DNA from: Glaucostegus cemiculus
Taxonomy: Eukaryota
NCBI GenBank assembly: GCA_976551045.1
Contig: CDPCPM010000022.1
Coordinates: forward strand, 4,464,001-4,528,000
Length of the DNA stretch: 64,000 nucleotides
Direction: 5' to 3'
Below the pieces are notes generated by a model. The model did no database searches, was not told the origin of the DNA, and saw only the letters and a program-made list of their open reading frames with translations. Position 1 is the stretch's first letter; each line of letters begins with the position of its first letter. Made by a program: the position numbers and the translations under genes. Below, piece by piece: positions 1-64,000 of this stretch.

Positions 1-1203
1 TGTGATGACAAGAACTACAACGATACACATTTGAAAGGAACATTTAACATGGCAAAATGCTACAAAGCCATCATGAGCAACATTAATAATGACCTTTGGG
101 ACTCTGAGCCACACAAGGTGATACGAAAATAATCAAAAAGTTTAGTGAAAGGACCAGTTTTATGGAGCTTGTTAAAAGAGCAGCAAGAGGTAGATTAGCC
201 ACAATATTTAGGGAGGTAATTCCAGAGATAGTTTGGATAGAACCTTCAAAGATTCCAGATTATGAATTGACAGATAAGAATGGAACTAATTAAATGTAGT
301 TCAATCTGGCTGGATGAAGGAGAGGTAATGGAGGATGGTGTGGCCAACACGTTGAAGGATGCAGATATTTATCATATTTCATCACAGAAAATTTTACTCT
401 TGACTTGATAATGAATGTTTCAGTATCATGGTATAGTCAGCTATTACTGCCTCAAGATAAAAGCTATAATGAGAAGTCATGGCTCCAGCTACTACTGCTC
501 CAGGTGCGAGTCTGGTAGGTTATTTCAGTGAGCTATCCCATGCTACGTACTTCTATAACACACGTGAAAACTTTGGACTGGGACTGGTTATAAACACAGT
601 CACCATTTATTATTCAACAAACTGCAAAACAATTAAAATGACACAAGTATAATTTGTTCCACTAAACTAATGTCTGCCACCTCTAGGCATAGCTAGACAA
701 AAACAAGATGTCACTTGCAATCTGACCATTTTATATTCAATTCCATTGTTCGGTCAACTTTCATCAGTTATGACCTTGAGACAAAATTCCAAGTTTTGTT
801 TTGTCGAAACGAATGGAATACTTCCAAACCATGTATTCAAACACTGTAATCAGGTATATTACAGATATTGTGTATGAAACTACTGGAAAATTCAGTGGTT
901 GTGAAGTTAACCCAGGTAATGCCTAGCCTAGGACATCTCTAAGAAATTGTGTTTGGTATGGTCACTAAACATACAGAGAAAGTCCAATTAAAATTAATTT
1001 ACCCTGAAGCAATATAAAAATTCCAGCCTACATGACATTAAGAAAATTAATTTAATCAAATGATTATTTTTACTATGTGGAACGTATTATAGGTGTGATA
1101 ATTTTGCTCAGCTATTTCGGAACTAAGTTTTAATGTAGATTATAAAACCTTTTTAGATCCTAAATGATGCTGATCAGGTACAAAAAATCCTATCAGAACT
1201 CAC

Positions 1204-1284
1204 ATCTTCCTCTTTGGTCAGGTCAAATTCTCGTGAGCTGTCTTTAAATATAGCCACATGATGAGGTCCTTCACTCAATGTTAC
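1204..1284 (-). CDS. OPA1: OPA1 exon 10 (GTPase domain); gene continues beyond left edge
   Basis: 81 nt, AG/GT-bounded, [27 protein letters not shown]; near-identical to vertebrate OPA1. Confidence 0.96.
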
Positions 1285-2965
1285 CTGAATCAAATCAAAT
1301 CCACAAAAAAATGAATTCATGAATAAAGGGCAGTATCCACAGAAGTTCATAAACAGAGATTAACTAAATACACAGGCACTAATTTCTTCCTTCTTGTTTG
1401 TGTCTTGTTATTGCTGTGCTTTTGTCATCAAAATATATTTTAAACTATATTGATTAATACAGCAGGTGGTGCAAAATTATCTTAACCGCAACTTCAGAAT
1501 AAGTACTTTGGGAAACCATAAATATAGGGTTGCTCATTTGACAAATGCAGCTTGAGACAGTTAATGAAATTTGATATTTGAATATAGTTTATGTTCTAAT
1601 TGTAACAAAATATAACATTTATTTTAAATATAAATCAAGCATTTATATAGGAATAAAAAAAAATAAACAAAAAATTGAGTAATGTAAATGACAGGAATTC
1701 CACTAATAATATCACCATAACATAACTCAAGTGTACACAGATTTTAAAGCTCTTTCAGGTCAACCAGTCAATGCTCAGATTTTTATCTCACATATAGTTC
1801 TGAATAACAGTTCTGCATGAAGTTCTACATTTGAATATTTATTAACCATCATTATGACAAAATAATTGTTGCAGAAATATTTGGAAAATAGAAATTAGTT
1901 TGCTATTTTTCCAAGTTTCTTGAACTTGCAAAAGCTGCACTGGAAAGTAAAAGATCTGCTTCACCCTATATTACCCTCAAATTATTGAAATAATTGTGGC
2001 ATAAAAGAGAAACACTATTTTCTGCCTCTCTTCCAGAAGAAACAAAAAAAAACTTACATTTCAGATTTAGTCACTTAGTAATAACTCCCTAAATTATTTT
2101 AACGCATCTGTGAAATTATTCTCCCATCACCACAACCTGGCAAGTCCGCGGAGAACGGCGTTATATTTGACTCAAATTCAGTAATGTCATGGGACAGATG
2201 TAGATTCCTTGGTGGTATGTAGTGCTAAACATAAAAGGCACCATGCCAACTGCTCAGTCTTCCTGTGTGAGCTGAGAAGGATGCACCAAGTGGCCTAATT
2301 GCTTGGCAAGCTATCTCAGCTGACTCCAACCTCATCATCAATCAATATCTAATATTTAGCAGAGATGGCTGGATAATGATCAAGCATTGGTCAATTTTCC
2401 CTTTGCTTGACTTAGACACTGCAGTTAACCGTAGCATCTGAGCTGCTATTTGGATTGAGATTAGGTAACACTGCACTGAACAGGTCCATATTTTCATCCA
2501 TTTGGTTTTGTAGGATTCAGCAACTATCTGAGTTCACTTTATTAAGTAATGATACAGACATTTTTGTTAATATCCTGCTTTAAAAAAAAGGTTCTCTTAG
2601 TCTTACTATTCCATCTCTTTGACATAAGAATTGATATAAATTAAAAGGTGTGTCAATTTAATGTAAAATTTACTGTGCATTAAAAATAGAAAGCACTATA
2701 ACGCAAACGGCTGTTGCAAATAACCATAGCTTCTGTATTGAACATTTTCATTAGTTCTGCTTCATGGTTTGGTTTAGACTTGATAAATATGATATTCCTA
2801 TGATTTAATAAATACTGATCATATTACTTTTCTCAAAAGTATACACAAAATAATAATGTGACACCGTCAATTTCAAATAATCCAAATCAAGTCTCCATAA
2901 ATGAACATGCAAATTAAAATGAATATTTTATGCAACACAAAACAAATAATATTTACCCATGGTTA

Positions 2966-3139
<174 letters not shown>

Positions 3140-3239
3140 CTAGAAGTAAATAACTACTGCTATTTAAAAGTAAAGCATTATAAGTATACATTAAAATCAT
3201 ATGTAAACATGGCTCAGTGGCAGAAAGATTATACTACTA

Positions 3240-4495
3240 ACTCATTTACTAAGTCAGGGGCAGGTCGTGCCTCACGAGCCTGATTGAATTCTTTGAGGAT
3301 GTAACAAAGCACATTGATGAAGGTAGAGCAGTGGATGTGGTGTACATGGATTTTAGTAAGGCGCATGATAAAGTTCCTCATGGAAGGATCATTCAGAAAG
3401 TCAGGAAGCATAGGATCTTGACTGTGTGGATTCAGAATTGGCTTGCCTATAAAAGATAGAGGGTGGTTGTAGATGGAGTGTATTCTGACTGGAGGTCAGT
3501 GACCAGTGGTGTTCTGCAGGGATCTCTTCTGGGACCCCTGCTCTTTGTAATTTTTATAAATGACTTGGATGAGGGTGTGGAAGGGTAGGTTAGTAAGGCT
3601 GCAGATGACATGAAGGTTGGTGGTGTTGTGGACAGTGTAGAAGGTTGCCGTAGGTTACAACAGGACATTGATAGGATGCAGAGCTGGGCTGAGGAGTGGC
3701 AGGTGGAGTCCAACCCAGAAAAGTGTGAAGTGATACACTTTGGAAGATCAAATTTGAAGGCAATAGACAGGTTAATGTCAGAACTTAGCAGTGTAGAGGA
3801 ACAGAAGGATCTAGGGGTTCAAGTCCATAGAACCCTTAAGGTTGCCACACAGGTTGATAGGGTTGTTGAGAAGGTGTATGGAGTGCTGGCCTTCATCAGT
3901 TGGGCTATTGAGTTCAAGAGCCACCAGGTAATGTTGCAGCTCTGTAGAACTGTGGTTAGACCACACTTGGAGTATTGTGTTCAGTTCTGGTCACCTCATT
4001 ATAGGAAGCATGTGGAAGCTTTAGAGAGGGTACAGAGGAGATTTACCAGGATGCTGCCTGGATTGGAGACCATGTCTTATGAGGATAGGTTGAGTGAGTT
4101 AGGGCTTTTCTCTTTGGAGTGGAGGATGATGAGAGGTGACTTGAGAAAGGTTTACCAGATGATGAAGCATAGATCAAGTGGACAGTCAGAGACTTTTTCC
4201 ATGACCGAAAATGGCTAACATAAGCGGGCATGACTGGAGGAAGGTATAATGGTGAATGTAAGAGGTAAGTTTTTTTTACACAGAGAGTGGTGGGTGCATG
4301 GAACGCACTGCCAGCAGAGGTTGTGGAGGCAGAAACATTAGGAACATTTAAGAGACTCTTAGATAGGCACACAAATGATAGAAAAAACTGGGATATGTGG
4401 GAGGGAAGGCTTAGATAGATCTTAGAGCAGGACAAAATGTTGGCACAACATCATGGGCCGCAGGGCCTGTACTGTGCTGTTATGTTCTATGTTCA
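3240..4495 (+). mobile_element. CR1-clade LINE, 5'-truncated, degraded ORF2 plus 3' end
   Basis: RT-like VDVVYMDFSKA, QG-x[26 protein letters not shown]; stops and frameshifts; ttctatgttc tail. Confidence 0.93.
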
Positions 4496-4640
4496 TTTGT
4501 CTAACCTTATCACAGAACATTACTCAAACAAAGAAAAACAATGCCAATATTAGATGGGCTGTACCACCAACTCTCATATGTCTAATCTTGTCCTAGAATG
4601 TTATTCAAACAATGAAACACAATGACAGTTCGCTGCTCAC

Positions 4641-4727
4641 CCTAGGCAGATGATCCTGGGTGTTGTAGTTGGAATCATAGTCCGATAGAATATCCAATAC
4701 TTCAGAATACAAATCGATCAAAGACTT
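4641..4727 (-). CDS. OPA1: OPA1 exon 8
   Basis: 87 nt, [33 protein letters not shown]. Confidence 0.96.
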
Positions 4728-6584
4728 CTAGAAAAAGAATTCTTCTATTGAGGTACATAATAACATTGTATATCACAGTGTGTATCAGAATTCAGAAGTA
4801 CCTGAATAATTTTGAACCAAGTACTTCCTAAACAGTTAACCCTTTAACGAGTTAATAAACATTGGCAAGTACCTCAAAATAAACTGATGTTTTCATCTGA
4901 ATTCAGACTAATTAGATAAAAGCTTACTGATTTAATACCATGGATGAAAAGAATTGAACTAATTAGTGAAAGGTGGTTTAGAGCTCTTTGTACTTGCTAG
5001 TAAAAGTAGTAAAATATCCAAAATAAAACATTTAAGATCTGGCATTATTTCCCCTTTCAACTGAGCATGATGTGCCTTTACACTTATCACAGACCTGCAT
5101 CAGTTACGAGTCACTTCCAACCGACATTTTTCTTATTGAGATGTCTAGAAGTATGAAGGATTATGTGTTTTGACATTGACTATGGAAATTGTGATTGTGG
5201 TACAGAAAGAGCAGCAACTAAGGCTGAGATGGGGTAAAAGTGAGGATTCTGACAGAACCAAATGAGAATGGGATTTAGCTCCTTAGTTCTTTTACTCTAC
5301 TATGGGGTCAATCTTTAACTGAAATCTACATAGATGTGCCAGCAAATAAGCTGGTAACTGGGCTGTTGCCGGGCAGAGGTTGAAGGACAGCCTATGTTCA
5401 GTAGACCACTGGCTGCAGAACCATTGAATTGCACTCAGAAATTCCATTGAAGGGGGAACTTCCCCAGACTTCCCAGCTCCAAGGCTGCAGAACTCCACTT
5501 GCTGGAACCTTCACTGTTAACATGGGCCCAGTACAGAAGATGTTTTGAAATCAATAAGAGAAAATGGCTCTCAGGAGAAAGGCAAGTAAAGCAGTTTATT
5601 TGATTTAATTATGTTGGTTTAAATGTATTACATTGATTTTATGTGCTCTTAGTCTATTAAAATTAAAATGACATTTAAAAGTCAATTTATTTTTTAAAAA
5701 AATGTCCCAAATTGAATATTTATGAATGTCAAAGACATTCACTAATGTTGAATTTAAATAGCAGCTTTGATAGCCAATGAACTCCAGGGTAGAGCCTCAC
5801 CACCTGTCAAAACTGTTGTAATAGAATGATAAGTGCTCAACGCTGGGGGAGACACTGCATTTCCCTGGGCTATGCCAATGTGCTGGGACCTAGTCCCAGT
5901 GGAAGACTGTACCCTGTACCATTCTAGAAGATACAGTATAGCTCAGGGTGCAGGTAACCAGCAATGTCAGAGCAGTGGAATATCTGCCACATTAGTTTTC
6001 TTGTCCAGAGTGCATTGTGCATCTTCTCTCACTCTTTTTAAACAGACCCTCCAAAAGCCCATTGATATCTGACTGGAGGGATTCCAAAATAAAAATGCAG
6101 AATCAAACCTTCCCTTTATTCCTCAAGATCCCAACATCTGAAAGTTATTAATCAAGGGAAAGAAAAACTGGAAAATTCTTAAAAATTCCAACACTGCCCT
6201 AGAACCCTACCTAGAGACTTAGAAGGACAAACTTCCATTATCTAACAGTAGCCCTCACATCAGGTGGATTTTCAGATACAGTTTGTCATTCTCCCAAACA
6301 TTAACAAATTAGTTACATTTACTTGGAATCTGAAAACAGCATTTAAAATAGCAAACAGCAAACGAGAATTCTGAAACATTCTGACTGATCTGCCAGTGCA
6401 CAGGCCCAGCAGGGAAAGTCTTTATTTACTGCCCCACATGCAAGTTTCCAACTATAAATTGGTTGCATCATATCCTACACCACTTCAAAAATAACTAGTT
6501 GCAAAATGCTTTGGCACATCCTGAGGTTGTGAAAGGATCTACCAGAGCACAAGTCTTTCTTTCAATATAATATTCATATTTCTA

Positions 6585-6821
<237 letters not shown>

Positions 6822-7381
6822 CTATGTAAAAACAAATGGCAAGAGAAGAAGCAATTACTTTTCTTTATAAAGTCAAGTTTCATTTCAAAGCAGATAAACT
6901 TTTTTGCAACGGTACTATTGTAAGTTACTAAATGACATAAAATGCACAATAGCATATGCTCAATCTTCAACTATACCTGTGCTGTCCCAAAGCCACACAG
7001 TGAGTCCATTTTTGATAAATAAAATAATGAGCAATAGCCATCTTCAAAGAACAAGTGGCCTCACTACTCATTCACAAAAAGCAAACATGTACAATTTAGT
7101 CTATTTGTCTGAATATCTGTAGACTAAGTTTATGTGACTGGTATAGTCAATGGTGACCCCTACGAGTTTGATAGTGCAGAGGTAATGCCAGTAAACCTCA
7201 AGGGAAACAGTTAGAAACTCCATGGAAATATACTGCTCCTACAAGTTATATTGCTCCTGAGTGTCTTAAGAATTGTAAATATAACACAGGTACATTAAAA
7301 TGGCTTTCTCAATAATAGTAAAATTCCCTCTGAGTTCTCCTTCCTAGCTTCTATATCACTAAAACAACAGCATCAAGCTTT

Positions 7382-7538
7382 GTGGCATTATCTGAAGACA
7401 CAAGAGATTCTGCAGATGCTGGAATATGGAGCAACACTCACAAAATGTTGGAGGAACTCAGCAGGTCAGGCAGCATCTATGGAGGTGCCTGACCTGCTAA
7501 GTCCCTCCAGCATTTTGTGTGTGTCGTGGCATTATCTG
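7382..7538. mobile_element. Penelope-derived fold-back mini-insertion with 13-bp TSD
   Basis: gtggcattatctg at 7382-7394 and 7526-7538; inverted arms 7439-7472/7486-7519. Confidence 0.8.
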
Positions 7539-8978
7539 TCCTCTAATGTTAATATTTTTAAAGCAGAGGCCTGGATTTTTGTTGGTAAATGCAAACAATT
7601 CCACACTGACTAGCTGGCTTTTCGGAGTGCTAGTCTGTTAAGTTTCAGGGCTCTTGCCCAAGTCTCAAATTTATTGGTGGAGCTTCACTGGCAATGTCCT
7701 GGCTGCACAGGACCACTGGACATCCCAGGACCTTACACTGGTTGCTCAGTATTTATGAAGGGCATTTGTACTTGGAATTTTTGCCAAGTTAGGAATTGAA
7801 ATTCGGCCAACAAGTCCATTCATTTAATGAGTACTGCATGATTGTGAACAAAAATAAGGTAATTTCTAATAATTAAAGCAAAAAAATAATTAATGAGACA
7901 GCTTTTAAAAATAAATTAATAATAATTAAAAGCATTAAACAGAACACAATTACAATGTTCTAGTTGATTTTATTTTGAAAAGCAAATTTTAAAAGTATTA
8001 CCTATTTAGTGATCTTTAAATGCTTCTAAATGTCAGAAATATTTATAAACAATAACGCAAAAACCTCTGAAAGCTATAAAAGCTGGGCAGGGCTTCACAA
8101 ACTGTAAAAGGATCCCAAAAAGGTTTTCTGTGCAGGTCTTGTTCTGGCCAACCCATGTCATCTTTTAAACAAAGATCGAAACCCTGCCACTACTCGGAGC
8201 CATTTGGGAAAAAAATAGTCACCATTCCAGATCCAGCACAGGCACTTGTGGAGAAGTGGGAGAGTGAGAAGTTACTTCAGCATTCAAGATAATCACAGTT
8301 AATCTTACGCATTCTCAAGAGAGCAAGAGAAGAAGCGCTACCATTTTTAGAAGAAGCTTGAAATCCTGATAGTCTTACAGGTCAAACCAGCAACTGCCTT
8401 TGAGATAAAGTATTTGTCAAAGAACTGGGAATTCTCTCTTTCTTTTTAAAGGTCTGTGGATTTAATTTAAATGGTATACAGCGAAGCTTAAGTGACAGCT
8501 CTTCATATTTTAGTATTTTGTTTTAATTAATTAATGGGGACATTAGTATTATTGTCCTTGAGATGACAATGGTGGAATGTCTTCTTTACCTGCTGTAGTC
8601 TGTGTGATAAAAGCACGTGTGCAGTGTCATTTAGTTGAGTTCTAGGATAATGAAGGAAAGGCAATACATTTCAAAGTTAAGATGCTTGTTACTTAGTGTT
8701 CCCTTGCTCCTGCTGCCTCGCTTTTCAAGATGACATAGGCCGCAGATTTGGGAGGTGCTGTTGAAAATGGCAAGTTAGCAAGTTGGAACTTGGCAATTTA
8801 GGATACTATATCCTGTTGGTGGCACCACTCCAGTATCAATGCTTTCTGATAAATGGCGGCAGGTCATTTGTACCAAATCAGGCAAAATGCACATTTTTGG
8901 GTTTACTACACATTGTCTAAAATCCAAAAGCTCAGCTCACACCACAGATGAAATCTACCAAACACCCATTTTCCTGAC

Positions 8979-9032
8979 CTGTGTGCGCAAAAGCTCTTCT
9001 TGCAGTTGTTCAGCTTTGTCCTTGTCTGATAC
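8979..9032 (-). CDS. OPA1: OPA1 exon 6
   Basis: 54 nt, AG/GT, VSDKDKAEQLQEELLRTQ. Confidence 0.95.
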
Positions 9033-11055
9033 CTGAATAAATAGTGAAGGAAATAAAATATTGAAAAAGAGGAGATTACTTTCAGGTAAAATGAAGCATC
9101 AACATTTTCACAGCTCGGCAATAACATTTTAACTAACAAGTGACATTTCTCTTTCATGTAACATTCATGATTCAGATTCCATTACATCACATCACAAACT
9201 TACTAAAATTTCACTTAAATGACAATATAATTAAAGCCAAACTTTATTACAACCACTTCATATTACGATCTCATTTATTTCTTTTGTAAAATGCTTCAGT
9301 AGAAATAAAACTTCTCTGACAACTTATCAGGGATTTATTTTTTCACAGCAAAACTCTTCCCTGGATTTCACTCAGATCCAAGGCAAATGTTGAGGATATT
9401 ATGTACTTCTAGTTGGTTATAATGAAGTTTGTTTGTAATAATGAATTATTCAGATATTGGAAAATTTTAATGAATATTTAATTATTAGTATATAATTAGT
9501 TAGGAAATAAACAGCTAAATATTCAAGCTGCCATTTGAGTATAAAACTAGTATTATGGATCAACTGTCAGATATAGGACCCATCTAATATTAATTGATTG
9601 ATTTTAATGGTAGTAAAGGCAAAAGATTTTATAACAGAAATCTGATTGGCTACATTATCTTCACACCTGGGGGCAAAATGAAAATCTACTCTTATGTCCT
9701 TAAATACTATTAAGCTTGAATAGTATTAGCACATACCACACATATTATCCTATATAACATGATGTTAGAAAATGACACAAAATGGAAATGATAAAATACA
9801 AGAGGTTGAAATTGTCAGAAGTGCAAAAGTAACAATTGACAGTCTGCTGGGAATGTATTGATAGTAATTGTTTATAAAATACTGGCACAACAAATGTACT
9901 TTACATTAATGCCCATTGAAGCTGTAGATTAGGAGAGGAACAGAAGCTTGGTAAGACTTTATAAGTCTGTGGGCAATACAGTACTGACCAACACAATATA
10001 CCTTTAAAGAAGTGCCTGCAGAACTAGAAATTATTTTCATCTCCCTACCAACCAATTTAAGACTATGCAATGTTATTTCAGGAGCTTTAACCTGTTTTTA
10101 AAGAAGTCTGCAACTACAGGAGGTAGAAAAATGTATTAATCTCCTTGATCCATCACTCTGCACAAACTAACAAATATTAAAAGATCACTCAAAACTACAA
10201 TGACATCATGGGACCCCTTACTGTTATAGTCAATATTCCCATATTACAAGAAAAAATTTCAGTACTTAATTATGCTGGTCATCCATAAATCCACATACAA
10301 GGTAACTATTATATAATGCATTTGTTTATTTTTAATGGTGGTAGAATTTCTGACAGTCTGCAGCTCAGAAAAAGGCTAATTGGTCAGGTGGTCAAGATAG
10401 ACGTTAATGTGCTACACTCTTCACCTATTCTACAAATTTTATTCTTATTGGCATTCTCTTCTATTTATTTTAGTTTATATGAACACCAACTAATTTACCA
10501 GATAGACAGCCTATAGAAAGGACAACAAGTTGCTAATTAAACAAACCTAAACTATGGCTGTAAATAACTGACTCTCCCAATATTGCCCCAAAGGGAAATA
10601 GCTTCTACATTTGGCATTATAATATTAAGATCATTAATACTTCATTTTTGATATCAGATGCAACTTCTGGGCCATTTCAAAGCTGGTGGATGAGCTTGAG
10701 CTGCATCCACACATTCAACATCATGTACATGTCAATCAAAAAGGAGCTTAAATGAAAAGAATAATCGAGTACAGTTAATCTGTGATAAAGATCATAAATT
10801 TCGTGCATACAATTTATGAATGTCCAAAAAGTTAGAATGGTTTGCATATATTCATAGCTCATTTCCACTGTATACAAAAGACTCAACTTTGAATAAACAG
10901 TCAATCACAGGTAACCATTTCTCAGTGAATTTTCCAATAGTATTTCCTTTAATGTGCAATATAATGAGCAATTCAAATATGCACAACACCCTCGAACAAA
11001 ACCAATGCCAAGCAATCAAGTCTGGGTTATCTCAAAGGATGGTTCAATCTATCAC

Positions 11056-11166
11056 CTTTCGTTTCTGTTGGGAGGAGCCAGAGCTTAATTGTTCGGCGAC
11101 CCTGCGTGCTGCTTCTTCATGCTCCTGGATTTGCTGCTGGATTAGAATCAGTTCCCCAAGCACACC
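11056..11166 (-). CDS. OPA1: OPA1 alternative exon 5b
   Basis: 111 nt, phase 0/0, AG/GT, GVLGELILIQQQIQEHEEAARRVAEQLSSGSSQQKRK; matches mammalian exon 5b. Confidence 0.95.
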
Positions 11167-12432
11167 CTGCCATGAGTTTTCAATGGGTAAAAGGAAGGAA
11201 TTAGGGAGGAAAATAAAAAAAAAACATAAAACACAACTTAAAAGACGAATGAACACATGGAAGGACTGGGAAAGTATGCACTGCTTAATGAATGGAGGAC
11301 TGCTGCATTTGGTGCCCATTAGTAAGGAGCATATGAGTTCAGCAAAACCTGTTTGTAATACAGGGGCACATGAGTTCAAACAGTATAAGTCATTGAAAGC
11401 TGTATCATCCACAGTATTACAGTCCTTAAATCAAGCATAATTTAAATAATATCTCTATAATAAAAACTCCAGTGATCTGGGATAACACCATCACTTGCAC
11501 AGATGTTACTACGACTGCAGAATAAATACAGTTGTGGGAAACAAACAGGAAAAAAAATCAGCAGCTACATTGTTTTTTTTTTAAAAAAAACATCTTACAA
11601 AATTCTCCTTCAAATAAGCACACACAATAAAGCAAGAATTCCGAAAATAAATACAAAATCTCCAAACAAGAATTAACCATTACATCATACCATACATTTA
11701 ACAGCTTTCATCTCCAGAGGTGTCCCCTCATTGTGCACATTCAGTTCCTGTAGCTCCGAATCTTCCCACACCTCAGTACCATATACATTCTGTTTTCAGT
11801 ATTATTCTTACAATTTCCCCATCCAAGTGATTTCCAATACTCTTAATAGGCTTTTCCTAGCATGAATTTGGACATTGCTGAGTATTCTGTTACCTTTAAA
11901 GTGGAGTTCATCTTAGTTTTATCATTTGTCATCAAAAACAGATGAAGATACACATTTAGCACATTCACAGGAAAATGTGGTTTAACACAAGTACCCCTCA
12001 ATTATTGTATATAAGTATCCACATCCCAGTGAGGTATGCATTTCAATTTAATATCTAAATAGTTATCAATTTATTTCTGGACAGACTTCATTGTGTGAGC
12101 TGGTTTTTAAGTAGCAAAAGTAGTAAAATCAATTTACACTATTTCTTCATACTGTGTGCTAAGCAGGTGAAAGAATGCTCTGTCCAGTAAAACTCCACAT
12201 TTTCTTAACACAGAAATGCTTCACCATAATAGGTAAAGCAGTTCAGGGTGAGTAAGTGCTTTATCACCAACATGTCCTTTACAATTATAATAAAATTAAA
12301 AATTTGGCAATTTGGAGTAATGATTTCAATATGCTTCAATTATTCCAACAATTTTTAATATAATCCAAACACAAGCTTCAATTACCTACATTGAAGTAAG
12401 TAGCTTAATGAACTAATTTATTCCAAACTTGC

Positions 12433-12509
12433 CTTCTTATACTGCTTCCCATTACTGTCGAATCCCTGAGTATCAGATGCTTTCATAGTAGCAGAATTTT
12501 CTGTAGAAT
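12433..12509 (-). CDS. OPA1: OPA1 exon 5 (S1 processing region), GC donor
   Basis: 77 nt, phase 1/0, (D)STENSATMKASDTQGFDSNGKQYKK; acceptor ttgcag, donor AAG|gcaagt. Confidence 0.85.
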
Positions 12510-12639
12510 CTGCAACAGCCAGAAAAGAATGAACTAATTTTTAGTTGTCAATAAACCTATTAGAATACTTAATACACTTCATTTATGTGATGCAAGACCC
12601 AACATTACTAGAGAAACAAGAATGTTTCCAAATCTGGTA

Positions 12640-13640
12640 AGTTAGTGGCTTTGATGCAATTTGCAAGTTTTGGTGTTCTTATATGTTTCCCTTGACATTT
12701 TGGTGGTGTTGGAGGTGATGTTGAAGTGTGAGTGAGAGGCTTCTGTGCCTCTTCTAGGTGGTGTGCACTGTGGCCCACTGTGCAGTGATGGTGGAGTAAG
12801 TGAATGTTTAAGATAGTTAGTTGGGTACCAATCGAGCAGACTCCTTTTATGCTTCTGTAGCTGCACTCAACCAGGCAAGTGGAATATCTTCTATTACAGT
12901 CCTAACTTGAACCTTATAGAAGGTGATAAAGCTTCTTGACACATGGAGATGGGCCAAGAGTCACAGAATACCCAGCTGCTGACTAACTCTTGCTGCCACA
13001 GTACTCGAGTGGATGATTGAATTAAATTATAGGCCACTGCTGTTCTCCTGGACATTGCTGATTGACATTATCATAACCAAATCCTCAATGAATGTCAAAG
13101 GAAAGTGATTAGACTCTCTAGTGGAAACAGTCACTAGTTCCTGTGTGATGTGTTATTTAAGTGGCATGAATATTACTTGCCATTTACTAGCTGAAGCTTG
13201 AAGATCGTCCACATCTTTTTGTAGACATCCCCTTACTGCTACAGATTTGGAAATAGAACTAAGCATTGCAGATATCCATACTTCTGGACTAGTGATGAAG
13301 GTCATCGATGAAGCAATTTAAACTGTCTGGGCATGGGACAATGGCCTGAAAAAATATACTTCCTGAAGCTGGGATAACTGGCTTTCAGCAACTACAGTTA
13401 TTTTTCTACGTACAAGGAATAGCTAGTTTCACCCTGATTCCCACTTGATTGTAATTTACCTGGGGTCCCTTGATCCCACATTCTGCCTTGATGCCTCACC
13501 TCTGGAATCCAGCTTTTCTGTCCATGATTGGACCTAGGCTGTAGAGATGGCTGGAGATCAATGGAACCCAAACTGAGCTTTTGTGATCAAATGACTGCTG
13601 ACTATGTGCATTTGATCAAACAGTCCATGGTCCTTTCCAT
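12640..13640 (-). mobile_element. Old degraded LINE fragment (CR1/L2-like)
   Basis: General resemblance to the other LINE remnants in the window; no intact frame. Confidence 0.45.
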
Positions 13641-13654
13641 TGACTTACTGATGC

Positions 13655-13870
13655 AAAAGGCGCGATAATGTAGCAGTTAGCACGATGCTGTTACAGCACC
13701 AGCGATTGGGGTTCAATTCCCGTCGCTGACTGTAAGGAGTTTGTACATTCTCCCGTGTCTGCGTGGGTTTCCTCCGGGTGCTCCGGTTTCCTCCCACATT
13801 CTAAAAAGACGTACGGGTAGGTTAATTTGGGGGTTTAAAATGGGTGGCGCGGACTCCTTGGGCCAAAAGT
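13655..13870 (+). mobile_element. tRNA-derived V-core SINE
   Basis: B-box ggttcaattcc (~13710) followed by V-core tctgcgtgggtttcctccgggtgctccggtttcctcccaca. Confidence 0.88.
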
Positions 13871-14753
13871 ACCACACTGTAAATAAACTTAAAAAATAAA
13901 TTGCTAATGGGGCAGTTACCCACATTGAATCTGTGGATGGCATTGGCGGGCAATTTTCCACAACAAGATGCATTAACCTGTTTTTGAGCTAATAATTTGG
14001 AGTCTTTGCTGCAGAGTTTTGATTGCAGGTACCGTCCTGACAATATATTACTTGGCAATACTCAAATTCACATGGTTAAGCTCTCTCTGGTCTATTTAGA
14101 GTCTAATTTATCTTTCTGCATCAAACCTACATTTCTGCACTAAAACAAGGTGAAAATATTTTTACACTGAAAAAACTGATCACAAATGAGCTTAATATAA
14201 ATACATCATGATGTTAATGTTAAATAAAACATTCCATTAACTTTTCATTGAAGTCAAAGGAGGTAATGAGTCATAGTAACTAATAACCGAGTCATTAACC
14301 TTTCAGCCAGTTCAGAAATATTTTATGCCAAGGTTTTATAGTGTACGCTTCTGTCTGAAAAATGCATGTTTTATAGGAAGGAAACACAGAAATAATCTGG
14401 TAATAGCAACAAAACCTAATTAATAAATAGAATTTCATAGATTTTCTTTCTCCTCTGTTTTCTGATGGTGCTATATGGAGAAGATAAAGGCTAAGTTTCA
14501 TAAACCAATGTATAAAGCTCCAAAACTGATTTTTAATTGGAAGTGATACTCGTCGAACTATGACCTATAATTACCCAAAGAGAAACTTTTTCAAGTGTGG
14601 TATTAACAAATGGAATTTAGTAATCAATTTTAGTGGCTGATAAAACAAAAATAGCCTTCTATGCATGTTACTGCATTTAAGGCAAACAGTATCAGGGTTA
14701 TCTTGTAAACTGTGAGTTGACAGGTTAAATGAAAACAAAAGGGATTTACACAC

Positions 14754-14807
14754 CTAACAACAGAAGTGGATGAGAGACTCCTTTGACTTCATTATACAAA
14801 CTTTCAC
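14754..14807 (-). CDS. OPA1: OPA1 alternative exon 4b
   Basis: 54 nt, phase 1/1, AG/GT, (G)ESLYNEVKGVSHPLLLL; same length and LLLL end as mammalian exon 4b. Confidence 0.88.
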   Translation of the reverse strand: MKVCIMKSKESLIHFCC

Positions 14808-16419
14808 CTGTAAAAAGTCAGCAAAATGTAAACACAAACATAAAACCACATTTTTAACTTGTTTGCCCCAATGCACACCTTGATTGAAGACACACTTAAA
14901 AGTAGTACTCCTGGATTTTATAATAATACAATTTAATCATCAAAACCTTAACTGCTACATTTTAGAGGCTACTTTTTAGTCACTTTATGCCACTGGTGTG
15001 CAACAAAATTTTCCAGTCATTTTTAAAAATTATTCTCTCAATTCTATTTTTCTCCATGTGGTAATATTGACATCTTTATAATATCTGCATTGTTTTTAAC
15101 AGCAGCCTTCAAAACACATCCTAGACAATGATGTATAGTCTAAGGTGAAGATACAGACAGTGACTTAGGGGTACTCAAAAACAGGTGCATCCACATTCAT
15201 GCAGGTTTAAGGAAAAGCTTAAGGTCAGTGCCAAGTTCTGTCAGAGGAGTGCTCAAGAATTAAAAGGTACTTGTACAACAAGTGTTTCTGTTACCTAACT
15301 TGGCAGATCCACGCTACAAATGGGAGGATGTTTTAGTGATGTCTTATGTAGAAACAGATTCACCAGACGGTTTCATAATGTTACAATAACTAATCACAAT
15401 TGTTATTGCAAACTGTATCATAAGATCCAGCCTGTTGTGCAAGGACTAGGTAAAAGTCCTGAAGATTCCATTAAAATGTACTTCACAAAGAACAGAAACC
15501 AGAATCATTTGACAAACACTCAGGAAAAGAGAGACCTGAAGTGGGACGAAGTGACTCAGTCCAGAAGGTGAGAACAGGAGTCATACCTTTTTCTTTATTT
15601 GTAGAAAATAAGGAAAAAGGTTAGAGGCTTCTGAACTAATTTCTTAATGAAAACTAATTGTTATGACCATCAAATTATTAACCAATTGGAAGTTTGGTCA
15701 TGTAGACTTTAAGACTGAAGAACAACTAACAGGGCATAAAAGTGCAATGGAAACACACTGCTGGGACATGCAGTCAGAACTGGTAAAGCCCAGAGCATGG
15801 AGAGCAATTTAAGTTGTGAGAAAACCCAATTACAGAACATTGCTCACTAAAGAGCTACCATTCAAGATCATACTATGTAATCTTGGATACTTTTGAAAAG
15901 ATAGTTGATAATAGCATACCCATCTCCAGTGATGATATGAGAAACTACAGCATGCACACATTGAGGTTGAAAGTGAAGAAGATGCAGAGACAGCATTGAG
16001 ACAATGACTTAGTATTATGGTTGCTGCCTTTAGTAGCAAAAAGAATTCAGTTAGGGTAGATGAGAAACCATGAAATATAGACAGATAGTGTCAGTCATCT
16101 GTGCCTTCTCGTGTTTAGGTTGACACCTTTAAAAGAACTAAGGGAATTGCATCTGAGGAAAATATAAAATCAGTTCAAGAAGCAAAGAAAGATATTGAAC
16201 CTCTAGCAAGTGAAAATACAGAATTAGAAGAATGCCTGTTAATGATGGAGGAACCAGTCAGCAGTTTCAACCTGGAGATTTGCATCAGATCTCTGCACAA
16301 GTGGGTTCAAGGGCAAAATATTACAGTAATATGCAAAAATAGACTATACATCACAATATTGAAATATTTTCAATACTTCTACATGTAGCTCCCATTTCAC
16401 AACTGGTATATATACAAAC

Positions 16420-16524
16420 CTGGTGTAAGGAGACTTTTGAGATGATCCAGACTTTCTCCAACTTTATCAAAATCCGGTAACAGCTTGGCAAGTTCTACAT
16501 CATCAAAGATTTTCCTAATCTTTT
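16420..16524 (-). CDS. OPA1: OPA1 exon 4
   Basis: 105 nt, phase 1/1, (E)KIRKIFDDVELAKLLPDFDKVGESLDHLKSLLTP. Confidence 0.92.
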
Positions 16525-16634
16525 CTAAAAAAAAAGTTCAAAATACATTGATGTCAATATTTTAAATTTATATTAATTTTTCCATGAGTACATTTATCAA
16601 TTAAGAAAATCAGAGGAACAGACTATACATCCCC

Positions 16635-16945
16635 TAAAGCCTTGGCTGGGAAGTCTAGAACCAGGGATCTCAGTTTCAGGATACATGGTAAAGCATTGAA
16701 GAACAAGATCAAGAGAAATTTCTTTGCTCAGAAATAGTGAACCTGAGGAATTCTCTACTAGAAACTGTGGAGACCAAGTAAGTGAATATATTTAAGAAAG
16801 AGATAGATAGTTTTCTGGACACAAGAGGCATAAGGAGTTATGGTGAGAGAGGAGAAATATGGTATTGAGATAGAGGATGTGTCATGATTATTCTAAACAG
16901 TGGAGCAGACTCAAAGGGCCAAATGCTACTGTTTTTCTTTGCTTC
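16635..16945 (+). mobile_element. CR1 3' fragment
   Basis: tctagaaccaggg...aaatttctt...tggagcagactcaaagggcc, typical CR1 3' region. Confidence 0.75.
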
Positions 16946-17559
16946 TACATCCGTGAATAAATTGCTCATTTCAATCTAAATGACCAACCCTTTATCCCAA
17001 GGTTGTGATCCCCAATTCTTCTCTTTCCAATTATGGAAAGCAGCCATTTAGTGACACTCTAAAACCACATTGAATGTACGTAATTTTCGCTGAAGACTTT
17101 GGTTATTACATAACCCACCTGAAAATAAAATGTTTGCTTTTTAAATTCTAACACATGTTAACTGAATTGATTTAGTTTGTATAGCCTGTCAAAGGCCTCA
17201 ATACTGAATAAAATACTCTATGCTTTCAGTATATGAAACTTGGATCTTTTGATTTTCTCACGAGCAAAACCCACAAAATATTAATGTGGCAAAGTAATTG
17301 CATTGACCATGAGAAATAACACTGAAAAGTCCAAAGCTATTGTCAGCCTTCTGCTTAATAAGGAATATTTAGGTAATGTGCTGCTGTTACTGTCAAGTTA
17401 TGTAGTTTTATCCACAAAGGGTAAAGAAGAAAAATGGTGATATTAATAATTATGATACGATGATTGGAATTACTATACCATTGTATTAATAATATTTTGA
17501 ATAGTAACATCATGGTTCTGGTACTTCTGAATTCAAAATTGCAACCAAAAACAGCTCAC

Positions 17560-17656
17560 CAAGATCAATATTTTCATCAAGTTTCCAGATAAAGTCTGGA
17601 ATTATCCACTTGTACTCTGTTAGATCTGGCATCATTTCCTTCCATTGATCATATGT
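17560..17656 (-). CDS. OPA1: OPA1 exon 3
   Basis: 97 nt, AG/GT, TYDQWKEMMPDLTEYKWIIPDFIWKLDENIDL. Confidence 0.95.
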
Positions 17657-18121
17657 CTAAGAAAAACAAACACATTTATAGTATTTGGTATGGATTTTAA
17701 GAACTTATGTCCAACAAGCCAGTTATATTATTTCATGCTTCAAAATTCTTGAGAGCTCTGTAATTGGTGTTTTCAGCCTTGATTATCAAATTACAATGCT
17801 CAAAATAACTTGCAGAATGCAACTTTTACAAAAGTTAGAATTACTGAAGTAAACCTGATCTAAGACCAAAACGTTAACATCTTTAAAAACAGTCTTCATA
17901 GCAATAATGATTCAAAGAACTTACATGTCCTCATGCAAACAGCTGGAGGAAATTTTACTTTAATTTTGATGTTCTGTCATTTCTTCAGAACTCTTGATAC
18001 CCACCAGTCTCAAAATCTCCTCCTGATTACTGAATTAAAAAATCAACCTTCCCACTAGTCCATTTCGATTTTAACTGAATATACTATGCAAAAAGCAAAA
18101 ATTAAAGTGCTTCAGACACAC

Positions 18122-18439
18122 CTTCTTTGCTGTGTAACCACCTCCGACTGCTGATCCCAACACAAGGTAGCGAATTTTTAGTAGTCGTGTTGCTAGTCTG
18201 GCTAGAATGAAATTTCGATAGGGATAGTATCCAATTTTCAAAGGAAATGGCTTTGATCCCTTTAGGGAAAGTCTGTTGAAAGTGGAATATGACTGAACTT
18301 TAGAGTTCCAGTGCAGCCTACGCAAATGAACTTGAGGTGTATTCAAGTGGCGAACAGCTCTGGACAGTAAGCACAGTTTCCGGACAGGAAACTTCATTTT
18401 AAAACCAATATTGCTTCAGTGCGTGCCAGCAAGCTAAGC
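18122..18439 (-). CDS. OPA1: OPA1 exon 2 (targeting sequence, MPP site, TM anchor); main frame open only from ATG 18397
   Basis: Acceptor ttccag at 18440-41, donor AAG|gtgtgt; MKFPVRKL...YRNFILARLATRLLKIRYLVLGSAVGGGYTAKK; in-frame TAG/TGA upstream of 18397. Confidence 0.93.
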
Positions 18440-19980
18440 CTGGAAGAGAAAAAAATAAGTACTAGTATCATGTAAAATTGTTCAGTTCTACGTTGAGTTT
18501 ATCACATGAAAAAATTAAGGACTTCACCAGATTAACTGGATATTGGCAAGAGAGGGTGAATGAAAAAGATGTTCCAGAAAAAAAAAACCTCAAACTGAAG
18601 CACTTGAGGAGAATCTCAAGCTCAGGTTATGACAAGAACCCACAATGATTCATTCTGCAACTCAGTGGGATTTAAATATTCATTGCAGTAATGCTTATCA
18701 TTGCAAATTCATTTTATTTTTGAGCGAAAATCAAAGAAAGAAAGAATACAATAATTAGCCTAGCTCGATCTTAAAAGAAGAATTTGAATTGAGAGAGAAA
18801 TTTTAAAATCTTTTGTTGTTAGAAAATAATAGAGAAGAAAAAACAATCGACTGTAGAAAGAAAGGACCTCAGGGATGACTTTACCTTAAAATAATACCCT
18901 GGATTTCACTAGGAACAATAAACAAAACACTATTTTGATTTCTGCAACATCCCTTTTATATAGAAAGGACTTTTTAAATAGATGTCGATAATCAGTTGGT
19001 TGGAGTAATGGAATGTAATTTAAAGTTGCATAGAGACTAAAATTTAACACCTGTATACACGACAGAAATGGCTGTCAAAATAATGGGAAATAATAGTGCC
19101 TGCTACAAATTCAACAGTGTTTTCAAACTTAGTTAAATGTGAATAGCTCATAGTTGCTATCTGATCTGACTAATTTTAAAAAAAGCCTCTAGTTAACTAT
19201 TACAGAATTCAAAGCCATGACTAGGAAACAAATTTCGCACAACATGTAAACACCCTTTTGAAGATAATTATTACTGCCAATTGAAAGTCGACAACTACAT
19301 ATGTGTAAGATACCATTACTTCAATTATTAAGCACTGGAAATTGCCTAGAATGTTAATTTAAATTTGTTTTAACTTTTCCTGTCTTTTTCCCCTCTCATC
19401 AATCCAATGATTTTATTTCTGTTTCCCTTTCTATAACTTATATGATAGTAAATTTATCCACCCTAAATCAAACTTCCTATTCCGCTCCAGCATTTTACTT
19501 TTCAATTTTTCAGTCCAGTTGTTAAAGGGAGATGTGCAAGTATATTCAATTGCCCAGTTTACCGTGCCACAACTTTAACAGTACAACTCCAGCAAAGCCA
19601 GATGTTGTAACATCCCTAAAATCAGCAACTGGGAGCAAAATAAATGAAGGCAGTCATCTTACTTCCCAGTAATAGTTCTTTTGAAGTCTACAATTTAGAA
19701 ATCAGTCACCAATTTGTACATGTTATCTGAATGAATATTAAAGTAACATGGTGATTTTGAACAGTTTGCTCCAAACTACATGACCTGTAATTTACTGAAA
19801 TATTGCATTTTTATGTAATTGATCTGCTATTCCCAGATATCAACTCTCACCAGGACACTGACGATTCCCATATGTTAAAATGAATGCGAAAGCAAGAAAA
19901 AGTGGTTGCCCTTTTACAGTCATCATTTCTTCAAAAGGTGCAATAATAAACTAGAACAACATCCTCTTTTTCATTAATTT

Positions 19981-20190
19981 AGAACATAGAACATAGATAC
20001 CTACAGCACAATTCAGGCCCTTCGGCCCACAAAGCTGTGCCAAACATGTCCCCACACTATTAGGCTTCCCCATAACCTTCTATCTTATTTACCTCCATGC
20101 ACCTATCCAACAGTCTCTTGAAAGACCCTAACGTATCTGCCTCCACCACCATCTCCGGCAGCCCATTCCACGCACTCACCACTCTCTGAC
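19981..20190 (-). mobile_element. CR1 3' end
   Basis: agaacatagaacataga tail; ccattccacgcactcaccactctctg is the reverse complement of the 3' ORF2 seen at ~4280-4310. Confidence 0.85.
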
Positions 20191-21254
20191 ACTCTCTGAA
20201 TTTAAGACAGGCAAATTCACACACTCTAATGACAAAAATACATAAACCCTTCCATCAGCCAAAATGCAGTAATGATTAAGAGAGTCACACTTAAGCCACT
20301 GTTAAACACTCACCTTCCCTTAACTAGAGCAGTAATGGTGGATTTTACCAGATCTAGGGCACAAGACAGCATTTTCAATTTTACTTGAAAGTGCAGCCTA
20401 AGTGCAAATTGTGCTCTTGTAGCATTTTAAACAGTTATAGTTCCTATAAGGAACAGTGCATTTATATTCAAAGATATTAAAGTCTGGTTGCCCAAATTAA
20501 TACAGCCATCTTGATGATTTAGAGGTCGCACTTTGTGATGCAAGTCTTCAAAGTACAGAATTCTATTACATCATAAAGTACAATATCAATGCTGCACAGA
20601 TGTGGTCTCTAGTAAATTAACATGATTGAATAACCGATAATTTACAAAATGAGTACAGCTTTAGATTTAAAAATTTGAACCCAAGTACAGAACGAACCAT
20701 TAACAAGGAATGTCAATGAGGGTAGAGCAATATCGAATGCACGGAGTTTAGCAATGCCGCTGACAAAATTCCACATGGCTGTTTGATTAAGAAAGTAAAA
20801 CCTCTTGGATTCACGGGAAAGTAGCAACATGGTTTATAAACTTATTCAGCAACAGAAAGCCAAGATTAAAAGTAATTGTGAGTGAAATGCTCTCTCCTTT
20901 GGGCTCTGCAGAGTACTAAGGCCTCTTGACGTCCCTGCATTGGGACAAAAGCACTAAACCGCAATTCAGAACTTAATGATGATACCAAATTTGGCAGCGT
21001 ACTTGATGGTGCAGAATGAATTTCTAAGCCATATGAAGGTGTCAATGGACAGGATGAGTGGGCAGAGAAGTAGAACACGGAACTCTAAATCACCAGTGGT
21101 TGTGTGTCCCCAGCTGTGGCCCTGACACCCAAACCACGGCGCACAACACATCAAAACAGTGTGTGGCTAAAACCTATTAACCCCTAACGGTCATTCCAAG
21201 CCGACCCCAGATGCTTCGTGTCCTACTGGAGGGGGTCAAAGGCAGGAGGTTGGA

Positions 21255-21740
21255 AGGACGGTCAGCCGGCCGGGCCCTGCCGGCCTACCAGTGACAGCCC
21301 GGGCGAGGGCAGGGCAGGGCCGGTGCCGACACCCCCGGCGCGGCACAAGGAGGCACGAATGGCGGGGGTGGGGGAGAGAAGCCGATGCCGGTGACACTTC
21401 CACGGATGGGTCACATTGGCCGGGGGAAGGAGGCAGACGGCGGCACCGATCCTACTGAGGCCCAGGCCGGTCCGGTCCTCCGGCGGCCGGTCCGGCCTCT
21501 CCATTTGATGGTTCAGCATGAAGCACCGTCCCTTGGTGTTGGGGGGTGGGGTGTGGACGGGGTAGGATCGGGATTCAGCCCCTGCCACTCCCTCACCCGC
21601 CGCTTCTTACCCGCTCGGCCACCGAGCCGCTGACAATCCACCCGGAGCTTCATTCACAAGGACCAAGAGGGCGCTTCCGCAACGGTGCAAACTCCGGCTG
21701 GCAAACCTCGACCCGAGCAGCTGGTTCCGCCTGAAACACA
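21255..21740. promoter_or_regulatory. CpG island / OPA1 promoter and first exon
   Basis: Only strongly GC/CpG-rich non-TE segment of the window; ETS/GABP-type CGGAAG at 21674-21679 (minus); G-run cluster at 21541-21572. Confidence 0.85.
21611..21653 (-). CDS. OPA1: Putative OPA1 exon 1 coding part (or uORF start), MKLRVDCQRLGGRA
   Basis: ATG in CpG island followed 43 nt later by a strong donor GG|gtaaga; phase 1 joins exon 2 in the LACWHAL frame. Confidence 0.65.
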
Positions 21741-21940
21741 CCCTCTAGCTGCAGAGAGCAACCTCCAGCTGAGAGGGTCCTGTTCCTTGATCAAAACAGG
21801 AAGATCTCTGTGCCACTTTCAGTCATGCCACAAAAAGCTGAAGAATTATTTCTAAATGATGGTGTGAGGGTGTAAGTAGCGTAATGCAAGCGAGAGAGAT
21901 GTTTAGAAATGCAATTATTAACAGCTCTCAAAGTTGATAG

Positions 21941-23040
21941 TTGGTGAAAACACCTCAAGCACCATCACACTGAGCACTGGCTCCCCTCAGGGTTGTGTGC
22001 TCAGTCCGCTCCTGTTCACCTTGTTGACCCACGACTGTGAGGCCAGATTCAGCTCCAACCGCATTGTTAAATTTGCCGATGACACGACAGTGGTGGGTCT
22101 TGTTACGAATGACGATGAGTCGGACTATAGAGAGGAGGTGAACCAACTAGCCGTGTGGTACCATGACAACAACCTCTCCTTGAATGTGGATAAAACCAAG
22201 GAGATGATAGTGGATTTTAGGAGGGGTCATCGTGTGCACGCTCCGCTGACCATCAACGGGTCTGCTGTGGAACAAGTACGCAGCACCAAGTTCCTGGGGG
22301 TGCACATCACCGACGACCTGACCTGGTCCACTAACATTACGGCCCTCACGAAGAAGGCTCAGAAACGCCTCTACTTCCTGCGGAGACTGAGGAAAGCGTA
22401 CCCACACCCCTCAGTCATGAAATCCTTCTACAGGGGGACCATTGAGAGCATCCTAACTCAATGTATCTCTGTTTGGTTTGGAAGCTGCTCAGCTGCTGGG
22501 CGGAAGTCCCTCCAGAAGATAGTTAAGGCTGCGGAGTGGATCATAGGTGTCTCGCTTCCATCCCTCGCAGACATATACAAAGACCGTTGTGTGAGGAAGA
22601 CCAAAAGCATAATGGCCGACCCCTCTCACCCCTCCCACCACCTCTTCACAATTTTGCCATCAGGGAGGAGGCTTAAATGTATCAGGGCAAGAATGTCCAG
22701 GCTGAACAATAGCTTCTTTCCGCAAGCCGTAAGAACTGCAAACTCTCTCATCCCTCCATCTTCCTTTGTTAACACTAGGAGATGCTAGGTGCACAGAAAT
22801 GCACCAGCACTTTAAATGCCCGTCACCAGCCCGTTCACTTTAAGATCTATTTATGTAAGAACTAATGGGTAATGTTTTGTACTGTGTATTCTGCCAAGTG
22901 TGTATGTGTCTCTCTGTTGGTTGTTATGTTATTCTTTTTTATGAGACGTGTTCCTGTGGAGGACGGTATCTCGCTCCTATGCGTACCATGTATGTATATG
23001 GTTGTGACAATAAAACTGATTCTGATTCTGATTCTGATAG
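21941..23040 (+). mobile_element. Young 5'-truncated Rex1/Babar-type LINE with uninterrupted RT C-terminal ORF
   Basis: ~280 open codons: GSPQGCVLSPLLF, KFADDT, KFLGVHI, LPSGRR, SFFPQAVR; aataaa plus (ATTCTG)n tail; candidate TSD tgatag. Confidence 0.92.
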
Positions 23041-23999
23041 CTGTTAGTATAAGTAATTGCATTTCGCCCAGAAAATTCAGTAAAATAAACATTTTTATGA
23101 CTTCAGTTTCCCTCCTGTTCCCACCACTAGTTCTGTGCCTTAATTTATTGATTTTAGTGAAATTCAACAGAATTTTCAAAAACAATACCTTCTCCCTGGG
23201 CCCTCTCCAGTCTTCTCTTTAAGACACTGACTAATGATTTTGAACAGAAGCTTGATTTCATTTACAGCTGCGTGCAGTTGTTTGTGAGGCAGAGGGAAGC
23301 TTATGTTGAAGTGGAGCATAAACACCAACATGGCCTGGTTCTTTGCTGCCTCCTATACATACCCCGATGGAACTAGATATCATTTATCTTCAGCCTTTGC
23401 CAAAATGTTGGAATTAATTGTAAAGGATGAATCTTTAGCACACGTGCTGCTAGCTGTGGTCATATCAAGTATAACTTACTCGATATGGTATGGCTTTATC
23501 GTACATGTGGAACACTGTATTTTTAAAAATCTTGTCCCATTTCTCTAAGGTAAGACCATTCATCCATACTCACAGTTACAATATGTGATGGAAGATGCTC
23601 GTTTTATTTGTTTTTGTAATCTTGGCAGCAAAAATACACAACTGCTGTAAGACCATCCTGAATAGAGTCCGGGCAATGTGATCAGAATCCAAAGCAGCAC
23701 AAATGAGGTTCATGTGAGGTGTTAGAAAACTATTAGTCCTTTAGTTCAGGTCAGCTTTTAATTTTATACCTGAGCTGACTACTTAGCATTCCGTCTGCGA
23801 CAGCAGTTTACCTGCCATGAAGCTCATTGCTGTGGAGCAAGGTGCCAGTAGCTATGCTGAATTGTGTACAGTTCCATTGGGAACTGCATAGGTCCTATTT
23901 GCTGTTTTAAACTTGTATTTGGTAACCATAACATTTTTTTGCGAGGAACCAAATTTAGCATACCAAGAAAAGGGTGAAATCCATTTTGGAGGATAAGCT

Positions 24000-25090
24000 G
24001 CTTAGAAAATAATAACATGATTAGGCAAAATCAAACATGGCTTCATTAAAGGGACATTGTTTGATGAATCTGATGTGAGTCTTTTGAGGATAAAACTAGC
24101 TGGGGATTTGGTGGATGCATGGACTTTCAAAAGGCATTTATCAGGGTGCCTCACAAAAAGTTGTCACAAATAATCAGAGCTCATGGGGAAGGGGATAACA
24201 TATGGAAAGAGGATTCATTAAAGGGCAGAAGACAGTATAGTATATGGCTTTCAGGCTGGCAGACTGTTGCAATGGAAACTCAACTATTCACAGTTTCTAT
24301 TAATGATGAAAAGATCAAGGGTTATGGATCACAGTTTGCTGATGGTTCAAAGACAAATGGGAGAATCAACTCTGAGGACAAAAAAGGATTCTTCAATGGA
24401 ATACTGATAGACTAAATGAATGGGCGGTTGGATAGTGGATGGAGGAGAATGTGGGAAATATGGGGTTATTCACTTTGGTGGGAAGAATTGAGGAGCTGTT
24501 GTTTTAAATAATGAGAAATCAGTAAATATTAGTCTAAAGAGGGATCTTGGTGTGCTGGTTCATGAAATGCAATAAGTAACCATGCAGGTACAACAAACAA
24601 TTAGGAAGGCAAATAATAGGCTTTGGCGCAAGTGTTGGAATTTGGAAGTAAGGAAGTCTTGCAGAAATTGTACAAGGCTTTTGGTGGAATGAATCTTGTT
24701 ACTGTGCAGTTTTCCTCTCTGTGCTTGGAACAGGAATTTCTTGCCTTGTGGCAACATAAATTCATCTGACTAATTTCTGTAAAGAAGGACTTGTACCATG
24801 AAGAGAAATTGAGAAAAATTTGCCTTTACTTACTAGAGTTTAGAAGCATAATGGAGATCTCATTAAGGTGTGAAGGCTTTTAGCAGAAATTGACAGTGTA
24901 GGTACTGAGAGGTTTTCCTCAGGCTGGAGAATCTGGAACAAGATGTCAAGTCTCAAGATAAGAGATGGATTATTTAGGACTGAGCTGAAGAGCTCAGAGG
25001 GAATCCTCTATGTGGAATTCTCTAGGTCAGAGGGCTGTGAAAGCTCAAGTTACGATCGATAGATGTTTGGGCACCAGGGGAATTGGATAT
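24000..25090 (+). mobile_element. Degraded CR1 LINE
   Basis: MDFQKAFIRVPHKKL, SQFADG RT remnants; many stops. Confidence 0.85.
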
Positions 25091-25314
25091 TAGGTAGCTC
25101 CTCCAGTAGATTATTTGTTGCTCCAAATTCCAGCATAAGCAGTCTCTTGTGTCTCAGGTAGCTCACTTTCTGTTTGTATCAAAATTGATCAGTTCTGCCA
25201 TTGGTCATCCATCTGTAACATTGGCTCAGTTTTCTCTATCTCTCCCTCTCTACTAGCGTACTTTTACATTCCCTTGTTCACGTTATCTCTCTCTAACTGT
25301 CCCCATTTCTCAAT

Positions 25315-25602
25315 AAGATGAGATGAGAGATCTTTATTAGTCACATGTACATCGAAGCACACAATGAAATGCAACTTTTTGTAGAGTGTTCTTGGGGCAG
25401 CGGCAAGTGTCGCCATGTTTCCAGTACCAACATAGCATGCCCACGACGTCCTAAGCCATACATCTTTGGAATGTGGGAGGAAACCGAAGCACCCAGAGGA
25501 AACCCATGCAGACACGGGGAGAACGTACAAACTCCTTACGGACAGCAGCCAGAATTGAACCTGGGTCTCTGGTGCTGTAATAGCGTTACGCTAACAGCTA
25601 CA
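25315..25602 (-). mobile_element. V-core SINE with Rex1-like tail
   Basis: Reverse complement of V-core (tgtgggaggaaaccg...aacccatgcagacacgggg); tail ends gtacatgtgactaataaa plus (tctca)n. Confidence 0.85.
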
Positions 25603-25739
25603 CATCCCAGTTTATCCCCATAGCAGCCGTCACCTCACCCTATCGGAAATATTCCCTTTGTCCAATCCATTTCTCCCCCACCCTCACTGTAACTTTAAAC
25701 TAATTTGTTTCTCCTCTATTTTTGTAACTTATAGAAGTA

Positions 25740-25820
25740 ATTTTTACATCTTACACTGAACTGCTGCTGCAAAACAATACATTTCACGACATATGTCAGT
25801 GATAATAATTCTGATTCTGA
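25740..25820 (+). mobile_element. Rex1-type 3' terminal fragment
   Basis: ctgctgcaaaacaa..tttcacgacatatgtcagtgataataa..attctgattctg; same end as 46340-46422. Confidence 0.7.
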
Positions 25821-26399
25821 CAAGCAGAACGTCTCTGGCATTTTCTGTTTTTATTTCAGATTCTGGAAGTATTGCCATAAATGGTGCTCTTGAAGTGTAG
25901 GGTTGGGCAGAACAAAAACCATTCAAGTAAATTGAACAAGGCATGGAAGATTCTGATATACCAGATGTTTTACTTTTTTCCAGAGATGGTCAGCAGGATT
26001 TCATTCGAGTCAATGCTGAGTTGATCTTTACAGTCCTTCAGGAATGCATTCACAGATTTATGAATTTATGGAAAGTGAAGCTCATAAACTATAAAATTAG
26101 ATTTTTCAAGAAAAAATGTTGCCTGGGTCTGGGACCTTCATGGGATTGTGGATCATTAAACTCCTGAACCACCTTCTGGTTTGACATTTCAGCTTCTGCC
26201 ATGAACCAATGGAAGTTTGCTGAACTGAGATAAGATCAACTTAAAGGTGAGCCATGTTCAAGTGGGTATTTCAAATAATTAAATTCCTTTCTTTTTCCTG
26301 CTTTTCCCCCCTAGGTGCTGACTGACCAACTGCATATTTCTAGCATTTACTGTTTTTATTTTGAAATTGTTTGACTTTCATGTAGTGATTTTGGTGATG

Positions 26400-26773
26400 T
26401 TGGAAACAGCCTATATCAAAGGCTGTTAAACTGGAGTTTAATTCTGCAAGAGTTTGACCTCATGATAATTCACATTAAAGGCAAAGATAATGTAATTGCT
26501 GATTGCCTTTCTCGATATTAAACGAAAGACCTGTATCGTTACTAATCTGATATACTGTTATTATGTAGGATGATAATTATTAACATCACTAACTATATGC
26601 GCGGATAATAATTTTTTTTTGGAAAAAAATTTTGTTTGTGTGGGAGGTGTTACGAAGTACCTTACTATAGGCAAATATTCCTTTAAGATGGGACATTGTG
26701 TGTGTGTGCAACGTATTACGTCAACAGAAGATAAGACTAACGTGATGAGGTTTGGAAACAGCCTATATCAAAG
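26400..26773 (+). mobile_element. Gypsy-type LTR retrotransposon remnant (RNase H end, PPT, LTR start)
   Basis: 26417-26521 encodes QRLLNWSLILQEFDLMIIHIKGKDNVIADCLSRY*; gggagg|TGTTACG at 26642-26654. Confidence 0.8.
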
Positions 26774-28581
26774 TAATATCAAGGCAGGAATATATGCTTG
26801 GAAAAAAAAGTTTTCTCATTTTTTGAAAGCTCATTCTGTATAAAGTATGATTCATGTAATAATTAATGGTTGCCTCTCCCAAATATCAGTTTGATAATTT
26901 GGCTGCATAATTTCTCACTATTGTATTAAAAAGCCTTTACTTTGTTGATTCTATGAGAGCGATAGATTTTGGTACACACAGCTTTTAAAGAATTCAGAAT
27001 GCATCAAATAAAAAGGAAATTTGGACTTTGGAAATCAGGTACTGCACAAGGACCAGGGTAACAACATGCTGCAATAAAGGTGGTGTACTACTGGGTTACT
27101 GTTTTTCCCTAGGCTAAAGATTTGGACAAACATTTTACAATAATAGTTTGTAAGCCTATCAAAAACCAGCAGAATAATGGAAAAATTGGATGGAAACTTC
27201 TTGAAGGAAATGTGGACATCCAGAGCAGTTTGAGCTGATCATCCATAACTGCATTATACTGGTATCTCACTGATAAATCTGACATTCAAACACAGGTCAT
27301 TGATCCAAATCATTTACTCTTTTTCTCTCCACAGTTGCTGACTGATTTGTTGTGTATTCCCAGATTTTCTGCATCTGCAGTATGTTATCTTTGGCAATCT
27401 AGTCCACCTTTGATGGATTGAGGAAGCATATATGAGGCATTAAAGTCCAGTCCAAATGTCAGTCCGAGGCTCTCACTAAATCCTTGAGTTATGTTTTTTA
27501 ATAACTGATTATAGGGTAGTGTTTAGGAACTCCCATTAAAGTGAGATACTCATTGGGGCAATAGATTCCCGAAGGTATCGACTTAGTTTGAGGCACATAA
27601 AGATATTTTGCCAGTTGTCTACAGTTATGTTTGCAAATACTGGGGTATAGCTGCATGTATGAATACAAACAACCAATGACTTAACATAACTTCTTTATAA
27701 TGGCCATCAGATCCCAAACAACAGCAACTACAGTCGTTGATTCATTCTTATCCCCACTGTATCTTGGCAGGGGTTTGTGAATCTGCTATTGCTCCCAAAC
27801 TCCCCCAGTTCAGTTCATGTAACTTAGTGCAAACCAGGAATCAAACTTACCTAAGGATCTTTTTTTTTTTAGCTTTGTTCTAAATGTGCCTTAAGACATA
27901 TAATTCTATAGTTCTTTATTGTTTAAAGTCATGTTTACTGTGCACTCAACCCAACTCTGCTTGATTCTAGACATTTCAACATAGAAACAGAGGGACAAAG
28001 AGTACTTGGTACATACTGTACATTACTACTTTCAGCAATGTGGCATTACTGAGTGTATGAATTTTCTGTTTAGGGTTGTTATCATCAGCTGTGGCTTTGT
28101 CATTTAAATAAATAATGGCCTAAAGCCAAGTCCATACCAAATGCAGGGGAAGACTGTGCAGGTTATTTAAGGAAAACAGAAACTTGTATGTGAAATTTTC
28201 AGAAGATTAGTTTGGTGCATAACGATGTGTTTCCACATTCCAAATATGAAGCTGACTGGAAAACCAAGTTACTTGCTTTCTCATTACTATTTTTAATTGC
28301 CGCCTTTGCAAATAATACCTTCAGAAGGTAGCTTTCGCCTATTTTTAACATTTTGACATTTGGGTTAGTGCAGTGGATACTGACTGTGAGGACGGACTTT
28401 TGCTGTTACAGACAAAGCATACATCTTGGTAAAGGATTATTATTTAATGCATTTTAATATTAACAAAACACCAATTAAATATTTCCTGATGCTTTATGTG
28501 GACAAGAATAAAACAAAGTGAGCAGAAAGAACCTGTTTTTTCCCCCAAATGTTCCCATTCCTTTTATGATTTTGGAATAAG

Positions 28582-28679
28582 ATCCACTGGAGGTAAAACA
28601 GTTCAAATGTAATAGAACATAGATCTACGTTCTATCTGTGTTCTATTACACTTGAACTGTCTCACCTCCAAAAGTGGAT
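28582..28679. repeat. Long inverted repeat (37-bp arms, 9-nt loop)
   Basis: 28588-28624 vs 28634-28670, 33/37 complementary, extended by atccac/gtggat. Confidence 0.9.
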
Positions 28680-28719
28680 AAGTGGAAATTTCCTCCAACT
28701 AATTATTGGGAAATCTGAA

Positions 28720-29120
28720 ATTGATGTCTTTAGCCCCTCAGAATCCATTATCCAGCCTTTGTTTTTATCTCCCCCTCTGACTGAATCACCTGTTCAGTAT
28801 GTCAACATCCAATTTAGCTTGCATTCCTTGATCTACTCTCACACCTGCCAATTTCCATCTTTATAATATTGCCTAACTCTGCCTGTGCCTGAACCCATCG
28901 GCTGATCACTTTTACCCTCGTTCTTACTACTTCCCTATCCAACTATTCCAATGGTTTTCTGGACAGCTTCCCACCTTCCAACATAAACAAGGTCATCCAA
29001 AGTTCCACTCTCTACTTATTGAGTTGGAGTTGGACCAATTTGCACCAAACTCCTTGCTCCACCTTTTTGGCTCCTGATCCAGCAATGCCTCATATTTAAA
29101 ATTCTCTTCCTTGGTGGTCA
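28720..29120 (+). mobile_element. Old L2-like LINE fragment
   Basis: Degenerate YSNGFL..P..NKVIQ resembling the L2 RLDYCNSLL..LP..LQ.IQN region. Confidence 0.55.
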
Positions 29121-29539
29121 AGTCACACAACTTGCAAAGGGAACATCATCTGCCCATTATCAAATACCTAAGGTACTAAATGTGCACTTACAGTCATTTC
29201 AATAATAGCATGTACAGAGCACCACCTTCCTTCCTGGACATATCAGACAAGACCATTTTTAACTACCTGCAGTTCGACTGCAACCTAACTTACCAACATA
29301 ACAATTGGGACATCTTTCAAGGTCACTGCTCTGTCAGGTGTATAAAATGATGTTTTACTTGAGAAATTGCTTCCTAGGGAGAAAACAGCTCCAAATGAAT
29401 TCCAAACCTTTACTTCCAGCAAGCCTTTGAAGAGGTTGGGAAAACTACATGGCCATCAGGGTTCTGCTTGGGAGCACAATGCAGGAATGGACAGAAAGCA
29501 GCTAACTCTATCATTGAGGAGGTTAAAGCTCTTGTGATC

Positions 29540-30115
29540 CTAGCCAGTACATAAAATGTATTATCAGGGAGGTTATGGTACATCTTTGTAACATATTGGT
29601 AAGGCTACAGGTGTAGTATTTTGTGCAATTCTGGTCACCACACTATAGGAAGAATATGATTACACTGGATAAGGTGCAGATTCAACAGGATGTTGCCTGG
29701 AATAGAGCATTTCATTTGTGAGAAGGCACTGATAAACTATGTTTTTTATATCTTGGACTGAAGGAGGCTGAGGGAAGACCTGATAATTGGAGCATAGATA
29801 GGGTAAATAATGAGAAGGTTCCCCTTAGTAGAGATGTCTAAGAGTAGGGGGCATAATCTTAGTATAAGAGGTAAAAAAAAATGAGGAAGAGTTTTTTCTT
29901 GCAGGGGTGGCTACAACCTGGAATTCACTGCCTGATTGGCTGATGGAGGCAGAGACTTACAACATATAAGACGTATCCAGATGAGCACTTGAATCTGCAA
30001 GGCACAGAAGGCTACGGACTAAGTTCTGGTAAATAGGATTCATGTAGATGGGTGCTTGGTAGTCAGCATGGAGATGATGGGCTGAAGGGCCTGTTTTTAT
30101 GCTGTGTGACTTCAT
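29540..30115 (+). mobile_element. CR1 3' fragment
   Basis: gtagtattttgtgcaattctggtcacc...gggctgaagggcctg..tgctgt CR1 3' end. Confidence 0.85.
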
Positions 30116-32439
30116 GGCTACCAGATATCTAGAAGGTGTATACACTTCAGCAAGATCAAGCATTGCTGCAGTGATATTAAGTAAAACATGAATGTGCCAC
30201 CAATTTCATACTAAGATTTATATATTTCAATATATAAGTCCATGGCTTCAATAGATGAAAAGTAGTAAAAAAGCTGCCTATTTATATTCAATGCAAAGAT
30301 CATGTATTTGTTGCATTTGGGCAGACTAGATGCATCTTTATCAACCTTCAGTGGCTTGGGAAGACTTAGAAGACTACAAGGCAGGGCTTATTAGCCAGGG
30401 TCACATTGTGAAAGCAAGCTACCTCTGCCAACTATGGATTTTTGATAATTATCATCTCTGCTTCTCTGTTGAGTATTTACAGTGCTTTCTGCTTTTATTA
30501 CAGATTTTGATAAAATAGGACACTATCCATTATAACAACTCTGCAATTTGAAGAGTGTGGTCAGCTTGGTCATAGTCTCCCTTTATATAGCAGATTAGTA
30601 CTTTACTGACTCCAGGAAGATCATTTTACTTTTTTTGTTCTACTCTCTTTGTCCATGGAAATAAAATATTTTCAACAGATATTTGGAACTTCAATGCACA
30701 TGTACTTTGAAGCAACTACACTCCTGCATCACATTGTTGTGTAAAGTACATTAACAACTAGAAAGTTATTATTACTATTCCAAGATTAAAATACCAAAAG
30801 CAGAAATTGAAAGGGCACAAGCAGAATATTATGTCAATAGCAATATTTGGAGTCTTCCTCAAACCCAATGAAGATTTGATGCTCAAAGTGCCTTCAGGTC
30901 TACAATTGTACTCGACCTGATCATAATATATTGTTCTTTAGCAAAAGAAATTAAAATAAAACTGATGACAGGGAGAGGTTCTGTTAAGGTGTCACAAAAT
31001 GAATTAATGTTCTATCAACGACAAATGACTAATGTTGCTTGATCTGAATAAAGTAATGGATATATTTACAGGAACAGGCCCTTCAGCCCACAATGTTGTG
31101 CTGAACCAATTAAGCTAATGATGGCTAATTAAGCTGTTTTATCTAAATATTTGTTTTGCATGATCAGACCTGCCAACTTCAAATAATAATGAGTATGAAA
31201 AATAGCAATATTTTCATTCCATTACCCTAGTTTCCCACAGTCTCTATGCTCCTGGTTGCTCTCAGTCTCTGCTTCTACTGACTTCAGTTTCTCATTTCTC
31301 TGTTATTTAATTACACATCACTTTCACTCCATGTACCCATGATTTTCATTGAAGAACAAATTAAAACAGAAAATTCCTACAGTATTTCGTGCACACAGTA
31401 TGGACAGTAGGGTTATCCTTCCAGGTCTTTGGAAATGGCCCTTCATTAACTTACTTTTTTTTTGGAGCTGATCATACCATATACATGGAGTTGAAAGTAC
31501 TGCACACGAAAAGATTAGAATGGCATAGTGTAGAGTGAGGCCTGCCAATTTTATGTAGAATTGCTGAGAAAAGGTTTCCTTGCTAATATGATGTGGAATG
31601 CCAGTTGGTGCCAGATTTTGATTGTAGTGGTGGTTCAGAATGGAAAGCCAGAACAGAGTACCCCTGAGAGACAAAGAGACATTGTATTATCAGAAGTGGG
31701 CATTCAAAGAGAGGATTGCATTGACTGAGCTCCATTCTTTTCCCTTTATCCTGTAACATCAAAGACTTCAGGACCCTTGATGAGAATTCCACAATCACCA
31801 AAAATTGCTCAGGAGAGGATGGGCCTTTTAACTAATGCTGTAGCAAGACTTTACCCTCCTCTAAAGGCCTGGTCATCCATTGAAATCCCAATGCATTTTT
31901 TGAATTTTGGATGCATATTAGAAGCTGTTAGTCAAATATGATGCATGCTGAATTACTTAATAGGTGTGCTCCCGATGACCTTCATGTGGAAGCACACCAC
32001 ACACAGAAAGGCTTCAGCAGAATTTAATGTGGTGTGCCTGGCATGAACATAAGTGTCGATTGCTTTTAGTAATTCATCTTCTGCTGATAAACTATTGCAC
32101 TGCTTTATTAGCCCCTCAGGATATACATCTAATCCTTAAATTACATTTGGATTTGAAACTGTGATCTGTGGAGAATTTTTTTTTTCTGGTTGAACAGGTA
32201 CCTTTATTTTCTTTAGCAGTACTGCTAGGAGAGTCTTTTTGGAGAAATTCTGCACTTAAAGCACTAATTTGATGTTGTGTCGGGCTGAGACCTGATGCCC
32301 CTGTGCCCCTATTTATTACAGTGATATATGGACCATTGAGGCTCTGTCAACAATTTATTCTTTGCATTGTCACAATCCTGCTGTGTGAAGGGCCAGCCCC
32401 ATTCAACTGAACCAGCCAGATGCAACAAAGCCCATGTTA

Positions 32440-32460
32440 ATGAGGGAGGCGTGGCCAAAA
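32440..32460 (+). promoter_or_regulatory. Possible GC-box (Sp/KLF) upstream of the ATP13A-like start
   Basis: GGGAGGCGTGGC about 130 nt upstream of the ATG; motif match only. Confidence 0.3.
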
Positions 32461-32580
32461 TGTAGCTCCTTCAATAAATTAATTCCGATGCATTCAGATT
32501 CCGCAAATACTTATTTGAGGTCTTCTTGATGCCAGACAGAAAGCAAGTCGATATATGTAACAAGACTGTATTTACTTCTA

Positions 32581-32643
32581 ATGGAAGAAGCTATTCAGAA
32601 AGGCAACCATGCTTTGCTTAATCCAGGAGAGGAGGGTGAACTG
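32581..32643 (+). CDS. ATP13A4/ATP13A5-like P5B ATPase, coding exon 1
   Basis: MEEAIQKGNHALLNPGEEGEL then gtaggt; resembles ATP13A4/5 N-terminus (ALLNxGEE). Confidence 0.9.
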
Positions 32644-33264
32644 GTAGGTATCTTTTTTTTGGAATGCTTCATTTGAAAAAGTTTGGAGTTTAATACTGAG
32701 GAATATATACTGATTATGTGCTGTTAATAAGTGTTAAGATTGTTCCATGATAGAGAAATCTTGCTGTGAATATGTATACTGTATATAATCCTCTTAAAGG
32801 TTGCTGTGGAAACTGAAATATTTTGTTTAGGACTTGATTCTAAAGCTGTAAAAGCTTTTTATGTCACCTGGGGTGAAGGATAAATAAAAAAGTTGACCTT
32901 CTAAATTTGAGAGAACAGAAGAAACTTTGAGCTGTGTTGCATAAGCAGAATTTACACCTAAGATGTCATTTTCATGATCTGCTAATAGTTATCCTTGCTG
33001 GACATAGACATAAAAATGATAGGCACAGAAAATAAAAAGGAATAAGATTACAAATGACCATAAAAATGTGGAATCAATTGATTCATTGTGTTCAGTGTTA
33101 GTGAACCATACAGAACAGGGAGTTCTCAGTCCAGTAGGTCTGCACTGTTTATTGACATAAGTCAGAGAGCAGCCGATGCTAGAAGTTGTCACAGCATGCC
33201 TATTGTTGAGGAATAAAGATTACGGGTGCATTTTTCAACAGCTGTGTAGATAGCCTGTTGAAAG

Positions 33265-33700
33265 GAGACACAAGAGACTGCAGATACTGGAATCTGGATC
33301 AAAAAATAAACTGCTAGAGGAACTCAGGCAGCATCTGTGAAGAGAAGTGGACGTTTCAGGTTGAGACCTTTCATCTGTAGAGGGGAAATAGTCAGTGAAA
33401 AGGGGTGTAAAGATAGTCAGTATAAAGAAGGGTGGAACAAGGGATGGGTGGATCCAGCTGAGTGATTGGCAGATGAAGAGTGGAAATAGTAACAGAGGCT
33501 GGGGACGTGACAGATGGAGGCAGCAAAGAGCTGCAGATGATGGAATCTGACAGGAAAGGAAGGTGGAGTATGAAATCCTCGAGGGACAGGATGGCAGAGA
33601 AGGCAAGTACCAAGAATGGACACGTGGCTGTGGTACTGAGTCTGAGTGAGAAGTTGGTCACAGAGCAGGAGAGCAGTAGAAGTCACAGAAGGGGAGCAGT
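33265..33700 (-). mobile_element. Penelope-like element terminal repeat
   Basis: Reverse complement of the 61200-61620 segment that follows GIY-YIG coding remnants. Confidence 0.78.
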
Positions 33701-33782
33701 GAAAGAGGGTCTCACAGAACCCCCATCAAATAGAGGAGGAAACTTTCATAGTGGGCATACCTTGAAGAGTAATTGTAACATG

Positions 33783-34215
33783 GAGTCTGCAGATGCTGAT
33801 ATCTGGAGCAAACAAAAAGCGAACTGCAGGAGGAACTCAGCAGGTCAGGCAGCATCTGTGGAGGGGAATGGACACTTGACATTTTGTGTCAAGCCTCTTC
33901 ATCTAGATTGAAAGAGTAGAGGGGAGGTAGCTGGTATACAGCAGCCCATTGCTGCCTCCACCTATCATCTCCCAGCCTCTCTCACTATTTTCACCCTTCC
34001 CTAATTCATCTGCAATTAGCTCCACCTCAAGTGGATCCACCTATTGTTTGCCAGGTAGCATTCCACCCCTCCCCCTCATCTCTTTAGATTGGCTATCTTC
34101 CCTCTATCTTTCAGTCCAGTTAAGGGGTCTTGACCCAAAACGGCAACTGTCCATTTCCCTCCAAAGTTGCTGCCTGACCTGCTGAGTTCCTCCAGCAGTC
34201 TGTTCTTTGCAGCCT
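33783..34215. mobile_element. Penelope-like terminal repeats in inverted arrangement
   Basis: ggaggaactcagcaggtcaggcagca (33829-33853) and its reverse complement (~34168-34193). Confidence 0.78.
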
Positions 34216-34800
34216 CTTGAAAGGTTCATGTTGTAGTTCATGGAATGGGCAGGATTGGCCTCCATGACATACATTGCCAGACACCTATCAACAGTCACAT
34301 AGCTTACAGATATAAATAGTCCAGGACTATATACAAGGAAGAGTCTCAGGGTAAGATATTATTTAGACACCAGAATCAGTGGGAAGACTTGTTACCTTCA
34401 TGAAGTGAAAGTAGACAACTGACAATGAAATGTAATTAGAGAGAAGAAAGATTATGCAGACATTAAAAATATATTACTCCAAAGCATTCCACAAACATCA
34501 GAAGTATTCATTTGTGAATCCATGCCTAAGTATGAGGACTTCAGTAGAATTTAACATGTGTACAGTATTAACAGCAGTGCCAATTGCCTTTAATGATTGA
34601 TTTTCCATTCCTGAATTGTTGCAAAGCACATAAAAACCTTGTACCATAGGCAGTATCCCTCAGAATATCAATCCAACCCTCAAATGTTTAAATTAGACTT
34701 TGAAATTACATTAGTGAGCAGTGGAGCAGTGTTGCATTTCAAGCACTAACCTGATGTTTATGTCAGGAATACAACTGTAACTCTCAGATTCCTTACTTCC

Positions 34801-35182
34801 ATCAGAATCAGGATCAGAATCAGAATCAGTTTTATTGTCACAACCATATACATACATAGTATGCATAGGAGCGAGATACCGTCCTCCTCAGGTGCTCGTC
34901 CCATTAAATAACAACCAACAGAGACACACAGGCACACTTAACAAAATAAACATTAAAAAACATTAAACATTAAAAACTACAGAAGTTAAAATTAAATTAA
35001 TACGCAGGTTAAATTAAAAACGGCCGGTAAATAAATAAATAGTTATTATAGTGAACGGGCTGGTGGCGGGCATTTAAAGTGCTGGTGCATTTCTGTGCAC
35101 CTAGCATCCCTTAGTGTTAACAAGGAAGATGGAGGGATGAGAGAGTTCGCAGTTCTGATGGCTTGCGGAAAGAAGCTATTGT
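34801..35182 (-). mobile_element. Rex1-type LINE 3' fragment, same family as 21941-23040
   Basis: (CAGAAT)n tail and near identity to the reverse complement of 22708-23038. Confidence 0.92.
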
Positions 35183-36649
35183 TTATTATTATTTATTATT
35201 ATTATTTGTTATAATTTGTTTATTATTATTAGTAAATCTTCTGGCTTTTTAGTGACAATTCTGTAGTTTTAGGGTCACGTCTACTGACACTAACTATTTA
35301 TCAACTTTGTTTAAGGAACTGTAATGAATTCTCTTCCAAGTCATACAGCATATTGATCAGGAAATAAGTCACAATTTTGTCATCATCTTTGGGCCTAAAG
35401 TCAGATATTACTTGCCCAACAACACTGGGCACATTCACCAGGATTACAACAGTTCAAGGCAGCAAAAGAGAGTGGTAGAGACTAGCTCATTATAAGTATT
35501 TAAAGTGGAGGCAGATAAATTTTTGAAAGCTGGGGTGGTGAGGGCTAGAATAGAGAGAGTTAAGGCCTGGGGTAGATCAGCCATGATCATACTGAATGGC
35601 AGAGTAGGCTTGAAGGGCTGAGGGACCTACACCTGCTCCTTCATTCTCATGTTCTTAGTTCACCTGCACTTTCTCAAGGGCAGATGGGGATGGCCTTGAC
35701 AATATAAAATGCAAAAACAAATTTTGGGATTTTAAACTCATATTTCCAGACTTTTAGTTCAGGCTTTTGAATTACTAGTCACTTCTTGCCACGGTTTTTA
35801 ATTAAATGTTCATCTCTTCTACATTGATGCATGTTTTTAATGAGGTTTTTAATCTATTTAAAATTTTGACAGCAAGATCTTCTATTATAAAAGACTGTAA
35901 TGCAACTGAATAGACTGAAAACACGTCTATAGACACTTGGGTGTTGCCTCGAGGTTATAAGCAAGAATGGTAATGATTGAATTCTGCCAGCCAGGTGCAG
36001 CCCATTCTGAGGCTGTTTTTTTCCAGAAGTTATTTTCATGATGAGCAAAATTACCGTCTGAATTAAAAAATGTGTGCAAATTTGGGGTATTTCAGCATTG
36101 ATACATTAATTAACAACTCATATTTCAAGACATAATATAGAATCTGATGTGTATATGTGATGTGTATATGCATAAAGCATTCCAGTGCTACTAAATAAAA
36201 TTCAACTTATTCTGCAGTAGAACAAAATTACAGTAATTTCCAGTTAATCGCACTATTCTTAAAATGTTGCAAATTGCACTTGCACTGATGACACGCTTTC
36301 AATGTCAGACCTATATTATTCCATGTTGTTTCGTGGCAGGCCTACTGTTGGACGCTCTCAGAATAATCAGAATTTAATTATGCTGCTATCTCTGTAGCAG
36401 CATGCTATAATGGGGGCCGACATTGGCAAAATCCAGCCTTGTGCTGGGAACCTGACTTGGGCAGGACCTCTTCAATTAGTTATCTAGTATCCTATGGGCT
36501 TATTTCCAAAACTGCCCATGACAGAAACAAATAACTCATTGTCTCCACCATTCAGTTATCTATTCACCTCCCCCCCTAGCCAATCTTTCAATGACCTCTA
36601 CTTATCAATCTGTTTGCCCCCCATTCCAAGACCATTCTCAACAAACTTC

Positions 36650-36960
36650 CCTGCCACTGGCTCAGAGCTTTGGTCCTGATAACTCCCTCACACCCTGAGC
36701 CATGGGCTTGAGCTTTCTTCCAGACCCTGAATTACAGCTCATTTCCAAAGCTCCATGCCACAAGCTCAATCATTCCATCAGGCTCTGAACCAAGATTGAT
36801 TATTTCCCCATCCAGACTACTACCTAACTGATTTCATGGCCCTAATCACTCCACCAGATCCTAAACCACAGCCTGATCTCTCCTTCAGGTCCTAACCATA
36901 TTCCCAAATACTGACCCCATCTCTGTCACCATTCCCAGTCTTCAACCTGAGCTCTCCCTT
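36650..36960 (+). repeat. Degenerate C-rich minisatellite-like tract (~30-nt unit)
   Basis: Recurring ccaga(c)cctgaacca..gcctga..ttcc-like units. Confidence 0.4.
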
Positions 36961-37911
36961 CCCATCATATCCCACACCCAGCCCCACTGCTACAGGTAGC
37001 TACACTCTTTAATTGCATGCTTTGTATTGATGCAATATGCAAAGCAAAGTGTGTAAGGATTCTATGCCTCATGCCCTAGACACCATTGAATTTTTCAGGC
37101 AGTGAGCTCATGACTGAATTGATCATAGGAATGGATGGGAAATGATAGATTCATGCATTCCCTTAAGTGTTGATGAGCTTTAAACCAGTGTGCATAAGGT
37201 ATAGTTAATCTGACAGGATCTATAGTATAATAATTTGTGTGGGTTCAGATCATGTGGGCTGCAATTTTATGCCCTTCTAAATCAATATGTTCCTTACTTT
37301 CCAAAAAGTTTAGTGTCTTCACTGCACCTATTAACGTTTAATATAAATCTGAATCATAATCTAATCACATTTGGTAATGATAACACAGCTATGTTTATAT
37401 AATAATGTGTGAAAATCCTTTCAACTGCTAAGTATCACACAAGCTGTATTTACTATTAAGCTGCATGCTTACCAGTTTACATCTAATTGCTGAATATTTG
37501 AAATTGTGTGAAGGAAGGACTTTCACAATATTTGTGTACATCATTTGAGATCAACGTTTATGCATTTTCATTTCGATCCCTTAAACTTCAAGTGAGGATT
37601 ATTTATCTGAACAGATCATCCAAAGAGCAAAACCTTATTTTTCCTCCATTTTAGGCAGGTTTTTCCATAAATAAACATCACTAAAATGGATTTATGGTGT
37701 GTTACTCTATGTAGAATGAACACTGATTTTGTCTACCAGGACAAACCATGCTATTCAATTTGTGTCAGTGAAGAAGTTTATAATGTCTCTGAGAGGACCT
37801 ATATCATGCTAGTCCTTTTTACTTTAATATAATTTCCCCAAGAGGAGTAAATTCTGTCATATGCACAATTATAAATAAGAAATTGTAGTATTACTGTGTC
37901 CTTCAAATAAC

Positions 37912-38712
37912 ATTGAACATAGAACAGTACAGCACAGTACAGGCCTTTAGGCCCACAAGGTTGTGCTGATGTGCTTAAACCTTATCTCCATTCAATCCAT
38001 CCCCCTCTCTACTTCACCTCCCATACCCTCTATTTTTCTTTCATCCATGTGCCTATCTACTAGTCCCTTAAGTGACCCTATCATATCAACCCCCACCACC
38101 ACCCCCGGCAGTGCATTCCAGGCACCCACCACCCTCTGTGTAAAAAACCTACCTCTGACTTCTCCCCTGAACTTTCCTCCATGCATCTAAAATGGATGAC
38201 CTCTACTATGGCCATCGCCACTCTGGGGAAAAGATGCTGGCTACCCACTCTGCCTATGCCTCTTATAATCTTATATACCTCTATCAAGTCTCTTCTCATC
38301 CTTCATCACTCCAAAGAAGAAAGCCTTAACTCACTCAACCTCTGCTCATAAGACGTGTTCTCCAACCCGGGTAGCATCCTTGTACGCCTCCTCTGCACCC
38401 TCTACAACGCTTCCAAATCCTTCCTATAATATGGTGACCAGAACTGAACACAGTATTCCAAGTGTGGTCTAACCAGAGTCTTATATAGCTGCAACATTAC
38501 CTCTTAGCTCTTGAACTCAATCCCCTGGCTAATGAAGGCCAGCACACCATGTGCCTTCTTAACTGCCCTATCCACCTGTGGGGCAACTTTGAGGGATCTA
38601 TGTACTTGGACCCCAAGTTTTCTCTGTACTTCCACACTGCTAAGAATCCTGCCAGTAACCATGTACTCTGCCTTCAAGTTCATTCTTCCAAAGTGTATCA
38701 CTTTACACTTCT
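37912..38712 (-). mobile_element. CR1 LINE 3' fragment
   Basis: Minus ORFs IHFGR..LGVQVHRSLKV, RRDLIEVYKII, FFTQRVVGAWNALP; gaacatagaaca tail. Confidence 0.92.
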
Positions 38713-39027
38713 CTGTTGTCTGTAGAATCTGTAAATTTTCTTTGGTGGTAGCAGTTAGGTTTTGGTTGATCTGAAGCTGTTACTTATGTTACTTTAACTA
38801 GTAATTAATTTTTTTTTTAAAGAGATAACCATCTTCAGTGGCAGAAGAACATGTCATAGGTTACATGAATGACATGGATTCTGTAACCATTCCATCATTA
38901 TAAATCAGCAAGACATACAATTTACTGTAACTACTAAGTCAATAGGTACATTAATGTGTATTAGAATGTCATATCCTGTTCTTATACTAACAGTTTAATG
39001 GACTATTGCACTTCCCATTCTGTAAAG

Positions 39028-39201
39028 GAAATATTTGGTTATAAGACCTGCTGCTGCCGCAAAGCTCTGTGTATAATGGGAAGTATCTTGTCCTGTGGAT
39101 TTCTGCTGCTTCTGTTTTACTGGAGGCCTGAGTGGAATGTCTGGGCTAAATGTGTTCGGTGCACTCTCCAAGAAGCTGACATTGTCCTTCTAAGAACTAC
39201 A
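39028..39201 (+). CDS. ATP13A4/5-like exon 2
   Basis: 174 nt AG/GT, EIFGYKT...LLLFYWRPEWNVWAKCVRCTLQEADIVLLRTT. Confidence 0.95.
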
Positions 39202-39282
39202 GTAAGTCTTATCCCTATTTTAATTAAGTAGTATTTAATTTAAAAATCTTAGTCTAAAAATTGCTCCACGCTTTTTATAGGT

Positions 39283-39532
39283 TATAGACATAGTCCAGTA
39301 CAGCATAGAATAGGCCCATTGGCCCACAACGTTGTGCCGGCACAGCTGATCCCTTCTACCTGCAGAAATCCCATATCCCTCTCATTCATTGTACCCATCC
39401 AAGCCCCTCTTAAAAGCCCCCAAAGAATTTGCCTTCATCACCCTATCAGGCAATGTATTCCAGGCATCCACCAATCTCTGAGTGAAAAACATGCCCCTCA
39501 TGTCTGTTCTGATCCTACTCCCTCTCACCTTA
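39283..39532 (-). mobile_element. CR1 3' end fragment
   Basis: agtacagcatagaataggcccattggcccac...attccaggcatccacca. Confidence 0.75.
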
Positions 39533-40511
39533 AAATCTTTGCAGCTAAATCTCACTGTGTGTCAGAATTAGCAGCAGCAGCCTGGAATGATTCTCAGGTT
39601 AGAAAGCTGTGACCATGACTCTGACCTCAGCTGACAAAGCAGTTCAGGCACACGTATAAGCTTGCATATAAGGTTGCAGGGAATCCCAGTGGGGACAAAA
39701 GATACAGTTTGAATGTTGGCTCTTTAAATGGTATGGTTTCTGGAGAATCAGACTGAGAGAAAGTAAATGCCATTTGAGTAAATATCGTTTTTGGATTAGC
39801 AAGAATGAAAATCTTACTGCAAGCAAACTTTGCATCTCACAACACTTGGGAAGTTTTATGCTAAATGAAGACACCAAGGCAAATAAAAATCCAGCTAAAA
39901 AATGAGGAGACAAGTTTCCCAAGTGGTACAAAGGTGTGCCAAAGTGTGCTTAAAGTTCTGCTCTCAGACAAGCTGATTAACCACAGCACAACACCATTAT
40001 TTTTCTAGTTATTCCTCACTCAGACTTGAAGCTTATGAAACTGAGATGCATCAGCAGCCAAAATAATTTATTCAGATCGACCACAAAGCAATACCATAAT
40101 TTGGAAAGCTTGTCTGTTTTAGACATTTTGAAGTCACGTTATTTAGAGGAAGTGTAAACTGATGGTTTCTAAATTTCTCTCATTGTCTTGAAGTCATTTT
40201 TTAACAAATGTCTTTACAATACTGAGCCAGTCTAGGAAGAAAAGGTTGAACGTTACCCAAGGATCCTTGCACCAACCGTCTTTAAGAGCTAAATGAGAAA
40301 CATTTATTGCCATTTTTTGGAGTAGAACTAATGCTGCTCCTGCTCAAGGAATATAGAAGCCAATATCTGACCACCTTTACTCTCCTTCCCTGGGATCTAA
40401 CATTTCTCTAACTTAACTGGAGTACCCCATTTTCACAGAGGGGACACCACCCCAACCCCCAAGAGCTGGTTAGCAGTCCTTTGTAAATAACTGTCTGTGT
40501 TCCAATCATTT

Positions 40512-40845
40512 TCATAGAGTCATACAGCACAAAAGCAGGTCCTTTGGCCCCACCAGGATCTGCACTGGACATCAAGCACCTATTTACACCAATTCTACAC
40601 TAATCCTACTTTATTCTCCCCACATACCCATGAACTCCCCACCAGATATTACCACAAACCTACACACAAGGGTCAACTTACAGTAGCCAGTAAACCTACC
40701 AATCTGCACATCTTTGGGATATGGGAGAAAAACGGGAGCACGTGGAGGAAATCCATATGGTAGAGGGAGAACTGCAAACTCTACAAAGTCTAGAGGTCAG
40801 GATTGAACTGTGGGTCAGCAGCTCTACTAGCTGCATCACTATATT
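40512..40845 (-). mobile_element. V-core SINE with CR1-like tail
   Basis: catagagtcatacagcac CR1 tail plus degenerate V-core (ctttgggatatgggagaaaa..ggagcac..ggaggaaatcca). Confidence 0.75.
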
Positions 40846-41539
40846 GTCCCTTCTATAGGATAGAATTTTCATCAGATGAGTAATGGGCTCTCTCCATCAG
40901 CTACCCTCCTGATAAGGGTTGTTACAAATTATTAGTTTCCTTCTTGTTGAAAAGTCAGAATCTTCTTGCAAAGGTATTGGGAAACCTATTTTTATTTGTC
41001 ACTGAGAATAATTCTTTCTGGAAATAGTGCATACCACTACACAGTGGAGGAGAAAAACCAGGGAGTAGCCAGGAAATAGAATTGACACAAATACAGAGCA
41101 CAAAATCAAATAACACCCATAGAGTAGTCATTACAGATCAGGACACCCACAAGCAGAGCTGCCAACTGTCCCTTATAATACAGGATTTCCTGTATCTGGA
41201 AGGAAGGTCACCTGACCCATAGACATTGAAATAGGAATGCTGGCTTTCCTGTAACTCTTTCAGAGGCTGGGGGAGGGGTTGGGCCAGAAATTCCCAGGGT
41301 AGTTATAGCTCTTTAAAAGGGGTAACCCATAGCATCATCACCTGATGATCCAGAGGAATACTGTAGAGACTGCACCTAAAAGGAACCTGATACCTAATGC
41401 CTTTCCTAGGCTCCCACCATTGCCAGCCGAGGTCCTTGAGCCATTAGCTGCCATGCTTGGGCTCACAGGGGTAGAAATCAATACTTCATTTTGCTTTGGG
41501 AGGCTGTGGTTTATGGGGTGCTGAAGAGAGCAATTCTAT

Positions 41540-43170
41540 GTTCCCAGCTGTTGACAATCTATCTCAATGATTTGTTTGAGGGGTCTAGCATAAGATATCC
41601 AATTTTGTTGAGGACATAATGACAGCGTAAATTGTGTGGAGCAAACAGTTTGGTATCAGGAGCATATGGACGGCCTCTGAGAATGGATGAGGTTATGGCT
41701 GCTGGAATATGATGTAAATTGGTGAATTGATTTATTGGTGTCACATATACCAACCAGCTCTTTTGGTTTGCTGACACTGACGGAAAGGTTGTTGTTCTGA
41801 CACCATATCATTTAGCTCTCTATCTCCTTCCTGTATTCCAACTCATCGTTATTTGAGATTCACCCCACTCTGGTGGCGTCACCTGCAAACTTGTAGATGG
41901 AGTTAAAGCAGAATCTACCCACGAGTCCTGAGTATAGAAAGAGTAGGGTAGGGGGTTGAGGGCGTAGCCTTGAGGGGCACCAGTGTTGAGGATAGCCGTG
42001 GCAGAGGTGTTGCCTTCTGTCCTGCTGAGATCCTCCAACATCATTGTGTTTTTCAGCTAGATTCCAGCATCTGCAGACCTTTGTTTCTCTAGTATTGTTG
42101 CCTATCCTTGATTGATTGCATTCTGTTGGTCAGGAAGTCAAGGATCTAGTTGTAAAGGGAGGCGTTGAGTCTCAGGTCCAGGAGTTTGCTAAGAATTATA
42201 GTATTGAAGGCGGAGCTGTAGTCAATAAAAAATAGACAAATATAGTTGTCTTTACTGTCCAGGTGCTCCAGAGATGAGTGTAGAGCCAAGGAAATCACTT
42301 CCATTGCGGACCCCTTTCAATGGTAGGTGAACTGGAGTGGGTCGAGGTTGTCTGGGAGGCTGGAGTTGATGTGTGCTATCATCAGCCTCCCGAAGCACTT
42401 CATGATGGTGGATGTCAGAGCCACCGGGCGGTAGTCATTAAGGCCCTTACCTTATTTTTCTTGGGTACTGGATGATAGTGGTCTTCTTAAAGATATGAAG
42501 TGGAGAAAATAGAAAATTAACGTATTTTTTAAATGGTGAAAGACTGAGAAGTGCTGAGGTTCAGAAGGACCTAGGTATCCTTGTAAACAAATCGTGGAAG
42601 GACAATGTGCAGATGGAGCAAGCAATTAGGAAGTCAATCAGCATGTTGGCTTGTGTAGCAAGAGGGTAATAAAAATTACATAGGGCCTTGATGAGATCTC
42701 ACCTGAAATATTATGCACTGGTCTTCCAACCTAAGGAAGGATTTACTTGGGATGGAGGGAGAGCAACAAGGGTTCACCAGATTTTGTCCTATGACGAGAG
42801 ACTAAGTAGACTGGGTCCACACTCCTGAGTTTCAATGAATGAGAGGTAATCTCATTGAAATCTGCAGGAATGTGATTTCAATTGATCACAGTGTTTAGAA
42901 CTAGAGGTCATAACCTCAAAATAAGAGGACTGTCATTCAGGAAATAAATAAGAAGACACTTCTTGAACTATGTGGAGAAACTTGCAATTCTCAAAGCAAG
43001 AAGATTGTGGAGGATCAGTCACTGAGTATATTCAAGGCAGGTGCATATATTTTTGGATAGTAGAGGAATTGAGGGATATTGAGGATTAATACAGGAAATT
43101 GCTGCTGAGGTAAAAGATCAGCTATGATCTCATTGAAAAATGGAGCAGGCTAGAGGAACAAAATGTCTAA
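41540..43170. mobile_element. Nested TEs: CR1(+) interrupted by Rex1(-, ~41730-42490), itself interrupted by a Penelope fragment (~42016-42095)
   Basis: Minus-strand LNTGAPQG..LNPL RT motif; tgttgcct duplicated at 42008-15/42096-103; CR1 resumes ~42500. Confidence 0.75.
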
Positions 43171-44552
43171 CTTCATCCCTACCCACAACAAGCCTTGCCT
43201 GCACAAAGCCCCATCCACAACTTGTCCCTTTTTACTGGAGTACAAGCAGTCCAACTACAAAACCTTTTGCTTCACTAGAGTTTGGTTTGGGGTTATTACA
43301 TTTTGTTTGGCAATGATAATAAATGTAATAAAATGGTGTCAAATCCACAAGCATACAATTGCTATAATTGTACATGTGCAGCAGGTAATTGCCATAGATA
43401 ATTTGCAGTCAATGATGCAGCCCCTAAATTTGTGCTTGGCACTTACCCATAGGAAAAGATTGCATTTATATCTTCTCTATTTCCCATTAAGAACTTGCTG
43501 GAAAGTGCTGTCTACATTCTCAAAGGTGAAGAATTACTGACAATTGTTCAGTACAGCTTAGTGCAGGTTACTGAAGCACATTCCCTCCACAATGGTGATG
43601 GTAGGAATTGACACAACATCATGCTCCACTACAAGGAAGCTGGTGTTGGAGCTAGTTGGGAAATTGCTGGCAATCAGGTCCTACTTGGTGCAGAGATGCC
43701 AAACTTGTTGCTCTATATGGAACTCTCCCCAAAGTCTGGCCTCATATAAAAATTTGTGATTCCATTATTTCAGTAACATGTTAGGGGATCAGTTATTGCC
43801 AAGGTGTCCTTGTGCAAACCCAGTAATGTGGGTACTGAGCAAGTTCTTCACATAAAATTAATGAACAGTCATTGACAAATAGTTAATCCATGCCACCCAG
43901 CTAAATCAGCTATCAAAAACTTTCAAAGTACTCTAAACCTTTTTTAACATTTTGTTGTTCGGAGACATTTAAAAACATTCCAAATCTATTAATAATTTAA
44001 CTAAAATTGAAAAAATACTAGAGCAGTTAAAACATTACTTTAAACATTTTAAAAAATATAGACATATTAACACTTTAATTGTTCCTATCTGTCCTACAAT
44101 GAAATTAACAGTCAGTTCAGGACATTGTCAGAAACCAACTGTCAACAACTTCAGGACTTCCAGGTTTACACCTGCATGTGCAGAACTCGCCAACTTGCTG
44201 GCACATACTGCTGATAGTCACCGGCAAAACTGAGCCTGTTTAAATAATTTATTATCAGCAGAACCGTACATAAATATCAGTGCAGTGAGTGTCCCTTTAC
44301 AAGGTCAGATCAGGCCTGCTGATTGGCTTAGGATCTGTCCAATTGCATGGGTTGCAGAGACTTCACAGCATCCCTTCCAATACAGATTGGTGCACCAAAC
44401 TAAGGAGGAATTTCTATTAACAAGACACTATTACTGACTTATGCTGCTTTCTTCATAAAAGCTACAGGCATAGCCAACTGTTAGTTGTAAATAAAATTGA
44501 TATCTCCATGAATTATTCACTGGAACAGGCCCCAAACACAGATTGTTAGCCC

Positions 44553-44708
44553 CAGAATCAGAATCAGAATCAGTTTTATTGTCACAACCATATACATACA
44601 TAGTATGCATAGGGAGCGAGATACCGTCCTCCTCAGGTGCTCATCCCATTAAATAACAAACAGCAGAGACACACACACACACTGAACAAAAAAAAACATT
44701 AAAAAACA
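44553..44708 (-). mobile_element. Rex1-type 3' tail fragment (same subfamily as 34801)
   Basis: (CAGAAT)3 plus ttttattgtcacaaccatatacatacatagtatgcatagg.. Confidence 0.9.
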
Positions 44709-45339
44709 CTAACAAAGCCACTAACAAATGAAGAATTGCTGAGTCATTTTCAGGTTGTTTTCTTTCTGGATGTGATCACCAGCAGACCTTTGCATAGCTA
44801 TATTATAATCAAGGTTAAAGGATTCTTCCTATAGTACACAAAATGAGATGGACCTCTACACCAATTGTTCTCATCAAACTCCACTGGGCATCAACCCTGT
44901 ATTCAAAGCTGGGCTCTCTGAGGATTGACTACCTGGTATGATGCCTGAAATTAACCCTTTTGAATACAAGGCAGAAATATTACCACTGAGCCTGTAGAAC
45001 CTCTCTATTTGTAATAGTAAACATAGACTTTTAATTATTTACTAGTAGCTTCTAATGGGCATGTAGGTATACCGCCGCAATGCTGTTGATGCTTGTGGAT
45101 GAAGTACGAGCATCCTTTAGGATGTAATCCAGGAAATTTTGACAACAAAATTAAATATTCACTGGTTGGGGTTGAGCAGAAGTGGTCAGTGCAGAAAATC
45201 CAGCTGTGGTTCCAGGCTGGAGTTTATTGAATTTGAATTTGAAGTATTGAATAGTGAACTTGCAGCTCCCTCTGCTGGCAGGCAGTGAACTCACCAGAGT
45301 TTCAAATTGAATTCAAATCCTCCACTTGATCTTCACAAT

Positions 45340-45455
45340 GCCTGAAACATGGACAGTTTATTTCTTTCCATCGATGCTGCCTGACCTGCTGAGTTCCTCC
45401 AGCATTTTGTGTGTGTTGCTCCAGATTCCAGCACCAGCAGAATCTCTTGTGTCCC
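45340..45455 (+). mobile_element. Penelope-like terminal repeat fragment
   Basis: gatgctgcctgacctgctgagttcctccagcattttgtgtg. Confidence 0.75.
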
Positions 45456-46014
45456 CATTTGATCTTGCTTTTTTCCCCATCTGGTCCCCAACTCTTCAAA
45501 TATCTTCACCACACCAAATGTAGTCCCTTGATCATCTTTAAATTTTATTATTCCACTGCTTGTGACCTGAACTTCAGTTCTCAGAGCCCTGTGCTCTGGA
45601 ATTCCAGCCTCCACTGCCTCTCTCCATCTCTGGTCTAAGATTCTCCTTAAAATCTCTTTGACCAAGCTTTTGGTATCTGTCCTAATATCTCCATATATTC
45701 TTGGTGGCAAATTTTGTTTGATAAAGCTCTTATGCAATTAAAAATGCACATTCTTATTAAAGATGCTATTGTAAAATATTTTGTAATCAAGATTAGATTT
45801 TATTCTTAGCAAAACAATTAATAACTTGACTGTTGGCCATTTCAGTTTCTGTAGCTAATTCTGATTAATGTCTTATAGAATTCATGGAGCTTAGAAAAAT
45901 AGAGTGTTATGGGTAAGCCTTGTAATTTCTAAGGTAGGGACATATTCCGCACAGCTTTGTGGGCCAAAGGGCCTGTATGTGCTGTAGGTTTTCTGTTTCT
46001 ATGCTATACAAATA

Positions 46015-46422
46015 CCATACATCTGCTCTGAGTAAGACGCTGCAGAGGGTTGTAGACTCAGCTAGCTCCATCATAGCCACAACCCTCTCCACCACTGAGG
46101 ACATTTTCAAGAGACGGTGCCTCAAGAAGGTGGCATCCATCACTAAGGACCCTCACCACCCAGGACATGCCTCTTCTTGTTACTACCATCAGGGAGGAGG
46201 TACAGGAGCCTGATTCAATTCAACGATACAGAAAGAACTTCTTCCTCTCCACCACTGGATTTCTGAACGGTCTATGAGCACTACCTCGTTATTCCTTTTT
46301 TTGGCACTATTTATTTATTTTGTAATTTACAATAATTTTATGTCTTTGCACAGTAATGCTGCTGAAAAACAATATGTTTCACGATGTATAAGATGGTGAT
46401 AATAAATCTGATTCTGATTCTG
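46015..46422 (+). mobile_element. Rex1-type LINE 3' fragment (second family)
   Basis: LQRVVDSASSII..RCLKKVASITKDPHHPGH; (ATTCTG)n tail. Confidence 0.85.
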
Positions 46423-46599
46423 AAACCTAGTCCCTGATTTTGATGCAGCTTCTCTGAGAAATGTTTCCAAATCTGTGCTAAAGCCATTGAGAACTCGCTA
46501 TTAGCTCCTGTGGTACAGTATGATTGGGCAATTAGATACTTTCAAAATGAACTTGTACATTGAGTAATTTAACTTCTTTATCCATCCTTTCTTATTCAG

Positions 46600-46740
46600 G
46601 ATGAATATAAAACTTGGACTAAGAAAAAAATAAGGCAGATAGACTTGTCCTCACTTGCTAAACCAAATGAAACACAACATCAAGTCCTTTCTGACACAAC
46701 ATCATTATTGCATAGAATTATCATGAATCCTGAATTAAAA
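46600..46740 (+). CDS. ATP13A4/5-like exon 3
   Basis: 141 nt AG/GT, DEYKTWTKKKI...RIIMNPELK. Confidence 0.9.
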
Positions 46741-46922
46741 GTAAGAGCTGATTTCTTTCAGTATTTCTTTTGTTTGAATAATTCATTTATTTGATTTAAA
46801 TATATCTGGAATAAATTATTGTAAAAAGAAATGTATTAAGAATATTTGTAGTGTTTTTTATTTATGTAAATGTTACATTTCTTTTTCCAAAATACCTTTA
46901 TTCTCTTGACTGATCTTTATAG

Positions 46923-46993
46923 GTACGGTATTTTGAAATTCAAAAGATAAGGTACATCTGGGATTTTAAGGAAAAGCAATTTGTTAGACCTGG
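46923..46993 (+). CDS. ATP13A4/5-like exon 4
   Basis: 71 nt AG/GT, VRYFEIQKIRYIWDFKEKQFVRP. Confidence 0.92.
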
Positions 46994-47081
46994 GTAAGTC
47001 TTCACAAGTCTATTTGGCTTTCCAAAAACTGATTAATTTGAAGATTTTCAGATGTATTCTTTAATTTATTATTTTATTCAG

Positions 47082-47162
47082 ATGCCTGGAAGAGAGTCAT
47101 TCTTGTGCTGATATTCATCATAAGTTTGGCCCTGGATTAAGTATCACAGAAGTAATTACCAG
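47082..47162 (+). CDS. ATP13A4/5-like exon 5
   Basis: 81 nt phase 2/2, CLEESHSCADIHHKFGPGLSITEVIT. Confidence 0.92.
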
Positions 47163-49383
47163 GTAGTCATTAAAATTATTATTTGTCATGGTAGTACATT
47201 TTGCTGGCTTGCGGGTGCGAATATTTGCAAAAGAAGAAAGATCTGTTCGATTTTATGACTAGGCAGCTCTGCTTGTTTGCAATTTCATATTTAAAGGTTG
47301 TAAATATTGTCTGATATATATCCATAAATGTAAGCAAAACCTTTTCTTCTTGGTATATTTCCAAAAGTTATTCTTTTAAATGAATTGCTGCTTCAAGTAA
47401 TTTAAACATCTTGTTCACTATGAAATTATGTTTTTAGTAATGTTTGTTGCAAACACAAATAATTATAAAGCTGTAAAATGTTCTCTCATTTGCAATATTT
47501 TCAGAACAAATTGTGGAATTCCAAATTGTTTAAGGGTGAAATTTCCATCCCAAAGGAACAGAATCTGAATATTTGGTGTGAAAATCAGGGTGAACTTCCA
47601 ATAAGCACCCATTTCCTTCCCATTCATGAAAATGCTTTTTGTTTGGTCAGGCATATTAGAATGTCTGGAATTTAAAAATCCAAAACAATTATGTCATATG
47701 AGCAATTCCGGCCACTTGCACTTGAGCAATGGTGCTTGCTACGGATTCCCTAATATTCAATGGTGTTAAGAGAGTTGGGTAATTGAATTTTTTGGAAGGC
47801 TGCAATTGCTTGCTTCAAGTTATTGTAGAATGATGGTTTGTAGGAGGCAGACCATCACTTTTATTGGAATATTCTCAAGTTTAGCATTTTTGATCTCACT
47901 ATTGGATCTCTAATAGCAGGAAGGTACCTCTGTTAGTTTCTCCTCTTCCATTCTGATGTTGCCCTTCCCCCACTCCACCCAGCAAACAATATGCCACAAA
48001 GAGCCAATGACTGTGTAGGATTCCTGTGCCATCACATTTGTGGCACTAAACTAGAACTGGAGGAAATTTGAGTAACTTAACATTTATTTTTACCCTCAAG
48101 CATGTAAAGATTGGTGACTTATGGGGTTATATCATGGTTCCCATGGGAACCCTATTGGAATCAGACTGTTGAACAAAGACATGTCCATAAATGTACTGTA
48201 TGAATGCATTTTCTTTTTTCTCAAGCTGGTCCTTGGCGTGCACAGGGTAACCAATATCTTGAAGAAAAATGTCAATAAACTGTTGGTCTCATTCCAGCAG
48301 GGGTGCATAGAACAGAATTACACCAGTTAGTCCCTCCACAATCAGTGAAATCATGGTTAGTCGGTGTCCAAACACCATGTGCTTCTATTTCAACCTATAT
48401 TCCTTTTGGCTAAAAGTTGCATCAATTTTAGATTTGTAGTTAACAATAAACCTGGTATAAATTACCATTTGCAGAAATCAATTCTGAAGTTGCCTGTCTT
48501 TGTGTTGTTTCCCAATCAGTCCTAAAAGGCTTTGTTCTAATGGTTTGACTGTGATCCCTCACCCAAGAATCACCATGCAGCAGAAACAGTTTCTTTCTCC
48601 TTCATTATTCCCACTCAATATCCTGAAGATCCTATGAGTAGACTGTGAGGAAGTATCTGCGATTGAGTAGTAAGTGAAGCTGAAGGGAGAATCCAGCATG
48701 CTTGATGCTAACTTTGGGGGAAAATTAGGATAAATATTATTTGTTCCCAGCTGTTGACATCTCTTATCATGCTGAAAACCTCATGATAAATGTATTGGCT
48801 AGATGTGGTGGGCCTAAAAATCTAGGTTGTAGTTTGTATCCCCTATTATGTTGACTAGTGAGGGCTTATGTCTGTCAATGATCTAGCGCAATGTGATCCT
48901 TCAATGTGGACTGGGTAGGAAATGTGCTGTGGTTACAATTATCCTTTGTCTGTATTTTGAAATACAACTCAATAGCCACTGCCTCCCGGCAAACTGCCAT
49001 TTCCTTCAACCTACCACACATGAAGAAGCTATTTCTCACCCAGATTTCTGCTGGATAGAGTAAATAAGCAGACAAATATCAGAACCTGAACCTGCAAACA
49101 ATTATAAGGACTCAAGTTGGATTGGCATTGCACGCCAAATCCTACCATCATAAATATAGGTTTTCTGGGACAATTTTTGTTGTTAGCTTCAAAGAAATCT
49201 GCCCACAAAAATCAAATGCAGGTTTTACATTTTCTGATGAGACTTGCATTAGATGCTATCTCCAAGGGTAGTTTGTAGATCTAATATTGTGTGAATCTAT
49301 AAAATTATTATTATTGTATAGGTAAATGGCAATGTAATAGAGATCAGAATATTTTGTAATAACTCTACAATATCTAAATGCAG

Positions 49384-49453
49384 GAGATTAATATTTGGAC
49401 CTAATATAATTGACATACAGATTTCTCCAATCTGGAAGCTGCTTTGTAAAGAG
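49384..49453 (+). CDS. ATP13A4/5-like exon 6
   Basis: 70 nt, RLIFGPNIIDIQISPIWKLLCKE. Confidence 0.93.
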
Positions 49454-49556
49454 GTAAATCTTGTTTTATGGTTTTTATATATGTGTTATTGCTTGCATTT
49501 CAAATGGATGAAGTTAACTTTTGAATAACCCTCCCCTTTTCCTTTTTTTTTACTAG

Positions 49557-49691
49557 GTCTTGAATCCATTTTATACTTTTCAATTATTTAGTGTGTGTCT
49601 CTGGCTATCTGAGGACTACACAGAATATTCAATTGCGCTCATAATTATGTCTTTCATCTCTCTTGCTTTGTCAGTATATAATTTGCGGCAG
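49557..49691 (+). CDS. ATP13A4/5-like exon 7 (TM1-TM2)
   Basis: 135 nt, VLNPFYTFQLFSVCLWLSEDYTEYSIALIIMS... Confidence 0.95.
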
Positions 49692-49955
49692 GTGAGTATT
49701 AACTTCGAGCGCATCCTTAATGCTCTACATGATACTATATTCACCAATATTTTACAGCAATGTTGTAGCTGTCTTCTCTCTGATTACAGTTGTCTCTAAT
49801 ATTTAAATCTTTGATTTGAAAGTGGATAGGAATATTTCACTTTCTATTAAACCTTCATTCATCCCACCTTCTGAAATTTGACTCATGAATTATGTAAGGA
49901 ACAGATTTCATTAGAAGAGGTGGAGTAAATTCTTATGCTACTTTACTGTTTGCAG

Positions 49956-50028
49956 CAATCAATAAAATTGTACAGACTTGTGGAATCTCACAATAACATG
50001 ATGGTCACTGTCTGCAGAAAAGATAGAG
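49956..50028 (+). CDS. ATP13A4/5-like exon 8
   Basis: 73 nt, QSIKLYRLVESHNNMMVTVCRKDR. Confidence 0.93.
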
Positions 50029-50819
50029 GTGAGCAATTTTCAGTGCCGATATTTTGCTATTTGATAGCTGAGAACTGTGTCTGTGCACTTAATTCACCAC
50101 AGTGATTCATTCTAGTTAGCTTTTGTTTCACGACACATCACTCATCCCTTACAAACTTTCTCAATTCTTGTGCTTTTTTTATTGAACTTTTGATCCCTTG
50201 AACAAACCTAGCTTCTCTTGCTTAAGCCAGTGCAACCTCCCCATAATGATTGGCTCCAGACTGCAGTCCACACTTTTCAATTATGATTTTATTACAGGCT
50301 GCTTCACAATTCAATGTGAATTTATGGGCTGCAGTGTCCTGCAAAGTGAAGCCAATGGGTAGGTTAATATTGATAGAAGTTTTTTTCACTTTGAACCATT
50401 TCAGCTGTACAACAGGAAAGTTTTAAGACTTTGAACCTATGTACTGGAAGGGAAAGAAGGGACTGTGCTGTATCCCAGTCAACTCAGGAATTTACTTAAA
50501 ATGACCATTGGCAGTGTAGTGTCATGAATGGAGAAGACATGGCATTTTATTTGGTTACCTCTTTATTAATGTTGCAAATGTACTTGAATTTAGTCCTAAG
50601 CTTGTAGCTCATAAATAGTTCCCACAGTTTCAGGAGCTTATTTTAAAATCCAACTTCAGGAGCTTATTTTAAAATCTAACCAAAATCTAACTTTTCCTTT
50701 TCATTACAATCCAGGTCTCATGACACCAAAACACTGATTTAATTTGTCTCTTTTCTCTCTCATTTTGGAAGTGAATAAGGTATCAAAAATAGTTTACATA
50801 ATGCTGCTTATGTTTGCAG

Positions 50820-50951
50820 GATATAAAGAAGTGCCTTCCAGTGAGCTGGTACCTGGTGATGTTTTTATAGTTACGGGTAATAAGCAACTATTGCCCTGCG
50901 ATTCCGTACTGATCCAGGGAGGTTGCATTGTTAATGAGAGCATGCTTACAG
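50820..50951 (+). CDS. ATP13A4/5-like exon 9 (A domain)
   Basis: 132 nt, ...SSELVPGDV...[19 protein letters not shown]. Confidence 0.95.
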
Positions 50952-51588
50952 GTGAGAATCAGTCTTTTTCACTCATGTGTGAAATATTATACTACTACTT
51001 CTCAGGAAAATGGAGAGACAAAGTAACATTGATTGGCATTATCTCAGCTCCACACCACCTTGAGAGCAGCTGTTAACAATTTCCCTGGTGGTCCCTGTCA
51101 GTTAAATTGAAGCAGTAATGTAACAAAGTGATTAGGTTGGCAATCCTCCTTCTGTGAATCAAACATTTTTCCTGAATCTCTAGAGAAATTTAAAAAAGGT
51201 GATCTTTGCGGTTGCGGTTAACCCAAAACAATGGCAGGGCTATTAACAGATGCGACAGGTTGATAGAATCTCTTGGCTTTCACTTGATTGCCAGAAGAAA
51301 TTTGCCTCAATGGAGATTTTGCTTTCTTTTTCTTATCTGAGAATTTGTGTTGTTTTTGTTGATGAGATGTGGGACATAAGCAACTTTGCAAGCAGTTGCT
51401 CCGCAGAAAGATAAATTGCCAATTCAATCTTATTACTATCTCAGTTTGATTCTTCTGGGCGTATATTTCTGCTATCAATTTGCTTAACTTTGAAACTGGG
51501 TAAAGACAAAGTTCTAGCTTATTCAGAGCAATTATTGTTGACTGATTGCAATTTGTTAACTAATCTAATCTTTTATTTTTCCACATAG

Positions 51589-51756
51589 GTGAAAGCATTC
51601 CTGTTACAAAGACACCGCTACCAAATATCGCTACTCCTGGTTGTTGGAATGGTTCTACTGAAGATCACAAGCGCCACATCCTTTTCTGTGGGACCCAAGT
51701 GATTCAATCTAAGCCAGCAGGACAAAGTGAAGTAAAAGCTGTTGTCTTTCGAACAG
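51589..51756 (+). CDS. ATP13A4/5-like exon 10 (TGES motif)
   Basis: 168 nt, (G)ESIPVTKTPLP...HILFCGTQVIQ...AVVFRT. Confidence 0.95.
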
Positions 51757-52579
51757 GTCTGTCTCCAATGGGATCAGAACATAAATTCTTGTAAATTGTT
51801 CCATATATGTTGTGGAACACAAACTTGCCCACCATCAGAAATTATGGCAGTATTTATCTATATCACCTGTTCATCAGTCATCACCTAGACAGAAGGCAGA
51901 TGGGAATGATGCAAGGAAAATCCACTCAGTTTTATTCCTTGTGTACAATCCTACCTGCCTGATTTTTCTTCCTGCTATCCTTGCAGATGATGCTGGATGA
52001 TAGACATGGAAATCTAGCACAAGACATCAATGTGTGTTTAAGATTAGATGCTAAAGTTATTGATGCTATGGCAATGTGTTATATTAAGGGTCTGGTTGCA
52101 CAACTTTCTAGTATGGATTCAGCTATATTATTAGAAAGAAAGGCAAGGGGCAAAATCATGGATTCTTCCTTTATGGAGTGAAGGAAATACAGTTGGAAAT
52201 CATTCTCATAGGTACATGAGAACAGGAGACACAAAAAATTCTGCAGATGCTGGAATCTGGAGCTGGACAATTAATTTTTCAAGCTTGTACTATCATTCAA
52301 AAACATCCAGATTAGTCTGTGATCTGAAATCCATAACCCTGGCTTTTCCCAATATCCCTTAATTTCTTTGGTTAACAAAAATCTTTCAATCTCAGATTTA
52401 AAGTGAACTATTAACCTTGCACTTTCACTGTGTGGAAGCATTTCCTAAGTCCACTTCTCATTTTTCAGCAGTGGTCCCAAGTCCTAGATTCCTCAAGCAG
52501 CAGAATTTCCTTTTCTCTAGTAATCCCCTTAATATATTGAGAAGATCAATGAAATCATCTCTTCTTGTCCAACTTTAAA

Positions 52580-53160
52580 GACGTACATAGAATGTCGAAC
52601 AGTACAGCACAGGAGCAGAATCTTCAGCCCACAATGTTTGCACCAAACACAATACCAAATTAAACAAAATCTCTCTGCCTGTACATAATCCATATACCTC
52701 CATTCCTTGCATATTCATGTGTCTATCTAAAAGCCACTTAAATGTCACTATTGTATCTGCTTCCACCAATAACCTTGGCAACCCATTCCAGGAACCTACC
52801 ACTTGCTGTGTAAAAACTTGCCCCGCATGTCTCCTTTAAACATTCCCCCTCTCACCTTGCATGTCCTCTAGTATTTGACATCTCTACCCTGGGAAAAAGA
52901 TTCTGACTGGCTACCCTATCGACCCCTCTCATAATTTTATAAACCTCTATCAAGTCTCCCCTCAGCTTCTGACTCACTAGAGAAAACCCAACTTTGTCCA
53001 ACCTCTCCTTATAGCTCATACCCTTTAATCCATGCAGTGCCCAAGTAAACCTCTTTTGTACCCTTTCCAAAGCCATTTCATCCTTCCTGTAAGGAGGTGA
53101 GCAGGATTTCACACAAGATTCCAAGTGTAGTCTAACCAAAGTTTTAAATACAAACTCAAT
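52580..53160 (-). mobile_element. CR1 LINE 3' fragment
   Basis: LVRLHLESCV..LERVQKRFT..LRGDLIEVYKIMRG. Confidence 0.9.
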
Positions 53161-53578
53161 TTCTTGTAATTGCCTCATAACTCTTGGAGGCCAGATATCA
53201 TTCTGGTAAATAAATTTTGCACACATCCTCCAAGACCAACGTATCCTTCAAGTACTGTGGTATCCATAATCTTTAACAGCACTCCAAGCCTCTGTATAGC
53301 TATCACTTAATTCCTACCCTCTTGTACTCGAGCCTGGTAACATAAAGGCCTGATTGATGACATCTTTAAAGTTTTATAAGTATTATTGTCATTATCTAGG
53401 AGATAACAAATAGTTAATTTGCTAAGGAAAATTCTAATAAATAGGATTTAAGGTACTTCATATAGCAACTTTACTAATTCTGGGAGAAACATTTTCCAAA
53501 GGCAATGACATTCTGTGCATATCACAAGATCTTTCTGCAAATTATATCCATAAAAAAGCAATGATTTCTCTTTTTCAG

Positions 53579-53736
53579 GTTTTACTACTAGCAAGGGAGA
53601 GTTAGTTAGGTCTATATTGTACCCAAAGCCAATGGACTTCAAGTTGTACCAAGATGCCTTTCGATTCTTGATGTGCCTCACAATTATTGCAACAATTGGG
53701 ATGATTTACTCAATCTGTATCCTTCTGTTCAATGGG
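53579..53736 (+). CDS. ATP13A4/5-like exon 11 (TM3)
   Basis: 158 nt, (G)[29 protein letters not shown]... Confidence 0.95.
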
Positions 53737-53899
53737 GTAAGTTAACAATAGTCACTGTACACAAATGTACCAGGAGAAATAAATTGTTTGAACGTTTCTC
53801 TCCCACAAATTCTGCTTGACCTGCTGGGTGTTTCCATTATTTTCTATTTTAGTTTTGAATTTCCAGTATCTGCAGTTAATTGCTCCAATGTCTTTTAAT

Positions 53900-54785
53900 C
53901 TCTCACTATTTAAAAAATACTGTTTTTCTACATTTTCATCAAGATCGATGACTTAACATTTTGCACACAATATAACAACTGCCATGTCCTCAGTCATTCA
54001 CTTGGGCTGTCTGTATCTTCTATAGCCTCCCCGTATCATTCTCACAATTCACGCTTTATATCATCAGCAAACCTGGATATATTCTTTCTCATCAGTTCAA
54101 ACAAAATCATTGCAATAGATTGTGGACAGCTGGGCCCCAGCAGTGATCTCTGCAATGCTCCATGAGTTCCAGCCTCTCGACCTGAAAATGACCATTTTGT
54201 TCTTTCTCTCTGTCCATGAACCACGGTCCATGCTAGTACATTCATCCCCGATCCATGGGCTCTAATAAAACCTATTTTATGTTTTCTTATTGCAGACCTT
54301 CTGAAAGCTCAAATTGTAACAAGTAGTTCACTACTCGTTACAAACTCCAACAGACTTGTCAAACAGATTGAATGTTTGAAAGTGAATTACTATTTTCTAT
54401 GATCACTTCAGCAATTTATTCTTGCACATTCCCTGCTACTGAGCTCAGGCTAACTAGTCTGTAGTTCACAATTTTCTTTCTCCTTCCTTTCCTAAATTAG
54501 TGGGATTACATTTTCTTCCAGTCAGGAATTGTTATAGAATCTGTGGAATTTTCGAAGATAATAATCAGTGCACGCACCTCAAAACATTGGGATGCAGGTC
54601 ATCAGACTCTGGGTATATATTGGCTTGAACTCCCATTACCTCCTCCATTACATTTTTTTTCATTAATGCTAATTTCTTTTAGCTCCTCATTCACCCTAAA
54701 CCTATTATTCTCCAATATTTCCAAGAGATTTTTTGCATCATCTCCTGTGAAGATACACCCAAAATACTTGCTAATTCCTTCGCCA
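53900..54785 (-). mobile_element. Degraded CR1 RT fragment
   Basis: ISRFADD motif on the minus strand. Confidence 0.7.
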
Positions 54786-54869
54786 TTTGTGACGCTTAAA
54801 ATTAAAATAGGAATAGCATTCAAAGAATGTCAGTCTGGAGTCAGTATTTTAAATGTCAGATTCAATTAG

Positions 54870-55580
54870 CTAAATCCCTCAGGGTGATGACCCCAGCCCA
54901 ACCAACTTCAACTGCTTCATCAATAGCTTTACCTTCATGGTAGAGTGAGAGATGGTGATGTTGCTGATGATTACACAATATTCAATTACATTTATAACTT
55001 CCCAGATAATGATGCAGTCCTTGTCTGCATTCAGCAATACCTAGACAATGTTCAGCTATGGGCAAGCAGTGACAATCTGCACCAAGAGAAAGTCTAAACA
55101 CCTACCCTTGACATTCAATTGCATTAGCAACATCAATTAGCATGAGCTTCTGTATCTTGTGGGTCATCACTGACCAGAAACTCAGCTGGTCCAACCACAT
55201 AAATATTGTGATGAAAGAGCAGGTCCAGGTCTACAGTGGCCAACTGATCTCTTGATATGCTATCGTCTTTCCACCATCTACAAAATTCACTGCGGTTTCT
55301 TTCCTCGGCTATGAAGATAACATCTGCCAAATCTGTGTACTGTACCAATGGAATGACAAGGACACCAGGTACATGGGATCACACTGCCTGCAAGTTCCCT
55401 CTAACCTTACACTATTCTGAATCAGAAATATATCAAAATTCCTTTATTATTTCTGAATGTAAGCTCTGGAACATACCCAAAATCACTGTAGAAGTATCTT
55501 CACAAGAAGGACTCCATAATTTTGAGATCGTGGTTAGCCACTACTTTCTGAAGAGTAATTAGGAATGGGCAATAAATAAA
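54870..55580 (+). mobile_element. Degraded LINE (CR1/L2-like) RT and 3' end
   Basis: ccctcagggt (PQG), gttgctgatgat (xADD) remnants; aataaa end. Confidence 0.6.
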
Positions 55581-55936
55581 GGCCCTGAAGTGATTTCTTA
55601 TTTATCGTGTATAATCATGTTCCAACTCCCTGTTGTTTATCGACAGATTTTCAAACTGTTAAGACTATTTGTTGCTTTCCACAGAGGGGACTGCAGGGTT
55701 AAGCTCTTTAATGTACCAGCAACTTCCAGCGAAAAAGACCATTAAAATTAAATCAGCTCTGGTAAATTCTGGGCCAATATGAACTAAACCATTCAGTTGA
55801 ATTTATTATCTAGTTTATTCTACAAACCATTGAAATCACCAGAAGTTTTTTGTATAATTCCTATGTTGATGTAATCATGCTTTCTGTGATATGTTTGATT
55901 TAAAATGGGATTATTGACTTCAACTTTTTCTTAAAG

Positions 55937-56125
55937 GTAGCAACTGGGAAAGTAGTGAGGAAGGCACTGGATGTGATAACTATTGCTGTATCTCCTGCCC
56001 TACCTGCTGCTGTGACTATTGGCATAATATATTCCCAGGAAAGACTGAAAAAGAAAGGAATTTTCAGTATTAGTCCACAGAGGATCAACATTTGTGGACA
56101 ATTGAATCTCATCTGCTTTGACAAG
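55937..56125 (+). CDS. ATP13A4/5-like exon 12 (TM4, catalytic Asp)
   Basis: 189 nt, ...[18 protein letters not shown]...[10 protein letters not shown]. Confidence 0.96.
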
Positions 56126-57970
56126 GTATGCCAGTTGATATTTTTAAGTTGATTATTACTGCACAGTAATTACAAAATAATAAATTCTTCACCACAGTTT
56201 TCCTAGCTGGCATAAGCTTGTGTTCATTGATTCTATCACTGCCATCGTTTTGTCTGAATTTATAGTTGTGAATTGAATGAGGAACACATAGACTGATGTA
56301 ATGCACCAAAATTTTACTCAAATTTTGGTTGAAATCAAAAGTAATTTCAATTATTTGCCAGATCTGTCTAACTTTTGCTTAGCAAATGCAGACAGCAAAC
56401 AAATGAATAAATTTATTCACAAGCCAAGCTCTCAATGGTACTGATTCATGTTACTTGGCCTCATCTAGCAGTTCTACCTCAGGTATATCTCAGTGTTACT
56501 TCTTCCACCGCGTGCACAATGCCAGCAATAATATGGATTCTATTTTAGGTGGAAGTTGGGGAAAACAGCCTGAGTGTCCATGGTAGACATCTTTGGGGTT
56601 TAAACAAGAATTCAGATATTTTAAGAGAGTACTTCTGGTGTGATGGCATACTGGTATTTTTGAAGTTCATAATCTTTATCCCATTTTGGTCTATTTACTT
56701 CATAAATATCTGCCAAATGATCAGTATTTCATAGGAAGATCCAGCTCCTAGTTTCATATAATGGCCACTGCAATGAAAGACTCATAAGAACATAAGAAAT
56801 AGGTGGAGTAGGCCATTCAGCCCCTCGAATCTGCTTTGCTATTCCTTGATTCACTACGTACCCAGGAATCTATTGATCTCTGGATGGAATGTGAAGAAAT
56901 TTATTCTCATTTCAGTCCTAAGTGGCCTACCCCTTCTTCTTATTCTATGCCCCATAGTTCTAGACCCCTTAGCCAAAGGAATCATCTTCCCTGTATCTAT
57001 CCTGTTGAGCCCTTTAAGAATTTTGTGCATTGCAGTGGACAGGCAATTGCTGGCATTTCAAGAAATGGTACACAACTTGCAACAAATATGCCCTCCTTCA
57101 AGACACAAACACCCAACAGGAAACACACTCCAACCATGGTTTACAAAAGAGAATAAGGATAGTATGAAATCTAAACATAGAAAGATGGCAAATTTAAGAG
57201 TGGATAAGCAAGTGCTCTAGTTTGTTTGTAGCGGAAGGGAAAAAGCCCATCCATCAGGTTGACCCAAATAACCTACCTCAGTTGACTTTTTCCCTCAGCA
57301 ACATGATCTATAAATATGCCAGTGGCAGAGGCTATTATTCAATCATGTAAGCAAGCTGAAAAGTCATGGATCTTAAACTAGCATCTGTTATTTCTGTTTC
57401 TTAGTCTCATCCCGAAGTATAATTTCCTTAAGGAAAATGAGGCAAAGCAAAAATAATTATATCCAAGCAGCTAACCCATTTAAATCACAACATAACCTTC
57501 AATAAATCAATAAGATCTGACTTTATACAGTAAAGGCATCCTCATTCGCTGCCTGCCAACCTGCCACAGAGAGAAAGATGTTCCAAACAGCTGGCTGAAT
57601 CCTCTTTAATTTGGATTAGAATCATACAAAATAGATAGAAGCATTTATTACAATGTTTTTTTCATATCTCCTTAATGAAACAAAGTATAGACCTGATTAT
57701 AAATTTTATAGAAAACACACACTTAATAATTTTGCTTTCAATATTTAGAATGGTATATATTAACATGTCTGAAATGCACCTCTATTTTGAATACATCTAT
57801 TAATATTCAAACTAAATTAACTGAGGAACTTCAGAAAGCATTAAGCAGTTGTGCACTGATGACCCAAATCATAATCGGGCTGTAATAATCATCGTGCTAT
57901 GTGCAATCTATTGCTTTATGTGGGTTTATATTTTCACCGAATTTAAATAATATTTTCATGCTTCATGTAG

Positions 57971-58032
57971 ACTGGAACTCTGACCGAAGATGGACTGGAT
58001 TTGTGGGGTTTGGCTTCAACTAAAGGCAAAGG
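57971..58032 (+). CDS. ATP13A4/5-like exon 13
   Basis: 62 nt, TGTLTEDGLDLWG; completes DKTGTLT phosphorylation motif. Confidence 0.96.
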
Positions 58033-58869
58033 GTATGTTCCTTTGAAATGATATAACCAGAAACTTTTATAGAGTTTAAACATTGAAGGTGTTCATTGTC
58101 AGGGAATCAGAAAATTTTGTCATTTGCCATATACACATTAGATAGCCTCCATGAGATTGTCTTTAGCTGCCACACAATATTGGAGGTAGGTTTCTCTCAT
58201 AAACATGAGCTACAAGCAAAGTGCTGTATCAAAAGTCAGGATAGCAGGAGTTTGTGACTGTCAGTCATTCGCTGCTGAGTAGTCGGTTGTGTTCCCTTGC
58301 TGGACAACTCATGGAGTGAAGGAACAAGAATTTGGGCTAATTGCCAAGTACCATAGAAATCTGAACCAGGTCCAAAAAAGCACAAAGTGTAGCCATCTGT
58401 TGAGTCCAAGTGAAGAGAGTGACTGATGGTGCCTTGAGAATTTTTCAGTTGAAAGGAATTTTGAATAAGCTGTTAGCTTAAAAGTACTCTTTCCAAGGGT
58501 TTTTCAAAATAGTTCATGATTTGTTAACTCAGATTATTATTTTTAGAAGTGTTTAAATGTATTTAAATTTATTTAGTGGCTTAAAGTTTTTTTGTTTTTT
58601 TTTTACTTTGTTGAGATTTTAAAAAATATTTAACTTTTTTTGTTGAGTTTTTGAATATTTTTAAATGCCTCAGAAACATTCAGTTTTTCAAAAAGATTTA
58701 AGAGTTTGACAAAGTTGTTGCGGTTAATGCTCAAATTTTATTCATATTTTGTAGATGGAGTTAGTGTTGGCTGCCAAATGTGATGTATAGAAGGCCCATG
58801 CAGAGCCAATCCACAGGAACCCAGAGGAAAGTGAATGCAACAGTCGTAATTTTATTATTGAAGATAAAA

Positions 58870-59165
58870 TTCCCCTCAGGTTGGATGAGAATAGAACTAG
58901 AGGTCACAGGTTTAGAGTGGAAGGTATATAAGGAGAATCTGAAAGGGAACTTCTTTACTCAGAGGATGGTGCGAGTGTGGAATGAGCGGAAGTGGTAAAT
59001 GTGGTTTCAATTGCAACATTTAAGAGCGGTTTGAATAGGTACATGCATGGGAGGGGTTTGGAGGGATGTGGACCAGGTGCAGGCAGGCAGAACTAGGCAG
59101 AAGATCAGGTTGGCATGGACTAAATGGGCTGAAGGGCCTGTTTCTGTGCTGTAGTCCTCCATGAC
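58870..59165 (+). mobile_element. CR1 3' end
   Basis: GNFFTQRMVRVWN; gggctgaagggcctgtttctgtgctgta. Confidence 0.88.
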
Positions 59166-59526
59166 TTGGGAAAAAAAAATGCAGATGCTGGAAACTGGAA
59201 ATAACAACAGAAAACATTGGAAATAACTCAAGAGGTCAGACAGCAATGGTGGAAAGAGAAATGGAGTTAATGTTTCCAGCATTTTCTGTATCATTACTTT
59301 ATTGAGCTCAATGGTGAATACAGTGGGTTTGCTGCCAACTGCAAAATCTTCAACTGTTAAAATATTTAAGTGGCAACTTCTATTATTAATAGTACAAATA
59401 CCTTGACTGAGCTTTAGTATACTAAAGAGAAATGACTCCATCTTTAAATTGTTAACAATGCAACCAAAATATATCATAGATTTCTTAAGATTTTATATTT
59501 CTAATAAGACTTTTTTGAATGCCCAG

Positions 59527-59677
59527 TTTACAGAACATATTCAAGTTTAGCAGTGGAGTGAAGTTACCATGGGGGCCCTTCTTTGGTGCCATGGCCAGTT
59601 GCCACTCACTCATTCTTTTAGACAACACTCTCCAAGGAGACCCACTGGACTTGAAAATGTTTGAGACCACAGGCTGG
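59527..59677 (+). CDS. ATP13A4/5-like exon 14
   Basis: 151 nt, ...LPWGPFFGAMASCHSL...QGDPLDLKMFETTGW. Confidence 0.93.
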
Positions 59678-60394
59678 GTAAGAGACAGCCTTTATGCATT
59701 GAAGGAGTTCCATACTTTTCATTCATAGCTCATAGAAATAAATGAATCATTTTACAGATGAGTTTAGTGTCACCATTTTCCAAATTCAGTGTTTTTTTTA
59801 AAATTATTTTAATCTCTGCATCCTACTCTTCACCTTTTGATGTCTAGAGCATAACTCACCTTTAGGCCTCAGCTGTGTCTTTAGATGGTCAGACACTATT
59901 TCTAAAATTCTCTATCACCTTCTGTTCTTTTAAAGTTGTCCTTAAAACTAACGTTTGATTGAGCTTTACTGCTCACCTTCTCTTACCTCCGTGTCCATTT
60001 CCTGAATGCATATCTGTGAAATCCTTAGGATGTTTTCATATTTTATCATGTGTTGTATAAATGTAAAAATATTGCGGTTGTCATTGTTTCAGTATTGATT
60101 TGATGGAATCGCAAAGAACATTAGGAAGGCTTAAGCATGTAAAAATTGGTCAGTAAAGATAAGTTGTTCCACTGTTCCCACCTTGTATGTTTTGGACCTG
60201 TCAGGTACCTACTGTAGTTGTGTTAAGTTTGATAACAAATATTTGAGAACCCATTGTTCAAATTTACATAGGCTGGCAATGGGTCTTTTTGACTATAGTA
60301 GAACTGTTTGTAACAATTAAGATAAGATATATATAATTTGAAACAAATGAAACATATGATTAAACTATAATGTTCTTCTTTGAATTCAACACAG

Positions 60395-60478
60395 GAAATA
60401 AAAGAAAATGCAGCCTTAAAACAGCAAACTGAGGATGCTCATTCATTTATTGTTAAGCCAGGACCTACAGCTAGTATG
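60395..60478 (+). CDS. ATP13A4/5-like exon 15
   Basis: 84 nt AG/GT phase 0/0, EIKENAALKQQTEDAHSFIVKPGPTASM. Confidence 0.85.
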
Positions 60479-60502
60479 GTAAATGATATGAGCTGAACTG
60501 CT

Positions 60503-60722
60503 CATCCTTCCCCACCCATCCCCCTCCCTCCCACCCATCCCCCTCCCTCCCTTCCTCCCACCCTCCCTTCCTTCCCCACCCATCCCATACCCCTCCCTCC
60601 CTTCCTTCCCCACCCATCCCATCCACCTCCCCCTCCCTCCCTCCCTCCCTCCCTCCCTCGCTTCCTCCCTCGCTTCCTCCCTCCCTCGCTTCCTTCCTTC
60701 CCATCCCCCTCTCTCCCTTCTC
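60503..60722. repeat. Polypyrimidine (CCCT/CCAT)n low-complexity tract
   Basis: ~220 nt almost entirely C/T. Confidence 0.95.
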
Positions 60723-60734
60723 AGGCACTCTCTG

Positions 60735-61625
60735 CTGTATCCAAAAGATGTGTAATACTTGGCCTACACCACCTGCCTTGCCACCATCCAGGGCCCTAAA
60801 CAGCTCTTCCAGCTTATCCCCCGGTGTTATTTATTGCATCCAGTGCTCCTGATGTGAGACCAGGTGCAGACTGGGCAACTGCTTCGCCGAGCACCTGCGG
60901 TCTGTCCACCGTGGCCGTCTGGAACTCCTTGTCGCTAGCCATTTTAATTCTCTTCCTCATTCCCACACCAACATGTCTGTCCTCGGCCTCCTCTACTGCC
61001 AAGATGAGGTGAAACACAAATTAGAGGAACAGCACTTCATATTCCTGGGTAGTCTACAACCCGGCAGTGTGAACAGTGAATTCTCCAACTTCTGTAACTG
61101 CTCCCCACTGTCCCCTCTCAACCTCCTCCTGAACTACCTAGTCCCCATCACCCTATCTTTTTCCCCTCCTCCATCCGCTTCATCTGTCCATCAACCAGAC
61201 ACTCCTCCCACTAGATCCCCTCCCCTACTACTCCCCTCTGCCCTCCCCACCTCCCTCCCTTTATCCCAAGCTCCACCTTCCTCTCCTATCAGATTCTCTC
61301 ATCTTCAGCCCTCTGTCACTTCCACCAATCACTTTCCAGCTTCTGACACTATTCCCACTCTCCACTCTCCCATCTACCTATCACTGCCTATCAACCCACT
61401 CCCCTCACCTGGATCCACCTATTGTCTACCAGCTCTTGCTTCAGCACTTCCCTCCACCTTTCTTATACCGGCTATCTCCCCTCTATCTTTCAGTGCAGAT
61501 GAAGGGTCTTGACCGAAAACGTCAACTGTCCATTTCCCTCCATAGATGCTGCCTGACCTATTGTGTTCCTCCAGATTTTTGTGTGTTGCTCCAGGTTCCA
61601 GCATCTGCCGTCTCTTGTATCTCCT
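60735..61625 (+). mobile_element. Penelope-like element 3' part (GIY-YIG remnant plus terminal repeat)
   Basis: VIYCIQC..ETRCRLGNCFAEHLRSV, KLEEQHFIF.LGSLQP; hammerhead-like motif at 61491-61528. Confidence 0.85.
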
Positions 61626-61629
61626 TGTT

Positions 61630-63240
61630 GTTCAGAGGACCTGGGTGTCTTTGTAGACAAATCACTTAATGTTAATATGCATGTCAGGCAAGCAATGAAC
61701 AAGACACATGGTATGTTGGCCTTTACTGCAAGAGGACTTAAGAGTCTTGTTCCAATTATATAGGATATACTTGCAACAGGAAGAAAGCAAAGAAGTTTCA
61801 CCAGGTTAAATTCTTGGATGGATTGTGTGTCCCAAGAGAAGACCTTAAGCAGATTCTCTCTGAAGATTAAATACATAAAGAGACAAGAATCAAACCATTC
61901 AGCCTTTCCACCATTCATCAAGGTCATGGCTGATTTTCTACCTCAGCTCCATTTTCCACATCCCTCAATTCGCTTCATACCCATAAATATATCAACCTCT
62001 GTCAATGACTAAGCCTCCTCAGCCACTGAAGTACAGAATGCCAAAGATTCACCATTCTGGGAGTAAAGAAACCTTGTAATTTTCCTGTCCTTATTCTGAG
62101 ATTCCTCAGCAGGGGAAACATCCTCTCTGTAACCACTGTATTGAGCCCAGTTGGAATGTTGCAGGTTCCAGTGAGATCTCTTCTCATTCTGCTAAACTCT
62201 AGAGCATACTCAATCTTTCTCCAAACAGCCAACTTGCCATCCCAGTGAATCTTTGTTGCACTCCCTCTACAGCAAGTATAAACTTTTCTAGGTAAGGTGG
62301 CTGAAACTGTATGCCATACACCAGGGTTGGCTCATCCATTTCTGTATTCAGATCCTCACGCGCTAAAGACTAACATTTCATTTGCCTTCCAAATTGTTTG
62401 TTGCACCTGAAGGTTGGTTCTTGAACCGACCTGCATAATCCTCACCCTACCTCAGCAATGGAACACAATAGACTTTGACTGTGACTTTTTTCTTGCAATT
62501 AGGTCTTGTTTCTGCTGTCTCTTTTTTCCCTCTTTCCCTTGTGTAATTTATGTATAAGTTATATTCTGTGTGCTGTCTGTACCTATGTGCTTATTGATGC
62601 TGCTGAAGGCAAGTTTTTCATTGTACTGTACCTCACATTACTTGTGCACATATCAATAACTTGACTTGACTTGATCTTCAATGATATGTGTACAAGGACA
62701 CCTTGATCCCTTTGAACATCAACAATGCCCAATTAAATAATTTAAAAATGCTTTGCTTTTCTGTTCTCTGCACCACATTGGATAATTTCACATTTTCCCA
62801 TATTTTATTCCATTTACCATCTTCTCACCCTAAGACTTGTCTATATCCCTGGAAACTTCTTCACATCCTACTCCCCACTTACAATCCCACCTCAGTTTAT
62901 ATCATTAGAAAATTTGGAACTTGACAGGGTTGGATATGGAGTTGATATTTCCTGGTTGTGATGACTAGAACCAAGAAGAACAGTCTCAGAATAAGGAATC
63001 AGTCATTCAGAAAGGAGATAAGAAGAAACTTCTTCACCAAGGAATATTGAAACATTGGAATTCATTACCCATGAAGCACATGGAGGCACATTCAATAAGT
63101 AAACTCATGATACCATTTAATAGATTTTTAGATATTAAGGGAACCAAGGTAAAAGATTAGTGATAATCTAATTGAATGGCAAAGCAGGCATGTTGGGCTC
63201 AATGCCTTACTCCTTTTACTATTTTTTATGACCTTATGAT
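61630..63240. mobile_element. Nested TEs: CR1(+) / CR1(-) / Rex1-like tail element
   Basis: CR1(+) 61630-61865 resumes ~62920; CR1(-) ~61880-62920 (RRDLTG..FFTPRMVNLW) split by 62410-62675, which ends in (ACTTG)n. Confidence 0.65.
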
Positions 63241-63326
63241 TCGAGTCAAAATCATGTAATAAAACTCATATATGTCTTGCAGAGAAATTTACTTTTTTAA
63301 TGCATGGATGCTATTGTTTATTACAG

Positions 63327-63483
63327 GTGTCAAAGGCAGGAATTATAGTCTTGAAGCAATACCCATTCTCATCAGCACTGCAAAGAATGTCAGTTGTAAC
63401 CCAAGTGATTGGTAAGGAGAAGCTAACTGTCTACCTTAAGGGAGCCCCAGAGATGGTTGTTCGTCTTTGCAAACCCCAAACAG
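63327..63483 (+). CDS. ATP13A4/5-like exon 16 (N domain); gene continues beyond right edge
   Basis: 157 nt, ...[14 protein letters not shown]...YLKGAPEMV. Confidence 0.95.
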
Positions 63484-63635
63484 GTTTGAATAGTTATCCA
63501 TGAAAATAAGAGCATTTGATGAATTATTCATTGATATTATGATCAGTTCCTGAAATGAGTAATACATGAAATTCATATCACAAATGGGGATCACAGACAG
63601 GGTTTATTGCAGGAGGAATATGACTCATTTAGGAG

Positions 63636-63705
63636 GAATGCAGATACCAGAGCCTTAATCTCCTACATCAACTAGCAGGAGATTAAGTCTCTGGTATCTG
63701 CATTC
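63636..63705. repeat. Near-perfect 70-nt hairpin (29-bp arms, 12-nt loop)
   Basis: gaatgcagataccagagccttaatctcct / aggagattaagtctctggtatctgcattc, 28/29 complementary. Confidence 0.92.
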
Positions 63706-63747
63706 TGTATGATATCTAATGGGGGACTTCACTGTGCTTTACAATCT

Positions 63748-64000
63748 CACAGAAACAAGGGACTGCAGATGCTGAAATCTAGACATAAAATACTATGATG
63801 CTGGAGGAACTTTCCACTGCCCCCGCCATAGGTGCAACACCTGCCCCTACATCACCTCCATCCAGGGAACCAAACAGTCCTTTCAGGTGAGACAGAGATT
63901 CACCTGCACCTTCCTTAATATCATCTACTGCATTCGATTCTCCAAGTGTGGCCTCCTCTACATTGGTGAGACCAAATGCAGACTAGGTGACTATTTTGCA
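63748..64000 (+). mobile_element. Penelope-like element: inverted terminal piece plus GIY-YIG endonuclease remnant
   Basis: FQVRQRFTC..NIIYCIRFSKCGLLYIGETKCRLGDYFA; preceded by opposite-orientation ctgcagatgctg..ggaggaac. Confidence 0.85.

Follow-up and report, generated by a model that had tools for sequence, protein, structure and literature searches.

The OPA1 locus in the window

The window, the whole 64,000-nucleotide stretch of Glaucostegus cemiculus DNA analysed here, carries OPA1 on its reverse strand (Table 1). The OPA1 exons match, in order and as far as the window end, residues 1-392 (about 390 residues) of record P0144, and over the 91 residues queried the exon 2 peptide shares 99% identity with OPA1 records of sawfish and stingray. 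Orthology was assigned by a domain test on the sawfish record P0001, in which a Dynamin GTPase domain (Dynamin_N, PF00350) and an OPA1 C-terminal domain (OPA1_C, PF19434) were found; the latter falls beyond the window. Exon 1 is followed after 21611 by the donor GTAAG, and the exon 2 acceptor at 18439 is formed by a pyrimidine tract (17 of 18 positions) and AG. Exon 1 lies within the sole GC- and CpG-rich stretch of 18000-26250 (GC 0.68 and CpG ratio 0.74 at 21251-21750).

A preliminary description of this DNA had reported that the spliced frame from the upstream ATG stops one nucleotide before a second ATG at 18397, that the main OPA1 frame carries TAG and TGA ahead of this second start, and that the two starts have T and A, respectively, at position -3. 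Every one of these letters is present. The spliced upstream frame has 27 codons, of which 14 codons and one nucleotide belong to exon 1. The main ATG has A at +4 as well as at -3. Because both in-frame stops are found in the window and in the ray relative E (below), no start other than ATG 18397 is available to the main frame there.

Table 1. Features of the OPA1 start region, listed in the direction of transcription; positions are those of the window
Feature	Position	Strand	Details
Second upstream frame, 11 codons	21791..21826	-	edge of RNA coverage in relative E
OPA1 exon 1, 3' part from upstream ATG to donor	21611..21653	-	43 nt; letters read directly
Upstream ATG, weak context (-3 T, +4 A)	21651..21653	-	letters read
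OPA1 intron 1, 3171 nt, GT...AG	18440..21610	-	junction in 7 + 2 RNA reads of relative E
OPA1 exon 2, 318 nt	18122..18439	-	RNA depth 12-19 in run X22
5' 42 nt of exon 2, leader that once coded for outgroup residues 12-25	18398..18439	-	frameshift alignment
TAG, main OPA1 frame	18434..18436	-	letters read
TGA, main OPA1 frame; closes any acceptor lying upstream	18416..18418	-	letters read
2-nt loss relative to outgroups	18413..18416	-	-2 shift placed here in all six outgroup alignments
TAA closing the 27-codon uORF, 1 nt ahead of main ATG	18399..18401	-	retained in relatives E and F, missing from G and H
Main OPA1 start ATG, equivalent to chimaera Met26, -3 A	18395..18397	-	annotated start in 21 of 22 elasmobranch species
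Predicted presequence, 62 residues, to the R-N/F motif	18212..18397	-	computed

Several further elements were observed around these exons. Exon 2 contains another AG 6 nt in from its start (18434-18435, minus strand), and the protein records of the houndshark Mustelus suggest that its exon 2 may begin at the matching place. Intron 1 contains a high-copy repeat at 19980-20190; the contig of the closest relative skips 19978-20200, so the repeat is either a recent insertion or has been lost in that relative. On the plus strand, a LINE reverse-transcriptase fragment of 288 stop-free codons (21922-22788; Pfam RVT_1, E 1e-14) sits at the margin of the CpG island, starting about 270 bases ahead of the exon 1 ATG; it may have inserted recently into the promoter of OPA1. 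A decayed fragment of the same kind, with a weak RVT_1 match, lies in an OPA1 intron (3589-4218, plus strand). Also opposite in strand to OPA1 is a P-type ATPase exon at 50738-51076 (Pfam E1-E2_ATPase, E 3e-11), which, by human synteny, likely belongs to an ATP13A-type neighbour.

RNA reads and the distribution of the short start

The reads examined over this region are RNA from relatives of the window's species, the best share of the window being 0.49. In relative E, the 21611-18439 junction was found in seven reads of run X22 and two of run X23, with the first mate on the plus strand, which in most stranded libraries corresponds to RNA from the minus strand; it was the sole exon joint among the RNA-read junctions listed. 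These reads extend 72 letters into exon 1, beyond ATG 21653, and thereby place this ATG in the transcribed leader. Run X21 had almost no depth on OPA1 exons. The 11-codon frame farther upstream may or may not be part of the mRNA, the depth of run X22 being 0.42 in the bin 21783-21900.

Differences in relative E were counted when present in at least 90% of reads. Run X22 contained no indel and no fixed substitution over 18384-18439, with a depth of 16-20 at the listed places in 18381-18405; these absences rest on a targeted comparison, a broader one having been crowded by the repeat at about 19980-20190 (294 difference and 34 indel rows unseen). The one change in exon 1, at 21649 (3/3 reads), converts codon 2 from Lys to Arg, as in Mustelus. 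Since relative E has neither an indel nor a change in the stop, its upstream frame and stop are the same as those of the window. The splice junction is thus confirmed in a relative, and the two bases whose absence had been suspected are missing from its RNA as well.

We then compared OPA1 protein records, taking the best 120 of 477 matches and, from two clusters, 15 of 30 and 15 of 19 members; the starts in such records are gene-model predictions and not measured N-termini. Among the matches listed, 67 of the 72 named elasmobranch records start with MKF at the same internal Met, and, of the 22 species of sharks and rays, 21 have short records throughout. The remaining five records all belong to Mustelus and all are extended, three by 27 residues starting MRLRVD and two by 20 residues. 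Ten skate-like records were left out of this count (four start at the Met, six nine residues later). Mustelus residues 1-60, used as a query, recovered five proteins, none spanning the extension, among cluster representatives only, behind which other extended forms may hide. A protein search of fragment length added one short-start shark, the whale shark (a partial record), and contained no extended elasmobranch among its 10 matches.

The chimaera, represented by one holocephalan species, has 25 residues ahead of the same Met in all 14 of the records listed, and so bears both Met1 and an in-frame Met26. Among the matches listed, none of 108 anchored non-chondrichthyan records has Met at this position; five more could not be anchored. 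The presence of this Met in the chimaera, sharks and rays and its absence from bony vertebrates indicate that it is common to cartilaginous fishes, and the long proteins of the chimaera and bony vertebrates, set against the short ones of sharks and rays, suggest that the long form is ancestral and the truncation common to sharks and rays, an order of events that rests on the single holocephalan species. The change is therefore far older than this ray, covering sharks and rays and not the chimaera.

Former coding sequence and its drift as leader

Traces of the lost codons can still be read in the leader. When the 42 leader bases of exon 2 are compared with the 14 residues that precede Met26 in the chimaera, the two align with one 2-nt shift at about 18413, at a score of 18 (shuffle mean -6.4) that was reached by none of 500 shuffles. 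For the other outgroups the corresponding numbers of shuffles in 500 were 1 (chicken), 4 (coelacanth), 7 (human), 7 (turtle) and 22 (sturgeon). Where records run on through the intron (chimaera, mammals, birds and a fish), a Ser immediately precedes the first complete codon of exon 2, which indicates that the intron of the outgroups is in phase 2 and that their exon 2 contributes 43 nt ahead of position 26. The window has 42 nt, a net change of -1, so that a further +1 near the acceptor would have accompanied the 2-nt loss; the exon 1 part is also longer, at 43 nt compared with 29-32 nt of coding sequence deduced for the outgroups. The 2-nt shift placed near 18413 by the preliminary description is thus confirmed by these alignments and is not the sole change. 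Among 31 distinct outgroup segments, a Cys-x-x-Cys pair at about residues 11-14, within the cleaved presequence, occurs in 18, and its second Cys in 30; segments lacking the pair seem to come from records whose exon 1 is mis-modelled. The pair is gone from the shark and ray OPA1 protein.

The upstream ATG itself is common to two rays and one shark (window, relative E and Mustelus). Rays and sharks split more than 200 million years ago. The ray frame at 21653 begins MKLRVD and the Mustelus protein MRLRVD, six codons in place that were matched by 0 of 1000 shuffles; the whole exon 1 part gave 1 of 400. Six outgroup exon 1 peptides fared no better than shuffles against ray exon 1 in ungapped comparison, and with frame shifts allowed 127-370 of 400 shuffles did as well, a comparison of 9-10 residues that has little power; ray residues 3-4 bear a loose likeness to Leu-Arg of coelacanth and sturgeon. 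The earlier suggestion that the old start was kept as a uORF gains no support from the outgroup peptides, which do not rise above chance, although ray and houndshark share the ATG. Folding of the exon 1 leader was no better than that of shuffled sequences (z -0.74).

Three further relatives, F, G and H, are contigs from three RNA-like runs, in which 3 of 9, 4 of 6 and 6 of 11 differences, respectively, lie more than about 30 letters from alignment ends. The exon 2 leader before the ATG is 42, 42, 43 and 44 nt long in E, G, F and H, and so varies in length as non-coding sequence does. Relative F has one extra A and keeps the stop, now 2 nt from the start. Relative G has no gap; two changes delete its stop, and its upstream frame would overlap the coding sequence for about 26 codons (using window letters). 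Relative H, with two extra bases and no stop, has the frame in register with the main ORF. The gaps over 18350-18440 (none in G, one in F, two in H) all adjoin the ATG and none falls at 18413. At 80%, exon 1 of F, G and H had depth 0 on 21611-21730, so this exon has diverged there or another exon takes its place. The uORF stop precedes the main start in the window, E and F and is absent in G and H, and Mustelus matches the ray for six residues and then shifts frame; the upstream frame thus does not behave as a conserved-peptide uORF. Past these six residues the Mustelus extension follows other, non-ancestral frames of the leader, and, judged from the protein, it is probably a secondary re-fusion.

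Finally, we examined the N-terminus that begins at ATG 18397. The ray presequence contains 13 Lys or Arg and no Asp or Glu, and the MPP-like R-N/F site (the slash marking the cut) survives at residues 61-63. By the cleavage motif the presequence counts 87 residues in human and chimaera and 62 in the ray; the human figure agrees with the mapped presequence of 87 aa (PMC13192942, as excerpted). In a simple in-house calculation, the hydrophobic moment of ray residues 1-18 was 0.57, the best amphipathic window starting at residue 1; six further short-start species gave 0.41-0.68, human and the full chimaera protein 0.33 each, the chimaera protein from Met26 0.48 (at residue 1), and the extended Mustelus form the lowest value, 0.21. 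These values suggest that the internal Met was usable as a start before the break. Because the short presequence is basic and amphipathic and keeps its cleavage motif, the mature long OPA1 is predicted to have the same N-terminus as in other vertebrates after the cut. That the targeting peptide was shortened, as first proposed, has thus been supported by computation (62 versus 87 aa). Human OPA1 has no fallback Met ahead of residue 125, its next in-frame Met, which lies past the targeting signal; a stop at codon 31 (p.Q31*) causes disease while the mRNA persists (PMC5571936, as excerpted).

A probable relocation of the start codon and its alternatives

Together, these observations make it probable, in our judgement, that the window carries an intact OPA1 whose first 25 former codons lie off-frame and whose translation starts at ATG 18397, a relocation dating from the common ancestor of sharks and rays. 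An in-frame Met at codon 26 would have arisen in the cartilaginous-fish stem, where it may already have headed a usable targeting helix; frameshifts could then have detached the upstream part at little cost, leaving it to drift as leader since. Most scanning ribosomes would bypass ATG 21653, with its weak context, and initiate at 18397, and leaky scanning is our best inference for the route to this start. Ribosomes initiating upstream would synthesise the peptide of 27 residues, terminate one nucleotide short of the main ATG and in most cases fail to restart, lowering output, so the uORF likely dampens OPA1. The 62-residue presequence would be imported and cut at R-N/F. Initiation downstream of a weak first start is amply documented (PMC7397870, PMC3025576; both in excerpt), and restart after short cellular frames favours gaps of 39-140 nt in the examples given in the accessible text of PMC10275272. 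Against this reading, the short start is not universal, Mustelus being extended in five of five records and the frame of relative H in register.

That two bases are merely missing from the assembled window is exceedingly unlikely. The reads compared do come from relatives, and the contig of the nearest relative (X1) has six inserted letters somewhere in 18100-18708; however, the reads of relative E show no indel, the gaps of the other relatives lie beside the ATG, and 21 of 22 species are annotated as short. The start change is almost certainly real rather than an assembly error, and of the two options left side by side in the preliminary description the lineage change holds while the indel is close to excluded. 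It is also very unlikely that the ray regains a long in-frame N-terminus through a different first exon or acceptor. Nine of 297 donor-acceptor combinations are open from 21653, and up to four transcript accessions per protein in several sharks indicate that leader or 3' variants exist, but all nine combinations need an AG at 18413 (10 of 18 pyrimidines, compared with 17 at the acceptor used) together with a non-consensus donor, and the only exon joint among those listed is 21611-18439. The Mustelus models and the in-register frame of H could also be read as keeping a fused, long N-terminus that was ancestral in sharks and rays and lost by the others. This is quite improbable: the short state is found in 21 of 22 species, two of Scyliorhinus among them, and the Mustelus extension has non-ancestral frames and the lowest moment. 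Scyliorhinus and Mustelus belong to the same order.

The close spacing of stop and start raises the question of a selected stop-restart coupling, in which the uORF would be finished and translation resumed at the ATG one base on. The gap is 1 nt in the window and relative E and 2 nt in F, within the limit of less than about 20 nt needed by the viral form, yet far from the gaps favoured after short cellular frames (PMC10275272, accessible text). With the stop lost in G and H and the Mustelus frame fused, the geometry is not conserved; a stop adjoining the start is only one of several states, and this speaks against selection for stop-restart, a coupling that we regard as improbable. Stop-restart, one of the two routes first proposed, is accordingly disfavoured, the stop having been lost in two of four relatives and shifted in a third. 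More readily, though still tentatively, the upstream ATG might be a selected element that tunes OPA1 output, possibly under stress, whatever the form of the leader, which would extend the relocation reading. The start and next codons shared by ray and houndshark, and the single listed exon 1 change of relative E, to the Mustelus residue, fit such a role, as does the finding that conservation is generally higher for the start codons of uORFs than for the peptides they encode (PMC7889888, as excerpted). However, exon 1 had no depth in F, G and H, the ATG has been seen in three lineages only, and what is conserved may be promoter or leader DNA within a CpG island. A stronger version, in which the ancestral OPA1 start was co-opted in sharks and rays as selected translational control, its ATG being retained while changes of one or two bases next to the main start flip the frame between separate, overlapping and fused forms, setting dose or import by lineage, we consider unlikely.

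Relative to other vertebrates, the ray gene keeps its exon order and cleavage motif and an exon 2 peptide almost identical to those of sawfish and stingray; it differs in a presequence of 62 rather than 86-87 residues, in an exon 1 that is non-coding for the main protein and in the loss of the Cys pair near outgroup residues 11-14. Zhang et al. divide canonical uORFs into three classes, namely separate, overlapping and N-terminal extension (PMC7889888, as excerpted). The ray uORF resembles canonical ones in its leader AUG, weak context and a start kept better than the peptide; unlike them, it occupies in part what was once coding sequence of the gene itself, and its relation to the main ORF differs between species. 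In-frame AUGs within the first ~30 codons have been reported as conserved secondary starts (Bazykin and Kochetov, PMC3025576; Benitez-Cantos et al., PMC7397870; both in excerpt). The chimaera, with its in-frame AUG at codon 26, resembles such genes, whereas in sharks and rays the secondary start became the sole in-frame one clade-wide and the upstream part decayed. Human early stop alleles (p.Q31*, W2*, R52*; PMC5571936, as excerpted) offer another parallel: those of the p.Q31* type likewise head the OPA1 mRNA with a short frame of about 30 codons and escape decay, but they cause optic atrophy, the next in-frame Met, at 125, providing no rescue start. Viral TURBS termination-reinitiation shares with the ray a stop and start within a few bases (PMC10275272, accessible text); among rays neither this spacing nor even the stop is conserved.

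A human OPA1 isoform linked to a uORF is mentioned in the accessible text of PMC11578521. Among the accessible papers listed on OPA1 in elasmobranchs, sharks or cartilaginous fish, or on its uORFs, judged by their titles and the openings of their abstracts and with subscription journals mostly outside, none describes this start change. In their accessible parts, PMC6622160, on OPA1 evolution, mentions no shark or chimaera, PMC11974929 does not mention OPA1, PMC8120690 makes general MPP statements only, and PMC10645107, PMC8835746 and PMC10456901 have nothing on a change of the OPA1 start. The short shark and ray proteins are already in public annotation and the process is of a known kind; the case is new and well dated. 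The surprise is limited to that extent, and the mature protein is predicted to be unchanged.

For annotators, these data mean that the break in the OPA1 frame is not an error to be patched. They also suggest that presequence residues 1-25, with their conserved Cys pair, may be dispensable for import. The steps of a start-codon move are visible, with the intermediate alive in the chimaera, and for a human disease gene that is sensitive to dosage the locus offers a clean natural experiment with a date.
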